Shown here: positions 1 through 55,643 of the stretch, in pieces | Numbering within the stretch: the stretch's first letter is position 1 | Layout: each line of letters starts with the position of its first letter | DNA from: Longimicrobiales bacterium | GTDB lineage: Bacteria; Gemmatimonadota; Gemmatimonadetes; Longimicrobiales; RSA9 | Assembly (NCBI GenBank): GCA_035513345.1 | Contig: DATKCF010000045.1 | Coordinates: 1-55,643 of the forward strand | Direction: 5' to 3' | Length of the DNA: 55,643 bases | Program-made: the position numbers and the translations under genes | Notes under the pieces: generated by a model | The model's input: the letters and a program-made list of their open reading frames with translations, nothing else | The model's database searches: none | Told to the model about the DNA's origin: nothing

Positions 1-11
1 AGGCGACGACC

Positions 12-817
12 TGACCGACACGAACCGGCGACCCGACCCACGGCGTCCCGCTGCGGCTCCGGAGGGCCAACCAGGAGAAGGTACGCCGGAGCGGCGAGTA
101 CGTCCTGTACTGGATGATCGCGCCCCGGCGAACCCGCTAGAGCTTCGCTTTTGCAGTTCGCGGCCGGCGAGGCGGAGCGGCGTAGGGTCCCGCTGGTCAT
201 TCTCGAGGCGATCCGTTGCGACTACCGCTGGGCGAGCGATCGCCTGCACCGCTTCGCGCTCGACGGGATGGTGGCCAAAGCGGGCCGGTTGGTGGGGCAT
301 GAGCGATGCCGCGGAGGCCTTCCTCGATCAGCTCGTCACCTGGCGCGAGCTCGTGTACAACATGGCCTCCAGGACCGACGACTACGACTCGTTCCGTTCG
401 CTTCCCGCATGGGCTCGCGCCACTCTGAACGATCATCGCGCAGACCCTCGGCCGCACCGCTACTCGATCGACCAGTTCCAGGGCGAGGAAACGCACGATG
501 AGTTGTGGAACGCAGCGCAACGACAGCTCCGGCGCGAGGGCCGCATCCACAACTACCTGCGGATGCTCTGGGGCAAGAAGATCCTGGAATGGACCGACGC
601 CCCCGAGACCGCGCTCGACATCATGATCCACCTCAACAACCGCTGGAGCGTCGACGGCCGCAACCCGAATTCCTGGAGTGGCATCTTCTGGTGCCTCGGC
701 CGTTACGACAGGCCCTGGCCCGAACGCGCCATCTTCGGCAAGGTCCGCAGCATGACGTCCGAATCGACCCGACGGAAGCACTCCGTCAACCGCTACCTCG
801 AGCGCTGCGGTCGATAG
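12..817 (+). pseudogene. Class II CPD photolyase (deoxyribodipyrimidine photo-lyase) remnant. Fragments lie in three frames: N-term 12..140 (frame 3, ends at TAG), a middle piece ~151..300 (frame 1), C-term 299..817 (frame 2). The central ~200 aa are missing.
   Basis: Frame-3 translation 'RLRRANQEKVRRSGEYVLYWMIAPRRTR*' matches the class II photolyase N-terminus (..GDGPVVYWMSRDQR..). Frame 1 has 'WASDRLHRFALDG', matching 'FIADRLDSYGALRND'. The 299..817 ORF has 'FLDQLVTWRELVYN...HNYLRMLWGKKILEW...LNNRWSVDGRNPNSWSGIFWCLG', the FAD-binding C-terminus of class II photolyases. There is no start codon for the N-terminal piece. The total is ~255 aa against ~460 aa expected. Confidence 0.6.
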
Positions 818-822
818 AATGT

Positions 823-861
823 CTTCGCCGTGCGCGCGGGAACGGGCGCGCTCGGGCGAAG
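823..861. terminator. Imperfect GC-rich hairpin between convergent genes, a possible bidirectional terminator
   Basis: cttcgccgtgcgcgc-gggaacgg-gcgcgctcgggcgaag. It sits between the photolyase remnant end (817) and the DsbA-like gene end (919). Confidence 0.35.
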
Positions 862-918
862 CATGTGTCCGTCACGAGGTCGGCGCAGCACGGTCGCTCG
901 AGAAGGCGGCCTACAGCA

Positions 919-1623
919 TCAATCCGTCGGCGGACCTTCGCCGGGGGCAACCGGTCTTGCTGCTCGATCCGCCACGTGCGCCAGCAGCGCCGCGAACGAC
1001 CGGAACTCGAGCCTCGAACCATCAAGGAATACGGTAGGAACGGCTACCACGTTCAGCGCGTCAGCCAGCCGCAGATCCGCTGCAATCCGATCCGCCATCC
1101 GGTTCTGCGACAAACATTTCGCCACCGAGTCCGCTGGCGCACCGGCCCTCGCCGCGGCCGTCAGCATCGGCTCCAGCGGGTCCAACGACGACGACCAGAC
1201 ATGGACCGAACGCTGCAATGCCACGTGCACTTCGCCGGCACGCCCGGCGGAAGCGCCGCAATACGCCACGGCGGCCGCCACCGACCCTCGCGTGTGCGTC
1301 CGTAGCGGACGATGGTGGTAGATCAGCGTGAGCCGGCCCGCGGCTGCCAGTGCGCGCAGAGAATCGCCTGCCTCCACGTCCAGCGCCTGGCATGCTCCGC
1401 ATTCGTAGTCCCCGAATATCCGCAACACCGGCACGGCGCCACCTTTCCAGTACGTGCCGCCGGTGCGTGCCGAACCGACCCGCGGGCCGTCGATCCGGAC
1501 GCCGGCGCCCTGCGTCACTTCCGGGTCGTCGGGTCCGGCAACCGGTACCACCGCGACGGCCGTCCGGGCTCGCGACGCAACGCCGACGAGCCAGCCGCCA
1601 CCGATCGCCGCTGAAAGGAGCAT
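919..1623 (-). CDS. DsbA-family thiol:disulfide oxidoreductase (thioredoxin fold, CGAC active site), membrane-anchored or secreted
   Basis: The ORF is 919..1758. An internal Met at 1623 (MLLSAAIGGGWLVGVAS.. hydrophobic anchor) avoids a 109-nt overlap with the upstream gene. Motifs: 'GDYECGACQ' CxxC motif and a DsbA-like C-terminal region (VPTVFLDG). Confidence 0.65.
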   Translation of the reverse strand: MLLSAAIGGGWLVGVASRARTAVAVVPVAGPDDPEVTQGAGVRIDGPRVGSARTGGTYWKGGAVPVLRIFGDYECGACQALDVEAGDSLRALAAAGRLTLIYHHRPLRTHTRGSVAAAVAYCGASAGRAGEVHVALQRSVHVWSSSLDPLEPMLTAAARAGAPADSVAKCLSQNRMADRIAADLRLADALNVVAVPTVFLDGSRLEFRSFAALLAHVADRAARPVAPGEGPPTD

Positions 1624-1649
1624 CGCTGTCGTAAACCACGCCCTCCCCG

Positions 1650-2669
1650 TCACGGACCCTCCGCCGTGAGTTCGTAGACGAACAGACTGTCCCGATGAAG
1701 CACGATGAGACGGCTGCCAGCCAGTACCGCGCTCCTCGTCCCCTTCAATGGGGCCCATTCCGTGTCGTCGCGCGGCATGACGATCCGTTGCGCTTCGTAC
1801 GTGTGCGGATCGATCACGAAACCCGCCGTCAGACCCACCCGCGAGAGCAGGAGCAACCGGCCATCACGCGCGGCCTTCAGCGTACCTGTGGTGATACCAA
1901 CCAGTCTGTATCCGCTGCGCGCCATTGACTCGATGGTCGCTTCCGATCTGGCGTTCAGCGAATCCCGGTGCACCTCCGGCAGCGCCAGCCGCAGCCGCAG
2001 TTCGCCCGAAGGATCGAACTTGTGCAGCTGTAGCGTCGTTTCATCGAATACGTGAACCGTGTCGCCAGCCGTAACCGCGACGTGCGGCGGACGATCCTTC
2101 TGCCCGAACATGTCCGTCCCGCCGAACGTCGTGTCCCGGACCCCGAATGGCACGACTCCCGACTCGCCTCCCACCACGTACGCAAAGTGTGATTCCAGCC
2201 TCGCCGGTATCACGATCGCTCCATCCGACCGGACGCCGAACGTCATTGCCGAGTGAGGTGAACCGACCGTGCGAACCAGCGCGCCCGCGTGGTCCAACTC
2301 CGTGAACCGGCTGTTGCCGATGTCCACCACCATCAGGCCGTTCGCCGTTTCCCTGACCGCCACCGGTCCCTCGAACTCGCCCGGCCCTCTGCCCGTTCGG
2401 CCGGTTGTCCAGATCGGTGACAGCGACGTGTCGAGAAGAACGATCCTGTCGTTGCCGTTGTCGACAACCGCGATCGCATCCTCGATCAGTTCAATGTCCT
2501 GGCTGCGATACAGTTCCGTCTCCGGCCCGCCGCCGACCGGACCCTGCTCGATGATCCGCGATGCCACGAGTGCAACACCCTCTACCATCTCTTCCAGCGG
2601 CTCGCCCGGCCGACCACCGCACGCGATCGCCAGTGCCACAACCGCTGTCATGCTGCTCCGAGTGATCAT
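1650..2669 (-). CDS. Lipoprotein with a predicted beta-propeller (NHL/TolB-like) fold, function unknown
   Basis: The start was taken at the Met at 2669 (MITRSSMTAVVALAIACGG, lipobox LAIAC), preceded by aggaag. There are repeated blade-like segments (..VVDNGNDRIVLLD.., ..LMVVDIGNSRFTELD.., ..VHVFDETTLQLHKFD..). Confidence 0.55.
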   Translation of the reverse strand: MITRSSMTAVVALAIACGGRPGEPLEEMVEGVALVASRIIEQGPVGGGPETELYRSQDIELIEDAIAVVDNGNDRIVLLDTSLSPIWTTGRTGRGPGEFEGPVAVRETANGLMVVDIGNSRFTELDHAGALVRTVGSPHSAMTFGVRSDGAIVIPARLESHFAYVVGGESGVVPFGVRDTTFGGTDMFGQKDRPPHVAVTAGDTVHVFDETTLQLHKFDPSGELRLRLALPEVHRDSLNARSEATIESMARSGYRLVGITTGTLKAARDGRLLLLSRVGLTAGFVIDPHTYEAQRIVMPRDDTEWAPLKGTRSAVLAGSRLIVLHRDSLFVYELTAEGP

Positions 2670-2948
2670 CACGTAAGCCTTCCTTTCAGGTCCTGTTCGA
2701 TGGAAGCCGATCTCGCGATCGTCGACCATCGCGACGACCGTTCGTTCCGGTCCGTTTTCCTGGACGGACTCACGATTGCCGGTTGCATGGCGCACGGCCA
2801 TGGCAGTTTGGGCCTGATTCGACGGGTGCCTTCACACCACGCGAGTCCTGCGCACCACGTCCGGCAAACGCACTCCGCGCGCCGCGGACGTGGCCGGACG
2901 CGAGGTAGCGGGCGAGCCCCGACCCGACTCGCCCGCCAGCCCTCACAT

Positions 2949-3260
2949 TCAGATCGGCGTGTAGGTCCGGCAGTCAATGGACCGCACATCGCCGTTTCCC
3001 ATGTCGTAGTATCCGACCTCGAACGTCGATGTGATGGTGAAGGTGATGGTGCTTCCGAGGTTGCCGGGGGTGGCCTGGATCACGTACGTGTTGGTCGTTG
3101 TTCTGGACTCCGTGCCGATCAGAAAGCCCATGCCGGGTTCCGCATAGAACGCGGTCGAGATGTACTCCGAGCACGGGAGCGACCGCGCGGCTGCCGGCGT
3201 GACCAGGGCTGCGCCTGCTGAAGCGAGGAACGCGAGTGCGAACAGGATGGAGCGAATCAT
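2949..3260 (-). CDS. Small secreted hypothetical protein (103 aa, signal peptide, 2 Cys)
   Basis: N-terminus MIRSILFALAFLASAGAALVTPAAA (Sec signal). A good RBS (ggagg) lies 7 nt upstream of the ATG. Ser/Thr-rich mature region. Confidence 0.5.
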   Translation of the reverse strand: MIRSILFALAFLASAGAALVTPAAARSLPCSEYISTAFYAEPGMGFLIGTESRTTTNTYVIQATPGNLGSTITFTITSTFEVGYYDMGNGDVRSIDCRTYTPI

Positions 3261-3568
3261 CGTAGTACCTCCTGTGGCGTCCGGAACCCGTCCGGGCGCA
3301 TTGCTGATTCTCTCCTCCTCGCGAGATCGGCCGGCCGTGCCCGTCTGGAGAGCCGCCGACGACCGGCGACGCGTCTTTCGAAGGCATGGCGCGGACCATA
3401 CCGTACGGATCCGGCTATCGTCATTCGCATCAATGTCTTGCCGCCCATATCCGGCATCTGTCGACGGGTGCTCATCGACCGTTTTCGCGCGCTTCTGAGC
3501 GGCAGTTCCGGAAGGTTGCGACGGGTCGCTGCCGGGCGAATGAGGACTGCCCGGTTACATTCCCGCGC

Positions 3569-4264
3569 ATGAACGGAGCAACGACAACCGGGACAGCGCG
3601 ACTCGATCAGTTGCGCAAGTCGTTCCGGGAAGGTGACACGGAACACGTGGTCCTGGACGGCGTGTCGGCGACGATCGCGGCAGGCGAGTTCGTCGTGCTG
3701 CTCGGACCGAGCGGATCTGGCAAGTCGACGCTCCTGAACATCGTGGGCGGCATGGACGTGCCCGACACGGGGACCGTGACTGTGGATGGCGAAAATCTGA
3801 CGGCAGTGGACGAGCGGGCGCGGACGCTGTTTCGCCGTGCGCGGCTGGGCTTCGTCTTCCAGTTCTTCAACCTGATCCCGACGCTGACGGTGGAGGAGAA
3901 TCTGCTTCTGCCGCTCGAGTTGAACGGGCGCGAAGCGGAACGCGGCCGTGTTGGCGAGTTGCTGGCGCGTATCGGCCTGGCGAACCGTGCGGCTGCGTTT
4001 CCGGATCGTCTTTCAGGCGGCGAGCAGCAGCGCATCGCGATTGCCCGGGCTCTGATACACGAGCCGTCGATCGTGCTGGCCGACGAGCCGACGGGCAATC
4101 TCGATGGCGACAATGCGGAGACGGTGCTCGATGTTCTCGAATCGATGACGCGCACGGCCGGCCGCACACTGATCGTCGTCACGCACAGCGACCGCATCGT
4201 CGAGCGCGCCGACCGTGTACTCGCGCTTCGCCACGGCCGACTGGAAGAGCGACGCTCGACATGA
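3569..4264 (+). CDS. ABC transporter ATP-binding protein (MacB/LolD-type, AttE-like)
   Basis: Walker A GPSGSGKST, signature LSGGEQQRIAIARAL, Walker B IVLADEPTGNLD. The start was chosen at the Met at 3569 (MNGATTTGTARLDQLRKSF). The stop overlaps the next start (ATGA at 4261). Confidence 0.9.
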   Translation: MNGATTTGTARLDQLRKSFREGDTEHVVLDGVSATIAAGEFVVLLGPSGSGKSTLLNIVGGMDVPDTGTVTVDGENLTAVDERARTLFRRARLGFVFQFFNLIPTLTVEENLLLPLELNGREAERGRVGELLARIGLANRAAAFPDRLSGGEQQRIAIARALIHEPSIVLADEPTGNLDGDNAETVLDVLESMTRTAGRTLIVVTHSDRIVERADRVLALRHGRLEERRST

Positions 4265-6852
4265 CCGGCGTTGTCGGAACCGGCCGCCTTGCGAGCAGGC
4301 AACGACGCGGCTCACGACCCGGCCAGCTGTTGCGCCTGTCGAGCGCACGGTTCTTCCGCCGCCATCCGTGGCAGGCAGCCCTCGCCGTAGTCGGTATTGC
4401 ACTCGGCGTCGGCGTCGTAGTGGCCGTCGATCTCGCGACATCCAGTTCGCGGCGGGCGTTCGAGCTGTCGGCCGAAGCCGTCTTCGGCACGACCTCGCAT
4501 CAGGTGCTTCCCGGACCGGGCGGCCTGTCGGATACGGCATACGTTCGCATACGCCTCCAGCACGCGGTCGATGCCGCGCCGGTCGTCGAAGTGCGTGGCG
4601 CGATCGAGAGTCCGTTCGCTTCGCGCGCCGTCCGATTGCTCGGCGTCGATCCGTTCGCTGATGCGCCGTTCCGGCCGTGGACCGATGCGCGGGGCGACTT
4701 CGATGTCACGGCTGTGCTGACCCGGCCCGGTGCGCTCGTGCTGCCGCTCGAGCTGGCCGACGCGCTGTCGCTCGCGCCCGGCGATTCATTCACGATCACA
4801 GTCGCCGGATCGACACACGATGTCTGGCTGGCCGGCATCCTGCGCCCCCGCGATGCGCTGAGCCGGCGCGCGCTGTCCGACCTCGCGCTCGCCGACATCT
4901 CGACCGCTCAGGAGATCGGCGGCCGGCTCGGCCGGCTCGACCGCATCGACCTTCGCGTTCCCGCCGATGATCCCGTGCTTCTCGATTCAATCAGAGCGAC
5001 ACTGCCCGCTGGCGCCCAGATCGTCGAATCGGGCGCACGCACCGAGAGCACGGCCGCAATGGCACGTGCATTCGAGCTCAACCTCGGCGCGTTCACGCTC
5101 ATCACGCTTGCCTTCGGCGCGCTCCTCATATACGACGTCATGGCCTTCTCCGTGGTGCAACGGCGGAAGCTCATCGGCCTGTTGCGAGCGCTCGGCGTCA
5201 CTCGACGCGAGATACTGCGAGTCCTGTTGCGGGAAGCACTGCTCATCGGCATGCTCGCTACTGTGCTCGGCATGGCGCTCGGCATTGTCCTCGGCGCCGG
5301 CCTTGTCAGGCTCGTCGCGCGAACGGTCAATGATCTCTACTTCGCGGTCTCGGTGTCGGGTGTCGACATCGGGCCGTTGACAATCCTCAAGGCCATCGCT
5401 CTCGGTGTCGGCGCGACAGTCGCCGCTTCGATTCCGGCGGTCAGGGAAGCGACCGGCATCGCGCCGCGCGCCGCACTCGTCCGATCCGTCCTCGAATCGT
5501 CCGCGCGAGCGGGCGTCAGACGGGCCGCTCTCGCCGGATTCGTGCTGCTCGTCCCATCCGTTGCCCTGGCCATTGCGCCCGGCCGCAGCATCGTGATCGG
5601 CTTCGTCGCCCTGTTCGGTGTCGTCGGTGCAGCGGCGCTCCTCGCGCCGGCCGGTACCGTGGTGCTCATGCGGGTGCTCCGACCACTCGCGGCGCGTGTC
5701 GCGGGAACCGCGGGCAACATGGCCGTTCGTGGCGTGACCGCCACGCTCAGCCGCACCGGTCCCGCCGTGGCTGCGCTCATGGTAGCTGTTTCGATCGGCG
5801 CCGCGGTCGGCATCATGGTCACGAGTTTCCGCGGCAGTGTCGAGCAGTGGCTCGGGACATCGCTGGTCGCGGACATCTACGTCGCCTCGCCATCACCCGG
5901 TACGCGCGGCGAAGGCACACTCGACCCGGCCGCGATCGCGATCATTCGCGACGTGCCCGGCATCGCCGGCATCAGCACGTACCGCCACGCCGACATCGTC
6001 TACGGCGATGGCGATATCCGCATCATCGGCGTCGACCTGTTCGCACCCCACCGTGCCGCGTTCACATTCATCGACACCGATGCCGACGACGCGTGGATCG
6101 CGTTCGATGACGGAGCACTGCTCGTTTCCGAGTCGTTCGCCTACCGGCATTCGGTCGGCGCGGGCGACACCCTGATCCTCACCACTGATAGTGGTCCGCG
6201 GCCCTTCCCGGTCGCCGCCACGTACCGCGACTACGCCAGCGAGTTCGGTATACTGTTCCTCGACCGCCGGGCGTGGAACACATTCTGGAACGACAACGCC
6301 ATCTCATCGCTCGCCGTCTTCGCTGACGACGAAGTGAACGCCGATGCGCTGCTCGAGCGGATCCGCGAGCGAACGGCCGCGCATGAGCCTCTGTACATCC
6401 GCTCGAATCGCGGCCTGCGCGACGCCACACTCGAGGTCTTCGATCGCACATTCGCGATCACCGGTGTGCTGCGGGCGCTCGCACTCATTGTCGCGTTTGT
6501 CGGCGTCCTCTCGGCTCTCATGGCGCTCCAGCTCGAGCGCGCTCACGAGATCGGTGTGCTGCGCGCTACCGGCCTCACGCCACGACAGGTCGGCGCCCTC
6601 GTCGCGTCACAGACCGGCCTGCTCGGCCTCGCCGCCGGCATCCTTGCCGTGCCGCTCGCTCTCGTGCTCGCATGGCTCCTGATCCACGTCATCAACCGGC
6701 GATCCTTCGGCTGGTCCGTCGACATGGTCACCGACACTTCCGGCATCGCGGCCGCCGTCGCCGTCGCCATCATCGCCGCCCTGCTCGCCGGCATCTATCC
6801 CGCGTGGCGCATGTCGCGTACGCCGCCCGCCGCCGCGCTGAGGAACGAATGA
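4261..6852 (+). CDS. ABC transporter permease with duplicated FtsX domains (MacB-like, AttF/G-like), 863 aa
   Basis: Two FtsX-type 4-TM modules separated by large periplasmic domains. Translationally coupled to the upstream ATPase and the downstream gene (overlapping ATG/TGA). Confidence 0.9.
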   Translation: MTGVVGTGRLASRQRRGSRPGQLLRLSSARFFRRHPWQAALAVVGIALGVGVVVAVDLATSSSRRAFELSAEAVFGTTSHQVLPGPGGLSDTAYVRIRLQHAVDAAPVVEVRGAIESPFASRAVRLLGVDPFADAPFRPWTDARGDFDVTAVLTRPGALVLPLELADALSLAPGDSFTITVAGSTHDVWLAGILRPRDALSRRALSDLALADISTAQEIGGRLGRLDRIDLRVPADDPVLLDSIRATLPAGAQIVESGARTESTAAMARAFELNLGAFTLITLAFGALLIYDVMAFSVVQRRKLIGLLRALGVTRREILRVLLREALLIGMLATVLGMALGIVLGAGLVRLVARTVNDLYFAVSVSGVDIGPLTILKAIALGVGATVAASIPAVREATGIAPRAALVRSVLESSARAGVRRAALAGFVLLVPSVALAIAPGRSIVIGFVALFGVVGAAALLAPAGTVVLMRVLRPLAARVAGTAGNMAVRGVTATLSRTGPAVAALMVAVSIGAAVGIMVTSFRGSVEQWLGTSLVADIYVASPSPGTRGEGTLDPAAIAIIRDVPGIAGISTYRHADIVYGDGDIRIIGVDLFAPHRAAFTFIDTDADDAWIAFDDGALLVSESFAYRHSVGAGDTLILTTDSGPRPFPVAATYRDYASEFGILFLDRRAWNTFWNDNAISSLAVFADDEVNADALLERIRERTAAHEPLYIRSNRGLRDATLEVFDRTFAITGVLRALALIVAFVGVLSALMALQLERAHEIGVLRATGLTPRQVGALVASQTGLLGLAAGILAVPLALVLAWLLIHVINRRSFGWSVDMVTDTSGIAAAVAVAIIAALLAGIYPAWRMSRTPPAAALRNE

Positions 6853-8060
6853 GCTGGAGTATCGGCGTGCGAACCCGGCTCGCAATGTCCCGCTTCGTCG
6901 TGGCCACGGTCGCGATCGCCGCCATCGGATACGTCGCATTCCATCTGTTCATACCGGACGAGATCTCGCCTGTACGCGCGGCTCTGTCCATCGGTGAAAC
7001 GCTCGGCGGCGCGAACACGGCCGGCCATGACCTCGCGCTCGAACCGCGGCCGTTCTCCTTTCCCGCCGATCACGGACCACACCCCGGCTTCCGCAATGAA
7101 TGGTGGTACGTCACCGGCAACGTCGACGGCGCCGACGGCCACCGCTTCGGTTATCAGATCACCCTGTTCCGCACCGCCCTTTCGCCAGACATGATCCAGC
7201 GCGAATCGGCGTGGGCCACACGACAGGCGTGGATGGCGCATTTCGCGATCACGGATGTGCGCGCCGGCCGCTTCCACGCGTTCGAGCGCTTCGCGCGCGG
7301 CACCCTCGGACTCGCTGGCGGCCAGACCACGCCATTCCGTGTCCACGCAGGCGGCTGGTCGATCGAGTCGGCCGATCCGGCCGGCTTCTTCCCGCTGCGG
7401 GTTCGTGCACGCGAAGGCGACGTTTCCATCGACCTGGTGCTCGGCGAGGGCAAGCCGCTGGTGCTCAACGGAGACTCCGGGCTCAGCAGAAAAGGCGGCG
7501 CGCCCGGCAATGCGTCGTACTACTATTCGTTCACCCGGTTGCCGACCTCCGGCATCGTGGCCGTCGACGGACGCAGCCACACCATCACCGGCCAGTCCTG
7601 GATCGACCGCGAGTGGAGCACCAGCGCGCTCGCGGACAGTGTCTCCGGCTGGGACTGGTTCGCCATCCAGCTCGCTGACACCACGGAGCTCATGGTGTAC
7701 AGGCTCCGCCGGGACGACGGCTCGACCGATCCGTTCAGCGCAGGCACCTTCATCGCGGCCGATGGCTCGGCCGTCACGCTGCGTGCCACGGATTTCTCCA
7801 TCGATCCAACCGCCGAATGGACCAGCCCGATCGACGGAACTGCATACCCGGGCGCCTGGTCCATTCGTGTGTTCCCCGCTGACCTCACGATCGACGTGCA
7901 CCCCGTCATCGCCGATCAGGAGCACACGGGATCGTTCCGTTACTGGGAAGGCGCTGTCGACGCCACCGGAACGCGAGCTGGCGTGCCCGTGCGGGGTCGC
8001 GGCTACGTCGAGCTGACCGGCTACAACGGTGGCGTCAGCAGCAACCGCATCGCTCGCTGA
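6849..8060 (+). CDS. AttH-like / CrtC-like (hydroxyneurosporene synthase family) lipocalin-domain protein
   Basis: The start is at the Met at 6849, overlapping the permease stop. It has an N-terminal TM/signal and the motif 'HPGFRNEWWYVTGNV...GYQITLFR' typical of the CrtC/AttH N-domain, plus 'SWIDREWS'. This is the classic attEFGH-like arrangement after ABC ATPase + FtsX permease. Confidence 0.75.
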   Translation: MSWSIGVRTRLAMSRFVVATVAIAAIGYVAFHLFIPDEISPVRAALSIGETLGGANTAGHDLALEPRPFSFPADHGPHPGFRNEWWYVTGNVDGADGHRFGYQITLFRTALSPDMIQRESAWATRQAWMAHFAITDVRAGRFHAFERFARGTLGLAGGQTTPFRVHAGGWSIESADPAGFFPLRVRAREGDVSIDLVLGEGKPLVLNGDSGLSRKGGAPGNASYYYSFTRLPTSGIVAVDGRSHTITGQSWIDREWSTSALADSVSGWDWFAIQLADTTELMVYRLRRDDGSTDPFSAGTFIAADGSAVTLRATDFSIDPTAEWTSPIDGTAYPGAWSIRVFPADLTIDVHPVIADQEHTGSFRYWEGAVDATGTRAGVPVRGRGYVELTGYNGGVSSNRIAR

Positions 8061-8064
8061 CGAA

Positions 8065-8093
8065 CTGGAGGTCCCGATTTTTCGGGTCTCCAG
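8065..8093 (+). terminator. Hairpin immediately after the attH-like stop (ctggaggtcccga-ttttt-cgggtctccag)
   Basis: Imperfect 12-bp stem with a T5 loop 5 nt after the stop codon. There is no trailing U-tract, so the terminator function is uncertain. Confidence 0.3.
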
Positions 8094-8213
8094 AGTCCAA
8101 CTCCCACAAGCGTTTCCACGATCCGACCGACCGGTCGGCACGACCCGTGCGTCCTCCGTCCGGACCGCCCGGCGCAGCGCGCCCGGCTCCCGCACCCAGC
8201 AGGAGAACAACCG

Positions 8214-9149
8214 ATGAAACGTTTCGCCTTCCTCACGCCGTTCGCTCTCGCGGGTCTTCTCGTCGCTTGCGAAAGCGATGTCGACGCCCCTGAAACCGTG
8301 AGGCTGTCCGTGCTGTTGACTGACGCGCCGGGCGATTTCTCGGCGGCCGTCGTCACCATCTCGAGCATCTATCTGCAGGGACACGCCACCGACGATGAGC
8401 CGGGCGGCCGCGTGATCCTGCGCAGTGAGCCGGTCACGACGGACCTGCTCACGCTGGCCAATGACTTCGTGACGCTCGTCGACGGAGTGAGTGTTCCGGA
8501 AGGACTGTATGGCCAGCTCCGCTTCGTCATCGACGGCGCGTACATCGTGGTCGAGACGGAAACGGGCGAGACGGTATACGCGACGCCCGATTACGATGCG
8601 GCCCCCGCGCAGGTCGACGGCACTCTGCTGTGTCCGAGCTGCGCACAGACCGGCATCAAGGTCAACCTCGTGGGTGGCATGACGCTGGGCCTCGAGGACG
8701 AGACGATACTCGTCGACTTCGATGTGTCCGAGACGTTCGGGCACCAGGCCGGTAATTCCGGCCAGTGGATCATGCACCCGTCGCTTAAGGCAGCAGCCTT
8801 CGAGGACGCGGCTTCAATCGACGTGTCACTCGATCTGGGCGCGGGCGTTACGCTTCCGCTTCTCGGTTCGGCCCTCGTCACGCTCGCCGACTTCCGGGTC
8901 GAGCTGCGCGGCGAGGACGCGGAAGCCGCCGCGACCGGCGAGATCGCTGCCTTCACGGATGCGAACTCGGATGGACAGTTCGAAGTCAGCTTCAGCCATG
9001 TCGTGCCGGGGAACTACATGCTCGTCCTGCACGGACCACCCGGCATCTTTTTCGGCACGAGCCCCGCTCTGCCAATGAACGTGTCGATCCCGTCGAGGGC
9101 ATCCGCGACGGCCGACTTCATCATCACGTCCGCCGCAACCGCCAACTGA
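8214..9149 (+). CDS. DUF4382-like lipoprotein (secreted, unknown function)
   Basis: RBS aggaga 6 nt upstream. Lipobox LLVAC. An N-terminal 'LSVLLTDAPGDF' segment is characteristic of DUF4382. Confidence 0.6.
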   Translation: MKRFAFLTPFALAGLLVACESDVDAPETVRLSVLLTDAPGDFSAAVVTISSIYLQGHATDDEPGGRVILRSEPVTTDLLTLANDFVTLVDGVSVPEGLYGQLRFVIDGAYIVVETETGETVYATPDYDAAPAQVDGTLLCPSCAQTGIKVNLVGGMTLGLEDETILVDFDVSETFGHQAGNSGQWIMHPSLKAAAFEDAASIDVSLDLGAGVTLPLLGSALVTLADFRVELRGEDAEAAATGEIAAFTDANSDGQFEVSFSHVVPGNYMLVLHGPPGIFFGTSPALPMNVSIPSRASATADFIITSAATAN

Positions 9150-9191
9150 TCCGGCAGGCCGGCACCCTGCTCGCCTCAGGCTGATCGATCG

Positions 9192-9227
9192 GAAGGGCGG
9201 CTCCCATTGCTGCGGGGCCGCCCTTCC
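9192..9227. terminator. Perfect 10-bp inverted repeat (gaagggcggc...gccgcccttc) between convergent genes
   Basis: Located between the DUF4382 stop (9149) and the permease stop (9253). No clear U-tract on either strand. Confidence 0.4.
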
Positions 9228-9252
9228 CGTGTCGGTCATGACAACCCGGCGA

Positions 9253-11685
9253 TCATTGTCGCCGTATTGCGTCCACCGGGTCGGCGCGTGACGCACGACG
9301 CGCTGGCAAGCAGCAGGCGAGCATTGCCGTTCCGCCCAGGACGAAGCTCATGGCACCGAACGTGAGCGGATCGGTCGGCGCGATATCGTAGATCAGCCCG
9401 CTGAGCAAGGTCGACACGGCCCACGAAGCGGCGAGCCCCATGACGAGTGCGATCACGACGAGCCGCAGACCCTGCCGCAGCACCAGGCCCACCACTTCCT
9501 GGCGGCCCGCACCCATCGCCATGCGTATGCCGAACTCGTGCGCGCGCTGGCCGGTCACATACGCCATCACACCGTAGATGCCGACGCATGCAATGAGCAA
9601 TGCGGCGAGCGCGAACACGCCAAGTACGACCGCGGTGAAACGCGGGCGAACGAGTTGCGCATCGAGCAGGCTGTCCATGGTCCGGACCGCGTAGATCGGG
9701 AGCAGCGGATCCTGGTCGCGGACCATCGCGCGCAGAATCGGCGCGAACGCGAGTGGATCGCCCTCCGTCCGGATGACCAGCGTCGCGAAATTGAAGCCCT
9801 GATGCTGATCGAGGTTCCAGTAGATCATCGAACCGGGTTCGACGCTCGGGCCATCGCTGCGAATGTCGCTCACGACACCGATTACTTCCGCCGTCAGCGT
9901 TTCGCCCCAATCCATCGAGATCAACCGCCCCAATGCGCTCGCACCCGGCCAGAACTCCTCGGCCATCGTCTCATTGATGACGACACGGAGCGTAGCATCC
10001 GCGACGTCGGTCTCATCGAACGTTCTGCCCGCGACCACGCCGATTCCCATTGTCCGGTGGAAACCGTGATGCACCCACTTGATCCCCGCGACCGGATACT
10101 CTCCTGCTGCCGGCAGCGGACGGTCGTTCACCCAGAAGCTCGTGCCGGTGCCCGGCCCCGCAAGCGGCAGCCACGTGATCGCGCTCGCATTGACGACACC
10201 CGGTGTTTCGTCGAGCCGGTCGATCAGTGCGTTGTAGAACTGTGACCTTGCCGATGCACCGTCATACCTCGTGGCCGGCAGCTGCACTTCTGCCGTGAGT
10301 ACGTTGCTCGTGTCCAGGCCGACGCCCACGTCGAGCATGCGGATCAGGCTCCGGATCATGAGTCCGGCGCCGATAAGCAGTACGAGCGACAGTGCGATCT
10401 CGGCCACGATCAGCCCGCTTCGCAGCCGTCTCGTATCGCGCCGGCCGTCGTCTCCGCTCCGCGACTTGAGCCAGGCCGCCATGTTCGACCGCACCACCTG
10501 CATCGCTGGCGCCAACCCGAACAGAACGCCCGCAAGGATGGTGGCGCCTGCGGCGAACAACAGCACACTCGTGTCGATTGCCACGTTCTCGAGCCGTGGG
10601 ATGTCCGGTCCGATCGCGTGTACGAATCCGATGGTCCATATCGTCAGAATGAGCCCCAGGAGTCCACCCGCTACGGCCAGTACGAGGCTCTCGGTGAACA
10701 TCTGGCCGACGAGACGCTGGCGACCCGCGCCCAGCGCGGCCCGCACCGCCACTTCCTGGTGCCGCTCCGACGTCCTCGCCACAAGCAGGTTCGCAACGTT
10801 CGCTACCGCGATCAGGAGCACGAACCCGACCGCGCCGAAGATCACGAACAGCAGGTCACGCGATTCCTTGCCGACGACCTCGTCTTCGAGCGCGACCACG
10901 TTGACGCCCCACCCGGTCTGACGCTCCGGGAACTCGTTCTCGAGACGGCTCGCGAATGCCGTCATCCGGCTCTGTGCGGCCTCGAGCGGCAATCCCTCAG
11001 GCAATCGGCCGATGACCTGCAGGTATCGGCCACTGAAGGTGCGCGCATCGTCGCCGAACTGGTGTGGTAGCCATACGTCCGCCGTCCCCGGATACGAGAT
11101 CGCTGACCCGAACTCGAACGAGAAATCGGCCGGCAGGACACCCACAACAGTGATCGAACGGCCGTTCAGCGTGAGCGTCCGACCGATAATGCCCGGATCA
11201 CCACCGAACCGTCGCTGCCAGAACCCGTGCCCGAGCACGGCGACATCGTCAGCGCCGTCGACATCTTCCGCCTCCGTATACGAACGGCCGGATGCGGCTC
11301 GAACGCCGAGGATATCGAAGAAGCTCCCGGACGCCGTCACCACGCCGACGCGCTCCGGCTCACCTTCGTTCGTCACGGTCCCACTCGCCGCGATCACCGC
11401 CGCCAGCGACTCGAACACACCTTCATCGCGCCACGCCAGGAAGTTCGCCGGCGATACCGGGTTCCGCGTCTGCTCCCGCGGTTGGTTGTGCTCCCAGACT
11501 GACACCAGCTCATCGGGACGATCGTACGGCAGCGGCTCCAGCAGGACTCCGTCGACAACGCTGAAGACAGACGTCGTCGCGGCTATGCCCAGTCCGATGG
11601 TGACCACGATCGTGGCGGACAGAAGCGGCCGCTTGAACAGCAACCGTAGTGCGTATCGCAGGTCGGACAGCACGTTCACCTCCAT
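9253..11685 (-). CDS. MacB-like/ADOP-family ABC transporter permease (duplicated FtsX, 810 aa), orphan with no adjacent ATPase
   Basis: N-terminus 'MEVNVLSDLRYALRLLFKRPLLSATIVVTIGLGIAATTSVFSVVDGVLLEPLPY' typical of the Acidobacteria/Gemmatimonadetes duplicated orphan permeases. Two FtsX modules. Confidence 0.85.
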   Translation of the reverse strand: MEVNVLSDLRYALRLLFKRPLLSATIVVTIGLGIAATTSVFSVVDGVLLEPLPYDRPDELVSVWEHNQPREQTRNPVSPANFLAWRDEGVFESLAAVIAASGTVTNEGEPERVGVVTASGSFFDILGVRAASGRSYTEAEDVDGADDVAVLGHGFWQRRFGGDPGIIGRTLTLNGRSITVVGVLPADFSFEFGSAISYPGTADVWLPHQFGDDARTFSGRYLQVIGRLPEGLPLEAAQSRMTAFASRLENEFPERQTGWGVNVVALEDEVVGKESRDLLFVIFGAVGFVLLIAVANVANLLVARTSERHQEVAVRAALGAGRQRLVGQMFTESLVLAVAGGLLGLILTIWTIGFVHAIGPDIPRLENVAIDTSVLLFAAGATILAGVLFGLAPAMQVVRSNMAAWLKSRSGDDGRRDTRRLRSGLIVAEIALSLVLLIGAGLMIRSLIRMLDVGVGLDTSNVLTAEVQLPATRYDGASARSQFYNALIDRLDETPGVVNASAITWLPLAGPGTGTSFWVNDRPLPAAGEYPVAGIKWVHHGFHRTMGIGVVAGRTFDETDVADATLRVVINETMAEEFWPGASALGRLISMDWGETLTAEVIGVVSDIRSDGPSVEPGSMIYWNLDQHQGFNFATLVIRTEGDPLAFAPILRAMVRDQDPLLPIYAVRTMDSLLDAQLVRPRFTAVVLGVFALAALLIACVGIYGVMAYVTGQRAHEFGIRMAMGAGRQEVVGLVLRQGLRLVVIALVMGLAASWAVSTLLSGLIYDIAPTDPLTFGAMSFVLGGTAMLACCLPARRASRADPVDAIRRQ

Positions 11686-11804
11686 TGCGGTGGTCCGGTC
11701 CGTTCAATGGAACCTGCGTGCCACAATGATCCGGCCTGCCATATCGTGGAACAACAATGTCTTACAGCGGATCGGCTGCGTGCGTGTCAGTCACCCGGGC
11801 GTCG

Positions 11805-13133
11805 TCAGCGGGACGCGTCGTCCCGTCCCCGGACACCGAGCCTGCGCGCCAGACGGCGAGCAAGCGCGATGATGGTCAGGACGGTGGGCCGGCCGAGCGC
11901 TTCCGGGAATACGCTCGCGTCGCAGACGTACAGCCCTTCGATCGGCGTTTGAAGGTCCGCGTCGACCGCGTCGCCGATGCGAACGGTGGCCGACGGGTGA
12001 GTCCCGCGCAGCGGCGTCATGAAGAGGGACCCTGCCCGGCAGCCAGCTTCGACGAGAATCGCCCTCGCCGCTTGCTCGGCGTCGGCGAGGCGCTCGCGGT
12101 CGGCACTGGTCAGGCCCTTGTGGATCGTGCCGTCATCCTCGATGCCGCCGCTGACCTCGTCGCGCAGCTTGATCATGACGCCTGCCGTTCGCCCCCAGCG
12201 CGGCCACGTCAACGGCCAGCGCGGGCCCTTCGTCGCCATGATGATCGGATACATCAGCCACGGATCGATCAGCGTCGAGAACAGCACGCCCCTGGCGTCG
12301 TCCTCGCAGCTCCAGGTCATGGGCGGGTCGCCACCCATGCCGTCCGCCTGCGCGACACCGTAGACCATCGCGGTCGTGTCCATCGCGATCCCGCGCCCGG
12401 CTTCGGTAACACCCGCGCCGCGAATCAGCTCGACCGATCCGATGCCGCCCGCCGCGATCACGACGCTTCGCGCACGAACTGCAAGCTCGCCATCGGGGCC
12501 CGTCGCAACGACGCCTGTCGCCCGACCGTCCTCGGTGATCACCCGTCGCGCTCGTGTCCGCGTGAGCAGCCGGCAGCCCGCGGCGACAGCGTCGTCGACG
12601 TATTCCGCCGCGCTCCACTTCGCTCCGCACCTGCAACCGAGCATGCAGCGGGCGCCGCAGTTCATCTCCGCACGCCGCGGGAACATGAACTTGTCCTGTG
12701 GCTGCCAGTCCATGCCGAGCGCGCGACCGGCTTCCGCCAACCTCGTCGACGCTTCGCCCCGCAGTTCCGGCGGCAACGGCGCGATGCCCAGCTCGCGGGC
12801 GGCCGTTTCCGCATCCGCCTCGACGTCCACGCCGTACCGCTCGCGCAACCATCCGGGCGGCGGTGCCGCGCACCCGCAGTACATGCTCGTCGCACCGCCG
12901 AGCATCAGCGGCCGGATGATGTTCAGCCCTTCGGCGGTGAACAGCATTGCATTGCGGTCGGCGTACAGCAGCGCGCCCGGGTACGTCCCGTAGAGCGCGC
13001 TGCCACGCCAGTCGCGGCCTCGCTCCAGCAGCACCACATCGCGTCCGGCGCGCGCCGTCTCCCGAGCCAGCGTCGCCCCGCCAGGCCCCGATCCGACGAT
13101 GACTATGTCCGCAGTCAGCTGCCGCTCTCCCAT
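11805..13133 (-). CDS. GMC-family FAD-dependent oxidoreductase (short form, ~440 aa)
   Basis: 'DIVIVGSGPGGATLARE' Rossmann FAD motif. A C-terminal 'GLYVCDASVFPEALG' GMC_oxred_C motif. The start is at the Met at 13133 (MGERQL..); the alternative is 13169. Confidence 0.8.
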   Translation of the reverse strand: MGERQLTADIVIVGSGPGGATLARETARAGRDVVLLERGRDWRGSALYGTYPGALLYADRNAMLFTAEGLNIIRPLMLGGATSMYCGCAAPPPGWLRERYGVDVEADAETAARELGIAPLPPELRGEASTRLAEAGRALGMDWQPQDKFMFPRRAEMNCGARCMLGCRCGAKWSAAEYVDDAVAAGCRLLTRTRARRVITEDGRATGVVATGPDGELAVRARSVVIAAGGIGSVELIRGAGVTEAGRGIAMDTTAMVYGVAQADGMGGDPPMTWSCEDDARGVLFSTLIDPWLMYPIIMATKGPRWPLTWPRWGRTAGVMIKLRDEVSGGIEDDGTIHKGLTSADRERLADAEQAARAILVEAGCRAGSLFMTPLRGTHPSATVRIGDAVDADLQTPIEGLYVCDASVFPEALGRPTVLTIIALARRLARRLGVRGRDDASR

Positions 13134-13268
13134 GCCCGCAACTTCACTGCGGCCACCCCTGATGTCCACCCGCCCGTCAGTTCCCCGCGCAACAGCCCGC
13201 CGCGGCTCGGCCTTCCGTTGTCCGGACGGGCTGGCCCCGGCCCTGCCACTGGCCTAGCCTTGACCGCC

Positions 13269-14144
13269 ATGAAAGTCCACCTCGTCGACGGCACCTACGA
13301 GCTGTTCCGGCATTTCTACTCGCCGGCCGCCCCGAATCCATCGGTCCCCGAGGACCGCCGCGCGGTTCACGGCGTCCTCGGCTCGATACTCGGCATGTTC
13401 GATGGCGGCGCGACGCACATCGGCGTCGCCACCGATCACATCATCGAGTCGTTCCGCAACAACCTGTGGCCCGGCTACAAGACCGGAGAGGGTATCGACC
13501 CGGTGCTGCTCGCGCAGTTCGAGCCGATCGAGGACGCACTCCGTTCGCTCGGCGTCGTCGTGTGGGCCATGGTCGAGTTCGAGGCCGACGATGCGCTCGC
13601 TGCGGCGGCTGCGCTCGCCGAGCGTGACGCGCGCGTCGAACAGGTGATCATCTGCACTCCCGACAAGGACCTGTCGCAGTGCGTTCGCGACGATCGTGTC
13701 GTACAGCTCGACCGTCGCTCGGGCGAGCTTCGCAATGTCGATGGTGTGCGCGCGAAATTCGGCGTTCCACCGTCCGCGATACCCGACTGGCTCGCGCTCG
13801 TCGGTGACAGTGCGGACGGGTTCCCGGGGCTGCCCGGCTGGGGCGCGAAGTCCGCCGCGGCCGTACTCGCGCGCTACGGCCGGATCGAGGACATTCCGGC
13901 GCGTGCGATCGACTGGGACATCACGGTGCGTGGCGCAATGAGGCTTGCGGCAACGCTCGCCGAACACAGAGAACAGGCCTTTCTGTTCAGGACACTCGCG
14001 ACGTTGCGCACGGACGCGCCGGTCGGCGCATCGGTTGATGCATTGGAGTGGAAGGGCCCATCAGGCGATTTCGAGAGAACGGCGATTGCGCTGGGCGACC
14101 CGGCACTGGCCGAACGTGCACAGCGCATCGCCCGCGCCCGTTGA
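13269..14144 (+). CDS. 5'-3' exonuclease / flap endonuclease family protein (PIN-like, Pol I N-terminal domain homolog, Xni/ExoIX-like)
   Basis: 'MKVHLVDGTYELFRHFY', metal-binding acidic clusters (FEADDALAAAA, TPDKDLSQ), and a helix-hairpin-helix region 'LVGDSADGFPGLPGWGAKSAAAVLARYG'. It forms the 3' part of the long 11757..14144 ORF, whose 5' part is antisense to the GMC gene. Confidence 0.85.
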   Translation: MKVHLVDGTYELFRHFYSPAAPNPSVPEDRRAVHGVLGSILGMFDGGATHIGVATDHIIESFRNNLWPGYKTGEGIDPVLLAQFEPIEDALRSLGVVVWAMVEFEADDALAAAAALAERDARVEQVIICTPDKDLSQCVRDDRVVQLDRRSGELRNVDGVRAKFGVPPSAIPDWLALVGDSADGFPGLPGWGAKSAAAVLARYGRIEDIPARAIDWDITVRGAMRLAATLAEHREQAFLFRTLATLRTDAPVGASVDALEWKGPSGDFERTAIALGDPALAERAQRIARAR

Positions 14145-14370
14145 CAATTGCATCTGAGGGACGGAATCCGGCGGGTCGTGAATCGATACGCCCAGTCGCC
14201 TGCCCCGTCCGCTCCCTCTGCGCCCCCCGCGTGAAACCCCCGGGCGCGAAACTGGAGGACGGACGTGTTTCGATCAGGGGACGCAGGGGGAGCGGAGAGC
14301 GCGGTGGCCCTTCGATGAGGCGTTCCGCGCGGACCTGATCGTGGAAGGCGCCGTAATATTCCTGCGACAA

Positions 14371-16305
14371 TCAGCCGGCCGCTTCGACGCTCTCCTCATC
14401 CGGGTCGATCGCAACCCAACCGTTCTCACGGAGCCACGACTCCGCACGCTCACGACTGGCTTCGACAATTGCGATATCCGCTTCATCGCGCTCGCGGTAC
14501 GGCGTTTCGTCAGAGGCTGGCCGTATGCCTCCCGGCCGACGCGCCGTCAGCATGAGCAGGGCGTCCTCCGGTCCTTCGGCCAGGTCATGCTCTGTGCCGG
14601 CGGTCGACTCGTTCTGCGCGTCGGCGGCCGGCTCCTTCTGCGCACCGGCGGACGGCGTGCGCGCCAGACGCCAGCGTTCGACAGTTGCCTCACCGTTGTC
14701 CAGACGCTCCGACCACGTAGTGACAGGGATGCCCTTCGAGAACAGGACCACAGCGCCGGCTTCGTGCACGTCCCCGAACGGAATACTGCGCGGTCCGGGC
14801 CGCAGCGCGACGTATACGCGGGGCGCCCGCGTCTCCGCCCGGACCTTGCTGGCCCACAGCAGATTGACTTCTTCATTGGGCGTCAGCGCGATGCAGCCGA
14901 GTTTCGAGTCGATCTCGGCGCGAGCGAGCACCGAGGCGTGCAGGCCCTGACCGTACAGTGTCCTGAATCCGCTGCGCTGCGCGGCCAGCACGCGGTCCGG
15001 GTTCGCGTCGATCAGTACGACATTCGGCTGGTCCTCGCGCAGCAGTCGGGCCAGCGCGCCGGACAGCCCGTTCGCGCCCAGGATCGCGTATCCGCTCGCT
15101 CCCGGGCGGCGCACATTGAGCGCTCGCGCTACGAAGCCGCCCGTCAGGCCGTTGATCGTAACAGTAGCCGCGATCACGACGAAAACGAGCGCCCGAAGCT
15201 CGAGGCCGCCTTCGAGACCGCGCGCTTCGATCGTGTCCGCGAACAGCGACGCGATGGCCGCCGCCACGATGCCACGCGGTGCGAGGAACGCGATGAACGC
15301 GCGCTCGTTCGCCGCGAGTTCTGTCCGGGCTGTGCACAACCATGCCTGGATCGGGCGGACGACCAGCATCAGCGCGACAACTGTCCATACTGCCGGCCAG
15401 CCCAGCGCATGCACGTTGGCCAGGCGAACGTCCGCGGCCAGCAGGACGAACAGCAGGCCGATCATGAGAACCGTCAACTGCTCCTTGAACTCGAGCAGGT
15501 TGCGCAGCAGACGCGTCCGCATGTTGCCGACCACCATTCCCGCGGCGACAACGGCTGCAAGTCCGCTCTCGTGAATCATCGCGTCGCTGACTTCGAACAG
15601 CACGACCACCAGGGACAGTACGAGAACGTTCTCGAGACCTTCGGGAATCAGGCCTTTCGGGCGCAGCATCAGCGTGATCGCGATACCGCCGGCCACCCCG
15701 AGCAGGACTCCTCCACCGAGAACGATCGCCGGTCTTGCCAGCGTGCTCGCAGCAGCGCTGCCTTCGATCGGAAACAGAAACTCCAGCGCGACGACGGCGA
15801 TGATCGCGCCGATCGGGTCGATCAGAACGCCTTCGGCTTCGAGAATCGTGCTCACCGACTGCTTGACGCGAAGCCGCCGTAGAAGGGGGGTCACTACCGT
15901 CGGACCGGTCACAATCACCAGTGAACCGAACAACACCGAAATCCGGAGATCCCAACCCATCAGGTAGTACGCGGCTGCCGTGCCGCCGACGCCCGTGATG
16001 ATGGCGCCGATCGTGACCAGCCGGCGGATTGAGGTCGCCTCCGCCCTCAACCTGCGCAGATCGAGATTCAGCCCGCCTTCGAACAGGATGATCGCGACGG
16101 CAATGCCGACGATCATCTGGACCGCACCACCCAGTGTGTCCGGAACAACGATGCCGAGCACGTCCGGGCCGAAGATCACGCCGCACGCGAGCAGCACGAC
16201 GATGCCCGGCATCTGGATGTGCCGTGCCAGAACCTGCGCGGCCATACCGATGGCCAGCGCAAGTGCGAATACCAGAGCGGCGCTTGCGTCCGCGACGTGC
16301 TCCAC
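14371..16305 (-). CDS. CPA1-family cation/proton antiporter (NhaP-type) with C-terminal TrkA/RCK domain
   Basis: A 12-13 TM N-terminal domain (..LFEGGLNLDL.., ..TGPTVVTPLLRRL..). The C-terminal 'AILGANGLSGALARLL..VVLIDANPDRV' is a Rossmann RCK domain. Confidence 0.85.
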   Translation of the reverse strand: MEHVADASAALVFALALAIGMAAQVLARHIQMPGIVVLLACGVIFGPDVLGIVVPDTLGGAVQMIVGIAVAIILFEGGLNLDLRRLRAEATSIRRLVTIGAIITGVGGTAAAYYLMGWDLRISVLFGSLVIVTGPTVVTPLLRRLRVKQSVSTILEAEGVLIDPIGAIIAVVALEFLFPIEGSAAASTLARPAIVLGGGVLLGVAGGIAITLMLRPKGLIPEGLENVLVLSLVVVLFEVSDAMIHESGLAAVVAAGMVVGNMRTRLLRNLLEFKEQLTVLMIGLLFVLLAADVRLANVHALGWPAVWTVVALMLVVRPIQAWLCTARTELAANERAFIAFLAPRGIVAAAIASLFADTIEARGLEGGLELRALVFVVIAATVTINGLTGGFVARALNVRRPGASGYAILGANGLSGALARLLREDQPNVVLIDANPDRVLAAQRSGFRTLYGQGLHASVLARAEIDSKLGCIALTPNEEVNLLWASKVRAETRAPRVYVALRPGPRSIPFGDVHEAGAVVLFSKGIPVTTWSERLDNGEATVERWRLARTPSAGAQKEPAADAQNESTAGTEHDLAEGPEDALLMLTARRPGGIRPASDETPYRERDEADIAIVEASRERAESWLRENGWVAIDPDEESVEAAG

Positions 16306-16346
16306 CGGCGCTCCCCGCTACACTATTGTCATGTCGGCAGAAGTGT

Positions 16347-18191
16347 TCAGTAGCCGCGCGCCTCGCCGTTGTGGCGAGGATCAGCGACCGCGATCCAGCG
16401 GCCGCCTCGCCGCATCACCATGTAGATTCGCGCATAGCCCGGCGCGAGTGATACGGGCGTCCAGCCCTTCTCCGATGCGCCCTCGAGAACCGCCGGAGCG
16501 AAGCCCGTCTCGATCTGCACTCGTCGCGTGTCAGGTGACGGGAACAGCCGGGGCATGCGGATCGCGTCGAGCGGGTCCATCCCGTAGTCGAGCGCGTACA
16601 CGATGGCCTGCACCATTGACGTCGGAATGAGGCCGCCGCCCGGGGCGCCCACGACCATCACGATGACGCCACCGTGCAGCACGAGCGTCGGTGCGATTGT
16701 CGTTCGCCGTGTGATCCACGGTGTACGCGATGGCAAGTCGATATTCTGCGGCGTGAACCGGAATCCCGAGTCGTTCAGGAAGAAGCCCCCGATGCTGGCA
16801 CCCGAACCGAACACCGTGCTGTTCGTCTGGGTGAGCGACACCGCGTTGCCATCCGCGTCGACGACAGAGATGTGCGTTGTCTCGGCGAGGTCGTCGGTCG
16901 ATGTGCCCGGCACAGGCGACGCGGCACGCTCGACCATCCGATTCGATCGCGTCGCGCCGGCCCGGGCCGAGCCGGTCGCGCCGTTGCCTGCACCGCCCGT
17001 CCGCGACGTTATCACGGGCGTCGTGCCGTACGGCTCGAACGGAACACACTGCGGCGGCACGTCGTCCGCATCGTGAGCCGTCGCGTCCGCCTGGGGCACC
17101 GAATCCGGGACAGTTGCCGCACCGACCAGCGTTCCGCGCTCCATCGCGAAACCCTGCGACACGATTCCTGCCGCGGGGACCGGCTGCCAGTTGGGGTCAC
17201 CATTAACCCGGTTGTCCGCAATGCCGACGCGCAATGCGCTCGCCATGATGTCGAACGCTTCCGCGGATCGCGTCGGCAGTCCGAGCGCTGCCATGTCGTG
17301 TGGCTCGATCAGTTCGAGCGTGTGCAGGACCTGCGATCCGGACTGTGGCGGCGGCGCCGACAGCAGCACACGGCCGCGGTAGTATGAACACAGAGGCCGT
17401 TCCCACTGCACGGTATAGCCGGTGAGGTCCGTCGCCGTTGCCGGGTTGGCGCCCGCGTTCAGGGCGGCGATCAGCGCACGCGCCGTTTCGCCCTCGTAGA
17501 AACCCGCCGCTCCACGTTCGGAAATCCGGCGCAATGTTGCCGCCAGCTCCGGATTGCGCAGCCGCTGGCCGGGCGCGAGCGGTTCGCCGCCCGGATACAT
17601 CAGGCGCATGGACGCTTCGAAGCGGCTCAGCTTCTCCCGGCTCGAGATGATGAACTCGGCAAGTACCTGGCTCACGGGAAAGCCATCCTCGGCAAGCTGT
17701 ATCGCGGGCGCCATCACCTGCTGGCGAGTGAGAACGCCGAAACGCTCGTGCGCCGCGAGAAGGCCGGCTACGTTGCCGGGCACGCCCACCACGCGCAGAT
17801 CGGCCGGCCCACCGTCGCCGTCAGGAACACGCCCGGCCGCAAACGCGGCTCGCCACGTGTCCGCGTTCTGCGCGGCATAGAAGTCAAGGTAGTCCGCGCG
17901 GCGCACGTCCTGCCTCCAGATCGTCATCGCGCCGCTGCCACCCACGCCCGACATCTGTGGCTCCACGACGCCGATCGCGAACGCCGCGGCGACTGCCGCG
18001 TCCACCGCGTTGCCGCCCGCCCGAAGTATGTGGAGCCCCGCTTCGCTCGCGTGCGCATCCGCCGTGGCGATCGCCGCGTGCTCCGCCACCACGCGTCGGC
18101 CCACATCCGGCGGCCCGGTCCGCGCGATGCCAACACCCGAAGCGCAACTCGCAAGCAGAACAATTCCGCCCACCACCAGTCCAGCTTTCAT
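16347..18191 (-). CDS. ggt: Gamma-glutamyltranspeptidase
   Basis: Signal peptide MKAGLVVGGIVLLASCASG. Catalytic 'TTHISVVDADGNAVSLTQTNSTVFGSGASIGGFFLNDSGFRF'. 'PGGGL' near the C-terminus. Confidence 0.9.
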   Translation of the reverse strand: MKAGLVVGGIVLLASCASGVGIARTGPPDVGRRVVAEHAAIATADAHASEAGLHILRAGGNAVDAAVAAAFAIGVVEPQMSGVGGSGAMTIWRQDVRRADYLDFYAAQNADTWRAAFAAGRVPDGDGGPADLRVVGVPGNVAGLLAAHERFGVLTRQQVMAPAIQLAEDGFPVSQVLAEFIISSREKLSRFEASMRLMYPGGEPLAPGQRLRNPELAATLRRISERGAAGFYEGETARALIAALNAGANPATATDLTGYTVQWERPLCSYYRGRVLLSAPPPQSGSQVLHTLELIEPHDMAALGLPTRSAEAFDIMASALRVGIADNRVNGDPNWQPVPAAGIVSQGFAMERGTLVGAATVPDSVPQADATAHDADDVPPQCVPFEPYGTTPVITSRTGGAGNGATGSARAGATRSNRMVERAASPVPGTSTDDLAETTHISVVDADGNAVSLTQTNSTVFGSGASIGGFFLNDSGFRFTPQNIDLPSRTPWITRRTTIAPTLVLHGGVIVMVVGAPGGGLIPTSMVQAIVYALDYGMDPLDAIRMPRLFPSPDTRRVQIETGFAPAVLEGASEKGWTPVSLAPGYARIYMVMRRGGRWIAVADPRHNGEARGY

Positions 18192-18267
18192 GGCTCCCCG
18201 CTCTCCAGCGACCAACCAGATCGGACAGGCCACACCGGCCAACGCACCCTTGAACGAGCGGCCATTG

Positions 18268-19194
18268 TCAGGTCAGGCCGCCCAGCCCCGCCACTTCCCT
18301 TGCCACTCTCACCGTCGTGCAGTGGATCTCCACCGTGTCCTCAGGATCGACCGCGTACCCGCCCGCCAGCGTGACTGCCACGGGCACGCCGGCTCGGCGT
18401 GCCGCATCGAGGACGAGCGCATCACGGTCGCGCAGTCCATCGAACGTCAGGCCCAGTCCACCGAGTTTATCGTGTCCATACGGGTCCGCTCCGGCAAGGT
18501 AGAACGCCAGGTCGGGCGAGTGAACCTCCAGCACCACGCGCAGGCTGCTCCGCAACTTCTCGAGATACTCCGCGTCGCCCATACCGTCCGCCAGACCGAT
18601 GTCCAGGTCGCCGCGCGGCTTGATGGCCGGGTAGTTGTTCTCCTGGTGCATCGAGAAAGTGAACACATCCGTGTCGCCTGCGAAAATCGCGGCAGTGCCG
18701 TTCCCGTGATGAACGTCCAGGTCGATCACCGACACTCGTCGGATCTCGCCTTTCTGCTGCAGCGTGCGGACCGCGACGGCGACATCGTTCACGAGGCAGA
18801 AGCCTTCACCGTGATCCGCGAACGCGTGGTGGAACCCACCGCCCAGGTGCACGGCGATGCCGCTTTCCAGAGCGAGTGCGCCAGCGCCGGCAGTGCCGCC
18901 GGCGCACAGCCACGCGGCCTTCCGTATCTCGTCGTCGTAGGGAATCTCGAGCAAGGCCCGCTCGGCAACGCTGAACCCGTCCAGCAGCATGCGACCGACG
19001 TACCCTGCCGTGTGGACGAGCCGGACCTCGGCATCCGTCGCCATCCTAGGCGAGACGAGGTCGGCGGCCGCGATCGTGCCCTCATCGAGTAGCCGCTCCC
19101 GCACGAGCCTGTATTTGCGGGTCGGAAACACGTGCGGTCCGATGTCCACCTCGTACGCGTCGCTCGTCACGACTGGCAATGCGTGCGCCGCCAT
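18268..19194 (-). CDS. Histone deacetylase-family protein (AcuC / acetylpolyamine amidohydrolase-like)
   Basis: 'HLGGGFHHAFADHGEGFCLVNDVAVAV', 'IDLDVHHGNGT', 'GADPYGHDKLGGL' are the class I/II HDAC zinc-site motifs. Confidence 0.85.
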   Translation of the reverse strand: MAAHALPVVTSDAYEVDIGPHVFPTRKYRLVRERLLDEGTIAAADLVSPRMATDAEVRLVHTAGYVGRMLLDGFSVAERALLEIPYDDEIRKAAWLCAGGTAGAGALALESGIAVHLGGGFHHAFADHGEGFCLVNDVAVAVRTLQQKGEIRRVSVIDLDVHHGNGTAAIFAGDTDVFTFSMHQENNYPAIKPRGDLDIGLADGMGDAEYLEKLRSSLRVVLEVHSPDLAFYLAGADPYGHDKLGGLGLTFDGLRDRDALVLDAARRAGVPVAVTLAGGYAVDPEDTVEIHCTTVRVAREVAGLGGLT

Positions 19195-19217
19195 TCCTCC
19201 GTGCAGGTGCGGTTCGA

Positions 19218-20780
19218 TCAGCCGTCACGCGGCCGTGTCTTCGAAACGACGGGCGGCGCGATCGACCGGGCACCATCGGAACCGCCATTCACGTCTCCCG
19301 TCTTCGAACCCGCGAGCCGGCCGAAGAACGCGTCCATATCGAGGCCCATCGCGCCGGCGATCTGCTCGAGTGCGGCGATCGACGCGTTGACCTTCTGCGT
19401 CGCCGCGTTCGCCACGCCGTTGCCACCTCCGCTGTCGACCACCGTCAGGCGCTCGATGTGCACGTCCTTCATCGCGTCGACCGTCACACCGAGCAGCGCT
19501 GGCAGCTTCTCGGCAAGGAACACCTGCAGACCGGCGTCGCCGCCCTGCTGGATCTGGACATACAGCATCTTCAGCACTTCGGACTGTGCGCGTCCCTTCT
19601 CCAGGATCGGCGCCGCGAGTGCTTTCGCCTCTGCCTCGGCGGCCATGCGCCTTGCCTCCGCCGGCTGGACGATGTCCGCCTGAAGCCGTGTCTTCTCCAT
19701 TTCGACGCGCTTCGCTTCCCACGCGGTCCTCGCTTCCGTCTCCGCCTGCTGTGCTACGACCATCGCGACCCGCTCCGTCGTTTCCGCTTCCCGATCCAGC
19801 TCCGCCTGACGGACGCGAAGTGCGTTCTGCGCTTCGGCGATCTTGACGTTCGCCTGTGCGGCCGCAACTTCCGCAAGCTGCTTCGCGTGCGCCTGCTGCT
19901 GCTTGATCGCGCCATCCGCGTCCGCTTCGGCCACCTCGGCCTGGCGCTTCGCATCAGCCTGCCTCTGCTTGACCTGCGCCTGCGCTTCGGCCTCCGCTAC
20001 TTCCGCCAGCATCCGCGACTCGGACTGCTTCTGCTTCGTCTCCGCCTCGTTCGTCGCCTGCGCGACTTCGGCAAGGCGCTTGGCTTCCGCCTGCTTCTCG
20101 CGCGTCTCCGCGATCGCCGATGCCTTCGCGATCTCCGCGTCACGCAGCGCCTCAGCCGTCCGCTTCTCACCGATCGCCTGCAGGTACCCGACCCGATCCA
20201 TCACGTGCTGGATCTTCAGAACGTCCAGCTGCAGGCCCAGCTTCTTCAGGTCGTGGTCCGCTTCCTCCGACAGATGCTTCGCGAAACCGAGCCGGTCTTC
20301 GTTGACCTCCTCCGGCGTCAGCTTCGCAAGAACACCGCGCAGGTTGCCCGTCAGCGTCTCCCGCGCGAGCGCTTCGATCTGGGCAATGTTCTTCCCCAGC
20401 AGGCGTTCGACCGCGTTGTTGAACACCGCCTCCGGCTGCGACGCGATCTTCACGTTCGCGATTGCCTTCACGGCCAGCGGGATGTTGCCCTTGGAGTAAG
20501 CATCCTCGACCGACAACTCGAGCGGGATCGTCGTCAGCGACAGCCATTGGACCTGCTCGATGATCGGTACGCGCAGCGTCCGCCCACCACTCACTGTCCG
20601 GTAACCGACGGTCCCGCCTTCGTCCAGGTTCCGCTTCCGGCCAGTGATCACCGAAGCCATGTTCGGTGGCGCAATCACGATCAGTCGATTGATCGTGACC
20701 ACCGCGAGAAGGATCAGCGCCAGCACCACCACACCGGCGATCACGCCGGCCTGGCCCAGGATTCCCTGTAGTTCGGGCAT
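19218..20780 (-). CDS. Flotillin-family SPFH/band-7 protein (YqiK-like)
   Basis: N-terminal TM, an SPFH domain, and a long Ala/Glu/Lys/Gln-rich coiled coil (AEAKRLAEVAQATNEAETKQKQ...). Confidence 0.85.
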   Translation of the reverse strand: MPELQGILGQAGVIAGVVVLALILLAVVTINRLIVIAPPNMASVITGRKRNLDEGGTVGYRTVSGGRTLRVPIIEQVQWLSLTTIPLELSVEDAYSKGNIPLAVKAIANVKIASQPEAVFNNAVERLLGKNIAQIEALARETLTGNLRGVLAKLTPEEVNEDRLGFAKHLSEEADHDLKKLGLQLDVLKIQHVMDRVGYLQAIGEKRTAEALRDAEIAKASAIAETREKQAEAKRLAEVAQATNEAETKQKQSESRMLAEVAEAEAQAQVKQRQADAKRQAEVAEADADGAIKQQQAHAKQLAEVAAAQANVKIAEAQNALRVRQAELDREAETTERVAMVVAQQAETEARTAWEAKRVEMEKTRLQADIVQPAEARRMAAEAEAKALAAPILEKGRAQSEVLKMLYVQIQQGGDAGLQVFLAEKLPALLGVTVDAMKDVHIERLTVVDSGGGNGVANAATQKVNASIAALEQIAGAMGLDMDAFFGRLAGSKTGDVNGGSDGARSIAPPVVSKTRPRDG

Positions 20781-20781
20781 G

Positions 20782-21417
20782 TCAAGTCTCCGATATGGGG
20801 GCGATTCTTCGTTTCTGCGAACCTTCCAGCGCCGGGTCGCCCGGCGCGACCAGCGCGATCCCGTGCTGCATGTCCAGGATCAGAACCCGGACCCATTGCT
20901 GCGCGTCATCACGGTCCTCGTCAAACGGCCTCGCCAGCAACTCGTGCTCCCGGCCGCCACGCTCCACCATGATCTTGCCCGTTCCTGCCATCGTCAGCGG
21001 CATCGTCACGACCCCACTGAGACCGATCCACCCGCGGTCCGTCGGAAGCGCACCCGATTCCGTGCGACGGACCCAACCGAACGCCAGCGTGCTGATCGCC
21101 GCGCCCGTGATTCCCAGCGCAACCGCCACCGCCGCAGTCACCAGGGGCTGCGCACCGCCCGACAACCACGTCAGCAGCACACCCGTCACGCCGAACGCGA
21201 ACAGGAAGTACGTTCCGTTCCGGATCGACAGGATTCGGAAGTCGGCTCCGCCCGCCTCGTGATCCGCGCCGGCATCCACGTCGGCGTCCACGTCGGTATC
21301 GATGTCCACATCGACGTCGCCAGCGTCCACGTCGGCGTCGCCGAAAATGTCGGCCGCGAGGGAGAACACGAACATCCCCACGCCGACAATGAACGAGAAC
21401 CAGTACAGTCCGTTCAT
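20782..21417 (-). CDS. NfeD/YqiJ-like membrane protein (flotillin partner)
   Basis: The Met at 21417 (MNGLYWFSFIVGVGMFVFSLAADIF), an acidic DVD-rich loop, then TM segments and a C-terminal beta-barrel-like OB domain. The stop abuts the flotillin start. Confidence 0.65.
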   Translation of the reverse strand: MNGLYWFSFIVGVGMFVFSLAADIFGDADVDAGDVDVDIDTDVDADVDAGADHEAGGADFRILSIRNGTYFLFAFGVTGVLLTWLSGGAQPLVTAAVAVALGITGAAISTLAFGWVRRTESGALPTDRGWIGLSGVVTMPLTMAGTGKIMVERGGREHELLARPFDEDRDDAQQWVRVLILDMQHGIALVAPGDPALEGSQKRRIAPISET

Positions 21418-21829
21418 GGATCCGTCAGGTTGGAGTCTCGAAGCCGGCCCTGCCGTGAAGTTGCCGGCCTCCACCCGCTCTCGGGGCACCCGCCATTCTG
21501 TCGAGACGCCTGTATCATACTACGCTTCGCGGAAGGGCGGTCTTCGATTCACAAACTGCGCCGCCGCGTGGCCGCGGTAAAGGCCTGCTCCGAATGCCGG
21601 GCTTCGCATTGCCCCACCGCACCCCCCCGCGTGCGACCGCGGACCCACTCGCCCTGGACACGACACAAGTGGTTATGTCGCATCATCTTACACTGCCAGC
21701 GGGTGGCGGCGGCGTTCCGCTCCGGCTACAATGGGACGGCGTGTCGTGACGCATGACATCCAATCCAGAGGAACGATATCGAACGCACTGGACGGCGGTG
21801 AGCGCCGTGCTCTTCCAAAAGGAGAGATC

Positions 21830-22999
21830 ATGAAGGTCCGTTACATCACCCGGCTGTCGCAGGTCGAGGGCCTTTCCGACGAGGAACGGAAGCGGCTCGA
21901 GCCCGTGGCCGACCGCTTCGCCTTCCGGCTCAACGACTACTACGAGAAACTCATCAACTGGGACGATCCGGACGACCCGCTCCGGCGCCTGGTCGTGCCG
22001 GCCGAGGCCGAGCTGAACGACTGGGGCCGGCTCGATGCGAGCTTCGAGGCAGACTACACACCGGTCCGGGGCTGCCAGCACAAGTACACCGATACGGCAC
22101 TGCTGCTCGTGAACGAGGTCTGCGGCGCGTACTGCCGGTACTGCTTCCGCAAGCGCCTGTTCATGAATGACAACGACGAGGCGTCGCTCGACTACTCGCC
22201 CGGCCTCGAGTACATCGCCGAACACGAGGAAATCAGCAATGTCCTGCTGACGGGCGGCGATCCGCTGCTGCTGTCGACACGGCGGCTGTCGAAGATCATC
22301 TCGGACGTTGCGGCCGTTCCGCACGTCCGGATCATCCGCATCGGCAGCAAGATGGTAGCGTTCAATCCGCATCGCGTGCTGGACGACCCGTCGCTCCTCG
22401 ATCTGATCCGCGAGCACTGCAGTGATGGCATGCAGATCTACATCATGAACCACTTCGACCATCCGCGAGAGCTGACGCCCGAGGCGAAGGAAGCGATCCG
22501 GTTGCTTCAGCGGGCTGGCGCCCAGACGGTCAACCAGTGTCCGCTCGTGCGCGGCGTCAACGACAGTTGGCAGACGATGTCGAGCCTGATCCGCGAGTTG
22601 TCCTTCATCGGCTGTCCCCAGTACTACGTGTTCCAGGGCCGGCCTACAGCGGGCAACGAGCCGTACGAGCTTCCGATCGTCGAGGGCTTCTCGATCTTCA
22701 TCGAGGCCAGCCGCCACGTCTCCGGACTGGCCAAGCGCGCGCGCTACGCGATGTCGCATCGGACCGGCAAGATCGAGGTCACGGGCATCGACGAGAAACG
22801 CATCTACATGCGTTATCACAGGTCGTACCGGGTCGAAGACTATGGACGGATGATCGTGGCCGAGCGCAACGACGAAGCATACTGGCTGGATCAGCTCACC
22901 GTCCTGCGCGGCCCGAAGACCGCATTCAGGCACGCACGAACGCACGAGGGCCGGCCGTGGCGCGACCGTCGCGAACGCCAGCACGGCGGTACCGACTGA
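21830..22999 (+). CDS. KamA-family radical SAM protein (lysine 2,3-aminomutase-like)
   Basis: Strong RBS aaaaggagag. 'CGAYCRYCFRKR' CxxxCxxC. 'LLTGGDPLL' and the 'GCPQYYVFQGRP' KamA C-terminal motif. Confidence 0.85.
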   Translation: MKVRYITRLSQVEGLSDEERKRLEPVADRFAFRLNDYYEKLINWDDPDDPLRRLVVPAEAELNDWGRLDASFEADYTPVRGCQHKYTDTALLLVNEVCGAYCRYCFRKRLFMNDNDEASLDYSPGLEYIAEHEEISNVLLTGGDPLLLSTRRLSKIISDVAAVPHVRIIRIGSKMVAFNPHRVLDDPSLLDLIREHCSDGMQIYIMNHFDHPRELTPEAKEAIRLLQRAGAQTVNQCPLVRGVNDSWQTMSSLIRELSFIGCPQYYVFQGRPTAGNEPYELPIVEGFSIFIEASRHVSGLAKRARYAMSHRTGKIEVTGIDEKRIYMRYHRSYRVEDYGRMIVAERNDEAYWLDQLTVLRGPKTAFRHARTHEGRPWRDRRERQHGGTD

Positions 23000-23003
23000 T
23001 CCG

Positions 23004-25664
23004 TCACTCGCCGCGCAGTACGTGCAGCGCATCCGTCCGCGACGCGCGCATCGCGGGTGCCAGGCCTGACAGCACGGCGACGCCGAGCAGGATAGCCGCC
23101 ATCGATGCGAGCGTCGCGGGATCGGCCGCGGGAACGCCGAAAAGCAGGCTTTCAAGAAGTCGCGACCCGGACAGCGCCAGGACGAGTCCGGCGCCGACGC
23201 CCGTGGCGGCCAGGAGCAGTGTGCGGCCCACCACCGCGAGCCGCACGCTGCCCGCCGTCGCGCCCAGCGTCATGCGGATACCGATTTCGCGAGTGCGTTC
23301 CGCGACGGACTGCGACAGCACGCCGTAGATGCCGAGCGCGGCCAGCAGCAGTGCAACAGCGCCGAAACCGGCCAGGATCTGGAGCGTGAAGCGACGCGCG
23401 GACACCGACCCGTCCAGTGTCGTCTCGAGCGTCCAGTAGTCCCGCGTCGGCATGCCCGGGTCGATCTGCGCGAGCGCGGCGCTGACCGACGACGCGATCG
23501 TTGCCGCGGGCAACCTCGACCGCACCACGAGGTCCATGGTCTCGTAGTCGCGGATCTGCGCCATCGGGAAGTAGACCTGCAGACCGGCGGGACTCTCCGG
23601 TGTCACGTGATGGATGTCGGACACGATGCCCACGATCTCCCACGGCTCGTCGCCGCCGGCCGACCGCAACCGCCGGCCCAGAACGTCCTCGCCCGGGAAC
23701 ACTGTCGATGCGAACGTCTGGTTGACCAGAATCACCCTCTGCGTCGAATCCGTGTCGCGTGCGTCGATATCGCGACCAGCCACGAGGGGAATCCGCATTG
23801 CCCCGACGTAGCCCGGATCGATGACATGCGGAAAGAAGCCCGGATTCGGCTCGTCCGTTTCGGCCGAGCCGACCACCCGGAATCCCCAGCCCCGGTTCTT
23901 GCCCAGCGGAAGCGCGTCGATCAAACCCACCGCTTCGACCCCCGGCACCTCCCGCAGTCGTGACGTCAGGCTCCCGTAGAAAACGGTCGCCTCGACGATC
24001 GAGTCGAAACCACGACTCGGATTCAGCCGCCACGCCACCGCGTTCGCCGTCTCGTACCCGAGATCCACGTCCATAACCGCGCGGAAGCTCTGAAGCAGAA
24101 GACCACCCGCCACCAGCAGCCCGCACGCCAACGCCAGCTCCGCCACTACCAGCGTCTCGCGAAGACGGCGAGCGGCGCGATTGCCACTCGCCCCGCGGGT
24201 TACCGCTCGCAGCGTGTCGGACTCGCGGCCCTCCGCCACCTGTAACGCCGGCATGATGCCCGCCACCAGACCCGCCACGGCCGCCGCCCCGAGACCGAAC
24301 ACGAGCGCGCGCCCATCTACCGCCACCCGGTCCAGAAGTGGAATCGCCATTCCCGTCATCCCCGAGACGAATCGGGTGACGGCCACGGCCAGCAACAGGC
24401 CGACCAGGCCACCCGCGAACGATAGCGCAAGACTCTCCGCCAGAAGCTGCCGGACGATGCTGCCCCGCGTTGCGCCCAGCGCCTTCCGGACCGCCACTTC
24501 GCGGCCTCGCCGAGGACCCCTCGCCAGCAGGATGTTCGCCACGTTCACGCACACGATCAGCATCACCGCCGCCGCCGCGAGCGACAGCAGGAGCAGCGCC
24601 GGCCTCAGCGGACCGGATATGTGCCGCTGCAGAGGTATCACCCGCGCCCCGAGGCCCCACCGCTCCGGTTGCTCCGCCTGAAGGCCGGCGATCACACGCT
24701 CCAGGTCCGCCTGCGCGGTCTCCACCGTTTCGCCCGGCCGAAGCCTGCCGATGAAAAACATCGTGTTGCCCCACCGGTCCGTTTCATCGGTCACCGGAAA
24801 CGGCACCAGGTAGTCCACCTGGACCGAAGGCGTGAAAACCGACGTAAAATCGAACGTCGGCGGCAGCACGCCAGCCACTTCGTGCGGCGCACCGTTGATC
24901 AGAACCGACGTGCCGACCACGTCGCGGTCTCCCGCGAACCTTCGCCGCCAGAACCCGTGCGTCAGCACGATCGCGCGCGGACCGCCCCACGCCCCTTCCT
25001 CCGTCGTGAAGTTCCGCCCCAGCAACGGCTCGACACCCACCACATCCAGGAAGTCGTGCGCCACACCGATTCCCGTCGCCTGCTCCGCCGATCCCGACCC
25101 GCCCACCGTGTTGCTCTTCGCCTCGAAGAACGCCATGTAGCCGGTCAACCCGGCGAACGACCGCGCCAGCTCCCTGAAGTCGCGCAGGTTGCCTGATCGC
25201 GACGTCACCGACGACAGACTCGCACCTTCCTGGGTGTTCTCGATCCACACCAGCTCGCCGGCATCGTCGAACGGAAGCGGCCGCAGTAGCAGCGGACTCA
25301 CCACGCTATAGACCGCAGTCGTGGCGCCAACCCCGATCACGAGCGCCAGAAGCGCGTACAGGCCCGGCGACCGCCGCATCGTCCGCAACGCCGACTTCAC
25401 GTCCTGTCTCACCAGGTCCGGCCGAAACAACGATCTCATCCCGCCCCGTCCGCTCATTGTCAGCACCAGATCGCGCCACCACCGGCCCGCGATCAGCATC
25501 GATACCTCCCGTCGGTACCACCACCGCGCTCGGGCAGCGCCTCGACGCCGGGCAACAGCAACGAAATCCTCCCGCACGTCGCCCATGATCGCTTGCGCCG
25601 CCGGATCTTCTCGAAGCGCTCGCGCCAACAGCCGCGCGAATCGGCCAGGCGGTGCAGTCATCAT
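23004..25664 (-). CDS. ADOP/MacB-like ABC permease (886 aa) with ~80-aa N-terminal extension, PadR-associated
   Basis: Duplicated FtsX modules. It overlaps the padR stop by 4 nt (25661-25664). Confidence 0.85.
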   Translation of the reverse strand: MMTAPPGRFARLLARALREDPAAQAIMGDVREDFVAVARRRGAARARWWYRREVSMLIAGRWWRDLVLTMSGRGGMRSLFRPDLVRQDVKSALRTMRRSPGLYALLALVIGVGATTAVYSVVSPLLLRPLPFDDAGELVWIENTQEGASLSSVTSRSGNLRDFRELARSFAGLTGYMAFFEAKSNTVGGSGSAEQATGIGVAHDFLDVVGVEPLLGRNFTTEEGAWGGPRAIVLTHGFWRRRFAGDRDVVGTSVLINGAPHEVAGVLPPTFDFTSVFTPSVQVDYLVPFPVTDETDRWGNTMFFIGRLRPGETVETAQADLERVIAGLQAEQPERWGLGARVIPLQRHISGPLRPALLLLSLAAAAVMLIVCVNVANILLARGPRRGREVAVRKALGATRGSIVRQLLAESLALSFAGGLVGLLLAVAVTRFVSGMTGMAIPLLDRVAVDGRALVFGLGAAAVAGLVAGIMPALQVAEGRESDTLRAVTRGASGNRAARRLRETLVVAELALACGLLVAGGLLLQSFRAVMDVDLGYETANAVAWRLNPSRGFDSIVEATVFYGSLTSRLREVPGVEAVGLIDALPLGKNRGWGFRVVGSAETDEPNPGFFPHVIDPGYVGAMRIPLVAGRDIDARDTDSTQRVILVNQTFASTVFPGEDVLGRRLRSAGGDEPWEIVGIVSDIHHVTPESPAGLQVYFPMAQIRDYETMDLVVRSRLPAATIASSVSAALAQIDPGMPTRDYWTLETTLDGSVSARRFTLQILAGFGAVALLLAALGIYGVLSQSVAERTREIGIRMTLGATAGSVRLAVVGRTLLLAATGVGAGLVLALSGSRLLESLLFGVPAADPATLASMAAILLGVAVLSGLAPAMRASRTDALHVLRGE

Positions 25665-25993
25665 CGAGTGTCCAGCACCGGACCGAGCCCGTCGAGGAAC
25701 GAAAGCAGCACGTCACGGGAACGCCGGACCGCCTCCATCCCCACCGGCGTCACCTCCAGCTGCCGCATCGGATGACCACCACGCTCCGGCGTCTCGCTCG
25801 GCGTCATCTCCCACTCGACGAAGCCCTTCTCCACCAGACGGTCGATCGTGTGGTACAGCGCCCCCCGCGTCACCCGCCGGTCCGCGTTCGCTTCCAGATC
25901 CTCGCGCACCCGGTTCGCGTACGGCGAATCCTCGTTCCGCAGGATCGCCAGCAGGACCAGCATCTCGAACTCACCCAGTTTTGATGGTTGCAC
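25661..25993 (-). CDS. PadR-family transcriptional regulator
   Basis: 'FEMLVLLAILRNEDSPYANRVREDLE...TRGALYHTIDRLVEKGFVE' is a winged-HTH PadR signature. Apparent GTG start at 25993 with 'aaggg' upstream. Confidence 0.85.
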   Translation of the reverse strand: MQPSKLGEFEMLVLLAILRNEDSPYANRVREDLEANADRRVTRGALYHTIDRLVEKGFVEWEMTPSETPERGGHPMRQLEVTPVGMEAVRRSRDVLLSFLDGLGPVLDTR

Positions 25994-26030
25994 AGCCGCC
26001 CTTTCGTAGTATACTTTTTAGTCTACGAGG
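25994..26030 (-). promoter_or_regulatory. AT-rich island with near-direct/palindromic repeats (cgTAGTATACttttTAGTCTACg) immediately upstream of padR, a putative autoregulatory operator/promoter
   Basis: The only AT-rich stretch in the region. It contains TATACT (-10-like) and GTAG...CTAC symmetry. Confidence 0.4.
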
Positions 26031-26173
26031 CCGCTCGGTCTTCCGCAAGTGCCCGCGCGACGACAGCCGCGGTCGGACCGGAACGGCCTCGAACTGGAGG
26101 ACCGAAAACAATTCGGCCCCGCAGGATTGTCCTGCGGGGGCCGAACTGTTTCACGACCGTTGTGGCGTGTGGA

Positions 26174-26482
26174 TCAGGCGTCGAGCTCGTCCTCGCGCTC
26201 GACCTCGATCGAGCAATTCGCGACCAGAGCCGCGATGGCTCCGATGGCCGCCCAGACGGGGATGAGCACCGCACCGACGACGCCGATCGTGAGCGGAATC
26301 TCGATCAGCGTCCGGCCGTCCTCGTTGCGGATCGTGATACGGCGGACATTGCCCTCGCGAATGATCTCTTTCACCTTCTCGACGACGCGATCGCCGGCAA
26401 CCTTGTATTGCTCGTAGCGGCGCTTCCTGCCTTCGCCATCGCCGCCGGTCTCGCCTTCCTTCTTCACGACATCCTCCGACAT
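26174..26482 (-). CDS. DUF4342-family small membrane protein
   Basis: The Met at 26482 is preceded by gaggagg. 'YEQYKVAGDRVVEKVKEIIREGNVRRITIRNEDGRTLIEIPLTIGVVGAVLIPVWAAIGAIAALV' matches the DUF4342 consensus. The upstream 5' portion of the ORF-track ORF (26174..26827) is non-coding. Confidence 0.65.
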   Translation of the reverse strand: MSEDVVKKEGETGGDGEGRKRRYEQYKVAGDRVVEKVKEIIREGNVRRITIRNEDGRTLIEIPLTIGVVGAVLIPVWAAIGAIAALVANCSIEVEREDELDA

Positions 26483-26507
26483 GATTCCTCCTCGTCCCCT
26501 CGATCTG

Positions 26508-27107
26508 TCAGTTGCGGTCGGGCACAGCATCAACGGGGTCGGTCCCGCCGAGCCCGACGCCCGCAATGTAGTCGATGCCGGCGGCGAACGGGATGAAGTC
26601 GTCCGGCCGATCGGTCTGGCCGACCGATGGCACGGCCGTCTCGAGGCGAATTCGCCGTACGAGGCAGACATTACTGCACGCGGCCCACGACACCTCGGCG
26701 CGTGCGGTCCCGTCGGCGTACCGCGCATCCGCGCGAATGATGTGCGCCATGATCGTGACCTCGCCTCGGTACTCGTACGAGGCCGCGACCGAACCGCCCG
26801 CGCGGATCGGTACGGGCCAATCGACATGTCCGACGCGGTCCTGCACGGGCACCGACCACACCACCCGCGTCGGCAGTCCGGTTTCGCCCGGCTCCGGGCC
26901 GTAGATGTACCAGCCGGGGGCGACTCGCAGAGTCACCGTCAGGCGGTACGTGGTGTCGTTGACGGCGGACGCGACAAGGCGAGCGGTCACCGGTTCCTCG
27001 TCGTCGGGTTGTTGCGCACGGGCCGGCGCGTTCGACGCGATCAACAGCGTGACCGTCACAATGGCGAACCAGACGGCCGGGCGTCGTGGCAATCGAGGCG
27101 CGGTCAT
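26508..27107 (-). CDS. DsbD alpha-domain-like protein (PF11412-type), periplasmic
   Basis: Signal peptide. 'GWYIYGPEPGETGLPTRVVWSVP' resembles the DsbD-alpha HxYW..PGD.G.PT..W motif. Cys pair 'CSNVC'. 4-nt overlap with the upstream TlpA-like gene. Confidence 0.55.
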   Translation of the reverse strand: MTAPRLPRRPAVWFAIVTVTLLIASNAPARAQQPDDEEPVTARLVASAVNDTTYRLTVTLRVAPGWYIYGPEPGETGLPTRVVWSVPVQDRVGHVDWPVPIRAGGSVAASYEYRGEVTIMAHIIRADARYADGTARAEVSWAACSNVCLVRRIRLETAVPSVGQTDRPDDFIPFAAGIDYIAGVGLGGTDPVDAVPDRN

Positions 27108-27760
27108 GGTGCGACGGTCCCGCGTCCGGTCGGTCCGGCCGAGGCAGGGCCGGCGGATCCGACCAGGTACTGAAGGAACGCGCGCACGTCATCGTCGGCC
27201 CAGTCGGCCGCACCGCGATGACGCAACACGATCTGGCCATTCGCATCGACGATGTATGTGGTCGGCAACGCGCGCAGATCGAACGCGGCCGGCATCTCGC
27301 GCCGCTCTACGTGGAACGGCAACCGGTAGCCGTGCCGGTTCACGAACGCAGCCACACGCTCCACGGGTTCGGGCGACACGATGAGGAACGTGACCGGCGC
27401 ATCACCGAGCGAGTCACGAAGCCGCTCGATGCTCGCCAGCTCCGCTACGCACGGCGCGCACCACGTAGCCCACAAGTTGATGAACAGGACGTCACCCGCG
27501 AAGGACCGGAGCGAAGTCGTGTCGCCTTCGAGTGTGAACAGACCCCATTCGAAGTCCGCGGGACCGTACGTCTCGAGCAGATCTCCGGAGCGCGGCACTG
27601 TTGCCGCCGCCGCGTCACCGTCCCGTTCCTCCTGGGTCTGGTTCATGGCGACAGTGCCGGATCCCGATGCACAGGCCAGGCTGAGGACGGCAACCGGCCA
27701 GGCGATCCAGAACCGCGCAACTCCCGGAATGGGCCGTCGCGACCGCGAGCCGGGCCACAC
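27104..27760 (-). CDS. TlpA/ResA-like thiol-disulfide oxidoreductase (thioredoxin fold, WCAPC), lipoprotein
   Basis: 'LFINLWATWCAPCVAEL' active site. The start is uncertain: the GTG at 27760 gives an N-region plus 'VAVLSLACASG' lipobox, whereas the ATG at 27853 would overlap the TonB receptor gene by 67 nt. Confidence 0.75.
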   Translation of the reverse strand: MWPGSRSRRPIPGVARFWIAWPVAVLSLACASGSGTVAMNQTQEERDGDAAAATVPRSGDLLETYGPADFEWGLFTLEGDTTSLRSFAGDVLFINLWATWCAPCVAELASIERLRDSLGDAPVTFLIVSPEPVERVAAFVNRHGYRLPFHVERREMPAAFDLRALPTTYIVDANGQIVLRHRGAADWADDDVRAFLQYLVGSAGPASAGPTGRGTVAP

Positions 27761-27786
27761 ACGCCGCTCTCCCGACGAGGACCGGT

Positions 27787-30039
27787 TCACCGGCTCAGAC
27801 CCCAGCGCGCACCCACGATCACCTGGCGGCCGCGGACCGGACCCCACACCCACGTCGTGTCGAACGCGTCACCGAACGGATTCGCCGGATCCACCAGCGG
27901 AGAGCCCTGCGTGAAATCGAAGAGATTGTTCGCCGCCGCGTAGATCTCGACGCCACCGGCCAGTGTCAGCCCCGCTCGCAGATTGTGCACCGAGTGCGCC
28001 GGTGACCGCGTCCGCCGCTCGAACGGCGCTTCGTATTCCGGCAGCCGCATCGGCCCGACGAACGAACCGGTCCAGTCGAGCGTCAACGCAGGCCGCGCGA
28101 ACGTCCACGTCAGCCCGAGCACTCCCTTCCACGATGGCGAATGGATCTCGGCCCGCTCGATGCCATCGCGCATCACGCGCACGTCCTGCACGGTCGCGCC
28201 CGCCGTGTATCGCAGCGGGAACCGCGCGAAGTTCTGATTCAGCGAGAACGCGAAGCCGCGCGACACCGAATGGCCACGCAGGTTGTCGTACACGATCAGC
28301 GCCGGATCCGCGTCGTAGTCGGCAACGATCCGGTTCGTGAATCGCGTGTGGAACGCATCCACGTCGATCATCATCGGATTGACACCGAAATCGACCACGC
28401 GATTCACGTTGAGCGCCACACTCCACGAGCGCTCTGGCCGGAGCGCGTCCGCGACAACCACTTCGCGCGCGCCCGTCAGAGCCGCGTGGTCCTCCGTGAA
28501 CAGGTTCACCACCCGGAAACCGGTGCCCGCGTTCAGCCGGATCTGCGTCTCGTCGAACGGCCGCCACAGAACGTTCAGTCTGGGCGACACGATGCCGCCG
28601 TGCTCCTCGTGATGATCGACCCGCATTCCGCCGACCACCGTCAGCGAACCACCAATGTCGAACTCGTCCTGCACGAACAGGCCGGGAATCAGCTGGCGCT
28701 CCGGCTCGCCCGTCGCAGGCGTGTCATCGTCGTACGTCTGCCACCGCATCGCCGCGCCAGCCAGCACGTCGTGGCCGCCCGGCCGTGCTCGCCACGTCAC
28801 CTGGCCCCACGCGATCGCCTGGCGAGCGTCGTACCGGACATCGCCGTACCAGCTCTCCTGGTCGTGAATGGAAAGCGACACGTCCGCCGACAACCATTCC
28901 ATGCCCGACGGCCGGATCGTGCCGAGAAGCTCCGCCCTCCGCGTCTTCACCCATTCGCCGTATACGCTCGAACTGCCACGGTCCGACTCCGACCAACCCA
29001 GTTGCCCCCCGAATCGGTCCTCCCGATACACCTTCGCCGTCAGCATCCCGCGGCGTTCGCCCTCCCGCCGCCACTCGAGTTTGCCGAACACAGCCACACG
29101 ATCCAGCAGCGGCGAGTCCGTGAAGCCGTCCGCATTCGCGTCCAGCCGTGCATCCGCCCGCGTCGCCGTAGCGCTCAACAGCCCGCCCAACCCGTCCCCC
29201 CGGAATGATGCCGCCGCGTTCACGTTCGTTTCACCGCCCGACGAACGGTTCCCATCGATCACCAGCCGCGGCGCAAACCGCGGGCTCTTCGTGATCACGT
29301 TCACCACACCGCCCATCGCCTCCGTCCCGTAAAGCGTCGACGCCGGACCCTTCAGTATTTCCAGCTGCTCGACCAGCCCAGGGTCGATCCCGTTCAGCCC
29401 GTACACCGACGCCAGACCGCCCATGATCGGCATGCCATCGATCAGAACCGCCGTGTACGGACCCTCCATCCCGTTGATCCGGATGTTGTTCGTGTAGCAC
29501 ACCCCGCAGTCCACCTGGGCGTACAGCCCGTTCACATGCCCGATCACCTCCATCAGACTGCTCGCCACCGTCCGCTGCAGCTGTCGCCCGGACACGACGT
29601 CCACCTTGGCCGGCGACTCCGACACCGTCGTCTCACGCATCAGACCCGTCACCACAATCGCATCCAGCATCACGGCCGTAGCCCGCAACTCGATCTCCAC
29701 TTCCAGCCAGTCGCTACCCTGCACTTCGACCGTCCGCCGGGCCCCCTCGTGACCGAGCGCGCTCACCGACAGCGCGTGCCGACCGGGTGGCAGCCCCAGC
29801 CGGAACCGACCCGCGCTGTCCGTCAGCGCCGGCGCCACCCCGACCGCCGTCTCCACCGCCGCGCCCGCAACCGGCCGGTCGTTGGCCATGACGCGCCCCG
29901 CGACGCCCTGGCCCGCGGCCGTCGACGGCGCGACCGCCAGGACAAGGGCGCCGAGGCCGATACCGCTGATGCACCACAGGCCGCGATCGATCGATCGCCG
30001 GCTTGTACTGGTTGGGTGTGCCGGATAGCAGCCGCGCAT
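27787..30039 (-). CDS. TonB-dependent outer-membrane receptor with N-terminal carboxypeptidase-regulatory-like domain
   Basis: N-terminal 'GVAGRVMANDRPVAGAAVE' CarbopepD_reg fold. Plug-domain motifs (..DAIVVTG.., ..GGVVNVITK..). C-terminal barrel ending in aromatic 'WGLSR'-type terminus. AT-rich promoter-like region at 30040-30110. Confidence 0.85.
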   Translation of the reverse strand: MRGCYPAHPTSTSRRSIDRGLWCISGIGLGALVLAVAPSTAAGQGVAGRVMANDRPVAGAAVETAVGVAPALTDSAGRFRLGLPPGRHALSVSALGHEGARRTVEVQGSDWLEVEIELRATAVMLDAIVVTGLMRETTVSESPAKVDVVSGRQLQRTVASSLMEVIGHVNGLYAQVDCGVCYTNNIRINGMEGPYTAVLIDGMPIMGGLASVYGLNGIDPGLVEQLEILKGPASTLYGTEAMGGVVNVITKSPRFAPRLVIDGNRSSGGETNVNAAASFRGDGLGGLLSATATRADARLDANADGFTDSPLLDRVAVFGKLEWRREGERRGMLTAKVYREDRFGGQLGWSESDRGSSSVYGEWVKTRRAELLGTIRPSGMEWLSADVSLSIHDQESWYGDVRYDARQAIAWGQVTWRARPGGHDVLAGAAMRWQTYDDDTPATGEPERQLIPGLFVQDEFDIGGSLTVVGGMRVDHHEEHGGIVSPRLNVLWRPFDETQIRLNAGTGFRVVNLFTEDHAALTGAREVVVADALRPERSWSVALNVNRVVDFGVNPMMIDVDAFHTRFTNRIVADYDADPALIVYDNLRGHSVSRGFAFSLNQNFARFPLRYTAGATVQDVRVMRDGIERAEIHSPSWKGVLGLTWTFARPALTLDWTGSFVGPMRLPEYEAPFERRTRSPAHSVHNLRAGLTLAGGVEIYAAANNLFDFTQGSPLVDPANPFGDAFDTTWVWGPVRGRQVIVGARWGLSR

Positions 30040-30182
30040 ATTTTAGCTGTGCCTGATTAATTGTTTAGCCATACCTAAATCTCGGCACACAACGCGCCTC
30101 AGTCAACCCCTTTCGTGGATCAGTCAAACCGCGGAGCGCGGCGGGCTACGCCCGTTTCACGACGACACCAGACCGGCAGGGG

Positions 30183-30746
30183 TCAGTTCGAAGACGGTGC
30201 TCCGAACCGCAGCATGACGGACGAAACGGCGCCGTCCCGGCCGATCGTGACGATGTAGAGCCGGTCGTATTCGGTCTCGGGCATGGTTGCGACGGGGTCG
30301 CCCCCGAGGGATTGCACGAGTGCCGGTGTTGTGTTGGAGTGACCGGCGACGAGGATGCGGCCGGGTCCGCTGCGGAGTGTCTGGATGAAGGCCTGCATGG
30401 CGTCCTGATCGCGCGGGTCATAGGTCTGGATGGGGACGCGGGCCCTGTCGGCAACCGGTTTCGCGGTGTCCATGGTCCTGCGGAACGGCGTGGAGTAGAC
30501 GGCGGTGAGGCCGGCATCGCCGAGGATGCGAGCGAGTTCGGCGGCACGGGCGACGCCGGCGGAGGTGAGGCCGGGATCGCGGGGATCGTCATCGGCGCGC
30601 TCTGCGTGCCGGACGAGGAAGATGGTCGTTGCCTGGTCGCTGATCTGCGCTGCCGCGGGTGCTGGCGCGAGCGCGATGGTGACGAGCAGTGCCGCTGCGA
30701 AGGCGGGCCGGGCGAAGGTCCTGTGGCGGAAGTTTCTCTTTTTCAT
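30183..30746 (-). CDS. Histidine phosphatase superfamily protein (SixA/phosphoglycerate-mutase-like), secreted
   Basis: The Met at 30746 (MKKRNFRHRTFARPAFAAALLVTIALAPAPAAAQ, signal peptide). Catalytic 'FLVRHAERADD' RHG motif and a second His in 'ILVAGHSNT'. Confidence 0.75.
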   Translation of the reverse strand: MKKRNFRHRTFARPAFAAALLVTIALAPAPAAAQISDQATTIFLVRHAERADDDPRDPGLTSAGVARAAELARILGDAGLTAVYSTPFRRTMDTAKPVADRARVPIQTYDPRDQDAMQAFIQTLRSGPGRILVAGHSNTTPALVQSLGGDPVATMPETEYDRLYIVTIGRDGAVSSVMLRFGAPSSN

Positions 30747-30761
30747 TGAAGTTCCGTGAGT

Positions 30762-31141
30762 CAGGTTTCCGGGGGCTGGTTTCTGGTCACGTTTCTGGGG
30801 CTCGTTTCTGGGGCTGGTTTCTGGGGTGCGGGCCGGGCGGTGTTCCGGTGGCACCCTCCCCCCCACCTCGCGAACCATCTTCGCATCCGGTCAGCCGGAT
30901 CGGCCGGACCGGCACCGAATTCCCCGATCAGCGCACCCCAAGCTAGCACCAGGAACCGGCACCGGAAACCTGCACCAGACACGTTTCTGGGGCTGGTTTC
31001 CGGGGTTCGCGCCGGGCGATGTTCCGGCGCCACACGCCTCCCCGTCTCGCGAAGCATGTTCGCAGTCGGTCAGCCGGACCGGCACCGACTTCCCTGATCC
31101 GCGGACCCCGGAAAGAGCCCCAGAAACCAGCCCCAGAAACG
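30762..31141. mobile_element. Two tandem MITE-like elements (~150-160 bp each, ~75% identical cores) with 24-bp terminal inverted repeats cgtttctggggctggtttc(c/t)gggg, plus 12-mer (gtttctggggct) expansions
   Basis: Copy 2 spans 30982..31141. Left TIR 30982-31005; right TIR 31118-31141 is its exact reverse complement bar 1 mismatch. Copy 1 spans ~30791..30975 with the same left TIR (30803-30826), extra 12-mer repeats, and a degenerate right TIR. Non-coding, in a divergent intergenic region. Confidence 0.6.
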
Positions 31142-31147
31142 TTTCGA

Positions 31148-31188
31148 AAAAAACGTGTCGAAACGTGTCGAAAAACGTGTCAGACGCT
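31148..31188. repeat. Short direct repeats aacgtgtcgaaa (x3) in an A-rich segment upstream of the BNR-protein gene
   Basis: gtttcgaaaaaaacgtgtcgaaacgtgtcgaaaaacgtgtcag. Unusually AT-rich for this genome, ~130 nt upstream of the start at 31318. Confidence 0.45.
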
Positions 31189-31317
31189 GGCGCGAACCAT
31201 GTCCACGATGGTCACTTGCCACACCCGCGGTGGCAGCGCAGTTTGCACGTCAGGAACGGGCCCGCCGCCCGCGGTGCGGGCCAACGTAACGAATCTCTCG
31301 GTTCAGAGGTTTCCGCC

Positions 31318-34300
31318 ATGCGACGTCGTGTCCTCGTCCCCGCTCTTGCGCTCCTCGCTGGTGCCGTCCATGACGCGGCGGCTCAGCAACCCCTGATGCA
31401 GTCGGTCGATCCGGCCCTGTTCCGGGGCCTCGAGTACCGACTCGTCGGCCCGTCGCAGGGCGGCCGCGTGAACACGGTGACCGGCGTACCTTCGCAGCCG
31501 AACACGTTCTACATGGGCATCGCCAGCGGCGGCGTGTTCCGCACGACGGACGCCGGCGAATCGTGGGTCCCGATCACGGACGGCCAGGTACCGGTCGCGT
31601 CGGCCGGCGATGTCGCCGTCTCCCTGTCGGATCCCGACATCATCTATTTCGGCACGGGCGCCGACGGCATGCGCAGCAACGTCTCGACCGGCCGCGGCGT
31701 GTACAGAACGACTGACGGCGGCGACACGTGGTCGTTCGCCGGACTCTATGACGTCGGGCAGATCGGCGCTCTGCGCATTCATCCGACGAACCCTGACATC
31801 GTCTGGGTCGCCGCCGGTGGCGATGCGTTCAGAAAGTCGCACGACCGCGGCATGTACAAGACTGTGGACGGCGGTCAGACGTGGCGCAGGACGCTTTTCC
31901 TCGCCGACAGTATCGGCGCGATGGATGTCGAGTTGATGCCGGGCAATCCGGATGTTGTCTACGCCTGGATGAACCGCATCGAGCGCAAGCCGTGGACAAT
32001 CATCAGCGGCTCGCGCAGCGGCGGCTTCTACAAGAGCACGGACGGCGGCGAGACGTGGCGCAACATCACGAACGGATTGCCGACCGGCCTCATCGGCAAG
32101 GGCAACCTGGGTACGACGGCGGCGAACCCGCAGCGTATCTATGCGCTGGTCGAGGCGTCGCCGGGAGGCGGCGTGTACCGCTCCGATGATGCGGGCGAGT
32201 CGTGGCAGTACGTCAATGATGACGGCGCGCCCGTGCAGAGGCCATTCTACTACACGACGCTCGGCACCGACCCGACGAACGCGGACGTCGTCTATGTTGG
32301 CGCCGAGACATTCTTCCGGTCGACCGATGCCGGTGTCACGCTCACCCGCATGACGTTGCCTCACGTCGACCACCACTCGATCTGGGTCAGCCCGCACGAT
32401 GGCAATCTGATGATTCAGGCCAATGACGGCGGCGCCAACGTGTCGTTCGACGGCGGCAACACATGGAGCACGCAATACAACCAGCCGACGTCGGAGCTGT
32501 ACGGCGTCTGGCTGGATGACGCGTTCCCGTACAACCTGTACATGGCGCAGCAGGACGATGGCACGCACATCCTGTCGATGCTGGCGGACGGCGGCGAGCG
32601 CGGTGTGGACTGGTTCAGCGGACCCGGCTGTGAGACCGGCCCGCTGCTGCCGCACCCGACGAGACCCGAAATCGTCTATGGCTCGTGCAAGGGTCAGTAC
32701 CAGTATCTGAACCGCGCGATGGATCAGACGCGCAACTACTGGGTTGGCGGGCAGTCGCTGTACGGCAATCCGGCGAGCGACCTGATCCTGCGGTTCCAGC
32801 GCGTATCACCGATGGAGGCGTCACCGCACGACCCTGACGTGCTGTATTACGGATCGCAGCACGTACACCGGACGCGTGACCTCGGCGCGACGTGGGAGAC
32901 GATATCGCCCGACCTGACGTGGAACCCGGAATGCTGCCAGGGCGTGAGTGGCGAACCGATCACGCGCGATGTCACGGGCGAGGAGTTCTACAGCGCGCTG
33001 TACGCGATCCGCGAATCGTTGCATGAACCGGGTGTCATCTGGGTCGGCTCGAATGATGGACCGTTCCACATCACGCGCAACAACGGTCTCGAGTGGACGG
33101 ACATCACACCGCCCGACCTGCCCGAAGGCGGCCGCGTCCAGTTCATCGAGCCGTCGCCTCACCGGCCCGGTTCCGCGTACTACGCCGTGCACCGGTTCCT
33201 GCTCGGCGACTACACGCCGTACATCTACCGGACGGACGACTACGGTCAGTCGTGGCAGCTGCTGACGGACGGCACGAACGGCATTCCGGAGGATTGGCCG
33301 ACGCGGGTGGTACGCGAGGATCCGGACCGCGAGGGTCTGCTGTATGCGGGCACGGAGTTCGGCATGTTCATCTCGTTCGACAACGGCGCCAACTGGCAGC
33401 CGTTCCGACTGAACATGCCGCACGTCCCGATCTCCGACATGAAGCTCAAGAACAAGGATCTCGTGGTCGTGACGCAGGGCCGCGGTGCGTGGATCCTCGA
33501 CAACGTGTCCTCGCTGCATCAGATCGGTCCGCAGATCAACGCGAACGAGCCGCACCTCTATCGTCCGCGTGACGGATACCGCACACGCACCGGCACAAAC
33601 ATACTCGGTCCGAATATTGACTACCATCTGCCGGGACCACCCACCGTCGGTGTCTCGATCGACATTCTCGATACGGCCGGCGCCGTCGTGAACTCGTACC
33701 GCAGCACGTCGGGCACGGCCGCGGCGGCAGGCCGCGGACGTGGAGGTGATGCGGGCGCGATGGGCGGCCGCGGACGTGGCGGTCGCGGCGGATCCGGCGC
33801 TGCTCCGTCGGTGACTCCTGACGCGGGCCACAACCGGTTCGTCTGGAACGCCATGCACTCGAACGGCCTGTTCGCTCCGCCCGGCGCCTATCACGTGCGC
33901 CTCACGGTCGGCAACCGCACGTTCACGCAGCCGTTCAACATGGTGATCGATCCGCGGCTCGAGGCCGAGGGCATCAGTGCGGCCGATCTGCGCGAGCAGT
34001 TCGACCACAATACGCGGATGCGCGCGATGGTCGAGGAAGTCAATGCGCTCGTTCAGCGCGTGCGCAACGAACAGACGCGGCTCGAAGGCGGGGCCGGCCA
34101 GGATGCGCAGCGGAAGCGGCAGATCGATGCGTTGGTCGACCAGCTCGTCGCCGGTCCCGTCCGCTACTCCGCACCCGGCCTGCGCGACCATATCCAGTAT
34201 CTCGCAGGCATGACCTCGCGCGGTGACCAGAAGGTCGGCAACCAGGCCACCGAGCGGTACGCCGTGCTGCGCTCCGAACTCGATCGTATCAGGGCCGAAG

Positions 34301-34329
34301 TCGATCGCCTGCTTGGTCCCGGAGGTTGA
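31318..34329 (+). CDS. Secreted BNR/Asp-box repeat protein with two beta-propellers (sortilin/VPS10-like, GH74/xyloglucanase-like fold), ~1003 aa, with Gly/Arg-rich low-complexity segment
   Basis: The start is at the ATG at 31318 (MRRRVLVPALALLAGAVHDAAAQ, signal peptide). The ORF-track upstream extension to 30826 runs through the MITE repeats. It has multiple S-x-D-x-G-x-T-W motifs (TTDAGESW, TTDGGDTW, TVDGGQTW, STDGGETW, SDDAGESW, SFDGGNTW, TRDLGATW, TDDYGQSW). Confidence 0.8.
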   Translation: MRRRVLVPALALLAGAVHDAAAQQPLMQSVDPALFRGLEYRLVGPSQGGRVNTVTGVPSQPNTFYMGIASGGVFRTTDAGESWVPITDGQVPVASAGDVAVSLSDPDIIYFGTGADGMRSNVSTGRGVYRTTDGGDTWSFAGLYDVGQIGALRIHPTNPDIVWVAAGGDAFRKSHDRGMYKTVDGGQTWRRTLFLADSIGAMDVELMPGNPDVVYAWMNRIERKPWTIISGSRSGGFYKSTDGGETWRNITNGLPTGLIGKGNLGTTAANPQRIYALVEASPGGGVYRSDDAGESWQYVNDDGAPVQRPFYYTTLGTDPTNADVVYVGAETFFRSTDAGVTLTRMTLPHVDHHSIWVSPHDGNLMIQANDGGANVSFDGGNTWSTQYNQPTSELYGVWLDDAFPYNLYMAQQDDGTHILSMLADGGERGVDWFSGPGCETGPLLPHPTRPEIVYGSCKGQYQYLNRAMDQTRNYWVGGQSLYGNPASDLILRFQRVSPMEASPHDPDVLYYGSQHVHRTRDLGATWETISPDLTWNPECCQGVSGEPITRDVTGEEFYSALYAIRESLHEPGVIWVGSNDGPFHITRNNGLEWTDITPPDLPEGGRVQFIEPSPHRPGSAYYAVHRFLLGDYTPYIYRTDDYGQSWQLLTDGTNGIPEDWPTRVVREDPDREGLLYAGTEFGMFISFDNGANWQPFRLNMPHVPISDMKLKNKDLVVVTQGRGAWILDNVSSLHQIGPQINANEPHLYRPRDGYRTRTGTNILGPNIDYHLPGPPTVGVSIDILDTAGAVVNSYRSTSGTAAAAGRGRGGDAGAMGGRGRGGRGGSGAAPSVTPDAGHNRFVWNAMHSNGLFAPPGAYHVRLTVGNRTFTQPFNMVIDPRLEAEGISAADLREQFDHNTRMRAMVEEVNALVQRVRNEQTRLEGGAGQDAQRKRQIDALVDQLVAGPVRYSAPGLRDHIQYLAGMTSRGDQKVGNQATERYAVLRSELDRIRAEVDRLLGPGG

Positions 34330-34413
34330 TCACGGCGGGGTTCAGCCATTGACGGGAGAGAGCCGATCCTCTAGTGTGGTGCTCCGACACCATACCGGAA
34401 TGACGACGTGAGA

Positions 34414-34491
34414 ATGCACTCGAGCCAGTACGCCATTTCCTATTATTACGCGACCCGAGCCACGGGCCGCGGTGAGAGGCGTATGCGCTGA
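34414..34491 (+). promoter_or_regulatory. Putative tyrosine-rich leader peptide ORF (MHSSQYAISYYYATRATGRGERRMR), part of a candidate attenuator for phhA
   Basis: The ATG at 34414 (weak gaga RBS), 25 codons, 4 Tyr codons including three consecutive (tat tat tac at 34441-34449, an AT-rich island). Stop at 34489-34491. Confidence 0.4.
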
Positions 34492-34519
34492 GTGCACTGA
34501 CCCTCGAACGACCGTAGCG

Positions 34520-34553
34520 GCGGCCCGTGGATCTTCCACGGGCCGCTTTTTTT
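34520..34553 (+). terminator. Rho-independent terminator (gcggcccgtgg-atctt-ccacgggccgc + T7), 23 nt upstream of the phhA start codon
   Basis: Perfect 11-bp GC-rich stem followed by ttttttt. The 3' arm sequence ccacgggccgc is duplicated at 34460-34470 inside the leader ORF, which allows an alternative (antiterminator) pairing with 34520-34530. Confidence 0.8.
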
Positions 34554-34576
34554 GCGTCCCTTACCGCGAGGAACAG

Positions 34577-35314
34577 ATGGATGCGACAGCGAATGCGGAT
34601 GCCGACTTCTTCACCGCCCAGGACTGGTCGGCGTACACGGATGAAGACCACGAGGTCTGGGGCATCCTGTATGAACGGCGGATGCAGCAGCTCGAGGAGA
34701 ACGGCAGCCGGCTGTTTCTCGATGGCGCGGCCACGATCGAGCTGCGCCGGGACCGTGTCCCCGATCTGGCCGAGGTCAACGCCAGGCTCGGACCGCGGAC
34801 AGGCTGGAACGCGGTTCCGGTCAGGGGCTTCATTCCGGCGCACGAGTTCTTCACGTGCCTGTCGCAACGACGTTTTCCGACGACCGTGATCGTTCGCTCG
34901 AAGGAGCAGCTCGACTACTTGCCGGAGCCGGACATATTCCATGACGTCTTCGGTCACGTTCCGCTCCACGCTGACCCGATGTTCGCGGATTTCCTCCAGC
35001 GATTCGGCAGCGTGGCCGCGCGCGCACGTACGCCGGACGAAACCGCTCAGATGGCACGTCTGTTCTGGTTCACGGTCGAGTTCGGACTGATCCGCGAGGC
35101 GGGTGACGTGAAGGTCTACGGCAGCGGCCTGATCTCGTCGCACGGCGATGCGGCGAATGCGCTCGGCCCGGCATGCGAACGCAGGCCGTTCGACCTCGAT
35201 GGCGTCATCGGCCAGCCGTTCGAGATCGACCGGTTCCAGGACGTGCTGTTCGTGGTTGACGCCTTCGATCAGCTGTTCGAGGCGGTGTCGGCGATGGAAC
35301 GGCGGATCGCGTGA
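34577..35314 (+). CDS. phhA: Phenylalanine-4-hydroxylase (aromatic amino acid hydroxylase, bacterial PhhA type)
   Basis: 'PEPDIFHDVFGHVPL' and 'FWFTVEFGL' iron-binding motifs. ~245 aa. Start at the Met at 34577 with gagg upstream. The overlapping antisense ORF 34289..35143 was rejected. Confidence 0.9.
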   Translation: MDATANADADFFTAQDWSAYTDEDHEVWGILYERRMQQLEENGSRLFLDGAATIELRRDRVPDLAEVNARLGPRTGWNAVPVRGFIPAHEFFTCLSQRRFPTTVIVRSKEQLDYLPEPDIFHDVFGHVPLHADPMFADFLQRFGSVAARARTPDETAQMARLFWFTVEFGLIREAGDVKVYGSGLISSHGDAANALGPACERRPFDLDGVIGQPFEIDRFQDVLFVVDAFDQLFEAVSAMERRIA

Positions 35315-35326
35315 AGCGCGCCCGAC

Positions 35327-36655
35327 TCAGTGGCGGAATCGCGCGACGATCCACTCGGAGATCATTGACAATGCCGTGGGCGAGAATGTTTCCTCGATCG
35401 ATGCATACTCGGCTGGCACGCCGAGCGTCGCGGTCTGGAACAGGTGGTTCAGGCCGGCCAGCTCGTGGACCGCCACATCGCCGTTGCCGGCCCGCTCGAG
35501 CGCGGCTTCGATTTCCGGCAGGTTCTGTTCCGGCGGGACCTGGAGGTCGAGTGATCCGTTCAGCGCGAGGACGGGCACCCTGACGGCCTCGAGCGAGGGT
35601 CGCGGATCGTAGCGCAGGAAGTTGCGGAACCAGGGTGACGTCACCTGGCGGATCTGCGCGTCAGTGTACGCGTCGATCTGTGCTTCGGACGTCCCGATCG
35701 CGGCCCGCTCGGCGGCACTCGCCGAATCGATCGCGGATCGCAGGACTTCGCGCAGGCGCCGGGCAGTCGTTGCTTCGTCCTCATCGGCGCGTAACACATC
35801 GTGTACCCGGCGCTGCGTTGCGAGCGAGCGCGCAATCATCTCCTCGCTGGCGCCGCTCGCACGCGAGACCTTCTCGATCTGCGCCAGCAGGATCTCCTCA
35901 CCCGGGACGCCGGGCCCCGCGAGCAGAACGATCCAGGCGACACCTTCGGATTGGGCGGCTGCCGCCGGCGCGACGAGCCCTCCCTCGCTGTGCCCGATCA
36001 GGCCCACCGCGTCAGCATCGATGTCCGGCCGGCCGCGCAGGTACTCGGTGGCGGCGAGCGCGTCCGTCACGAAATCGGCGGTCGTCGCGGTCGCGAAGTC
36101 GCCTTCGGAGCCGGCGACGCCGCGGTCGTCGTACCGTAGCACCGCGATGCCGTTGCGGGTCAGATGGTCCGCCAGAACGAGGAACGGCTTGTGTCCCATG
36201 AGCGACTCGTCACGATCCTGCGGCCCCGATCCGCTGACGAGCACGGCCGCCGGGTGCGTGCCCGGCAATCGTGGCTTCGTGAGCGTGGCGGCGAGTGTAA
36301 TGCCGGCTGCCGCGTTGTGGAACGTGACTTCCTCGGTGTCGTATGGCAGCGGCCCGGTCGGCTCCTGCGGCCTTGGCTGGCGAGCTGGCACGTCACCCTT
36401 CGTGATCTCGAGCGCGAGCGTCATTCCGCCCTGCCTGAACTCACCGGCGAACTTCGTACTGTCCGCCGAAAGCGCGGCATCGTACTCGACGCCCAGGCCG
36501 TTGATCCGGACCTTCAGCGAATCGCCGGTAAACGTCACTTCGTCGAGCGGGATGCCGGTCGCACCCTGGTTCGGGCTGTCCAGCGTGCCTGTCAACGCGC
36601 CCGAACTGTCCGCCGCAAAATGGAAAACGAGCGTCAGACCGGGTCCGGCCGGCAA
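35327..36655 (-). CDS. Alpha/beta-hydrolase (S33/S9-like, GHSEGG nucleophile elbow) with N-terminal lipocalin-like beta domain. Read from a TTG at 36655, it has no signal peptide. See the in-frame upstream signal-peptide ORF 36701..36799.
   Basis: 'VGLIGHSEGGLVAPAAAAQ' nucleophile motif and a C-terminal 'LNHLF' His region. An upstream in-frame 33-codon ORF (ATG 36799, RBS gggagg) encodes 'MGKRIVHALLTTAAVFAPTAIITMTTVLLPSPA' followed by TGA (36698-36700), and then continues in the same frame into this CDS. Confidence 0.75.
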   Translation of the reverse strand: MPAGPGLTLVFHFAADSSGALTGTLDSPNQGATGIPLDEVTFTGDSLKVRINGLGVEYDAALSADSTKFAGEFRQGGMTLALEITKGDVPARQPRPQEPTGPLPYDTEEVTFHNAAAGITLAATLTKPRLPGTHPAAVLVSGSGPQDRDESLMGHKPFLVLADHLTRNGIAVLRYDDRGVAGSEGDFATATTADFVTDALAATEYLRGRPDIDADAVGLIGHSEGGLVAPAAAAQSEGVAWIVLLAGPGVPGEEILLAQIEKVSRASGASEEMIARSLATQRRVHDVLRADEDEATTARRLREVLRSAIDSASAAERAAIGTSEAQIDAYTDAQIRQVTSPWFRNFLRYDPRPSLEAVRVPVLALNGSLDLQVPPEQNLPEIEAALERAGNGDVAVHELAGLNHLFQTATLGVPAEYASIEETFSPTALSMISEWIVARFRH

Positions 36656-36963
36656 GTTGCCGCTCCATGTGCCAATGGCCGGATTCGTCAGCTGCGCTCA
36701 GGCAGGCGATGGAAGCAGTACTGTCGTCATGGTGATGATCGCCGTCGGCGCGAACACCGCCGCAGTCGTCAGTAGCGCGTGCACGATCCGCTTGCCCATC
36801 TGGCCTCCCTGTAGCCTTCAATGCCCGGCCCGCTACAGCGGCAGGCACTCACATGTAATGGTTACGTTGCCGGGCGTCAGTCCCTTCACGTACAGTGACC
36901 CGGACGTCACTGTCCGATTCATCAGGCGGACGCTGCAAGGTCACGCGATCGGGCGCAGCAAGG

Positions 36964-39555
36964 TCACGCGAGCATGTCAGCCGCGCAGCACTCCGCGAGA
37001 GCCATGATCGTCCACTGCGGATTTACGCCCGACGCGTCGGGAAACACGCTGCCATCACAGATGCGCAGGTTCGCGATGCCGCGAACGCGGAACCTGCCGT
37101 CGATGACGCCGATGTCCGGGTCGTCGCTCAACGCGTTGCCTCCCTGCGGATGTCCTGTGCCGACCTGCAGCAGGTGCAGCTTCTCGCGGTTGTCGCGAAT
37201 GCGGAGCAGGTCGGAACGCAGCTTCTCGACATCCGCGTCGGTCTCGAGTCTGCGCCCGCCCTCGAAGCCGGCAATGGCATGGTCGACGCCGCCGTCGAGC
37301 ATCGCCTTGCCCAGCAGCTCGAGCCCTGTCGCCAGACTGTCGATCTCCTGGCCGTCGATCGGCAGGCGGATGTCGATGCGGCCGTTGCGCAGTCTGATCC
37401 TGCCGCGAGGCCGCGTGCCGACGAGCGGCGCGGCGGCGACCTGGCTCGTGTACCGGCTCATCCGGTCGAAGTGCTCCGTCATGAAGCCCGGCATGGCCAG
37501 TGCGTTCGCGCCCGGCGGATTGAACCACGACTCGACAATGTACCCATCGTCAGCGCCGGGCGGCATGATGTAGTGGGCGATCTGTACGCTCGGCCGGGAG
37601 TGGACCGGCGTCGGCGTGAAGCCGAACAGTGGCGATCCGATGTTTGCGGTGAAGCGTGCGCCGACCGGGAGCCGGTTCCGTTCGATATGGTCTTCGAGGT
37701 CCTTCGACCGAAGCAGCACCTCCGTGCTGCCCACAGGCCCGCACGAAAGGACGAACTCCTTTGCGCGGACGGTCAGGCGACGACCCGAGGCAAGCGCGAC
37801 GTTGAGACCGGCAACCTTCCGGGCTCCGCCATTGCCGGGGGCCATGCGAACGCCGGCGACGCGCGCGTCCGGCACGATCACGCAGCCGGCCGCGGCCGCG
37901 CGTGGCAGGTGTACCTGCAATCCGTTGCGTTTGCGTTCCGACGCGCACGCCACATTGCACAGACCGGCGCCGATGCAGCCGGCCTCCGGGTTGTCAGGGT
38001 CGAGCGGTTCGAGATTCACGAGGCACTCGTAGAAGCCGGCTTCGGGCGGATCCACGACGGACGGCTTGCGGGGCTTGCCGAGCGCGGCTTCGAGGATTGT
38101 GCCGGTCGGGTTGAGATGGTGCGTCGCCTCCGACAGCGGCACGATCGGCAGTTCGTTCGCCACCCTGGCGTACGCGGCGCGAAGTGTCGCTTCGGGTAGC
38201 GGGAACCCGACCGCGTTCCACTGCGCGAGTCGGTGGTTCGACATCTGGAAGCAGACCGCGTTGTTGATGACGCCGCCACCGCCAAGGCACCGGCCCTGGA
38301 GGACGAAGAAGGACGGGCCGGGCTGGTCGAAGATGTGCTCGGGCTGGTTCGAGCGCTGCAGGCCGGAGCTCTTGTAGAGGCGAGTGAGTCCTTCCATTTC
38401 GTCGGTCGACATCGACTTCTCGGGCACGTACGGCCCGGCTTCGAGCAGAATCACGGAGCGACCTGCCTCGGCCAGTCGGGCGGCCAGCAGGCAGCCGGCG
38501 GGGCCGGAACCGGCAATGGCCACGTCGAACTCGCGGTCCGGCGGGTCCTCCGACACCGGCAGTGTCGGCGTATGGTGGGGCCGGTGGCTCGGCCGGTCGT
38601 AACCCACGAGCGCGTCGGTTTTCGGATGCGAATAGTACGGCAGCACGACGAGTGAGTGGATCATCGTCATCACGTCGCGGACGGGCGTGAGCGCGTTGCT
38701 CTTCAGCGCGTCCGCGATGAAGCGGCGGACCGCGCCGACGTCACTTGCGATGATCGGCACGATCAGTCCGACAGCGTGCACCCAGTTCCGCATCTCATCG
38801 GCTTCGGGCGATGTCGTATTGGCGAGTGTCCGCTCGAGCGTATCGAGGATGTCATCCATCTGCGCGCCGCCGGCCGGCAGCGGGTCCGGCAGCATGCACC
38901 GGATACACAGTTCGAGCGTGCGCCGCTCCTCGAGGGTGAGACGGCCCGTTTCCTTGAGCAGCAGCGGCATGCCGGGATAGACATCGCGCAGTTCGCGGTT
39001 CATGAACGCGAAGAAGGCTTCCCTCGCGGCCCGTTCCTCGTCGGCGGATGACGCACCGCTCACGACCAGCGTGTCGAGCTGCCGGACAAACTCGGCCGGG
39101 TGAACGGTCACGATCCCGCTCGCAATCGGCGAGTGCTGCGTCGAAAGCGTCAGATGGATCGTCGACAGGTCGCCCGCGCAATCGAAGCCGGTATCGTTGA
39201 ACAGGATCTTGTGGCCGCGCGCGATCACGTCGAATCCCTGTGGCACCGGAAACGTGAAGTCGAGATCGAAGAACTTGCGCCGCCGCGTGTTCTCCTGCGC
39301 ACGGAACAACACCATGCGTCCCGGATGGACGGCTACGCGGTCCACGAACGGATTCCACGATATCGTGCCACCTTCGACTTCGGCCGCGTGTTCGTCCGCG
39401 TCAAGGAACGCGCGCAGGCTCGGAATCGAGATCTGCAGATCATACTTCAGCCAGCCGGGCCGGTCGCCCGGAGCCGGCGAGGCTGCATCGCCCTGGACGT
39501 AGCCCGACATGGCCTCAATGAAGCGAATGCCGACGCCATCGCCGAAATCCGGCAT
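36964..39555 (-). CDS. Two-domain protein: ~310-aa N-terminal domain of unknown function fused to a GMC-family FAD oxidoreductase (cholesterol-oxidase/choline-dehydrogenase-like)
   Basis: 'FDVAIAGSGPAGCLLAARLAEAG' FAD motif at ~aa 330. C-terminal 'GTGHPQGGNALSD...RICDGSVFPDASGVNPQWTIMALA' GMC C-terminal signature. The N-terminal 310 aa have no recognisable motif. Confidence 0.8.
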   Translation of the reverse strand: MPDFGDGVGIRFIEAMSGYVQGDAASPAPGDRPGWLKYDLQISIPSLRAFLDADEHAAEVEGGTISWNPFVDRVAVHPGRMVLFRAQENTRRRKFFDLDFTFPVPQGFDVIARGHKILFNDTGFDCAGDLSTIHLTLSTQHSPIASGIVTVHPAEFVRQLDTLVVSGASSADEERAAREAFFAFMNRELRDVYPGMPLLLKETGRLTLEERRTLELCIRCMLPDPLPAGGAQMDDILDTLERTLANTTSPEADEMRNWVHAVGLIVPIIASDVGAVRRFIADALKSNALTPVRDVMTMIHSLVVLPYYSHPKTDALVGYDRPSHRPHHTPTLPVSEDPPDREFDVAIAGSGPAGCLLAARLAEAGRSVILLEAGPYVPEKSMSTDEMEGLTRLYKSSGLQRSNQPEHIFDQPGPSFFVLQGRCLGGGGVINNAVCFQMSNHRLAQWNAVGFPLPEATLRAAYARVANELPIVPLSEATHHLNPTGTILEAALGKPRKPSVVDPPEAGFYECLVNLEPLDPDNPEAGCIGAGLCNVACASERKRNGLQVHLPRAAAAGCVIVPDARVAGVRMAPGNGGARKVAGLNVALASGRRLTVRAKEFVLSCGPVGSTEVLLRSKDLEDHIERNRLPVGARFTANIGSPLFGFTPTPVHSRPSVQIAHYIMPPGADDGYIVESWFNPPGANALAMPGFMTEHFDRMSRYTSQVAAAPLVGTRPRGRIRLRNGRIDIRLPIDGQEIDSLATGLELLGKAMLDGGVDHAIAGFEGGRRLETDADVEKLRSDLLRIRDNREKLHLLQVGTGHPQGGNALSDDPDIGVIDGRFRVRGIANLRICDGSVFPDASGVNPQWTIMALAECCAADMLA

Positions 39556-39584
39556 GACTCACCTCGATCGGATGGGAGTGGCTA

Positions 39585-40511
39585 TCACTGATCCCCTTGC
39601 TCGTCGTCGCCCGTCGTGCCACGCAGTGCCCGTGGCAGCACCTCGTCGAGCCGATCGCCGCCGACCTCGCTGAAATCGAGTGTGCGGATCGGGAACGGAA
39701 TCGTGATGTCCTGCGCGTCGAACGCCTTCTTGATCGCAATGATCGCTTCGCTGCGCGCGGCCATGTAATCCGACTGCCGCGACGAAGCGATCCAGAACCG
39801 GACCACGAAATCGATCGAACTGCTGCCGAACCCCTCGTAGAAAAGCGTGACGGGTTCGTTCGGGTCCCGCTCCCCGAGTCCTTCGACGGCCTCGATCGTC
39901 ACGCGACGGACTTTCTCGAGGTCGTCGCCGTAGGCCACGCCCACGCCGAGGTCGACACGGCGCCGGCCGCTCACCGTATAGTTGACCAGGACGCTGTTGG
40001 CCACCTGGCTGTTCGGTACGACGACGACTTTCCCGTCCAGCGTGTGCAGGACGGTCGTTCGCAGATCTATGCGCTTCACCAGCCCGGTCGTGCCATTCGT
40101 CTCGATCAGGTCGTCGTGCGTGAACGGTTGGCGCATCATCAGGATGATGCCGGACATGAAGTTCGACGCGATGTCCTGGAATGCGAAGCCGAGCGCGAGA
40201 CCGATGATTCCGACGCCGGCCAGCAGTGACGTGACGGTCTTGTCCAGGCCCACAATGCCCAGAGCGACGAATATCCCCGTGACGAGCACGGCGAACCCGG
40301 CAACCGTGCCCAGCAGGTCCTTGATGCTCGGGTGCGACGTCATGCGTGACATCGCGGCCATCACAGCGGAACGAACGATGCGCGACAGAACGCCGAATCC
40401 GACCGCGACGAGCGCCGCGACAACCAGGTTCGGCAGCAGCAGAATGAACCCTGCCAGCCAGCCCGTCACCTTCTCGATCAGTTCGTTGAACGCATCCTGT
40501 ATCTGCATCAT
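39585..40511 (-). CDS. Small-conductance mechanosensitive channel (MscS family)
   Basis: The start is at the MMQIQ Met (40511). Three TM helices, then 'GTTGLVKRIDLRTTVLHTLDGKVVVVPNSQVANSVLVN' MscS beta-domain signature. The long upstream extension to 41264 is antisense to the ZIP gene. Confidence 0.85.
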   Translation of the reverse strand: MMQIQDAFNELIEKVTGWLAGFILLLPNLVVAALVAVGFGVLSRIVRSAVMAAMSRMTSHPSIKDLLGTVAGFAVLVTGIFVALGIVGLDKTVTSLLAGVGIIGLALGFAFQDIASNFMSGIILMMRQPFTHDDLIETNGTTGLVKRIDLRTTVLHTLDGKVVVVPNSQVANSVLVNYTVSGRRRVDLGVGVAYGDDLEKVRRVTIEAVEGLGERDPNEPVTLFYEGFGSSSIDFVVRFWIASSRQSDYMAARSEAIIAIKKAFDAQDITIPFPIRTLDFSEVGGDRLDEVLPRALRGTTGDDEQGDQ

Positions 40512-41311
40512 CCGACTCCCACGTCCAGGATCATCATCACGGTGAATCCGAGTATCAGCGCCGTCGTGGCGAGGTCCGTGTTGCCACTCTGCTGCGCCTC
40601 GGGAATGAGTTCCTCGACCACGACGTAGATCATGGCGCCGGCGGCAAACGCAAGCGCGTATGGCAGAATGCCCTGCACATTGAGAACTGCCACTGCGCCG
40701 ACAAACGCGGCAACCGGCTCGACGACCGCCGAAAGCTGGCCGTACCAGAAGCTGCGGAATGCGGATACGCCGTCCCGCCTCAGCGGCATCGCAACGGCTA
40801 CGCCCTCGGGGAGGTTCTGCAGGCCGATTCCGATGGCAAGCGCGACCGCGGCCGGCAGCGTCGCACCGGTCGCGATTCCGCCGTGCGCAGCCGCACCGAA
40901 TGCAACGCCAATGGCGAGTCCTTCGGGAATGTTGTGCAATGTAATCGCCATCACGAGCAGCGTCGTCCGCTCCCACCTCGTCGAAACGCCCTCGGGCCGG
41001 ATCGATTTCAGGTACGGGTGCACGTGCGGCAGGATCTGGTCCGCAACGAACAGCGTCGCGGCGCCGAGCACGAAACCGACCGCTGCCGGCAGCCAGCCGG
41101 GAACGCCCATCGCTTCGGCCATCTCGATCGCGGGCGCAAGAAGCGACCAGAAGCTTGCCGCTATCATGACGCCGGCCGCGAATCCGAGCATCGAGTCGAG
41201 GACGGCGAACGGCATGTCGCGGCGTACGAATACAAGAGCGGCCCCCATCGCCGTCACCGTCCACGTGAACAATCCCGCGACGAGCGCCTGCATCGGGGGG
41301 GCGAGGCCCAT
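40508..41311 (-). CDS. ZIP-family zinc/metal transporter (ZupT-like)
   Basis: 'LHNIPEGLAIGVAFGAA' and 'GLQNLPEGVAVAMPL' are the paired ZIP metal-binding motifs. The start is uncertain (ATG 41311 or TTG 41326). 4-nt overlap with the mscS start. Confidence 0.8.
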   Translation of the reverse strand: MGLAPPMQALVAGLFTWTVTAMGAALVFVRRDMPFAVLDSMLGFAAGVMIAASFWSLLAPAIEMAEAMGVPGWLPAAVGFVLGAATLFVADQILPHVHPYLKSIRPEGVSTRWERTTLLVMAITLHNIPEGLAIGVAFGAAAHGGIATGATLPAAVALAIGIGLQNLPEGVAVAMPLRRDGVSAFRSFWYGQLSAVVEPVAAFVGAVAVLNVQGILPYALAFAAGAMIYVVVEELIPEAQQSGNTDLATTALILGFTVMMILDVGVG

Positions 41312-41605
41312 GAAGAACTCGATCAAGACATTATCCGTGGCTGCGCTGGTCTGGAGTGGCTCGTCGCCGAACCTCTTGGCTGAACCGCCTCGCCTCCGCG
41401 CTCCAATCGTGTGACGCACCTGCATCTGGTCGTGCCGTGCGGCGCCGGATACTCAGCCACAGGCCCGGCCGTCAACGTACGGTCCGCCCTGCTCGTCGGC
41501 CATTCTCGAACCGCGCTGCTCCCTCGTCAAATCGACAGCGGCGGGCGCTGCACCGGCAGATCAGGAGTCACGGCAGCGAATGGCGAGGCCGCTGGCGGGG
41601 GAGGG

Positions 41606-41815
41606 ACGGCGACGAACGGCGGGCGACGTGGGGCGGGCGACGAACGGCGGGCGACATGGGGCGGGCGACGAACGGCGGGCGACATGGGGCGGGCGACGAA
41701 CGGCGGGCGACATGGGGCGGGCGACGAACGGCGGGCGACGAAGGGCGGGCGACGAACGGCGGGCGACATGGGGCGGGCGACGAACGGCGGGCGACGTGGG
41801 GCGGGAAAGGCGGGG
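41606..41815. repeat. Tandem array (~14 units) of a 14-nt repeat GGCGGGCGAC(GAAC/ATGG/GTGG)
   Basis: Alternating units gcgggcgacgaacg / gcgggcgacatggg repeated seven-plus times. Non-coding; its reading frames give the low-complexity RRATWGGRRTAGD. Confidence 0.8.
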
Positions 41816-41849
41816 GAGGTTACCGTCGGGTCTCGTGCGAGTGAACGAG

Positions 41850-42186
41850 GGCGGCCAGCATTGCCGAGATCATGTTGGCGGACCTGCGCGACGACGCGAT
41901 CATTTCGGAGGGCTTGCGGCGATCGAGATGCGTGAGCGGCGATGCACTCGCCAGCGGAGCCGCGGGCCAGCTGGTAGGGATAGATCTTGCGGCCGGGACT
42001 GTAGTGTCCGGCGCCGTCGGCGATATTCAGGACGATAGACTCGGCGGATCGCCTCAGCTGGTCGGCAATGCTGCCATGCCTGGCGACCGCACGTGCATGC
42101 GATCCGCCGACATCGCCAGATCCTGTGCCAGGTGGTAAACCCGCAGCCGTTCCGGCCCCTCGAACTCCTTCCGCCCGTTCGTCCAT
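41850..42186 (-). pseudogene. Four-helix-bundle protein (TIGR02436 / 23S rRNA intervening-sequence-protein family) gene, frameshifted
   Basis: Frame A (42054-42160) gives 'KEFEGPERLRVYHLAQDLAMSADRMHV', helix 1 (FEDLEVWQKAHEL type). Frame B gives 'IADQLRRSAESIVLNIADGAGHYSPGRKIYPYQLARGSAGECIAAHA', matching 'LTSQMRRAAVSIPSNIAEG...ARGSLNELETQL'. The ATG at 42186 is in frame B while the homologous N-terminus is in frame A, so at least two frame disruptions. The ORF then runs on into the repeat array. Confidence 0.6.
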
Positions 42187-42233
42187 GGGTGAACTGAGGC
42201 ATCAATCCGGGGCAAGGGAATGGCCGAAACGCC

Positions 42234-42306
42234 CCCGCCGTCGCCCGCCTTTTGTCGCCCGCCCTTCGTCGCCCGCCCTTTGTCGCCCGCCCTTCGTCGC
42301 CCGCCC
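42234..42306. repeat. Second array (5 units) of the same 14-15-nt GGCGGGCGAC-core repeat, in inverted orientation relative to 41606..41815
   Basis: gtcgcccgcc(ttttg/cttc/ctttg/cttc) units. Together with the left array this brackets the four-helix-bundle pseudogene. Confidence 0.8.
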
Positions 42307-42365
42307 CTCAGCTCTCCCCCCTCTCCGCCTCTCCCGCCACCAGTCCGCCCGACGGGTCTGGCGAG

Positions 42366-42411
42366 TGTTCCACTGTGAAACGACGGAACATGAACGCTGT
42401 TCCGTGAAACG
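42366..42411 (+). promoter_or_regulatory. Overlapping palindromes TGTTCC-N13-GGAACA and CGGAACA-N7-TGTTCCG with repeated GTGAAACG, a putative operator upstream of the duplicated-domain lipoprotein gene
   Basis: tgttccactgtgaaacgacggaacatgaacgctgttccgtgaaacg, ~160 nt upstream of the start at 42569. Confidence 0.4.
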
Positions 42412-42568
42412 CGCGTCTGGTCCCACCACGACATCCAGAGCCCCGCAAACCATATTCGCGGAATGAATTACGAGAAGCGACCGGACGGGCATGTGCGTTG
42501 CCTTCTGACTGTCCGGGACGGGCCCCGATCGGGCCGCTGAAATACCACCCCCTGGACGAGAGGCAGCG

Positions 42569-44326
42569 ATGGGAATCAATGCGCGATGGATGGTGACAAC
42601 GCTTCTCATGGCCGCGGCCGTGAGTGCCTGCGATGATGAAACGATGGCACCGGAGATGCCGCGCGATCCGGACACTGCGGACCGCGTGATGATCGACCGG
42701 TTCTCCGACGACGCCGGCACGCTGTTCATGCGTAGCGCGAGTCCGGGTCTGCCGGGGCCGGGCGAGGCGATCGATTTCGACGAAGCGCCGTTCATCACGC
42801 AGGGTCTCGGACCGGACGGGCAAGTCGTACGCTACTACAACTTCGACGTGATGCCGACGACACCCGCGCCGATCTGGGTGCTGTTCCGCGAAGGCAGCAG
42901 TACGCCTGTGCCCGGTCAGCTCAACATCATCGATGTCGTGCCGGGCGATGGCGGCTACAACGACTTCTGGCAGGTCGTGCGCGTGACGGTGCCGCAGGAC
43001 TACGTCGCGAACACAGCAACGAGCTTCGCGGACCTTCAGGCAGCCGGTTTCGAGATGGAGGGCACGACGACGATCGTGAACTGTCCGGTCGTGCCGGAGG
43101 GCTCCGTCGCGCAAGAGGGTCCGGGTGCGAACGGGCTGATCCGGGGATGGTACCGCGACCAGCTCGTATTCTACTTCGATTTCAACGAAGCGCCTCTGAT
43201 GAGCGCGAACGGCGTACCCACATCGCCGATTCATGTCGCGTTCAACATCAATCCCGACGAAACGGGTGGCGGCCCGCTGTCCGGGTTCATGACGCAGGGC
43301 AGTTCGGTACAGACGCACAACGTCTTAGCTACCGTGCCGGGTGACGCGGGCTATTCTCCGCTGTGGAACGTGTTCCCGTACGACAACGAGCACTTCGACA
43401 TGCTGCACGATCTGGAAAGCGCACAGGATGCGCCCGACTTCGGTTTTGCGGCGAACGTCAACTGCCCGGTCGTGTTCGTGGGCGTGCCACCCGGCGATCC
43501 GGAAACCTCGCCGAAGACGGTGATCGACCGCTTCAGCGACACGGCGGGCACACTGTTCGTGCGCAGCTCGAACGCCTCGCTTCCGGCTGCCGGCGAGCCG
43601 ATCGACTTCGACCAGGGCCCCTTCATCACACAGGGGCTCGGCCCGAACGGCGGCGTGGTCCGCTACTACAACTTCGACGTCATGCCGGAAGCGCCGGCCC
43701 CGATCTACGTCTTCTTCTTCGAGGATGGCTCGGCTGTTCCCGGCCAGAACAACGTAGTGGGCGTCGTACCGGGCGAACCGGGCTACAGCGACTTCTGGCG
43801 AGTGACTCGCGTCACTGTTCCGCACGACTACATCGCCAACGCGATCACGGGCGAGGATGATCTACTCGCGTCCGGCTTCGATATCGATGCGACCGACACT
43901 GTCGTCAACTGCCCGATCGTGCCGGACGGTTCGACCGCGTCCATGCGCGTCGGTGGCGGTGACACCGGTCTCGTGACAGGATGGCACGACGGCCAGGTAG
44001 TCCTCTACTTCCACTTCGGCGAAGCTCCGCTCGAAGTCAATGCGGCGGGCAGCACGCCCACTTCGCCGATCTTCGTGACCTTCAACATCAATCCCGACCA
44101 GACCGGCGGCGGACCACCGTCCGGATTCGTGACCGAGCAGGGCACGAACCAGACGCACAACGTGCTTGCCACACTGCCCGGCGATCCCGGCTACTCGCCG
44201 CTGTGGAGCGTCATCCCGTACGACAACGCGTCGTTCGGACAGGTCCTCGACCTGGCCTCGGCACAGGCCGCTCCCAACTTCGGCGTGGCCGCCAGGGTGA
44301 ACTGTCCCGTAGTGTTCGTCCAGTAG
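42569..44326 (+). CDS. Secreted lipoprotein of unknown function built from two tandem ~280-aa homologous domains
   Basis: Lipobox 'LMAAAVSAC'. Residues ~40-300 and ~320-585 align throughout (IDRFSD.AGTLF.RS...IDFD..PFITQGLGP.G.VVRYYNFDVMP..PAPI...VPGQ.N...VVPG..GY.DFW.V.RVTVP.DY.AN...DL.A.GF....T.VNCP.VP.GS...GW....V.YF.F.EAPL....TSPI.V.FNINPD.TGGGP.SGF.T...QTHNVLAT.PGD.GYSPLW.V.PYDN..F....DL.SAQ.AP.FG.AA.VNCPVVFV). Each copy has 2 Cys (CP...NCP). Confidence 0.7.
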   Translation: MGINARWMVTTLLMAAAVSACDDETMAPEMPRDPDTADRVMIDRFSDDAGTLFMRSASPGLPGPGEAIDFDEAPFITQGLGPDGQVVRYYNFDVMPTTPAPIWVLFREGSSTPVPGQLNIIDVVPGDGGYNDFWQVVRVTVPQDYVANTATSFADLQAAGFEMEGTTTIVNCPVVPEGSVAQEGPGANGLIRGWYRDQLVFYFDFNEAPLMSANGVPTSPIHVAFNINPDETGGGPLSGFMTQGSSVQTHNVLATVPGDAGYSPLWNVFPYDNEHFDMLHDLESAQDAPDFGFAANVNCPVVFVGVPPGDPETSPKTVIDRFSDTAGTLFVRSSNASLPAAGEPIDFDQGPFITQGLGPNGGVVRYYNFDVMPEAPAPIYVFFFEDGSAVPGQNNVVGVVPGEPGYSDFWRVTRVTVPHDYIANAITGEDDLLASGFDIDATDTVVNCPIVPDGSTASMRVGGGDTGLVTGWHDGQVVLYFHFGEAPLEVNAAGSTPTSPIFVTFNINPDQTGGGPPSGFVTEQGTNQTHNVLATLPGDPGYSPLWSVIPYDNASFGQVLDLASAQAAPNFGVAARVNCPVVFVQ

Positions 44327-44452
44327 CTCGACCTCGACAACGGGCGGGGCGGCGGCTCGATATGACGCCGTCGCCCCGTCCGATCCTCGGCTGAAACCGA
44401 CTGCTCCTTCATCGACACGGCACCCGTCCCTGGCCTGCCGTGCCGGACCCGC

Positions 44453-45463
44453 TCAGAACGCACCTTCACGCACCTCGTCGCGTGAAAGCCCACGCCGCAA
44501 CTTCACGACGTTGTCCGGGTCGACCGTTTCGTTCTCGGGCAACGGAACCCTGCCCGTTGACCTGCCGATTTCCTGCACGCTCTCCAGGCCACCAAGCCGG
44601 CCACCCCCGGACAACGCCCTCCCGTCGGCGCCGTAGTATTCGAACCATGGCAACCCGGCCTTCGTGTACTCAGCCGCCGTCGCAGGCGTGGGCGGCGGCT
44701 CCTCACCCGTGATCGATCGCCACACAAGCGAGTTCGCCAGATGCACGAAGCACCGGCCGCGATGCGCCAGATCCCAGTCCCCCATCGGACGACGGTCCCG
44801 CTCGATCCGCTGCCGCATGCGGCCGCCCGGCGCCAGACCCATGCTGGACAGGACCATCGAGTCCTCGACGGCCGGCCCGGAGCTCACGCGGTCGAAGGAA
44901 GCATGGACGGGTGGCTCGTACCGCTCGGCCCGGAGTGGATGCACGAGGACCTGGATGCCACCATGATCGGCCCGGCCGGTAAGCTGCTCTTCCACCGAAT
45001 AGCCGTCGCCCAGCGGCATTGCCACGAACTGACGGATCACACCTTCCTCGACGCAGTAGCCGTCGAGCCACGGCTGCTCCGGTATCACCATGTAGTCCTG
45101 CGGATGCCGCCGCAGACGTTCCGACCATGCGTCGCCGCTCACCGCGTTGATCTTGCCCGTCGATATCTTCACCGCGAACGGGTAGCCGTGCGGCGACGTG
45201 AAATCGATCCACATTGCCTCGCTCTGATACATCGGCAGCACCGTCCCGCCTCGCCGCAACCATTCCGCCGGCACCCGATTCGCGAAGTCGTCCACATGCC
45301 GCATCGGGAACCGGCCCAGACCGGGTGGCAGCGGATAGTCCGTGTCGTCATCCGGGATCCGGAGCGTGCGCTGGAACTCGAGCCGCAACACCGCGGCCGC
45401 GTGGACTCCCGGGAAGCGGAACACCAGAACATCGTTCTTCAGCTCGACCATGACCTCCCTCAC
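44453..45463 (-). CDS. Hypothetical 336-aa cytoplasmic protein of unknown family, translationally coupled to an upstream XRE-family HTH gene
   Basis: No TM or signal, and no recognisable catalytic motif by eye (no HEXXH, P-loop, Fic, HNH, or NTase GS..DxD). Conserved-looking N-terminal segment 'LRLEFQRTLRIPDDDTDYPLPPGLGRFPMRHVDDF'. 4-nt start/stop overlap with the HTH gene. Confidence 0.6.
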   Translation of the reverse strand: MREVMVELKNDVLVFRFPGVHAAAVLRLEFQRTLRIPDDDTDYPLPPGLGRFPMRHVDDFANRVPAEWLRRGGTVLPMYQSEAMWIDFTSPHGYPFAVKISTGKINAVSGDAWSERLRRHPQDYMVIPEQPWLDGYCVEEGVIRQFVAMPLGDGYSVEEQLTGRADHGGIQVLVHPLRAERYEPPVHASFDRVSSGPAVEDSMVLSSMGLAPGGRMRQRIERDRRPMGDWDLAHRGRCFVHLANSLVWRSITGEEPPPTPATAAEYTKAGLPWFEYYGADGRALSGGGRLGGLESVQEIGRSTGRVPLPENETVDPDNVVKLRRGLSRDEVREGAF

Positions 45464-45825
45464 CAGTCTCCGTCGCGAACCTCCCTCACCACCCTCAGTA
45501 CCGCGTGGTCCGGCATGTCCTTCATCTCGCGGATCAGATCCGCGAACAGCCGCGGACGCCGCCGGATAGCAGCCTGCAGATCGCTCGACACCTTGCCCGC
45601 CAGCGCCAGCAGAACGTCCGCGTCCAGCCCGAGTTCCCCCGCCAGCCGGACCAGCGTCTCCTCCGACGGTGGCGACCCGATGTCCCGCTCGACCTTGCTC
45701 AGATAGCTCGGCTCGATCCCCAGCCGCTCCGCTACCCGCCGGACCGAGAACCGGGCGTCCTCGCCACGCAGTTCCTCGCGTCTCGCCCGGATGTACTGGC
45801 CGAGCGAGGCAGCTTCATGCCCCAT
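45460..45825 (-). CDS. XRE-family helix-turn-helix transcriptional regulator (121 aa)
   Basis: 'SVRRVAERLGIEPSYLSKVERDIGSPPSEETLVRLAGELGLD' is the classic HTH_XRE (cro/C1). The start codon lies 3-4 nt from a palindromic operator-like sequence, with no RBS (leaderless). Confidence 0.8.
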   Translation of the reverse strand: MGHEAASLGQYIRARREELRGEDARFSVRRVAERLGIEPSYLSKVERDIGSPPSEETLVRLAGELGLDADVLLALAGKVSSDLQAAIRRRPRLFADLIREMKDMPDHAVLRVVREVRDGDW

Positions 45826-45826
45826 G

Positions 45827-45853
45827 GCGTGTACTATATACTACACAGTACCC
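45827..45853 (-). promoter_or_regulatory. Nested palindrome GTGTA-N8-TACAC / GTACT-N11-AGTAC around a TATATA core, abutting the XRE gene start codon. Putative autoregulated promoter/operator.
   Basis: gcgtgtactatatactacacagtaccc. An AT-rich -10-like element inside the palindrome. The transcript would be leaderless. Confidence 0.45.
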
Positions 45854-46138
45854 GGACGCAACCCCCGCTCTGCCCTCAACAACACCGTGGCCCGGTCGAC
45901 GCGACGCACATGCAGATGGCCGGCTCGTGGTCCGTCAACTGGTACAACGGAGTGATCGTGAGTTCGGAGATCGCGCGCGGCCTGGACATCTTCGAGGTGG
46001 CATGGAATTGCCCATACCGCAACGCGGGCAGTGGGTAATCCTCCCGAAGCGCAGGTCATGCGAATGGGTTATCGTGGAGACCTGACGCCCGGGGACGGGT
46101 CGTCGCACGACGCCACCGTGTCGCCTGGAGTGAGGGCC

Positions 46139-47299
46139 ATGGACAATACCGCGAGTCAGGCCGAAGGCCGCCGCTCGTATGACGGCGAGGCCAGAGACGG
46201 CAGTGCGGTGGAGCGGTTCGAGACGGTTGTGATCGGTGCCGGCCAGGCGGGCCTTTCGACTGGCTACCACCTGACGCGGCGAGGCCTCCCGTTCGTCATC
46301 CTCGAGGCGAAGGGCCGCATCGGCGACGCGTGGCGCGAACGCTGGGACTCGCTTCGCCTGTTCACGCCCGCGCGCTTCAACGGGCTCGACGGCATGCAGT
46401 ACCCGGCTCCCGCGTACTATTTTCCGACGCGTGAGGAGATGGCCGACTATCTCGAATCGTATGCGGACTGGTTCGAATTGCCCGTCCGGACCGGCGTGCG
46501 CGTCGACCGGCTTGCGCGGCAGAGCGGCCAGTTCGTGCTGACGGCGGGCGACCGGCGCTTCGTGGCGGACAACGTCGTCGTCGCGATGGCGGACTATCAG
46601 AGACCTGCAGTTCCGTCATTCGCGGCCGACTTGAATGCGGACATCGTTCAGCTTCACTCGTTCGACTACCGGAATCCGGATCAGTTGCGGGATGGTCCGG
46701 TTCTGATCGTAGGCGCTGGTAACTCGGGCGCCGAAATCGCGAAGGAACTGGCGCCTGGCCACAGGGTGTTCATGTCCGGACGCGATACGGGCCATCTGCC
46801 GTTTCGCCCCGACAGTTTCGCGGGGCGCCACGGCATGGTCAGAATGCTGCTGCGCGTTCTGTTTCACCGTGTACTGACGGTCAGCACGCCGATCGGACGA
46901 AAGGCCAGGTCCGCGATCCTGCACAAGGGCGGGCCGCTCATCCGCGTGCAGCCCGCCGATCTTGCCCGGGCGGGTGTCGAGCGTGTGCCGAGAACGGCCC
47001 GCACGCAGGATGGTCTGCCGGTGCTCGAGGACGGACGCGTGCTGGACGTCGCCAATGTCGTCTGGTGCACTGGATACACGCCCGGCTTCGACTGGATCGA
47101 CCTGCCCGTGTTCGGTGAAGGCGACACGGCCGACCCCGAACATCGCAGCGGAATCGTCGAGTCCACACCGGGCCTGTACTTCGTGGGCCTGCATTTCCTT
47201 CACGCGCTCTCATCCGCCATGATCCATGGCGTCGGCCGTGATGCGAACCGCGCGGCCGCCGCCATCGAATCGCGCCGGTCCGCCGCCCGGCCGGCGTAA
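46139..47299 (+). CDS. FAD/NAD(P)-binding oxidoreductase, flavin monooxygenase-like (COG2072/CzcO-like)
   Basis: 'VVIGAGQAGLSTGYHL' FAD Rossmann and a second 'LIVGAGNSGAEIAKELA' NAD(P) Rossmann. Start at the Met at 46139 with ggag upstream. Confidence 0.8.
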   Translation: MDNTASQAEGRRSYDGEARDGSAVERFETVVIGAGQAGLSTGYHLTRRGLPFVILEAKGRIGDAWRERWDSLRLFTPARFNGLDGMQYPAPAYYFPTREEMADYLESYADWFELPVRTGVRVDRLARQSGQFVLTAGDRRFVADNVVVAMADYQRPAVPSFAADLNADIVQLHSFDYRNPDQLRDGPVLIVGAGNSGAEIAKELAPGHRVFMSGRDTGHLPFRPDSFAGRHGMVRMLLRVLFHRVLTVSTPIGRKARSAILHKGGPLIRVQPADLARAGVERVPRTARTQDGLPVLEDGRVLDVANVVWCTGYTPGFDWIDLPVFGEGDTADPEHRSGIVESTPGLYFVGLHFLHALSSAMIHGVGRDANRAAAAIESRRSAARPA

Positions 47300-47392
47300 C
47301 GCACACCTGTCCGGGTTGTCATTGGGCCGCGCGGGCACCATCGTTGCACTCCGGTCAGCGTACGCCGCATCGAAAGCCGCAAGGAGAGCAAC

Positions 47393-48808
47393 GTGAGGTT
47401 GAACCGAGTTGTCGCCGCCGCATTCGTGATCGTCGCATTGCCCGCGTCAGGACAGACCACGAACGATCCGTTTGCGACACCGATCGTTGCGGACGAAGGA
47501 ATCATCCGCGTCGACTTCAGGGAGTTCGCGACGATTCCTGACATGGACGGTGCGGCAGCGCGCATGATGCTGCTCGTCGATGAGCCCGGGACGCGGCGGC
47601 TGTTCGTCAACGACATGCGCGGGCCGCTGTATGGCGTCAGCTACGATGGTCGGACGGTGATCGAGTACGTGAACATCGACGATCCGCGCTGGGCCATGGA
47701 TGTGGAGTCATCCGGCCGCGAACGCGGATTCCAGAGTTTCGCGTTCCATCCGCAGTTCAATATTCCGGGCTCGCCCGGCTACGGAAAGTTCTACACGTGG
47801 TCGGACGTGACGGACACGTCACCGGCGGCGGACTTCACGCCCACGGGCGAGGGCGACACGCATGACACGGTTCTGCTCGAGTGGACCGCGCAGGATGCGA
47901 CGGCCACGACCTACGACGGCGCCCGGCCGCGCGAACTGTTTCGCGTGCAGCAGCCGTTCGGTAATCACAATGGTGGCCACATCTCGTTCAATCCGCTGGC
48001 CTCGCAGGGCGACGAGGACTTCGGCCTGCTCTACATCGGAAACGCCGATGGCGGCAGCGGCGGCGACCCGATGAACATGGCGCAAAACCCGGCGTCCGCG
48101 TTCGGCAAGATCCTGCGCGTCGATCCGCTCGGCTCGAACGCAACGAACGGGAAGTACGGCATTCCGGCGACCAATCCCTTCGTGTCGGGCGGACCGCCCG
48201 GTGTACTGGGCGAGATCTGGGCGCTCGGTCTGCGCAACCCGCAGCGGTTCGAGTGGGACCCCGCGAACGGCAGCATGTACGTCGCGGACATCGGCCAGAA
48301 CATCGTCGAAGAGCTGAGCCCCGTGACGGCCGGCGCGAACCTCGGCTGGAACGTGTGGGAAGGCAGCTTCCGCTACGCCAGCCGGGCCGGCGTCGAGACC
48401 GGCAACGCGAGAGGTGACGCTTCCATGACGTTCCCGGTCGCCGAGTACGACCATCGCGACCCGATCCTGTCGGGCCGGTCCGCCGTCACGGGCGTGGTCG
48501 TCTACCGTGCGGCGGCGATTCCGCAGTTGCGCGGGCGCATCCTGTTCGGAGACATGCCGACCGGCGAGATCTTCCATGTGTCCGCAGATGATCCGCCCGC
48601 CGGCGGGCAGGCGCCGATCCGTCGCCTGCTGTTCAATGACGGCGGCGAACCGACAACGCTGCTTCAGCTCATCCAGGCGAAGAACCGCGAGCAGGGCAAG
48701 GAGCCGGCGTCACGCACCGACCTGCGCTTCGGTCTGGGGCCCGACCAGCAGGTGTTCATCCTCAACAAGCACGATGGAACGATCCGCGTGATCGCCCCCG
48801 CCGGCTGA
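47393..48808 (+). CDS. PQQ-dependent soluble sugar (glucose/sorbosone) dehydrogenase-like beta-propeller protein
   Basis: GTG start with a strong RBS aaggaga. Signal peptide. 'QQPFGNHNGGHISFNP', 'ALGLRNPQRFEWDP', 'WEGSFRY' are GSDH family motifs. Confidence 0.8.
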   Translation: MRLNRVVAAAFVIVALPASGQTTNDPFATPIVADEGIIRVDFREFATIPDMDGAAARMMLLVDEPGTRRLFVNDMRGPLYGVSYDGRTVIEYVNIDDPRWAMDVESSGRERGFQSFAFHPQFNIPGSPGYGKFYTWSDVTDTSPAADFTPTGEGDTHDTVLLEWTAQDATATTYDGARPRELFRVQQPFGNHNGGHISFNPLASQGDEDFGLLYIGNADGGSGGDPMNMAQNPASAFGKILRVDPLGSNATNGKYGIPATNPFVSGGPPGVLGEIWALGLRNPQRFEWDPANGSMYVADIGQNIVEELSPVTAGANLGWNVWEGSFRYASRAGVETGNARGDASMTFPVAEYDHRDPILSGRSAVTGVVVYRAAAIPQLRGRILFGDMPTGEIFHVSADDPPAGGQAPIRRLLFNDGGEPTTLLQLIQAKNREQGKEPASRTDLRFGLGPDQQVFILNKHDGTIRVIAPAG

Positions 48809-48861
48809 CGAAGGGACGGGCCCGGACCGCTGCAACCGCGGCCCGGACCCGCTCCCGTTCC

Positions 48862-49632
48862 TCAGTCCTGTTCGACGTACATCAACGAGCCGTACGTCGT
48901 GAGATTCTCACCGGTCTCCAGAAGCGTCTTGAGACCCGACAGGATCATCGGCCAGCCGCCGTACAGCTCCGGGTTCGCCCCCTCGCGGAGCTGGTCGTGC
49001 GTGACCGTCAGGCGACACGAATCTCCGACCGCCTCGATCTCCCACGTAACCCGCGATGTGCCCTCCGCCTTCGCCTCATCACTCCACAGAGCCGTCATGC
49101 TCTGTACCAGCCGGCGAGGCGCTTCGACCTCCAGTAACTCGCCCACACCGAGATGCACCGACCCGCCCCCAGCCTTCATCTCGAACTTCGAGCCCGGCTT
49201 CCAATCCGATTCGATCGCCGCGCCGAAATTGTACCTCGCCCGCATCGCTGGATCCGTGATCGCCTGCCACAGCCGCTCCGGCGTAGTCTTGATCCAGATC
49301 TCGAACACCTTCTCCATCGTCCTGTCCTCCAGTCCGTGCTTGAGGTCACTCAACGCCGCCGTCCACGGCTCGGCGTATTTGCTCACCCACCGGTCGTGGA
49401 TGAGCCGGATCGGTACCGCATTCAGAAAGTGCAGCTTCTCGCGACCTCGCCGCCGCGTCACGATCAGGCCGGCCTCCTCCAGCACTCGCAGATGCTTCAT
49501 GACGCCGAACCTCGTCATCGGCAGCCTCTCCTCGAGCGCCGTCAGCGATTGCCCGTCTTCGCGAAACAATTCGTCGAGCAGGCTCCGACGTGTGTTATCG
49601 GCAAGGGCCTTGAAGACGAGGTCCATGGTCAT
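48862..49632 (-). CDS. ArsR/SmtB-family HTH regulator fused to SRPBCC (AHSA1/polyketide-cyclase-like) domain
   Basis: 'VFKALADNTRRSLLDEL...LSHHLRVLEEAGLI'-type ArsR HTH. A C-terminal ~150-aa START/Bet v1-like domain. Start at the Met near 49632. Confidence 0.8.
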   Translation of the reverse strand: MTMDLVFKALADNTRRSLLDELFREDGQSLTALEERLPMTRFGVMKHLRVLEEAGLIVTRRRGREKLHFLNAVPIRLIHDRWVSKYAEPWTAALSDLKHGLEDRTMEKVFEIWIKTTPERLWQAITDPAMRARYNFGAAIESDWKPGSKFEMKAGGGSVHLGVGELLEVEAPRRLVQSMTALWSDEAKAEGTSRVTWEIEAVGDSCRLTVTHDQLREGANPELYGGWPMILSGLKTLLETGENLTTYGSLMYVEQD

Positions 49633-49812
49633 CGGGTAATATGTGACCTGTTGGTCACATGTCAACCCGCTCGACCACCGGGCGTCCTGGCCGGTCCGAT
49701 CACGTCGATCCGGCCCTGATCGGTCGACATCCCTCGGGTGTCCCGCACTGGGATCTCCGGCCGGTCCAATCAGCGGGCTGGATCAATTGCCGGCGGCAGC
49801 CGCCTGGTTTCG

Positions 49813-51258
49813 TTAGCGGCCCGGCGACACGGTCTGCTCCGGTGCGGGCGTCGTATTTTCAGTCTCGGGCAGCGTTTCGCCGTGGAGCGCGGCATGGCCG
49901 ATGCGGGCGTAGTTGATCGCCTTGGCGAGGATGCGCATGGCTTCCTGCGGCGCATGGAAACCCATCGAGTTCTCGGCTTCGATGAAGTCGGTGAGGAACT
50001 GGGCGCGCCGCTGATAGTCGCGGGCGCTGGCGAGGTAGGGACTGGTGCTATCCTGCTGGGCGACGCGGCCGATGGCGAAAGCGAGTTGCAGTGTCGCATC
50101 GATGGCGGTGTTGCGTATCTCGTACGTCCGATCCTGGATGATGTGAACGCGCTCGCGCAATTCATCGTCCGACCACGTGTGGCATGTCTGGCAGGCATTG
50201 TTGACGTTGAGCATGGGGCTGCGGACCCAGTGGTCACTGATCTTCATGGCGCCCGCGCGTTTGAAGGGCATGTGGCAGTCGGCGCAGGCCACGCCGCTGC
50301 GCGCGTGTATGCCCTGGCTGTACAATTCGAATTCGGGGTGCTGTGCCTTGAGTGCGGGCGCGCCGCTGATTGCGTGCGTCCAGTCGACGTGGCCGTTCTC
50401 CTGATAGACGGCGAGTATGCTGTCGGCACGCAGGCCCTTCTGCCACGGATAGACGAGTGTCCGGTCCGGTCCCTGGAAGTAGTACTCGACATGACACTGT
50501 CCGCAGACCCAGGTCCGCATCTCCTGGCGCGTCGCATCCTCGTTGACATCATAGTCGTCGATGCCTTCGAGCGCTTTCAGCGTGCGGATGCCGTTGATGA
50601 AGGCGGGCCGGGTAATGCGCAACTGCATGTCCTCGGGATCGTGGCAGTCGATGCAGGAGACGGGATGTTCGGCCAGCGCGGCGGCTTCGGCGTAGGGCAT
50701 GCGGTTGGCGCGCCGCCATCCTTCCATGAGGTCGCCGTCGCCGAGTTTGAGGTAGGGCACATACACGGATGCGTGGCAGTGCAGGCAGGTGCCGGGCTGC
50801 GGCGCGACTTCCTGGCGTTCCGTGAAGAGCTGGTCGATGAACATGTACGCGTGGCCTCGCTCTTCACGGAAATCCTCGGCGAAGGCGTAGCCGGCCCAGA
50901 AGTCGCGCAGGCGAGGGTCCTCGTCGAGCCGGGAAACGGACACCGTGTCGCGTGGGTCGCGCGGACCCGGCTGCTTGGGAATCGCTTCGCTGCCGCCGTA
51001 GCGGGTGCGGGTCATGTCGACGGTACGCAGGTAGTCGTCGTACTGGAGCGGGAAGTTCCTGCCCCAGATCGCGGGGTCCGTCGTTGTGTCGGTCAGCTCG
51101 ACGACACGGTAGAACGGATTCCTCGCCTCCTGCTGCCGCTCGAAGATGCTGGTCAGAAGCGCCGCGATGCCCAGCGTCCCGACTACCGCGGCGACTGCGG
51201 CAAGCGCGAGCCCGCCAGCGCCGAAGGTGCGGTTGCGCTTCCCGGTTCCGTCAGTCAT
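49813..51258 (-). CDS. nrfA: Pentaheme cytochrome c nitrite reductase (ammonia-forming), CxxCH-type active-site heme variant
   Basis: Five CxxCH motifs (CLHCH, CIDCH, CGQCH, CADCH, CQTCH) with NrfA spacing, and N-terminal TM/signal. The first motif is CxxCH rather than the enterobacterial CxxCK. Confidence 0.9.
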   Translation of the reverse strand: MTDGTGKRNRTFGAGGLALAAVAAVVGTLGIAALLTSIFERQQEARNPFYRVVELTDTTTDPAIWGRNFPLQYDDYLRTVDMTRTRYGGSEAIPKQPGPRDPRDTVSVSRLDEDPRLRDFWAGYAFAEDFREERGHAYMFIDQLFTERQEVAPQPGTCLHCHASVYVPYLKLGDGDLMEGWRRANRMPYAEAAALAEHPVSCIDCHDPEDMQLRITRPAFINGIRTLKALEGIDDYDVNEDATRQEMRTWVCGQCHVEYYFQGPDRTLVYPWQKGLRADSILAVYQENGHVDWTHAISGAPALKAQHPEFELYSQGIHARSGVACADCHMPFKRAGAMKISDHWVRSPMLNVNNACQTCHTWSDDELRERVHIIQDRTYEIRNTAIDATLQLAFAIGRVAQQDSTSPYLASARDYQRRAQFLTDFIEAENSMGFHAPQEAMRILAKAINYARIGHAALHGETLPETENTTPAPEQTVSPGR

Positions 51259-51381
51259 CGGCCCTTCCTTTGCCCTTTCGAGTCCTGATCGAGACGTTTC
51301 GCTCGCTCACCCGGCCTCTGCCGGATCCTCCGGTCGACCGCCGCCTGCGATCGACCGCCGAACGCGTGTCGGCGCCCGGAA

Positions 51382-51864
51382 TCACCATCTCACCCTGTGT
51401 CCGACGTAGCGATGGCAGCGCGTACACGTGAACGCATCGCCGCTCCCGTCCGGATCGAAACTCACATCGGCGTACGGCGGACCGTGGTCGATCGCGTCCG
51501 TGATGCGCTCGTGGCAGTACCGGCACGCGCCCTCCGTGACTTCATGATTGCCTTCGGTGATCCGGATCGGATACGGGTAGTTACCGGTCGTGAAGTAGAA
51601 CGAATGCCAGAAGCCGTTCTTCGCCTTCACAACGTACTTTCCCACCGGATGATGCGGCGTGTGGCAGTGGTTGCAGGTGGCAACCGCCTTGTGGCTCGAC
51701 TTGTTCCACGCAGAAACGTGCTCGTCCATGACGTGGCAGTTGCCGCAGACCTCCGGATCATTGCTCAGATACGAATAGCCGCGGGCATATACGAATGTGA
51801 AGCCACCCAGCCCGATCATCGCACCGACGAGGATTACCGTCATGAGTGGAAGCCAGCGTCTCAC
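51382..51864 (-). CDS. nrfH: NapC/NirT-family tetraheme cytochrome c quinol dehydrogenase, NrfH
   Basis: Four CxxCH (CGNCH, CNHCH, CRYCH, CTRCH). N-terminal TM 'MTVILVGAMIGLGGFTFVY'. Start at the GTG at 51864, or the ATG at 51843. Directly upstream of nrfA on the same strand. Confidence 0.85.
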   Translation of the reverse strand: MRRWLPLMTVILVGAMIGLGGFTFVYARGYSYLSNDPEVCGNCHVMDEHVSAWNKSSHKAVATCNHCHTPHHPVGKYVVKAKNGFWHSFYFTTGNYPYPIRITEGNHEVTEGACRYCHERITDAIDHGPPYADVSFDPDGSGDAFTCTRCHRYVGHRVRW

Positions 51865-51999
51865 GTGCGTGTCGCCCGGTCTCGAGGAAACCGTCGTCCG
51901 GTTAGCGATCCAAGGTGCAAGGTCTGGCCGCGTCGGTCCAGGAACCACCGCCATTGTTCGTCCGAACATCGGGCGTGGACCTCGCGGCCTGTCGAGCGT

Positions 52000-52195
52000 C
52001 AGCCGCATCCGCCCCGGAGGCCGGAGGGCCGCGTGCCGGCCCGCGGGCCGCGTCTCCGGAGTGCCGCGCCCGGCCCCCGGAGGGTGGCGGCGCCGGAGGC
52101 CACGTCTGCGCCAGGAGGCCGCGTCTGTGACGCGGGCCGCGTCGGGCCCCCGAAGAGCCGCGTCCCCCGGAGGGCCCGTCTACCGAAAAATTGCA
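52000..52195. repeat. Degenerate ~20-25-bp minisatellite (7-8 units containing GGCCGCGTC and CCGGAGG cores) 140-330 nt upstream of nrfH
   Basis: gggccgcgtgcc / gggccgcgtctccggag / aggccacgtctgcg / aggccgcgtctgtg / gggccgcgtcgggc / gagccgcgtcccccggaggg / gggcccgtctacc. Non-coding. Confidence 0.6.
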
Positions 52196-52393
52196 CTCCG
52201 GCGACGTTCGGAATGGTTGTTGTGCGAAGTACCGGACGGCAGCGGGGTTATCGCCCTCGCACGAACCGAGGCATCGCAACGTCGTGATTTCGTGCGGAAA
52301 TGGCCCCGATCATTGCACACTGGCGCAGCTGAACTCGTCGTCTGTGCAATTGTCCGGAGAGGACCGCGATCCCCAATCGTTCGAGACGAGCCG

Positions 52394-52486
52394 TGGCCGC
52401 GGTCCGGGGATTCGACCGGCCCTCGCGCGGTGGAATCCCCACTGGCCGGCGCGGCGGCCGCGGTCCGGGGATTCGACCGGCCCTCC
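52394..52486. repeat. Perfect 30-bp direct repeat ggccgcggtccggggattcgaccggccctc (x2, 63-bp periodicity) separated by a segment carrying the inverted motif GAATCCCC
   Basis: 52394-52423 and 52457-52486 are identical. The middle 'gtggaatccccactggccgg' can pair with GGGGATTC of either copy (alternative hairpins). An upstream 'gatcccc' occurs at 52369. It lies between nrfH (-) and the DinB-family gene (+). Confidence 0.7.
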
Positions 52487-52747
52487 CTGCCGCACGCGCA
52501 GGAGCCCCGCAACCGCATCCGCTCCATGAGATGCGACGCGAGCAACGCCGCGGCCGGAAATAGCTCGACGACTTCCACTCAGCGTGCAGCCGGGTCCGCT
52601 GCAACGGTGACAAGCGACGGGCTTGCGTTCTGCTGATCACGCGCTATGTTGGGTCCGTAAACCCGAACAAAAACCGTATGTCGGCCGCCGCGACCCGACC
52701 CTGCTACGTACAGATGGATCGTCGCGACCACTCACCACGAGGTTCAA

Positions 52748-53221
52748 ATGACCGACACGAACGACCGTATCATCACGCCTGCCGCACTGCTTTCCCACTG
52801 GCAGGGCCACCGCAAGCTCACTCGCCGCGTGATCGAGGCGTTTCCGGAGGACCAGTTGTTCAGCTACTCGGTTGGCGAGATGCGGCCGTTCGGCGAGATG
52901 GCGATGGAGCTGCTGAGCATGGCGGCGCCGATGGCGAGGGGCGTGGCGACGGGGGAATGGTCGACATCGTTCGATCGCAAGCCGGTCCCGCGGGCCGAGT
53001 TGCTGAAGGAGTGGGACGCATCGACTACGGAGATCGACCGGTTGTGGTCGCAGATCCCGCCGGCGCGGTTCCAGGAGAAGCTGACGGCGTTCGGCCAGTA
53101 CGAAGGAATCGTTCACGACCTGCTGCTCTATGTGATCGACAACGAGATCCACCATCGCGGCCAGGGTTACGTCTATCTGCGCGCGCTGGGCATCGAGCCG
53201 CCGCACTTCTGGGAACGGTAG
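52748..53221 (+). CDS. DinB-family (DinB_2/YfiT-like) four-helix-bundle metal-dependent protein
   Basis: '...HWQGHRKLTRRVIEAFPEDQL...YVIDNEIHHRGQGYVYLRALG' is the DinB/DUF664 His-triad pattern. Confidence 0.75.
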   Translation: MTDTNDRIITPAALLSHWQGHRKLTRRVIEAFPEDQLFSYSVGEMRPFGEMAMELLSMAAPMARGVATGEWSTSFDRKPVPRAELLKEWDASTTEIDRLWSQIPPARFQEKLTAFGQYEGIVHDLLLYVIDNEIHHRGQGYVYLRALGIEPPHFWER

Positions 53222-53422
53222 CGCGATCAAGGCTGGCCTCGTTCGTGATGACGCACGAGGTCCGTAGTCGCGACGGGCGCCTGGAAGCGGAGGACGGGCC
53301 GGACCGCTTGCGGGCGGAGATGTCGCCCGCGTAGCGTTCTGTGCGCCCACCGTCGGCCGGGCGCGCGCCGCGCCAGCGGGCGGCGATCGAGGTGGTCGGG
53401 CGTCCTCACTGGTGGAGGTGGC

Positions 53423-54499
53423 GTGAAAGAGCCTTCGATTCAGACAGGATACCTGGTTCTTGCCGACCTGGCAGGCTTCACTCCATTCGTCGCCAGCGCG
53501 GAGGTCGACCACGCGCAGGTCATTCTGGCCCACCTGCTGGGTCTGCTTCGCAGCGAGTTGACGCCTGCGCTCCAGCTTGCCGAGGTGGAAGGCGACGCGC
53601 TGTTCCTGTTCGCGCCGCACTCCCGCATGGCGCGCGGCGAGACCCTGCTCGAGTTGATCGAGAGCACGTACGTCGCGTTCCGGGACCGCCAGCGGACCAT
53701 GGCGAGGAGTGCGACGTGCCCGTGTGAAGCATGCCGGATGATCCCGAGCCTCGACCTCAAGTTCGTCGCGCATTCCGGCGAGTTCGTGTTGCAGAACCTG
53801 ACGGGTACGGCCAAGCCGTTCGGCTCCTGCGTCAACCTGGCGCACCGGCTGCTCAAGAACGACGTCACGGAGAGCACCGGCTGGCCTGCGTATGCGTTGT
53901 TCACGGATCGGGCACTCGAGATGATGGGCGTGCGCCCCGACAGCATGCACACGCGAACTCTGAGTTACGCGCACCACGGCGAGATCGCCATCGGCGTGAT
54001 CGATCTGCGGCAACGCTTCACCGAGCTCACTGCCCAGCGAACCGCGTTTCTGCCTGAAAGCGAAGCACATTTCACGATTCGCCGCCGGTACGCCGTGCCG
54101 CGACCTCTCCTGTGGGAGCTGCTGACGGACATCGACATGCGCAACAAGTGGGAGATCGGTTCCGACTGGTCGATGCTGCGCCGACCGACCGGACGAGCCG
54201 GACCGGGCACGACGAATCACTGCGCGGCCTCCGACTTCATCGAGGAAGTGCTGGACTGGCGGCCGTTCGACTACTATACGGCGCTTCTCAGGTATCGGGC
54301 GGTCAATATTCGCGTGACCGGCGAACTGCGCGCAGACGGAGACGTTACGGAATTGCGCTGGAGCATGTCCCTCGAGAGTGTCGTGCCCCGTCCGTTGCGT
54401 GGCCCGGCCTGCCGGTTCTTCGCTACGCGGTTGATGCGTGCGCCCGCACGTTTCGAGAAGCTCGACCAACTGATCGCGACGGGAGCGGATTTCGCGTAG
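53423..54499 (+). CDS. DUF2652-like protein (nucleotide-cyclase-like fold, CxCxxC cluster), function unknown
   Basis: 'GYLVLADLAGFTPFV...GDALFLF...CPCEACR...FVAHSGEFVL...NLAHRLLKN'. Confidence 0.55.
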   Translation: MKEPSIQTGYLVLADLAGFTPFVASAEVDHAQVILAHLLGLLRSELTPALQLAEVEGDALFLFAPHSRMARGETLLELIESTYVAFRDRQRTMARSATCPCEACRMIPSLDLKFVAHSGEFVLQNLTGTAKPFGSCVNLAHRLLKNDVTESTGWPAYALFTDRALEMMGVRPDSMHTRTLSYAHHGEIAIGVIDLRQRFTELTAQRTAFLPESEAHFTIRRRYAVPRPLLWELLTDIDMRNKWEIGSDWSMLRRPTGRAGPGTTNHCAASDFIEEVLDWRPFDYYTALLRYRAVNIRVTGELRADGDVTELRWSMSLESVVPRPLRGPACRFFATRLMRAPARFEKLDQLIATGADFA

Positions 54500-54643
54500 A
54501 GCATTGCCAGTCGGTGACGCCCGGCCGAGCCGGACCGTCACCCGAGCCAGCAGTGGCTCCGGGTGATCCGATTGGAACGAAAGGCGGGCCGCGAACTCCC
54601 GAGGCCCGCCTTTCGTTTCGCGGGGGGAGTACGGCGCCGTCTA

Positions 54644-55643
54644 CTACAGGACGGCCGTTGCGGCTTCCGCCGCACGCAGCAGGTCCGCGGCCTCGCGCAG
54701 TCCCCGGCGGCTCGCATGGTCGGCCGCGGTCAGTCCTCCACCGTCCACAGCACGCGCGTCAGCCCCGCCCTCCAGGAACAGCCGAACGATCTCCGCGGCG
54801 TCTTGCTCCTCGTTGGGCAGCCACATGAGCGGCGTCTCGCCACCAGTGTCGGCCGTGCGGGCCAGCGCCGGCTCGGCCGCGAGCAGCGCGCGCAGCCGGT
54901 CGACCGCGCCCGTGAACACCACGTTCCAGATGTCGCGACTGTGCGGAACGAGCAGGTCGATCATTCCACGGTGCTGCGACCACACGGCAAAGTCGAGCGG
55001 CGTGTTGTGCCATTGCGACTCGACCGGATCGATCTCCGCACCACGCTCGATCAGCAGCGCCGCCACTTCCAGCGAGTTGGCCCACGCGGCGTGGTGCAGC
55101 GGCCGCTGCCGGTGCTCGTTCTCGATCTCGATCGACACGCCAAGGTCGAGAAGCAGTGCCACGACAGCGGCGTGATCCTGCTTCACTGCGGCAATCATCG
55201 CTTTCGCTGACTCCCGCAGCTCCGGATGCCGGGCGACGAGTGCGTGCGCACGCTCCGCGTCGCCTTCGAAACACGCCGCCATGAACGCGTTCTCGGGCTC
55301 GATCGCGACTTCCGTACGCGTGGCGCCGCGCTCGAGCAGCAGCGCGGCGATGTTCGACCTGCCCGCGCGAACCGCTGCCTCGTACAGCGAGTGCTTCGGG
55401 GACCGCGTGTCCGATGGCGGCCCTGCGTCCGGGTTCGCACCATGGTTGAGCGCCCACCGCGCGAGCGCGACATTGTCGTGACGGATCGCCATGCCGAGTA
55501 CATAGCGCGCACCGCTGCCATAGCCGCCCATGTCTAGCATCGGCCAGTCGGGGTCGGCCCAGTCGGCGGCACGGCCGAGGCCGAGCGACCGTTCGTGGAT
55601 CCGCTCGAGGAACCACAACGCGTCACCGTGGAAATGGATGTTG
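54644..55643 (-). CDS. Ankyrin-repeat protein (5' end extends beyond window)
   Basis: Multiple ANK repeats (..TPLDFAVWSQHRGMIDLLV.., ..RPLHHAAWANSLEVAALLIERGAEID.., ..SLYEAAVRAGRSNIAALLLERGA..). The ORF is open at the window edge. Confidence 0.8.
   Translation of the reverse strand, partial: NIHFHGDALWFLERIHERSLGLGRAADWADPDWPMLDMGGYGSGARYVLGMAIRHDNVALARWALNHGANPDAGPPSDTRSPKHSLYEAAVRAGRSNIAALLLERGATRTEVAIEPENAFMAACFEGDAERAHALVARHPELRESAKAMIAAVKQDHAAVVALLLDLGVSIEIENEHRQRPLHHAAWANSLEVAALLIERGAEIDPVESQWHNTPLDFAVWSQHRGMIDLLVPHSRDIWNVVFTGAVDRLRALLAAEPALARTADTGGETPLMWLPNEEQDAAEIVRLFLEGGADARAVDGGGLTAADHASRRGLREAADLLRAAEAATAVL

Follow-up and report, generated by a model that had tools for sequence, protein, structure and literature searches.

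In the attenuators of Escherichia coli and Salmonella (trpL, hisL, pheL, thrL, leuL, ilvL), a short ORF in which codons for the end product are clustered precedes four RNA segments with mutually exclusive 1:2, 2:3 (antiterminator) and 3:4 (terminator) pairings, and the terminator is stronger than the antiterminator, the decision between them being kinetic. The codon run may contain rare synonymous codons, as in leuL. In Corynebacterium glutamicum, the aroR leader upstream of aroF reportedly contains mixed aromatic codons and controls a DAHP synthase. Mycobacterial leaderless polycysteine uORFs attenuate their downstream operons mainly via translation/transcript coupling and are not known to use a canonical alternative terminator. 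Attenuators of actinobacteria (PMC1262725) are further instances in which aromatic amino-acid biosynthesis is controlled by leader peptides outside the Proteobacteria. With regard to phenylalanine hydroxylase, the phhABC genes of Pseudomonas are catabolic and are switched on by the sigma-54-dependent activator PhhR (PMC1173090), and genetic fitness data indicate that Dyella, Legionella and Echinicola employ PAH to produce Tyr from Phe, in Echinicola alongside a prephenate/arogenate dehydrogenase (GapMind, PMC7311316). In the literature that we searched, no attenuator was found for Gemmatimonadetes, no attenuator or leader for phhA and no relevant leader peptide with Tyr codons.

The locus described here stems from a Longimicrobiales MAG (phylum Gemmatimonadota). 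The window, i.e., the whole stretch of DNA that was analyzed, comprises 55.6 kb and has a GC content of 66%, and not 70% as given earlier. All features mentioned in the following are located on the forward strand unless indicated otherwise. The gene phhA (34577..35314) encodes a phenylalanine 4-monooxygenase of 245 aa (Pfam Biopterin_H, 3.4e-47) that is 100% identical to a protein from a Longimicrobiales MAG. Upstream of the leader lies a BNR/Sortilin gene with its stop codon at 34327-34329. As the next gene 3' of phhA, encoding an alpha/beta-hydrolase (35327-36655, reverse strand), is convergent, phhA is the sole gene under control of the element. Neither phhB, phhC, an activator gene nor a PCD domain was identified among the immediate neighbors of phhA, which do not constitute a catabolic phh cluster of the PhhR/TyrR type. 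While the PhhA family is common to both, the regulatory logic would be opposite to that of Pseudomonas phhABC: phhA of the window is monocistronic, and its predicted inducer is a shortage of Tyr. We propose, with a probability of roughly 0.85, that the element in front of phhA acts as a ribosome-mediated leader-peptide transcription attenuator which senses charged tRNA-Tyr and gates phhA. It is an uncatalogued example of the classical attenuator class and shares with the enterobacterial systems the short ORF with clustered end-product codons, the four segments with their exclusive pairings and the stronger terminator. In contrast to these systems, Tyr would be sensed, for which the searched literature holds no leader-peptide attenuator, and the target is phhA and not a gene of the chorismate pathway.

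The leader ends in an intrinsic terminator (34519..34553), the arms of which, GCGGCCCGTGGA (region 3, 34520-34531) and TCCACGGGCCGC (region 4, 34535-34546), enclose the loop TCT and are followed by seven T residues (34547-34553). The stem of 12-13 bp was calculated with 13 pairs, 10 of them GC, at -27.8 kcal/mol. The sequence check agrees with the original prediction of a rho-independent terminator ending 23 nt before phhA, whose start ATG is located at 34577; the corresponding Shine-Dalgarno motif GAGGA (34568..34572), read from the sequence and kept in alignment A4, is positioned outside the terminator hairpin. The 3' arm of the terminator had been suggested to occur a second time inside the leader ORF, and an exact 11-nt copy, CCACGGGCCGC (region 2, 34460..34470), was indeed found there, which can pair with 34520-34530. 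This 11-mer has three exact sites in the 55.6-kb window, two in forward orientation (34460-34470 and 34536-34546) and one as the reverse complement (34520-34530), a triple with a chance expectation of 0.17 that was reached in 0/100 shuffles. The proposed antiterminator pairing between the copy and the terminator 5' arm could even be extended to 14 nt with 93% complementarity (34457-34470 with 34520-34533). In 14/16 homologous loci, region 3 has its best duplex partner at the position of region 2, and no convincing antiterminator was found in L008 and L021. Antiterminator pairing amounted to 85% in the unbiased alignment A2 and 90% in alignment A3, compared to 30-49% in slid controls. Covariation of the antiterminator in the unbiased set of 16 sequences was weak and not significant (four cells in three pairs; 41-109 of 500 shuffles matched the observed value), and its support in this set therefore consists of conserved complementarity. 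In the larger set, the search pattern predetermined most columns of the antiterminator; one position outside this pattern covaries (CG 27, UA 11).

Two further helices were predicted to withhold region 2 from this pairing. The outer helix P1 (34428..34484; 34428-34439 with 34474-34484, GTACGCC.TTTC with GAGAGGCGTAT) is part of the MFE structure and encloses the Tyr codons as well as P2, a local hairpin corresponding to the '1:2' or anti-antiterminator pairing (34449..34471; 34449-57 with 34463-71, -12.1 kcal/mol), in which region 2 is sequestered. In the MAFFT alignment A3 of 77 sequences, 95.5% of cells were paired for the terminator, with six pairs changed on both sides, 67.7% for P1, with 5/6 pairs changed on both sides, and 81.9% for P2. 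Taken together, the three helices, scored on a sequence-only alignment, displayed both-side changes in 14 of 26 pairs, and the observed values were equaled in 0/500 shuffles. RNAalifold run on the 77-sequence alignment returned the terminator alone; P1, P2 and the antiterminator were entered manually and assessed by counting pairs. The fold of 34380-34556 is unusually stable (z = -5.6 compared to shuffles).

The leader ORF of 25 codons (MHSSQYAISYYYATRATGRGERRMR; 34414..34491, ATG 34414, TGA 34489-34491) contains four Tyr codons (34429..34449; TAC 34429, TAT 34441, TAT 34444, TAC 34447), three of them consecutive in an AT-rich island (20% GC at 34435-34449), and the originally given coordinates were thereby verified. 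The true leader start may instead be an in-frame GTG at 34408, which corresponds to the start ATG of relatives in alignment A4. Tyr makes up 4/25 residues in the window and 56/439 residues (12.8%) in the 16 phhA-anchored leaders, compared to 1.9% in phhA (P ~1e-28). Codon usage differs as well, as TAT and TAC occur at 26:30 in the leaders and at 5:65 in phhA (Fisher P = 5e-7), so that the rare TAT accounts for 46% of the Tyr codons in the leaders but only 7% in phhA. All 15 homologous phhA-anchored genome loci as well as L201-L206 contain an equivalent ORF, which close relatives with PhhA identities of 82-97% have kept with TAT and ATT codons changed synonymously to TAC and ATC. The leader stop codon is situated in the loop of a small hairpin (TGCGC-TGA-GTGCA, 34484..34496, -4.1 kcal/mol). 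Judged by eye, similar hairpins around the stop codon occur in many homologues in alignment A3.

To determine how far the element is conserved, loci were fetched through PhhA alone and without reference to the leader. A homologous element was located directly upstream of phhA in 15/18 Gemmatimonadota loci and in one MAG labelled Thermoanaerobaculia, with nhmmer and covariance model (CM) matches of 52-113 bits. As PhhA identities among these loci range from 58% to 97%, they do not represent assembly or binning duplicates. The element was found in 0/58 phhA loci of Acidobacteriota and Planctomycetota, in which phhA is often located 3' of HPPD in a catabolic context. The Tyr-rich leader and the alternative pairing are hence kept upstream of phhA in related taxa, as the original prediction implied. 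A search of the window with model CM R1 yielded no second attenuator, the next match (54504-54617, 18.8 bits) being a plain bidirectional terminator, and nothing new was found in the flanks of the phhA genome loci and of 55 metagenome loci.

Folding of the leader in the presence and absence of a ribosome produced the predicted shift from the sequestering hairpin to the antiterminator. Without a ribosome, 8/8 pairs of P2 and 0/11 pairs of the antiterminator formed in the window sequence, whereas with the ribosomal A site placed on any of the four Tyr codons all 11 antiterminator pairs were obtained. The same switch was predicted for 13/16 full-length homologous leaders. Prior to the synthesis of region 3, region 2 was predicted to be paired with upstream sequence in each of these 16 leaders. 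For the full-length transcript, the calculations favor the terminator over the antiterminator by about 8 kcal/mol, also when a ribosome is stalled on the leader, indicating that read-through would rely on a kinetic trap, as is also the case in trp. In 5'-truncated leaders, the antiterminator won without a ribosome in 51/76 sequences. We treat this as an artefact of truncation, as full-length leaders behave as expected; it also indicates that the sequestering fold is only marginally favored. One detail of the original prediction has to be revised. A ribosome at the stop codon had been thought to occlude the copy of the terminator arm; however, with the A site at 34489 its trailing edge would reach to about 34474 and leave 34460-34470 uncovered. 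This differs from trp, since the leader stop lies 18 nt past region 2 here and a terminating ribosome does not mask this region. Termination is probably restored by refolding of P2 (34449-57/34463-71) and P1.

The region comprises a leader ORF with its own start and stop, clustered codons for a single amino acid and a terminator between ORF and gene; in the folding calculations the antiterminator excludes the terminator and its availability tracks the position of the ribosome, and the amino acid concerned, Tyr, is the product of PhhA. We infer the following course of leader translation, kinetic folding and response to Tyr. Transcription would begin in the intergenic region, and the leader ORF would be translated as RNA polymerase advances. 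When Tyr-tRNA is plentiful, the ribosome would clear the Tyr codons, and P2 and P1 would recapture region 2 behind it. Region 3 would then pair with region 4, and the terminator with its T-run would release a transcript of about 170 nt before the ribosome binding site of phhA is reached. When Tyr-tRNA is scarce, the ribosome would stall with its A site on a Tyr codon (34429 or 34441-49), its footprint would cover the 5' strands of P1 and P2, and region 2 would be left free to form an 11-bp antiterminator of Watson-Crick pairs only with the emerging region 3. The terminator would then come too late, polymerase would enter phhA, and PhhA would convert Phe to Tyr. As read-through is predicted upon Tyr scarcity and the enzyme leads from Phe to Tyr, phhA appears to be wired as a Tyr-biosynthetic gene.

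With regard to transcription initiation, a putative promoter (34349..34377) was assigned to a -35 motif TTGACG (34349-54) and a -10 motif TAGTGT (34372-77) separated by a 17-nt spacer. A strict sigma-70 consensus scan of this region of the window called no promoter, and the proposed site is based on a looser motif and on conservation: TTGACG-17-TAGTGT of the window is conserved in the close relatives L201 and L203 (alignment A4), and TTGNNN-N16-18-TANNNT was found upstream of 36/77 family members. In 33 of these 36 homologues, the distance from the end of the -10 motif to the ATG is 5-10 nt, and most homologues appear to be translated without a 5' UTR, which sets most Gemmatimonadota members apart from the E. 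coli and Salmonella attenuators. They resemble the mycobacterial polycysteine uORFs in having an apparently leaderless 5' ORF that is rich in a single amino acid and would sense its supply; in contrast to the mycobacterial uORFs, a canonical terminator/antiterminator pair is present here, and the copy in the window is not leaderless. The latter is atypical and has a 5' UTR of about 30 nt (34384..34413), which is restricted to the window lineage and holds a mini-ORF, ATGACGACGTGA, at 34400-34411. The insert is absent from L205 and L206, in which the leader ATG is positioned 7 nt past the -10 motif (alignment A4). Because the start codon in the window is preceded by this UTR with only a weak Shine-Dalgarno-like GAG, initiation on this leader is less certain. 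According to the original prediction, phhA must be expressed by read-through, as the 23-nt gap leaves no room for a promoter; the promoter-like site precedes the leader, and expression need not depend on the BNR gene. In line with an autonomous unit, the genes upstream of the element also vary among the loci and encode a BNR protein, a methyltransferase or tRNA-Gly.

To identify further members, metagenome DNA was scanned with a pattern that represented only the scaffold, ACGGGC...CGGCCCGTG...CACGGGCCG, and contained neither Tyr codons nor phhA sequence. Thr runs were located before thrA (3/3 loci), Phe runs without Tyr before chorismate mutase/prephenate dehydratase (3/3 distinct leaders) and a His run on the same scaffold before hisG. 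Leaders of DAHP synthase-CM-tyrA (n=20) contain 23% Tyr and 7% Phe, those of PhhA (n=27) 19% Tyr and 0.6% Phe. True members score at least 65 bits with the covariance model, compared to at most 36 bits for plain terminators that share the hairpin, into which range about one third of the pattern matches fall. The phhA element is thus one paralogue of a Gemmatimonadota-wide attenuator family with a common scaffold and the codon run as the main difference. Here, attenuators that serve different amino acids are evidently paralogous to one another in sequence; to our knowledge, this is not the case in Enterobacteria. The elements before DAHPS-CM-tyrA resemble aroR and the actinobacterial attenuators; the latter, to which they are likened by description, belong to a different phylum and include neither phhA nor a Tyr-only leader. 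A reversed, tnaC-like logic was considered and rejected, as sister elements with the same scaffold control biosynthetic genes.

These findings also change the view on tyrA. Genes of this type had been assumed not to be attenuated usually, but tyrA in related Gemmatimonadota has a Tyr-rich leader of the same family. A canonical tyrA had further been regarded as an argument against the attenuator. The gene is present in related Gemmatimonadota, but the attenuator is not refuted thereby; rather, PhhA probably provides a second route to Tyr and not necessarily the sole one. Such presumed coexistence of PAH and a dehydrogenase parallels the situation in Echinicola. The cases collected in GapMind rest on fitness data and lack a regulatory element, whereas the evidence here is regulatory wiring alone. 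Conserved architecture, codon statistics and sister elements together support the Tyr-sensing attenuator on phhA, and conservation, codon statistics and sister elements likewise support a biosynthetic role of PhhA from Phe to Tyr, both as originally put forward.

Among other readings of the locus, the RNA of about 170 nt may be a stand-alone trans-acting sRNA or a dual-function RNA/peptide similar to rnTrpL/peTrpL of Sinorhizobium, with its position before phhA being incidental or secondary. As far as the accounts in PMC7968998 and PMC7298713 extend, trans activity of attenuator RNAs and of leader peptides has been described before, and the promoter-like site, the strong terminator, the stability of the fold (z = -5.6) and a conservation of the scaffold sequence beyond the needs of a terminator would fit such a role. 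However, the element always adjoins an amino-acid biosynthesis gene in the same orientation with the terminator 20-40 nt before the RBS of this gene, the codon run is the only systematic change and tracks the downstream gene, and an ORF whose start, stop and codon bias are conserved would be dispensable for an RNA that acts in trans. We therefore consider this explanation unlikely, while a role in trans may exist in addition to attenuation.

Riboswitches and T-boxes likewise use a structured and conserved 5' leader, in which terminator and antiterminator exclude each other, as their expression platform, and the RNA might bind tyrosine, a pterin or uncharged tRNA-Tyr directly, which would render the ORF irrelevant. 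Searching the window element against Rfam at E up to 10 yielded no matching family, and hence no T-box, and none of the leader families (His_leader, Thr_leader, Phe_leader, Trp_leader, Leu_leader and others) was found in the window region at this limit; resembling these Rfam families neither in sequence nor by CM, the element differs from the E. coli and Salmonella attenuators. T-box and leader families were also absent from the whole window at gathering thresholds and from seven to eight homologous or sister loci at E up to 1. The sole notable Rfam match, below threshold, was that of the His-type sister element in L193 to the Pseudomonas sRNA P17. Since the Thr, Phe, His and Tyr versions share the same core, the latter cannot determine the specificity for a ligand, which instead resides in runs of several identical codons within the ORF and not in a single specifier codon. 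The synonymous variation between TAT and TAC also suits decoding rather than a fixed RNA pocket, and direct ligand binding is very unlikely. A similarly slim chance is given to the small ORF encoding a functional Tyr-rich micropeptide, regulatory or modified, instead of a sensor. Nearly all members retain the ...T-G-R... frame across region 2, and Arg is abundant at the C-terminus, as might be expected for such a peptide, but the N-terminal halves are unrelated except for the codon run, and its amino acid follows the downstream gene. In addition, L007, L090 and L188 read the conserved CACGGGCC in another frame, indicating that the constraint there is on nucleotides, and the peptide positions that are conserved are precisely those encoded by the paired RNA segments. 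Finally, the hairpin could hardly be a mere terminator of the BNR gene, with small ORF and duplicated 11-mer arising by chance and phhA being expressed constitutively via leaky read-through or an unrecognised promoter, for although GC-rich hairpins with CGGCCCGTG/CACGGGCCG arms serve elsewhere as ordinary terminators, this one is located 190 nt past the BNR stop codon and beyond the promoter-like site, the element accompanies phhA whichever gene is upstream, and the 11-mer triple is expected only 0.17 times and the Tyr enrichment has P ~1e-28.

The Tyr-sensing leader-peptide attenuator thus remains the preferred reading. As judged from Rfam 15 and the literature searched, no leader-peptide attenuator with specificity for Tyr would have been described before, and no attenuation system reported in Gemmatimonadota, where hardly any gene regulation has been characterised. 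Its wiring provides independent evidence that PhhA, which is usually annotated as catabolic, serves Tyr biosynthesis in Gemmatimonadota beside the attenuated aroF-CM-tyrA, and this reassignment would improve the metabolic reconstruction of abundant soil bacteria. Since neither the element nor its sisters are contained in Rfam, a covariance model would aid the annotation of many metagenome-assembled genomes. With codon runs that have been swapped naturally on a constant RNA scaffold, and with many apparently leaderless members, the family is well suited to study how the position of the ribosome is converted into a termination decision, and it may serve as a template for the design of amino-acid sensors. 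Taking the observations jointly, we give a little better than even odds to a single conserved chassis, consisting of P1/P2, the region 2 copy, the stop-codon hairpin and the terminator, that has been duplicated and retargeted to at least five pathways by exchange of the codon run (Tyr, Tyr/Phe, Phe, Thr, His), with most copies being read as leaderless mRNAs that start from a promoter with the end of its -10 about 6 nt in front of the ATG or, in one clade, probably arise by 3' processing of an upstream tRNA-Gly. If this is true, the chassis would represent a naturally programmable leader-peptide sensor, and PhhA and aroF-CM-tyrA would form a two-branch Tyr regulon.

The region between a BNR/Sortilin-domain gene (30826-34329, + strand) and phhA (34577-35314, + strand, ATG at 34577), which encodes a 245-aa Biopterin_H protein, spans 34330-34576 and contains the short ORF, the Tyr codons, the terminator and the copied terminator 3' arm of the original prediction. 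The leader ORF extends on the + strand from an ATG at 34414 to a TGA at 34489-91 and would encode the peptide MHSSQYAISYYYATRATGRGERRMR. Its Tyr codons (34429, 34441, 34444 and 34447) are situated in a stretch of 20% GC; the GC content of the window is 66%, not the 70% previously assumed for the genome. The terminator, GCGGCCCGTGGA-TCT-TCCACGGGCCGC followed by T7, occupies 34520-34553 (-27.8 kcal/mol), and an exact duplicate of its 3' arm lies at 34460-34470 (region 2). The 55.6-kb window has three occurrences of the 11-mer CCACGGGCCGC, all of them inside the element (0.17 expected by chance), and the whole leader folds much more stably than shuffled sequences (z = -5.6). As an alpha/beta-hydrolase gene on the minus strand (35327-36655) converges on phhA, the latter is monocistronic. 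The PhhA sequence matches a Longimicrobiales MAG protein (Gemmatimonadota) at 100% identity, the contig of which is the window. No Rfam family matched the window region, even at E = 10. A covariance model of the attenuator yielded only one other, weak match in the window (18.8 bits), a GC-rich hairpin at 54560-54620 (GAACGAAAGGCGGGCC...GGCCCGCCTTTCGTTTC) with T-runs on both strands, which looks like a bidirectional terminator.

To obtain a test free of bias toward the element, 80 genome loci were retrieved solely via PhhA protein alignment. With the window intergenic region as query, nhmmer and blastn found matches directly 5' of phhA in Gemmatimonadota loci, and the covariance model, built later, scored 15 loci at 52-113 bits, all directly 5' of phhA. 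These share a start codon, a Tyr cluster (YYY, YxYxY or similar), a CACGGGCC-like segment and a stop codon, followed by a 30-50 nt spacer, a GGCCCGTG...CACGGGCC terminator with T-run and the phhA ribosome-binding site. Tyr leader and terminator are thus conserved in Gemmatimonadota loci fetched by PhhA alone. Within this set, the element was absent from three Gemmatimonadota loci (L003, L010, L011), from a MAG labelled Phycisphaeraceae (L017) and from all 58 acidobacterial and planctomycete loci, in many of which an HPPD gene precedes phhA, a catabolic arrangement. In five Acidobacteriaceae loci (L035, L039, L053, L068, L071) an HPPD-like C-terminus (...FGKGNFKALFEAIEREQ..., identified by eye) stops just before phhA with neither leader nor terminator between, in contrast to the Gemmatimonadota wiring. 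A MAG labelled Thermoanaerobaculia (L021) has a clear Tyr leader and terminator before phhA (59.6 bits) but no convincing antiterminator; it may be a degenerate copy, a horizontally transferred locus or a mis-binned Gemmatimonadota contig. Closer relatives were found by exact protein look-up; their PhhA is 82-97% identical, and they retain the ORF, with synonymous substitutions (TAT to TAC, ATT to ATC). Where an A in region 2 has become G, a G-U pair remains. The genes 5' of the element vary among loci (BNR protein, methyltransferase, FlgD-like protein, tRNA-Gly), indicating that the element travels with phhA.

The codon content of the leaders points to tyrosine. In 16 phhA-anchored leaders, Tyr accounts for 56 of 439 residues (12.8%) compared to 1.9% in the adjacent phhA (binomial P about 1e-28), and Phe for only 3 of 439. 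Lack of Phe codons is physiologically sensible, because induction of PhhA during Phe shortage would be harmful. The TAT:TAC ratio is 26:30 in these leaders versus 5:65 in phhA (Fisher P = 5e-7), and 19:68 in six window genes; at the sensing position, a reader of tRNA charging would be expected to show just such enrichment of a rare synonymous codon.

Pairing was quantified in a sequence-only MAFFT alignment of 77 distinct elements. An outer helix (P1, 34428-39 with 34474-84) enclosing the Tyr codons and a local hairpin is paired in 67.7% of cells, with both-side changes in five of six pairs; the enclosed hairpin (P2, 34449-57 with 34463-71), which sequesters region 2, in 81.9%; and the terminator helix (34519-34553) in 95.5%. 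None of 500 shuffles reached these values, and slid controls gave 37-45%. The antiterminator, in which region 2 (34460-70) pairs with the terminator 5' arm (region 3, 34520-30), is paired at 90% in this alignment, where the search pattern fixed most of its columns, and at 85% in an unbiased 16-sequence alignment (slid controls 30-49%). One pattern-free position covaries in the larger alignment (CG 27, UA 11, UG 3; at least two lineages). Antiterminator covariation was not significant in the unbiased alignment, and its support there is therefore conserved complementarity and not compensatory change. In 14 of the 16 loci the stablest partner of the terminator 5' arm in the entire leader occurs at the same place, inside the ORF and immediately after the regulatory codons, and in L013 and L014 the leader copy has changed in step with the two terminator arms, to CACGGGGC and CCGCGGGTC, respectively.

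The window transcript was folded from its putative start (about 34384). Without a ribosome, P2 is predicted to hold region 2 (8/8 pairs) when region 3 appears, so that no antiterminator forms (0/11) and the terminator follows. Whichever of the four Tyr codons held the A site of the ribosome footprint, the complete antiterminator formed (11/11), the flip anticipated by the original prediction. However, a ribosome at the stop codon, previously thought to occlude region 2, would trail at about 34474 with its A site at 34489, leaving region 2 uncovered. The occlusion step is thus replaced by refolding of P2 and P1, which would re-form behind the ribosome once it has passed. As the terminator is about 8 kcal/mol stabler than the antiterminator in the full-length RNA, read-through would have to be a kinetic trap, as it likewise is in the trp attenuator. 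Among 16 full-length leaders, region 2 is predicted to be sequestered upstream before region 3 exists in all, and still after region 3 has been made in 13; a ribosome on the last Tyr codon switched 13 to the antiterminator, and L008 and L021 fit the model poorly. Leaders folded without their 5' end often adopt the antiterminator even when no ribosome is present, indicating a fine energy balance.

Translation initiation on the window's own leader is the least secure link of the model. Of the 77 elements, 36 are preceded by a TTGNNN-N16-18-TANNNT site, and in 33 of these the -10 ends 5-10 nt, most often 6 nt, before the leader ATG. Transcription would therefore begin at or next to the ATG, and most family copies look leaderless. 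The window is an exception: its promoter-like site (TTGACG-17-TAGTGT, 34349-77) lies 36 nt before the ATG at 34414, separated by an insert (34378-34413) that places about 30 nt between -10 and leader start and carries a small hairpin and a mini-ORF (ATGACGACGTGA, 34400-34411) with a stop codon that overlaps the GTG 34408/ATG 34414 starts. The window shares the insert with L201 and L203; L205 and L206 lack it, and their leaderless-looking ATG aligns with the in-frame GTG at 34408, which may be the true start of the window leader. In one phhA-leader clade (L004:2740-2825, L005:1606-1682, L135, L191, and L133 and L141 by sequence; peptide MxxxRxYAYSYRPTR[VIL]TGRRRG) the leader ATG follows only 3-12 nt after the end of a tRNA-Gly(CCC) gene, with no separate promoter in sight before the leader; here, one transcript may include both tRNA and leader, and tRNA 3' processing would then make the leader effectively leaderless.

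To extend the search beyond phhA, a metagenome collection was scanned with a pattern free of Tyr codons and phhA sequence (ACGGGC-N40-65-CGGCCCGTG-N3-12-CACGGGCCG). About two thirds of 120 matches had the complete architecture, and the covariance model separated true members (at least 65 bits) from plain terminators (at most 36 bits). The leader peptide classes agree with the first gene downstream: Thr runs (e.g., MTNAAIRTTGTTTTTTTRLTGR...) precede ThrA (aspartokinase-homoserine dehydrogenase; 3/3), Phe runs without Tyr (e.g., ...RFAFAFFFGFVTRTTGR...) chorismate mutase and/or prephenate dehydratase (3/3), and a His run (e.g., MKRTSTLHRHHAHHGRTGR...) HisG (one case). Leaders with 23% Tyr, 7% Phe and occasional Trp (20 distinct) precede DAHP synthase, chorismate mutase and TyrA (PDH_N + PDH_C), and those with 19% Tyr and 0.6% Phe (27 distinct) PhhA. 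This natural codon swap is the strongest evidence that the run acts as the sensor and the scaffold as the switch, and the series places phhA among Tyr-biosynthetic genes. The operon order leader-phhA-DAHP synthase-chorismate mutase occurs in three loci; in L100, L115 and L122, 230-300 nt separate the attenuator terminator from phhA, and DAHP synthase and chorismate mutase follow directly in one operon. In L166, L152 and L196 a Tyr/Phe-rich leader precedes an operon of DAHP synthase (with FXD domain), chorismate mutase and prephenate/arogenate dehydrogenase (TyrA), suggesting that tyrA is attenuated in Gemmatimonadota. This is unusual compared to Enterobacteria, where TyrR controls tyrA. The His-type sister (L193:470-660; leader MKRTSTLHRHHAHHGRTGRDGGV, a promoter whose end lies 7 nt from the ATG, HisG downstream) gave sub-threshold Rfam matches to the Pseudomonas sRNA P17 (E = 8e-6; 36.5 bits against a gathering score of 45) and to Burkholderia BcKCsr2; both 'sRNAs' might be his-leader-like RNAs.

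Taken together, conservation, codon statistics, codon-swapped sisters and predicted folds support a Tyr-sensing attenuator before phhA. The element would work like the enterobacterial attenuators of trp, his, phe, thr and leu, but neither its sequence nor covariance-model comparison places it in any catalogued leader family. It would thus be an uncatalogued attenuator of a well-known regulatory kind, its Tyr response, leader translation and folding order being predicted. In the literature covered, which was incomplete, we found no account of attenuation in Gemmatimonadota, of a Tyr-codon leader peptide, or of an attenuator or riboswitch ahead of phhA. In Pseudomonas, PhhR acts at a sigma-54 promoter to activate the operon that includes phhA, and the role of this operon is catabolic (PMC1173090). 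In Echinicola, a prephenate/arogenate dehydrogenase is also present (PMC7311316), and the situation we infer for Gemmatimonadota resembles this, with two Tyr routes, both apparently under Tyr-rich leaders. More interesting than the window element itself is the family beyond it, which appears to be a phylum-wide set of paralogous attenuators built on one scaffold with exchangeable codon runs.
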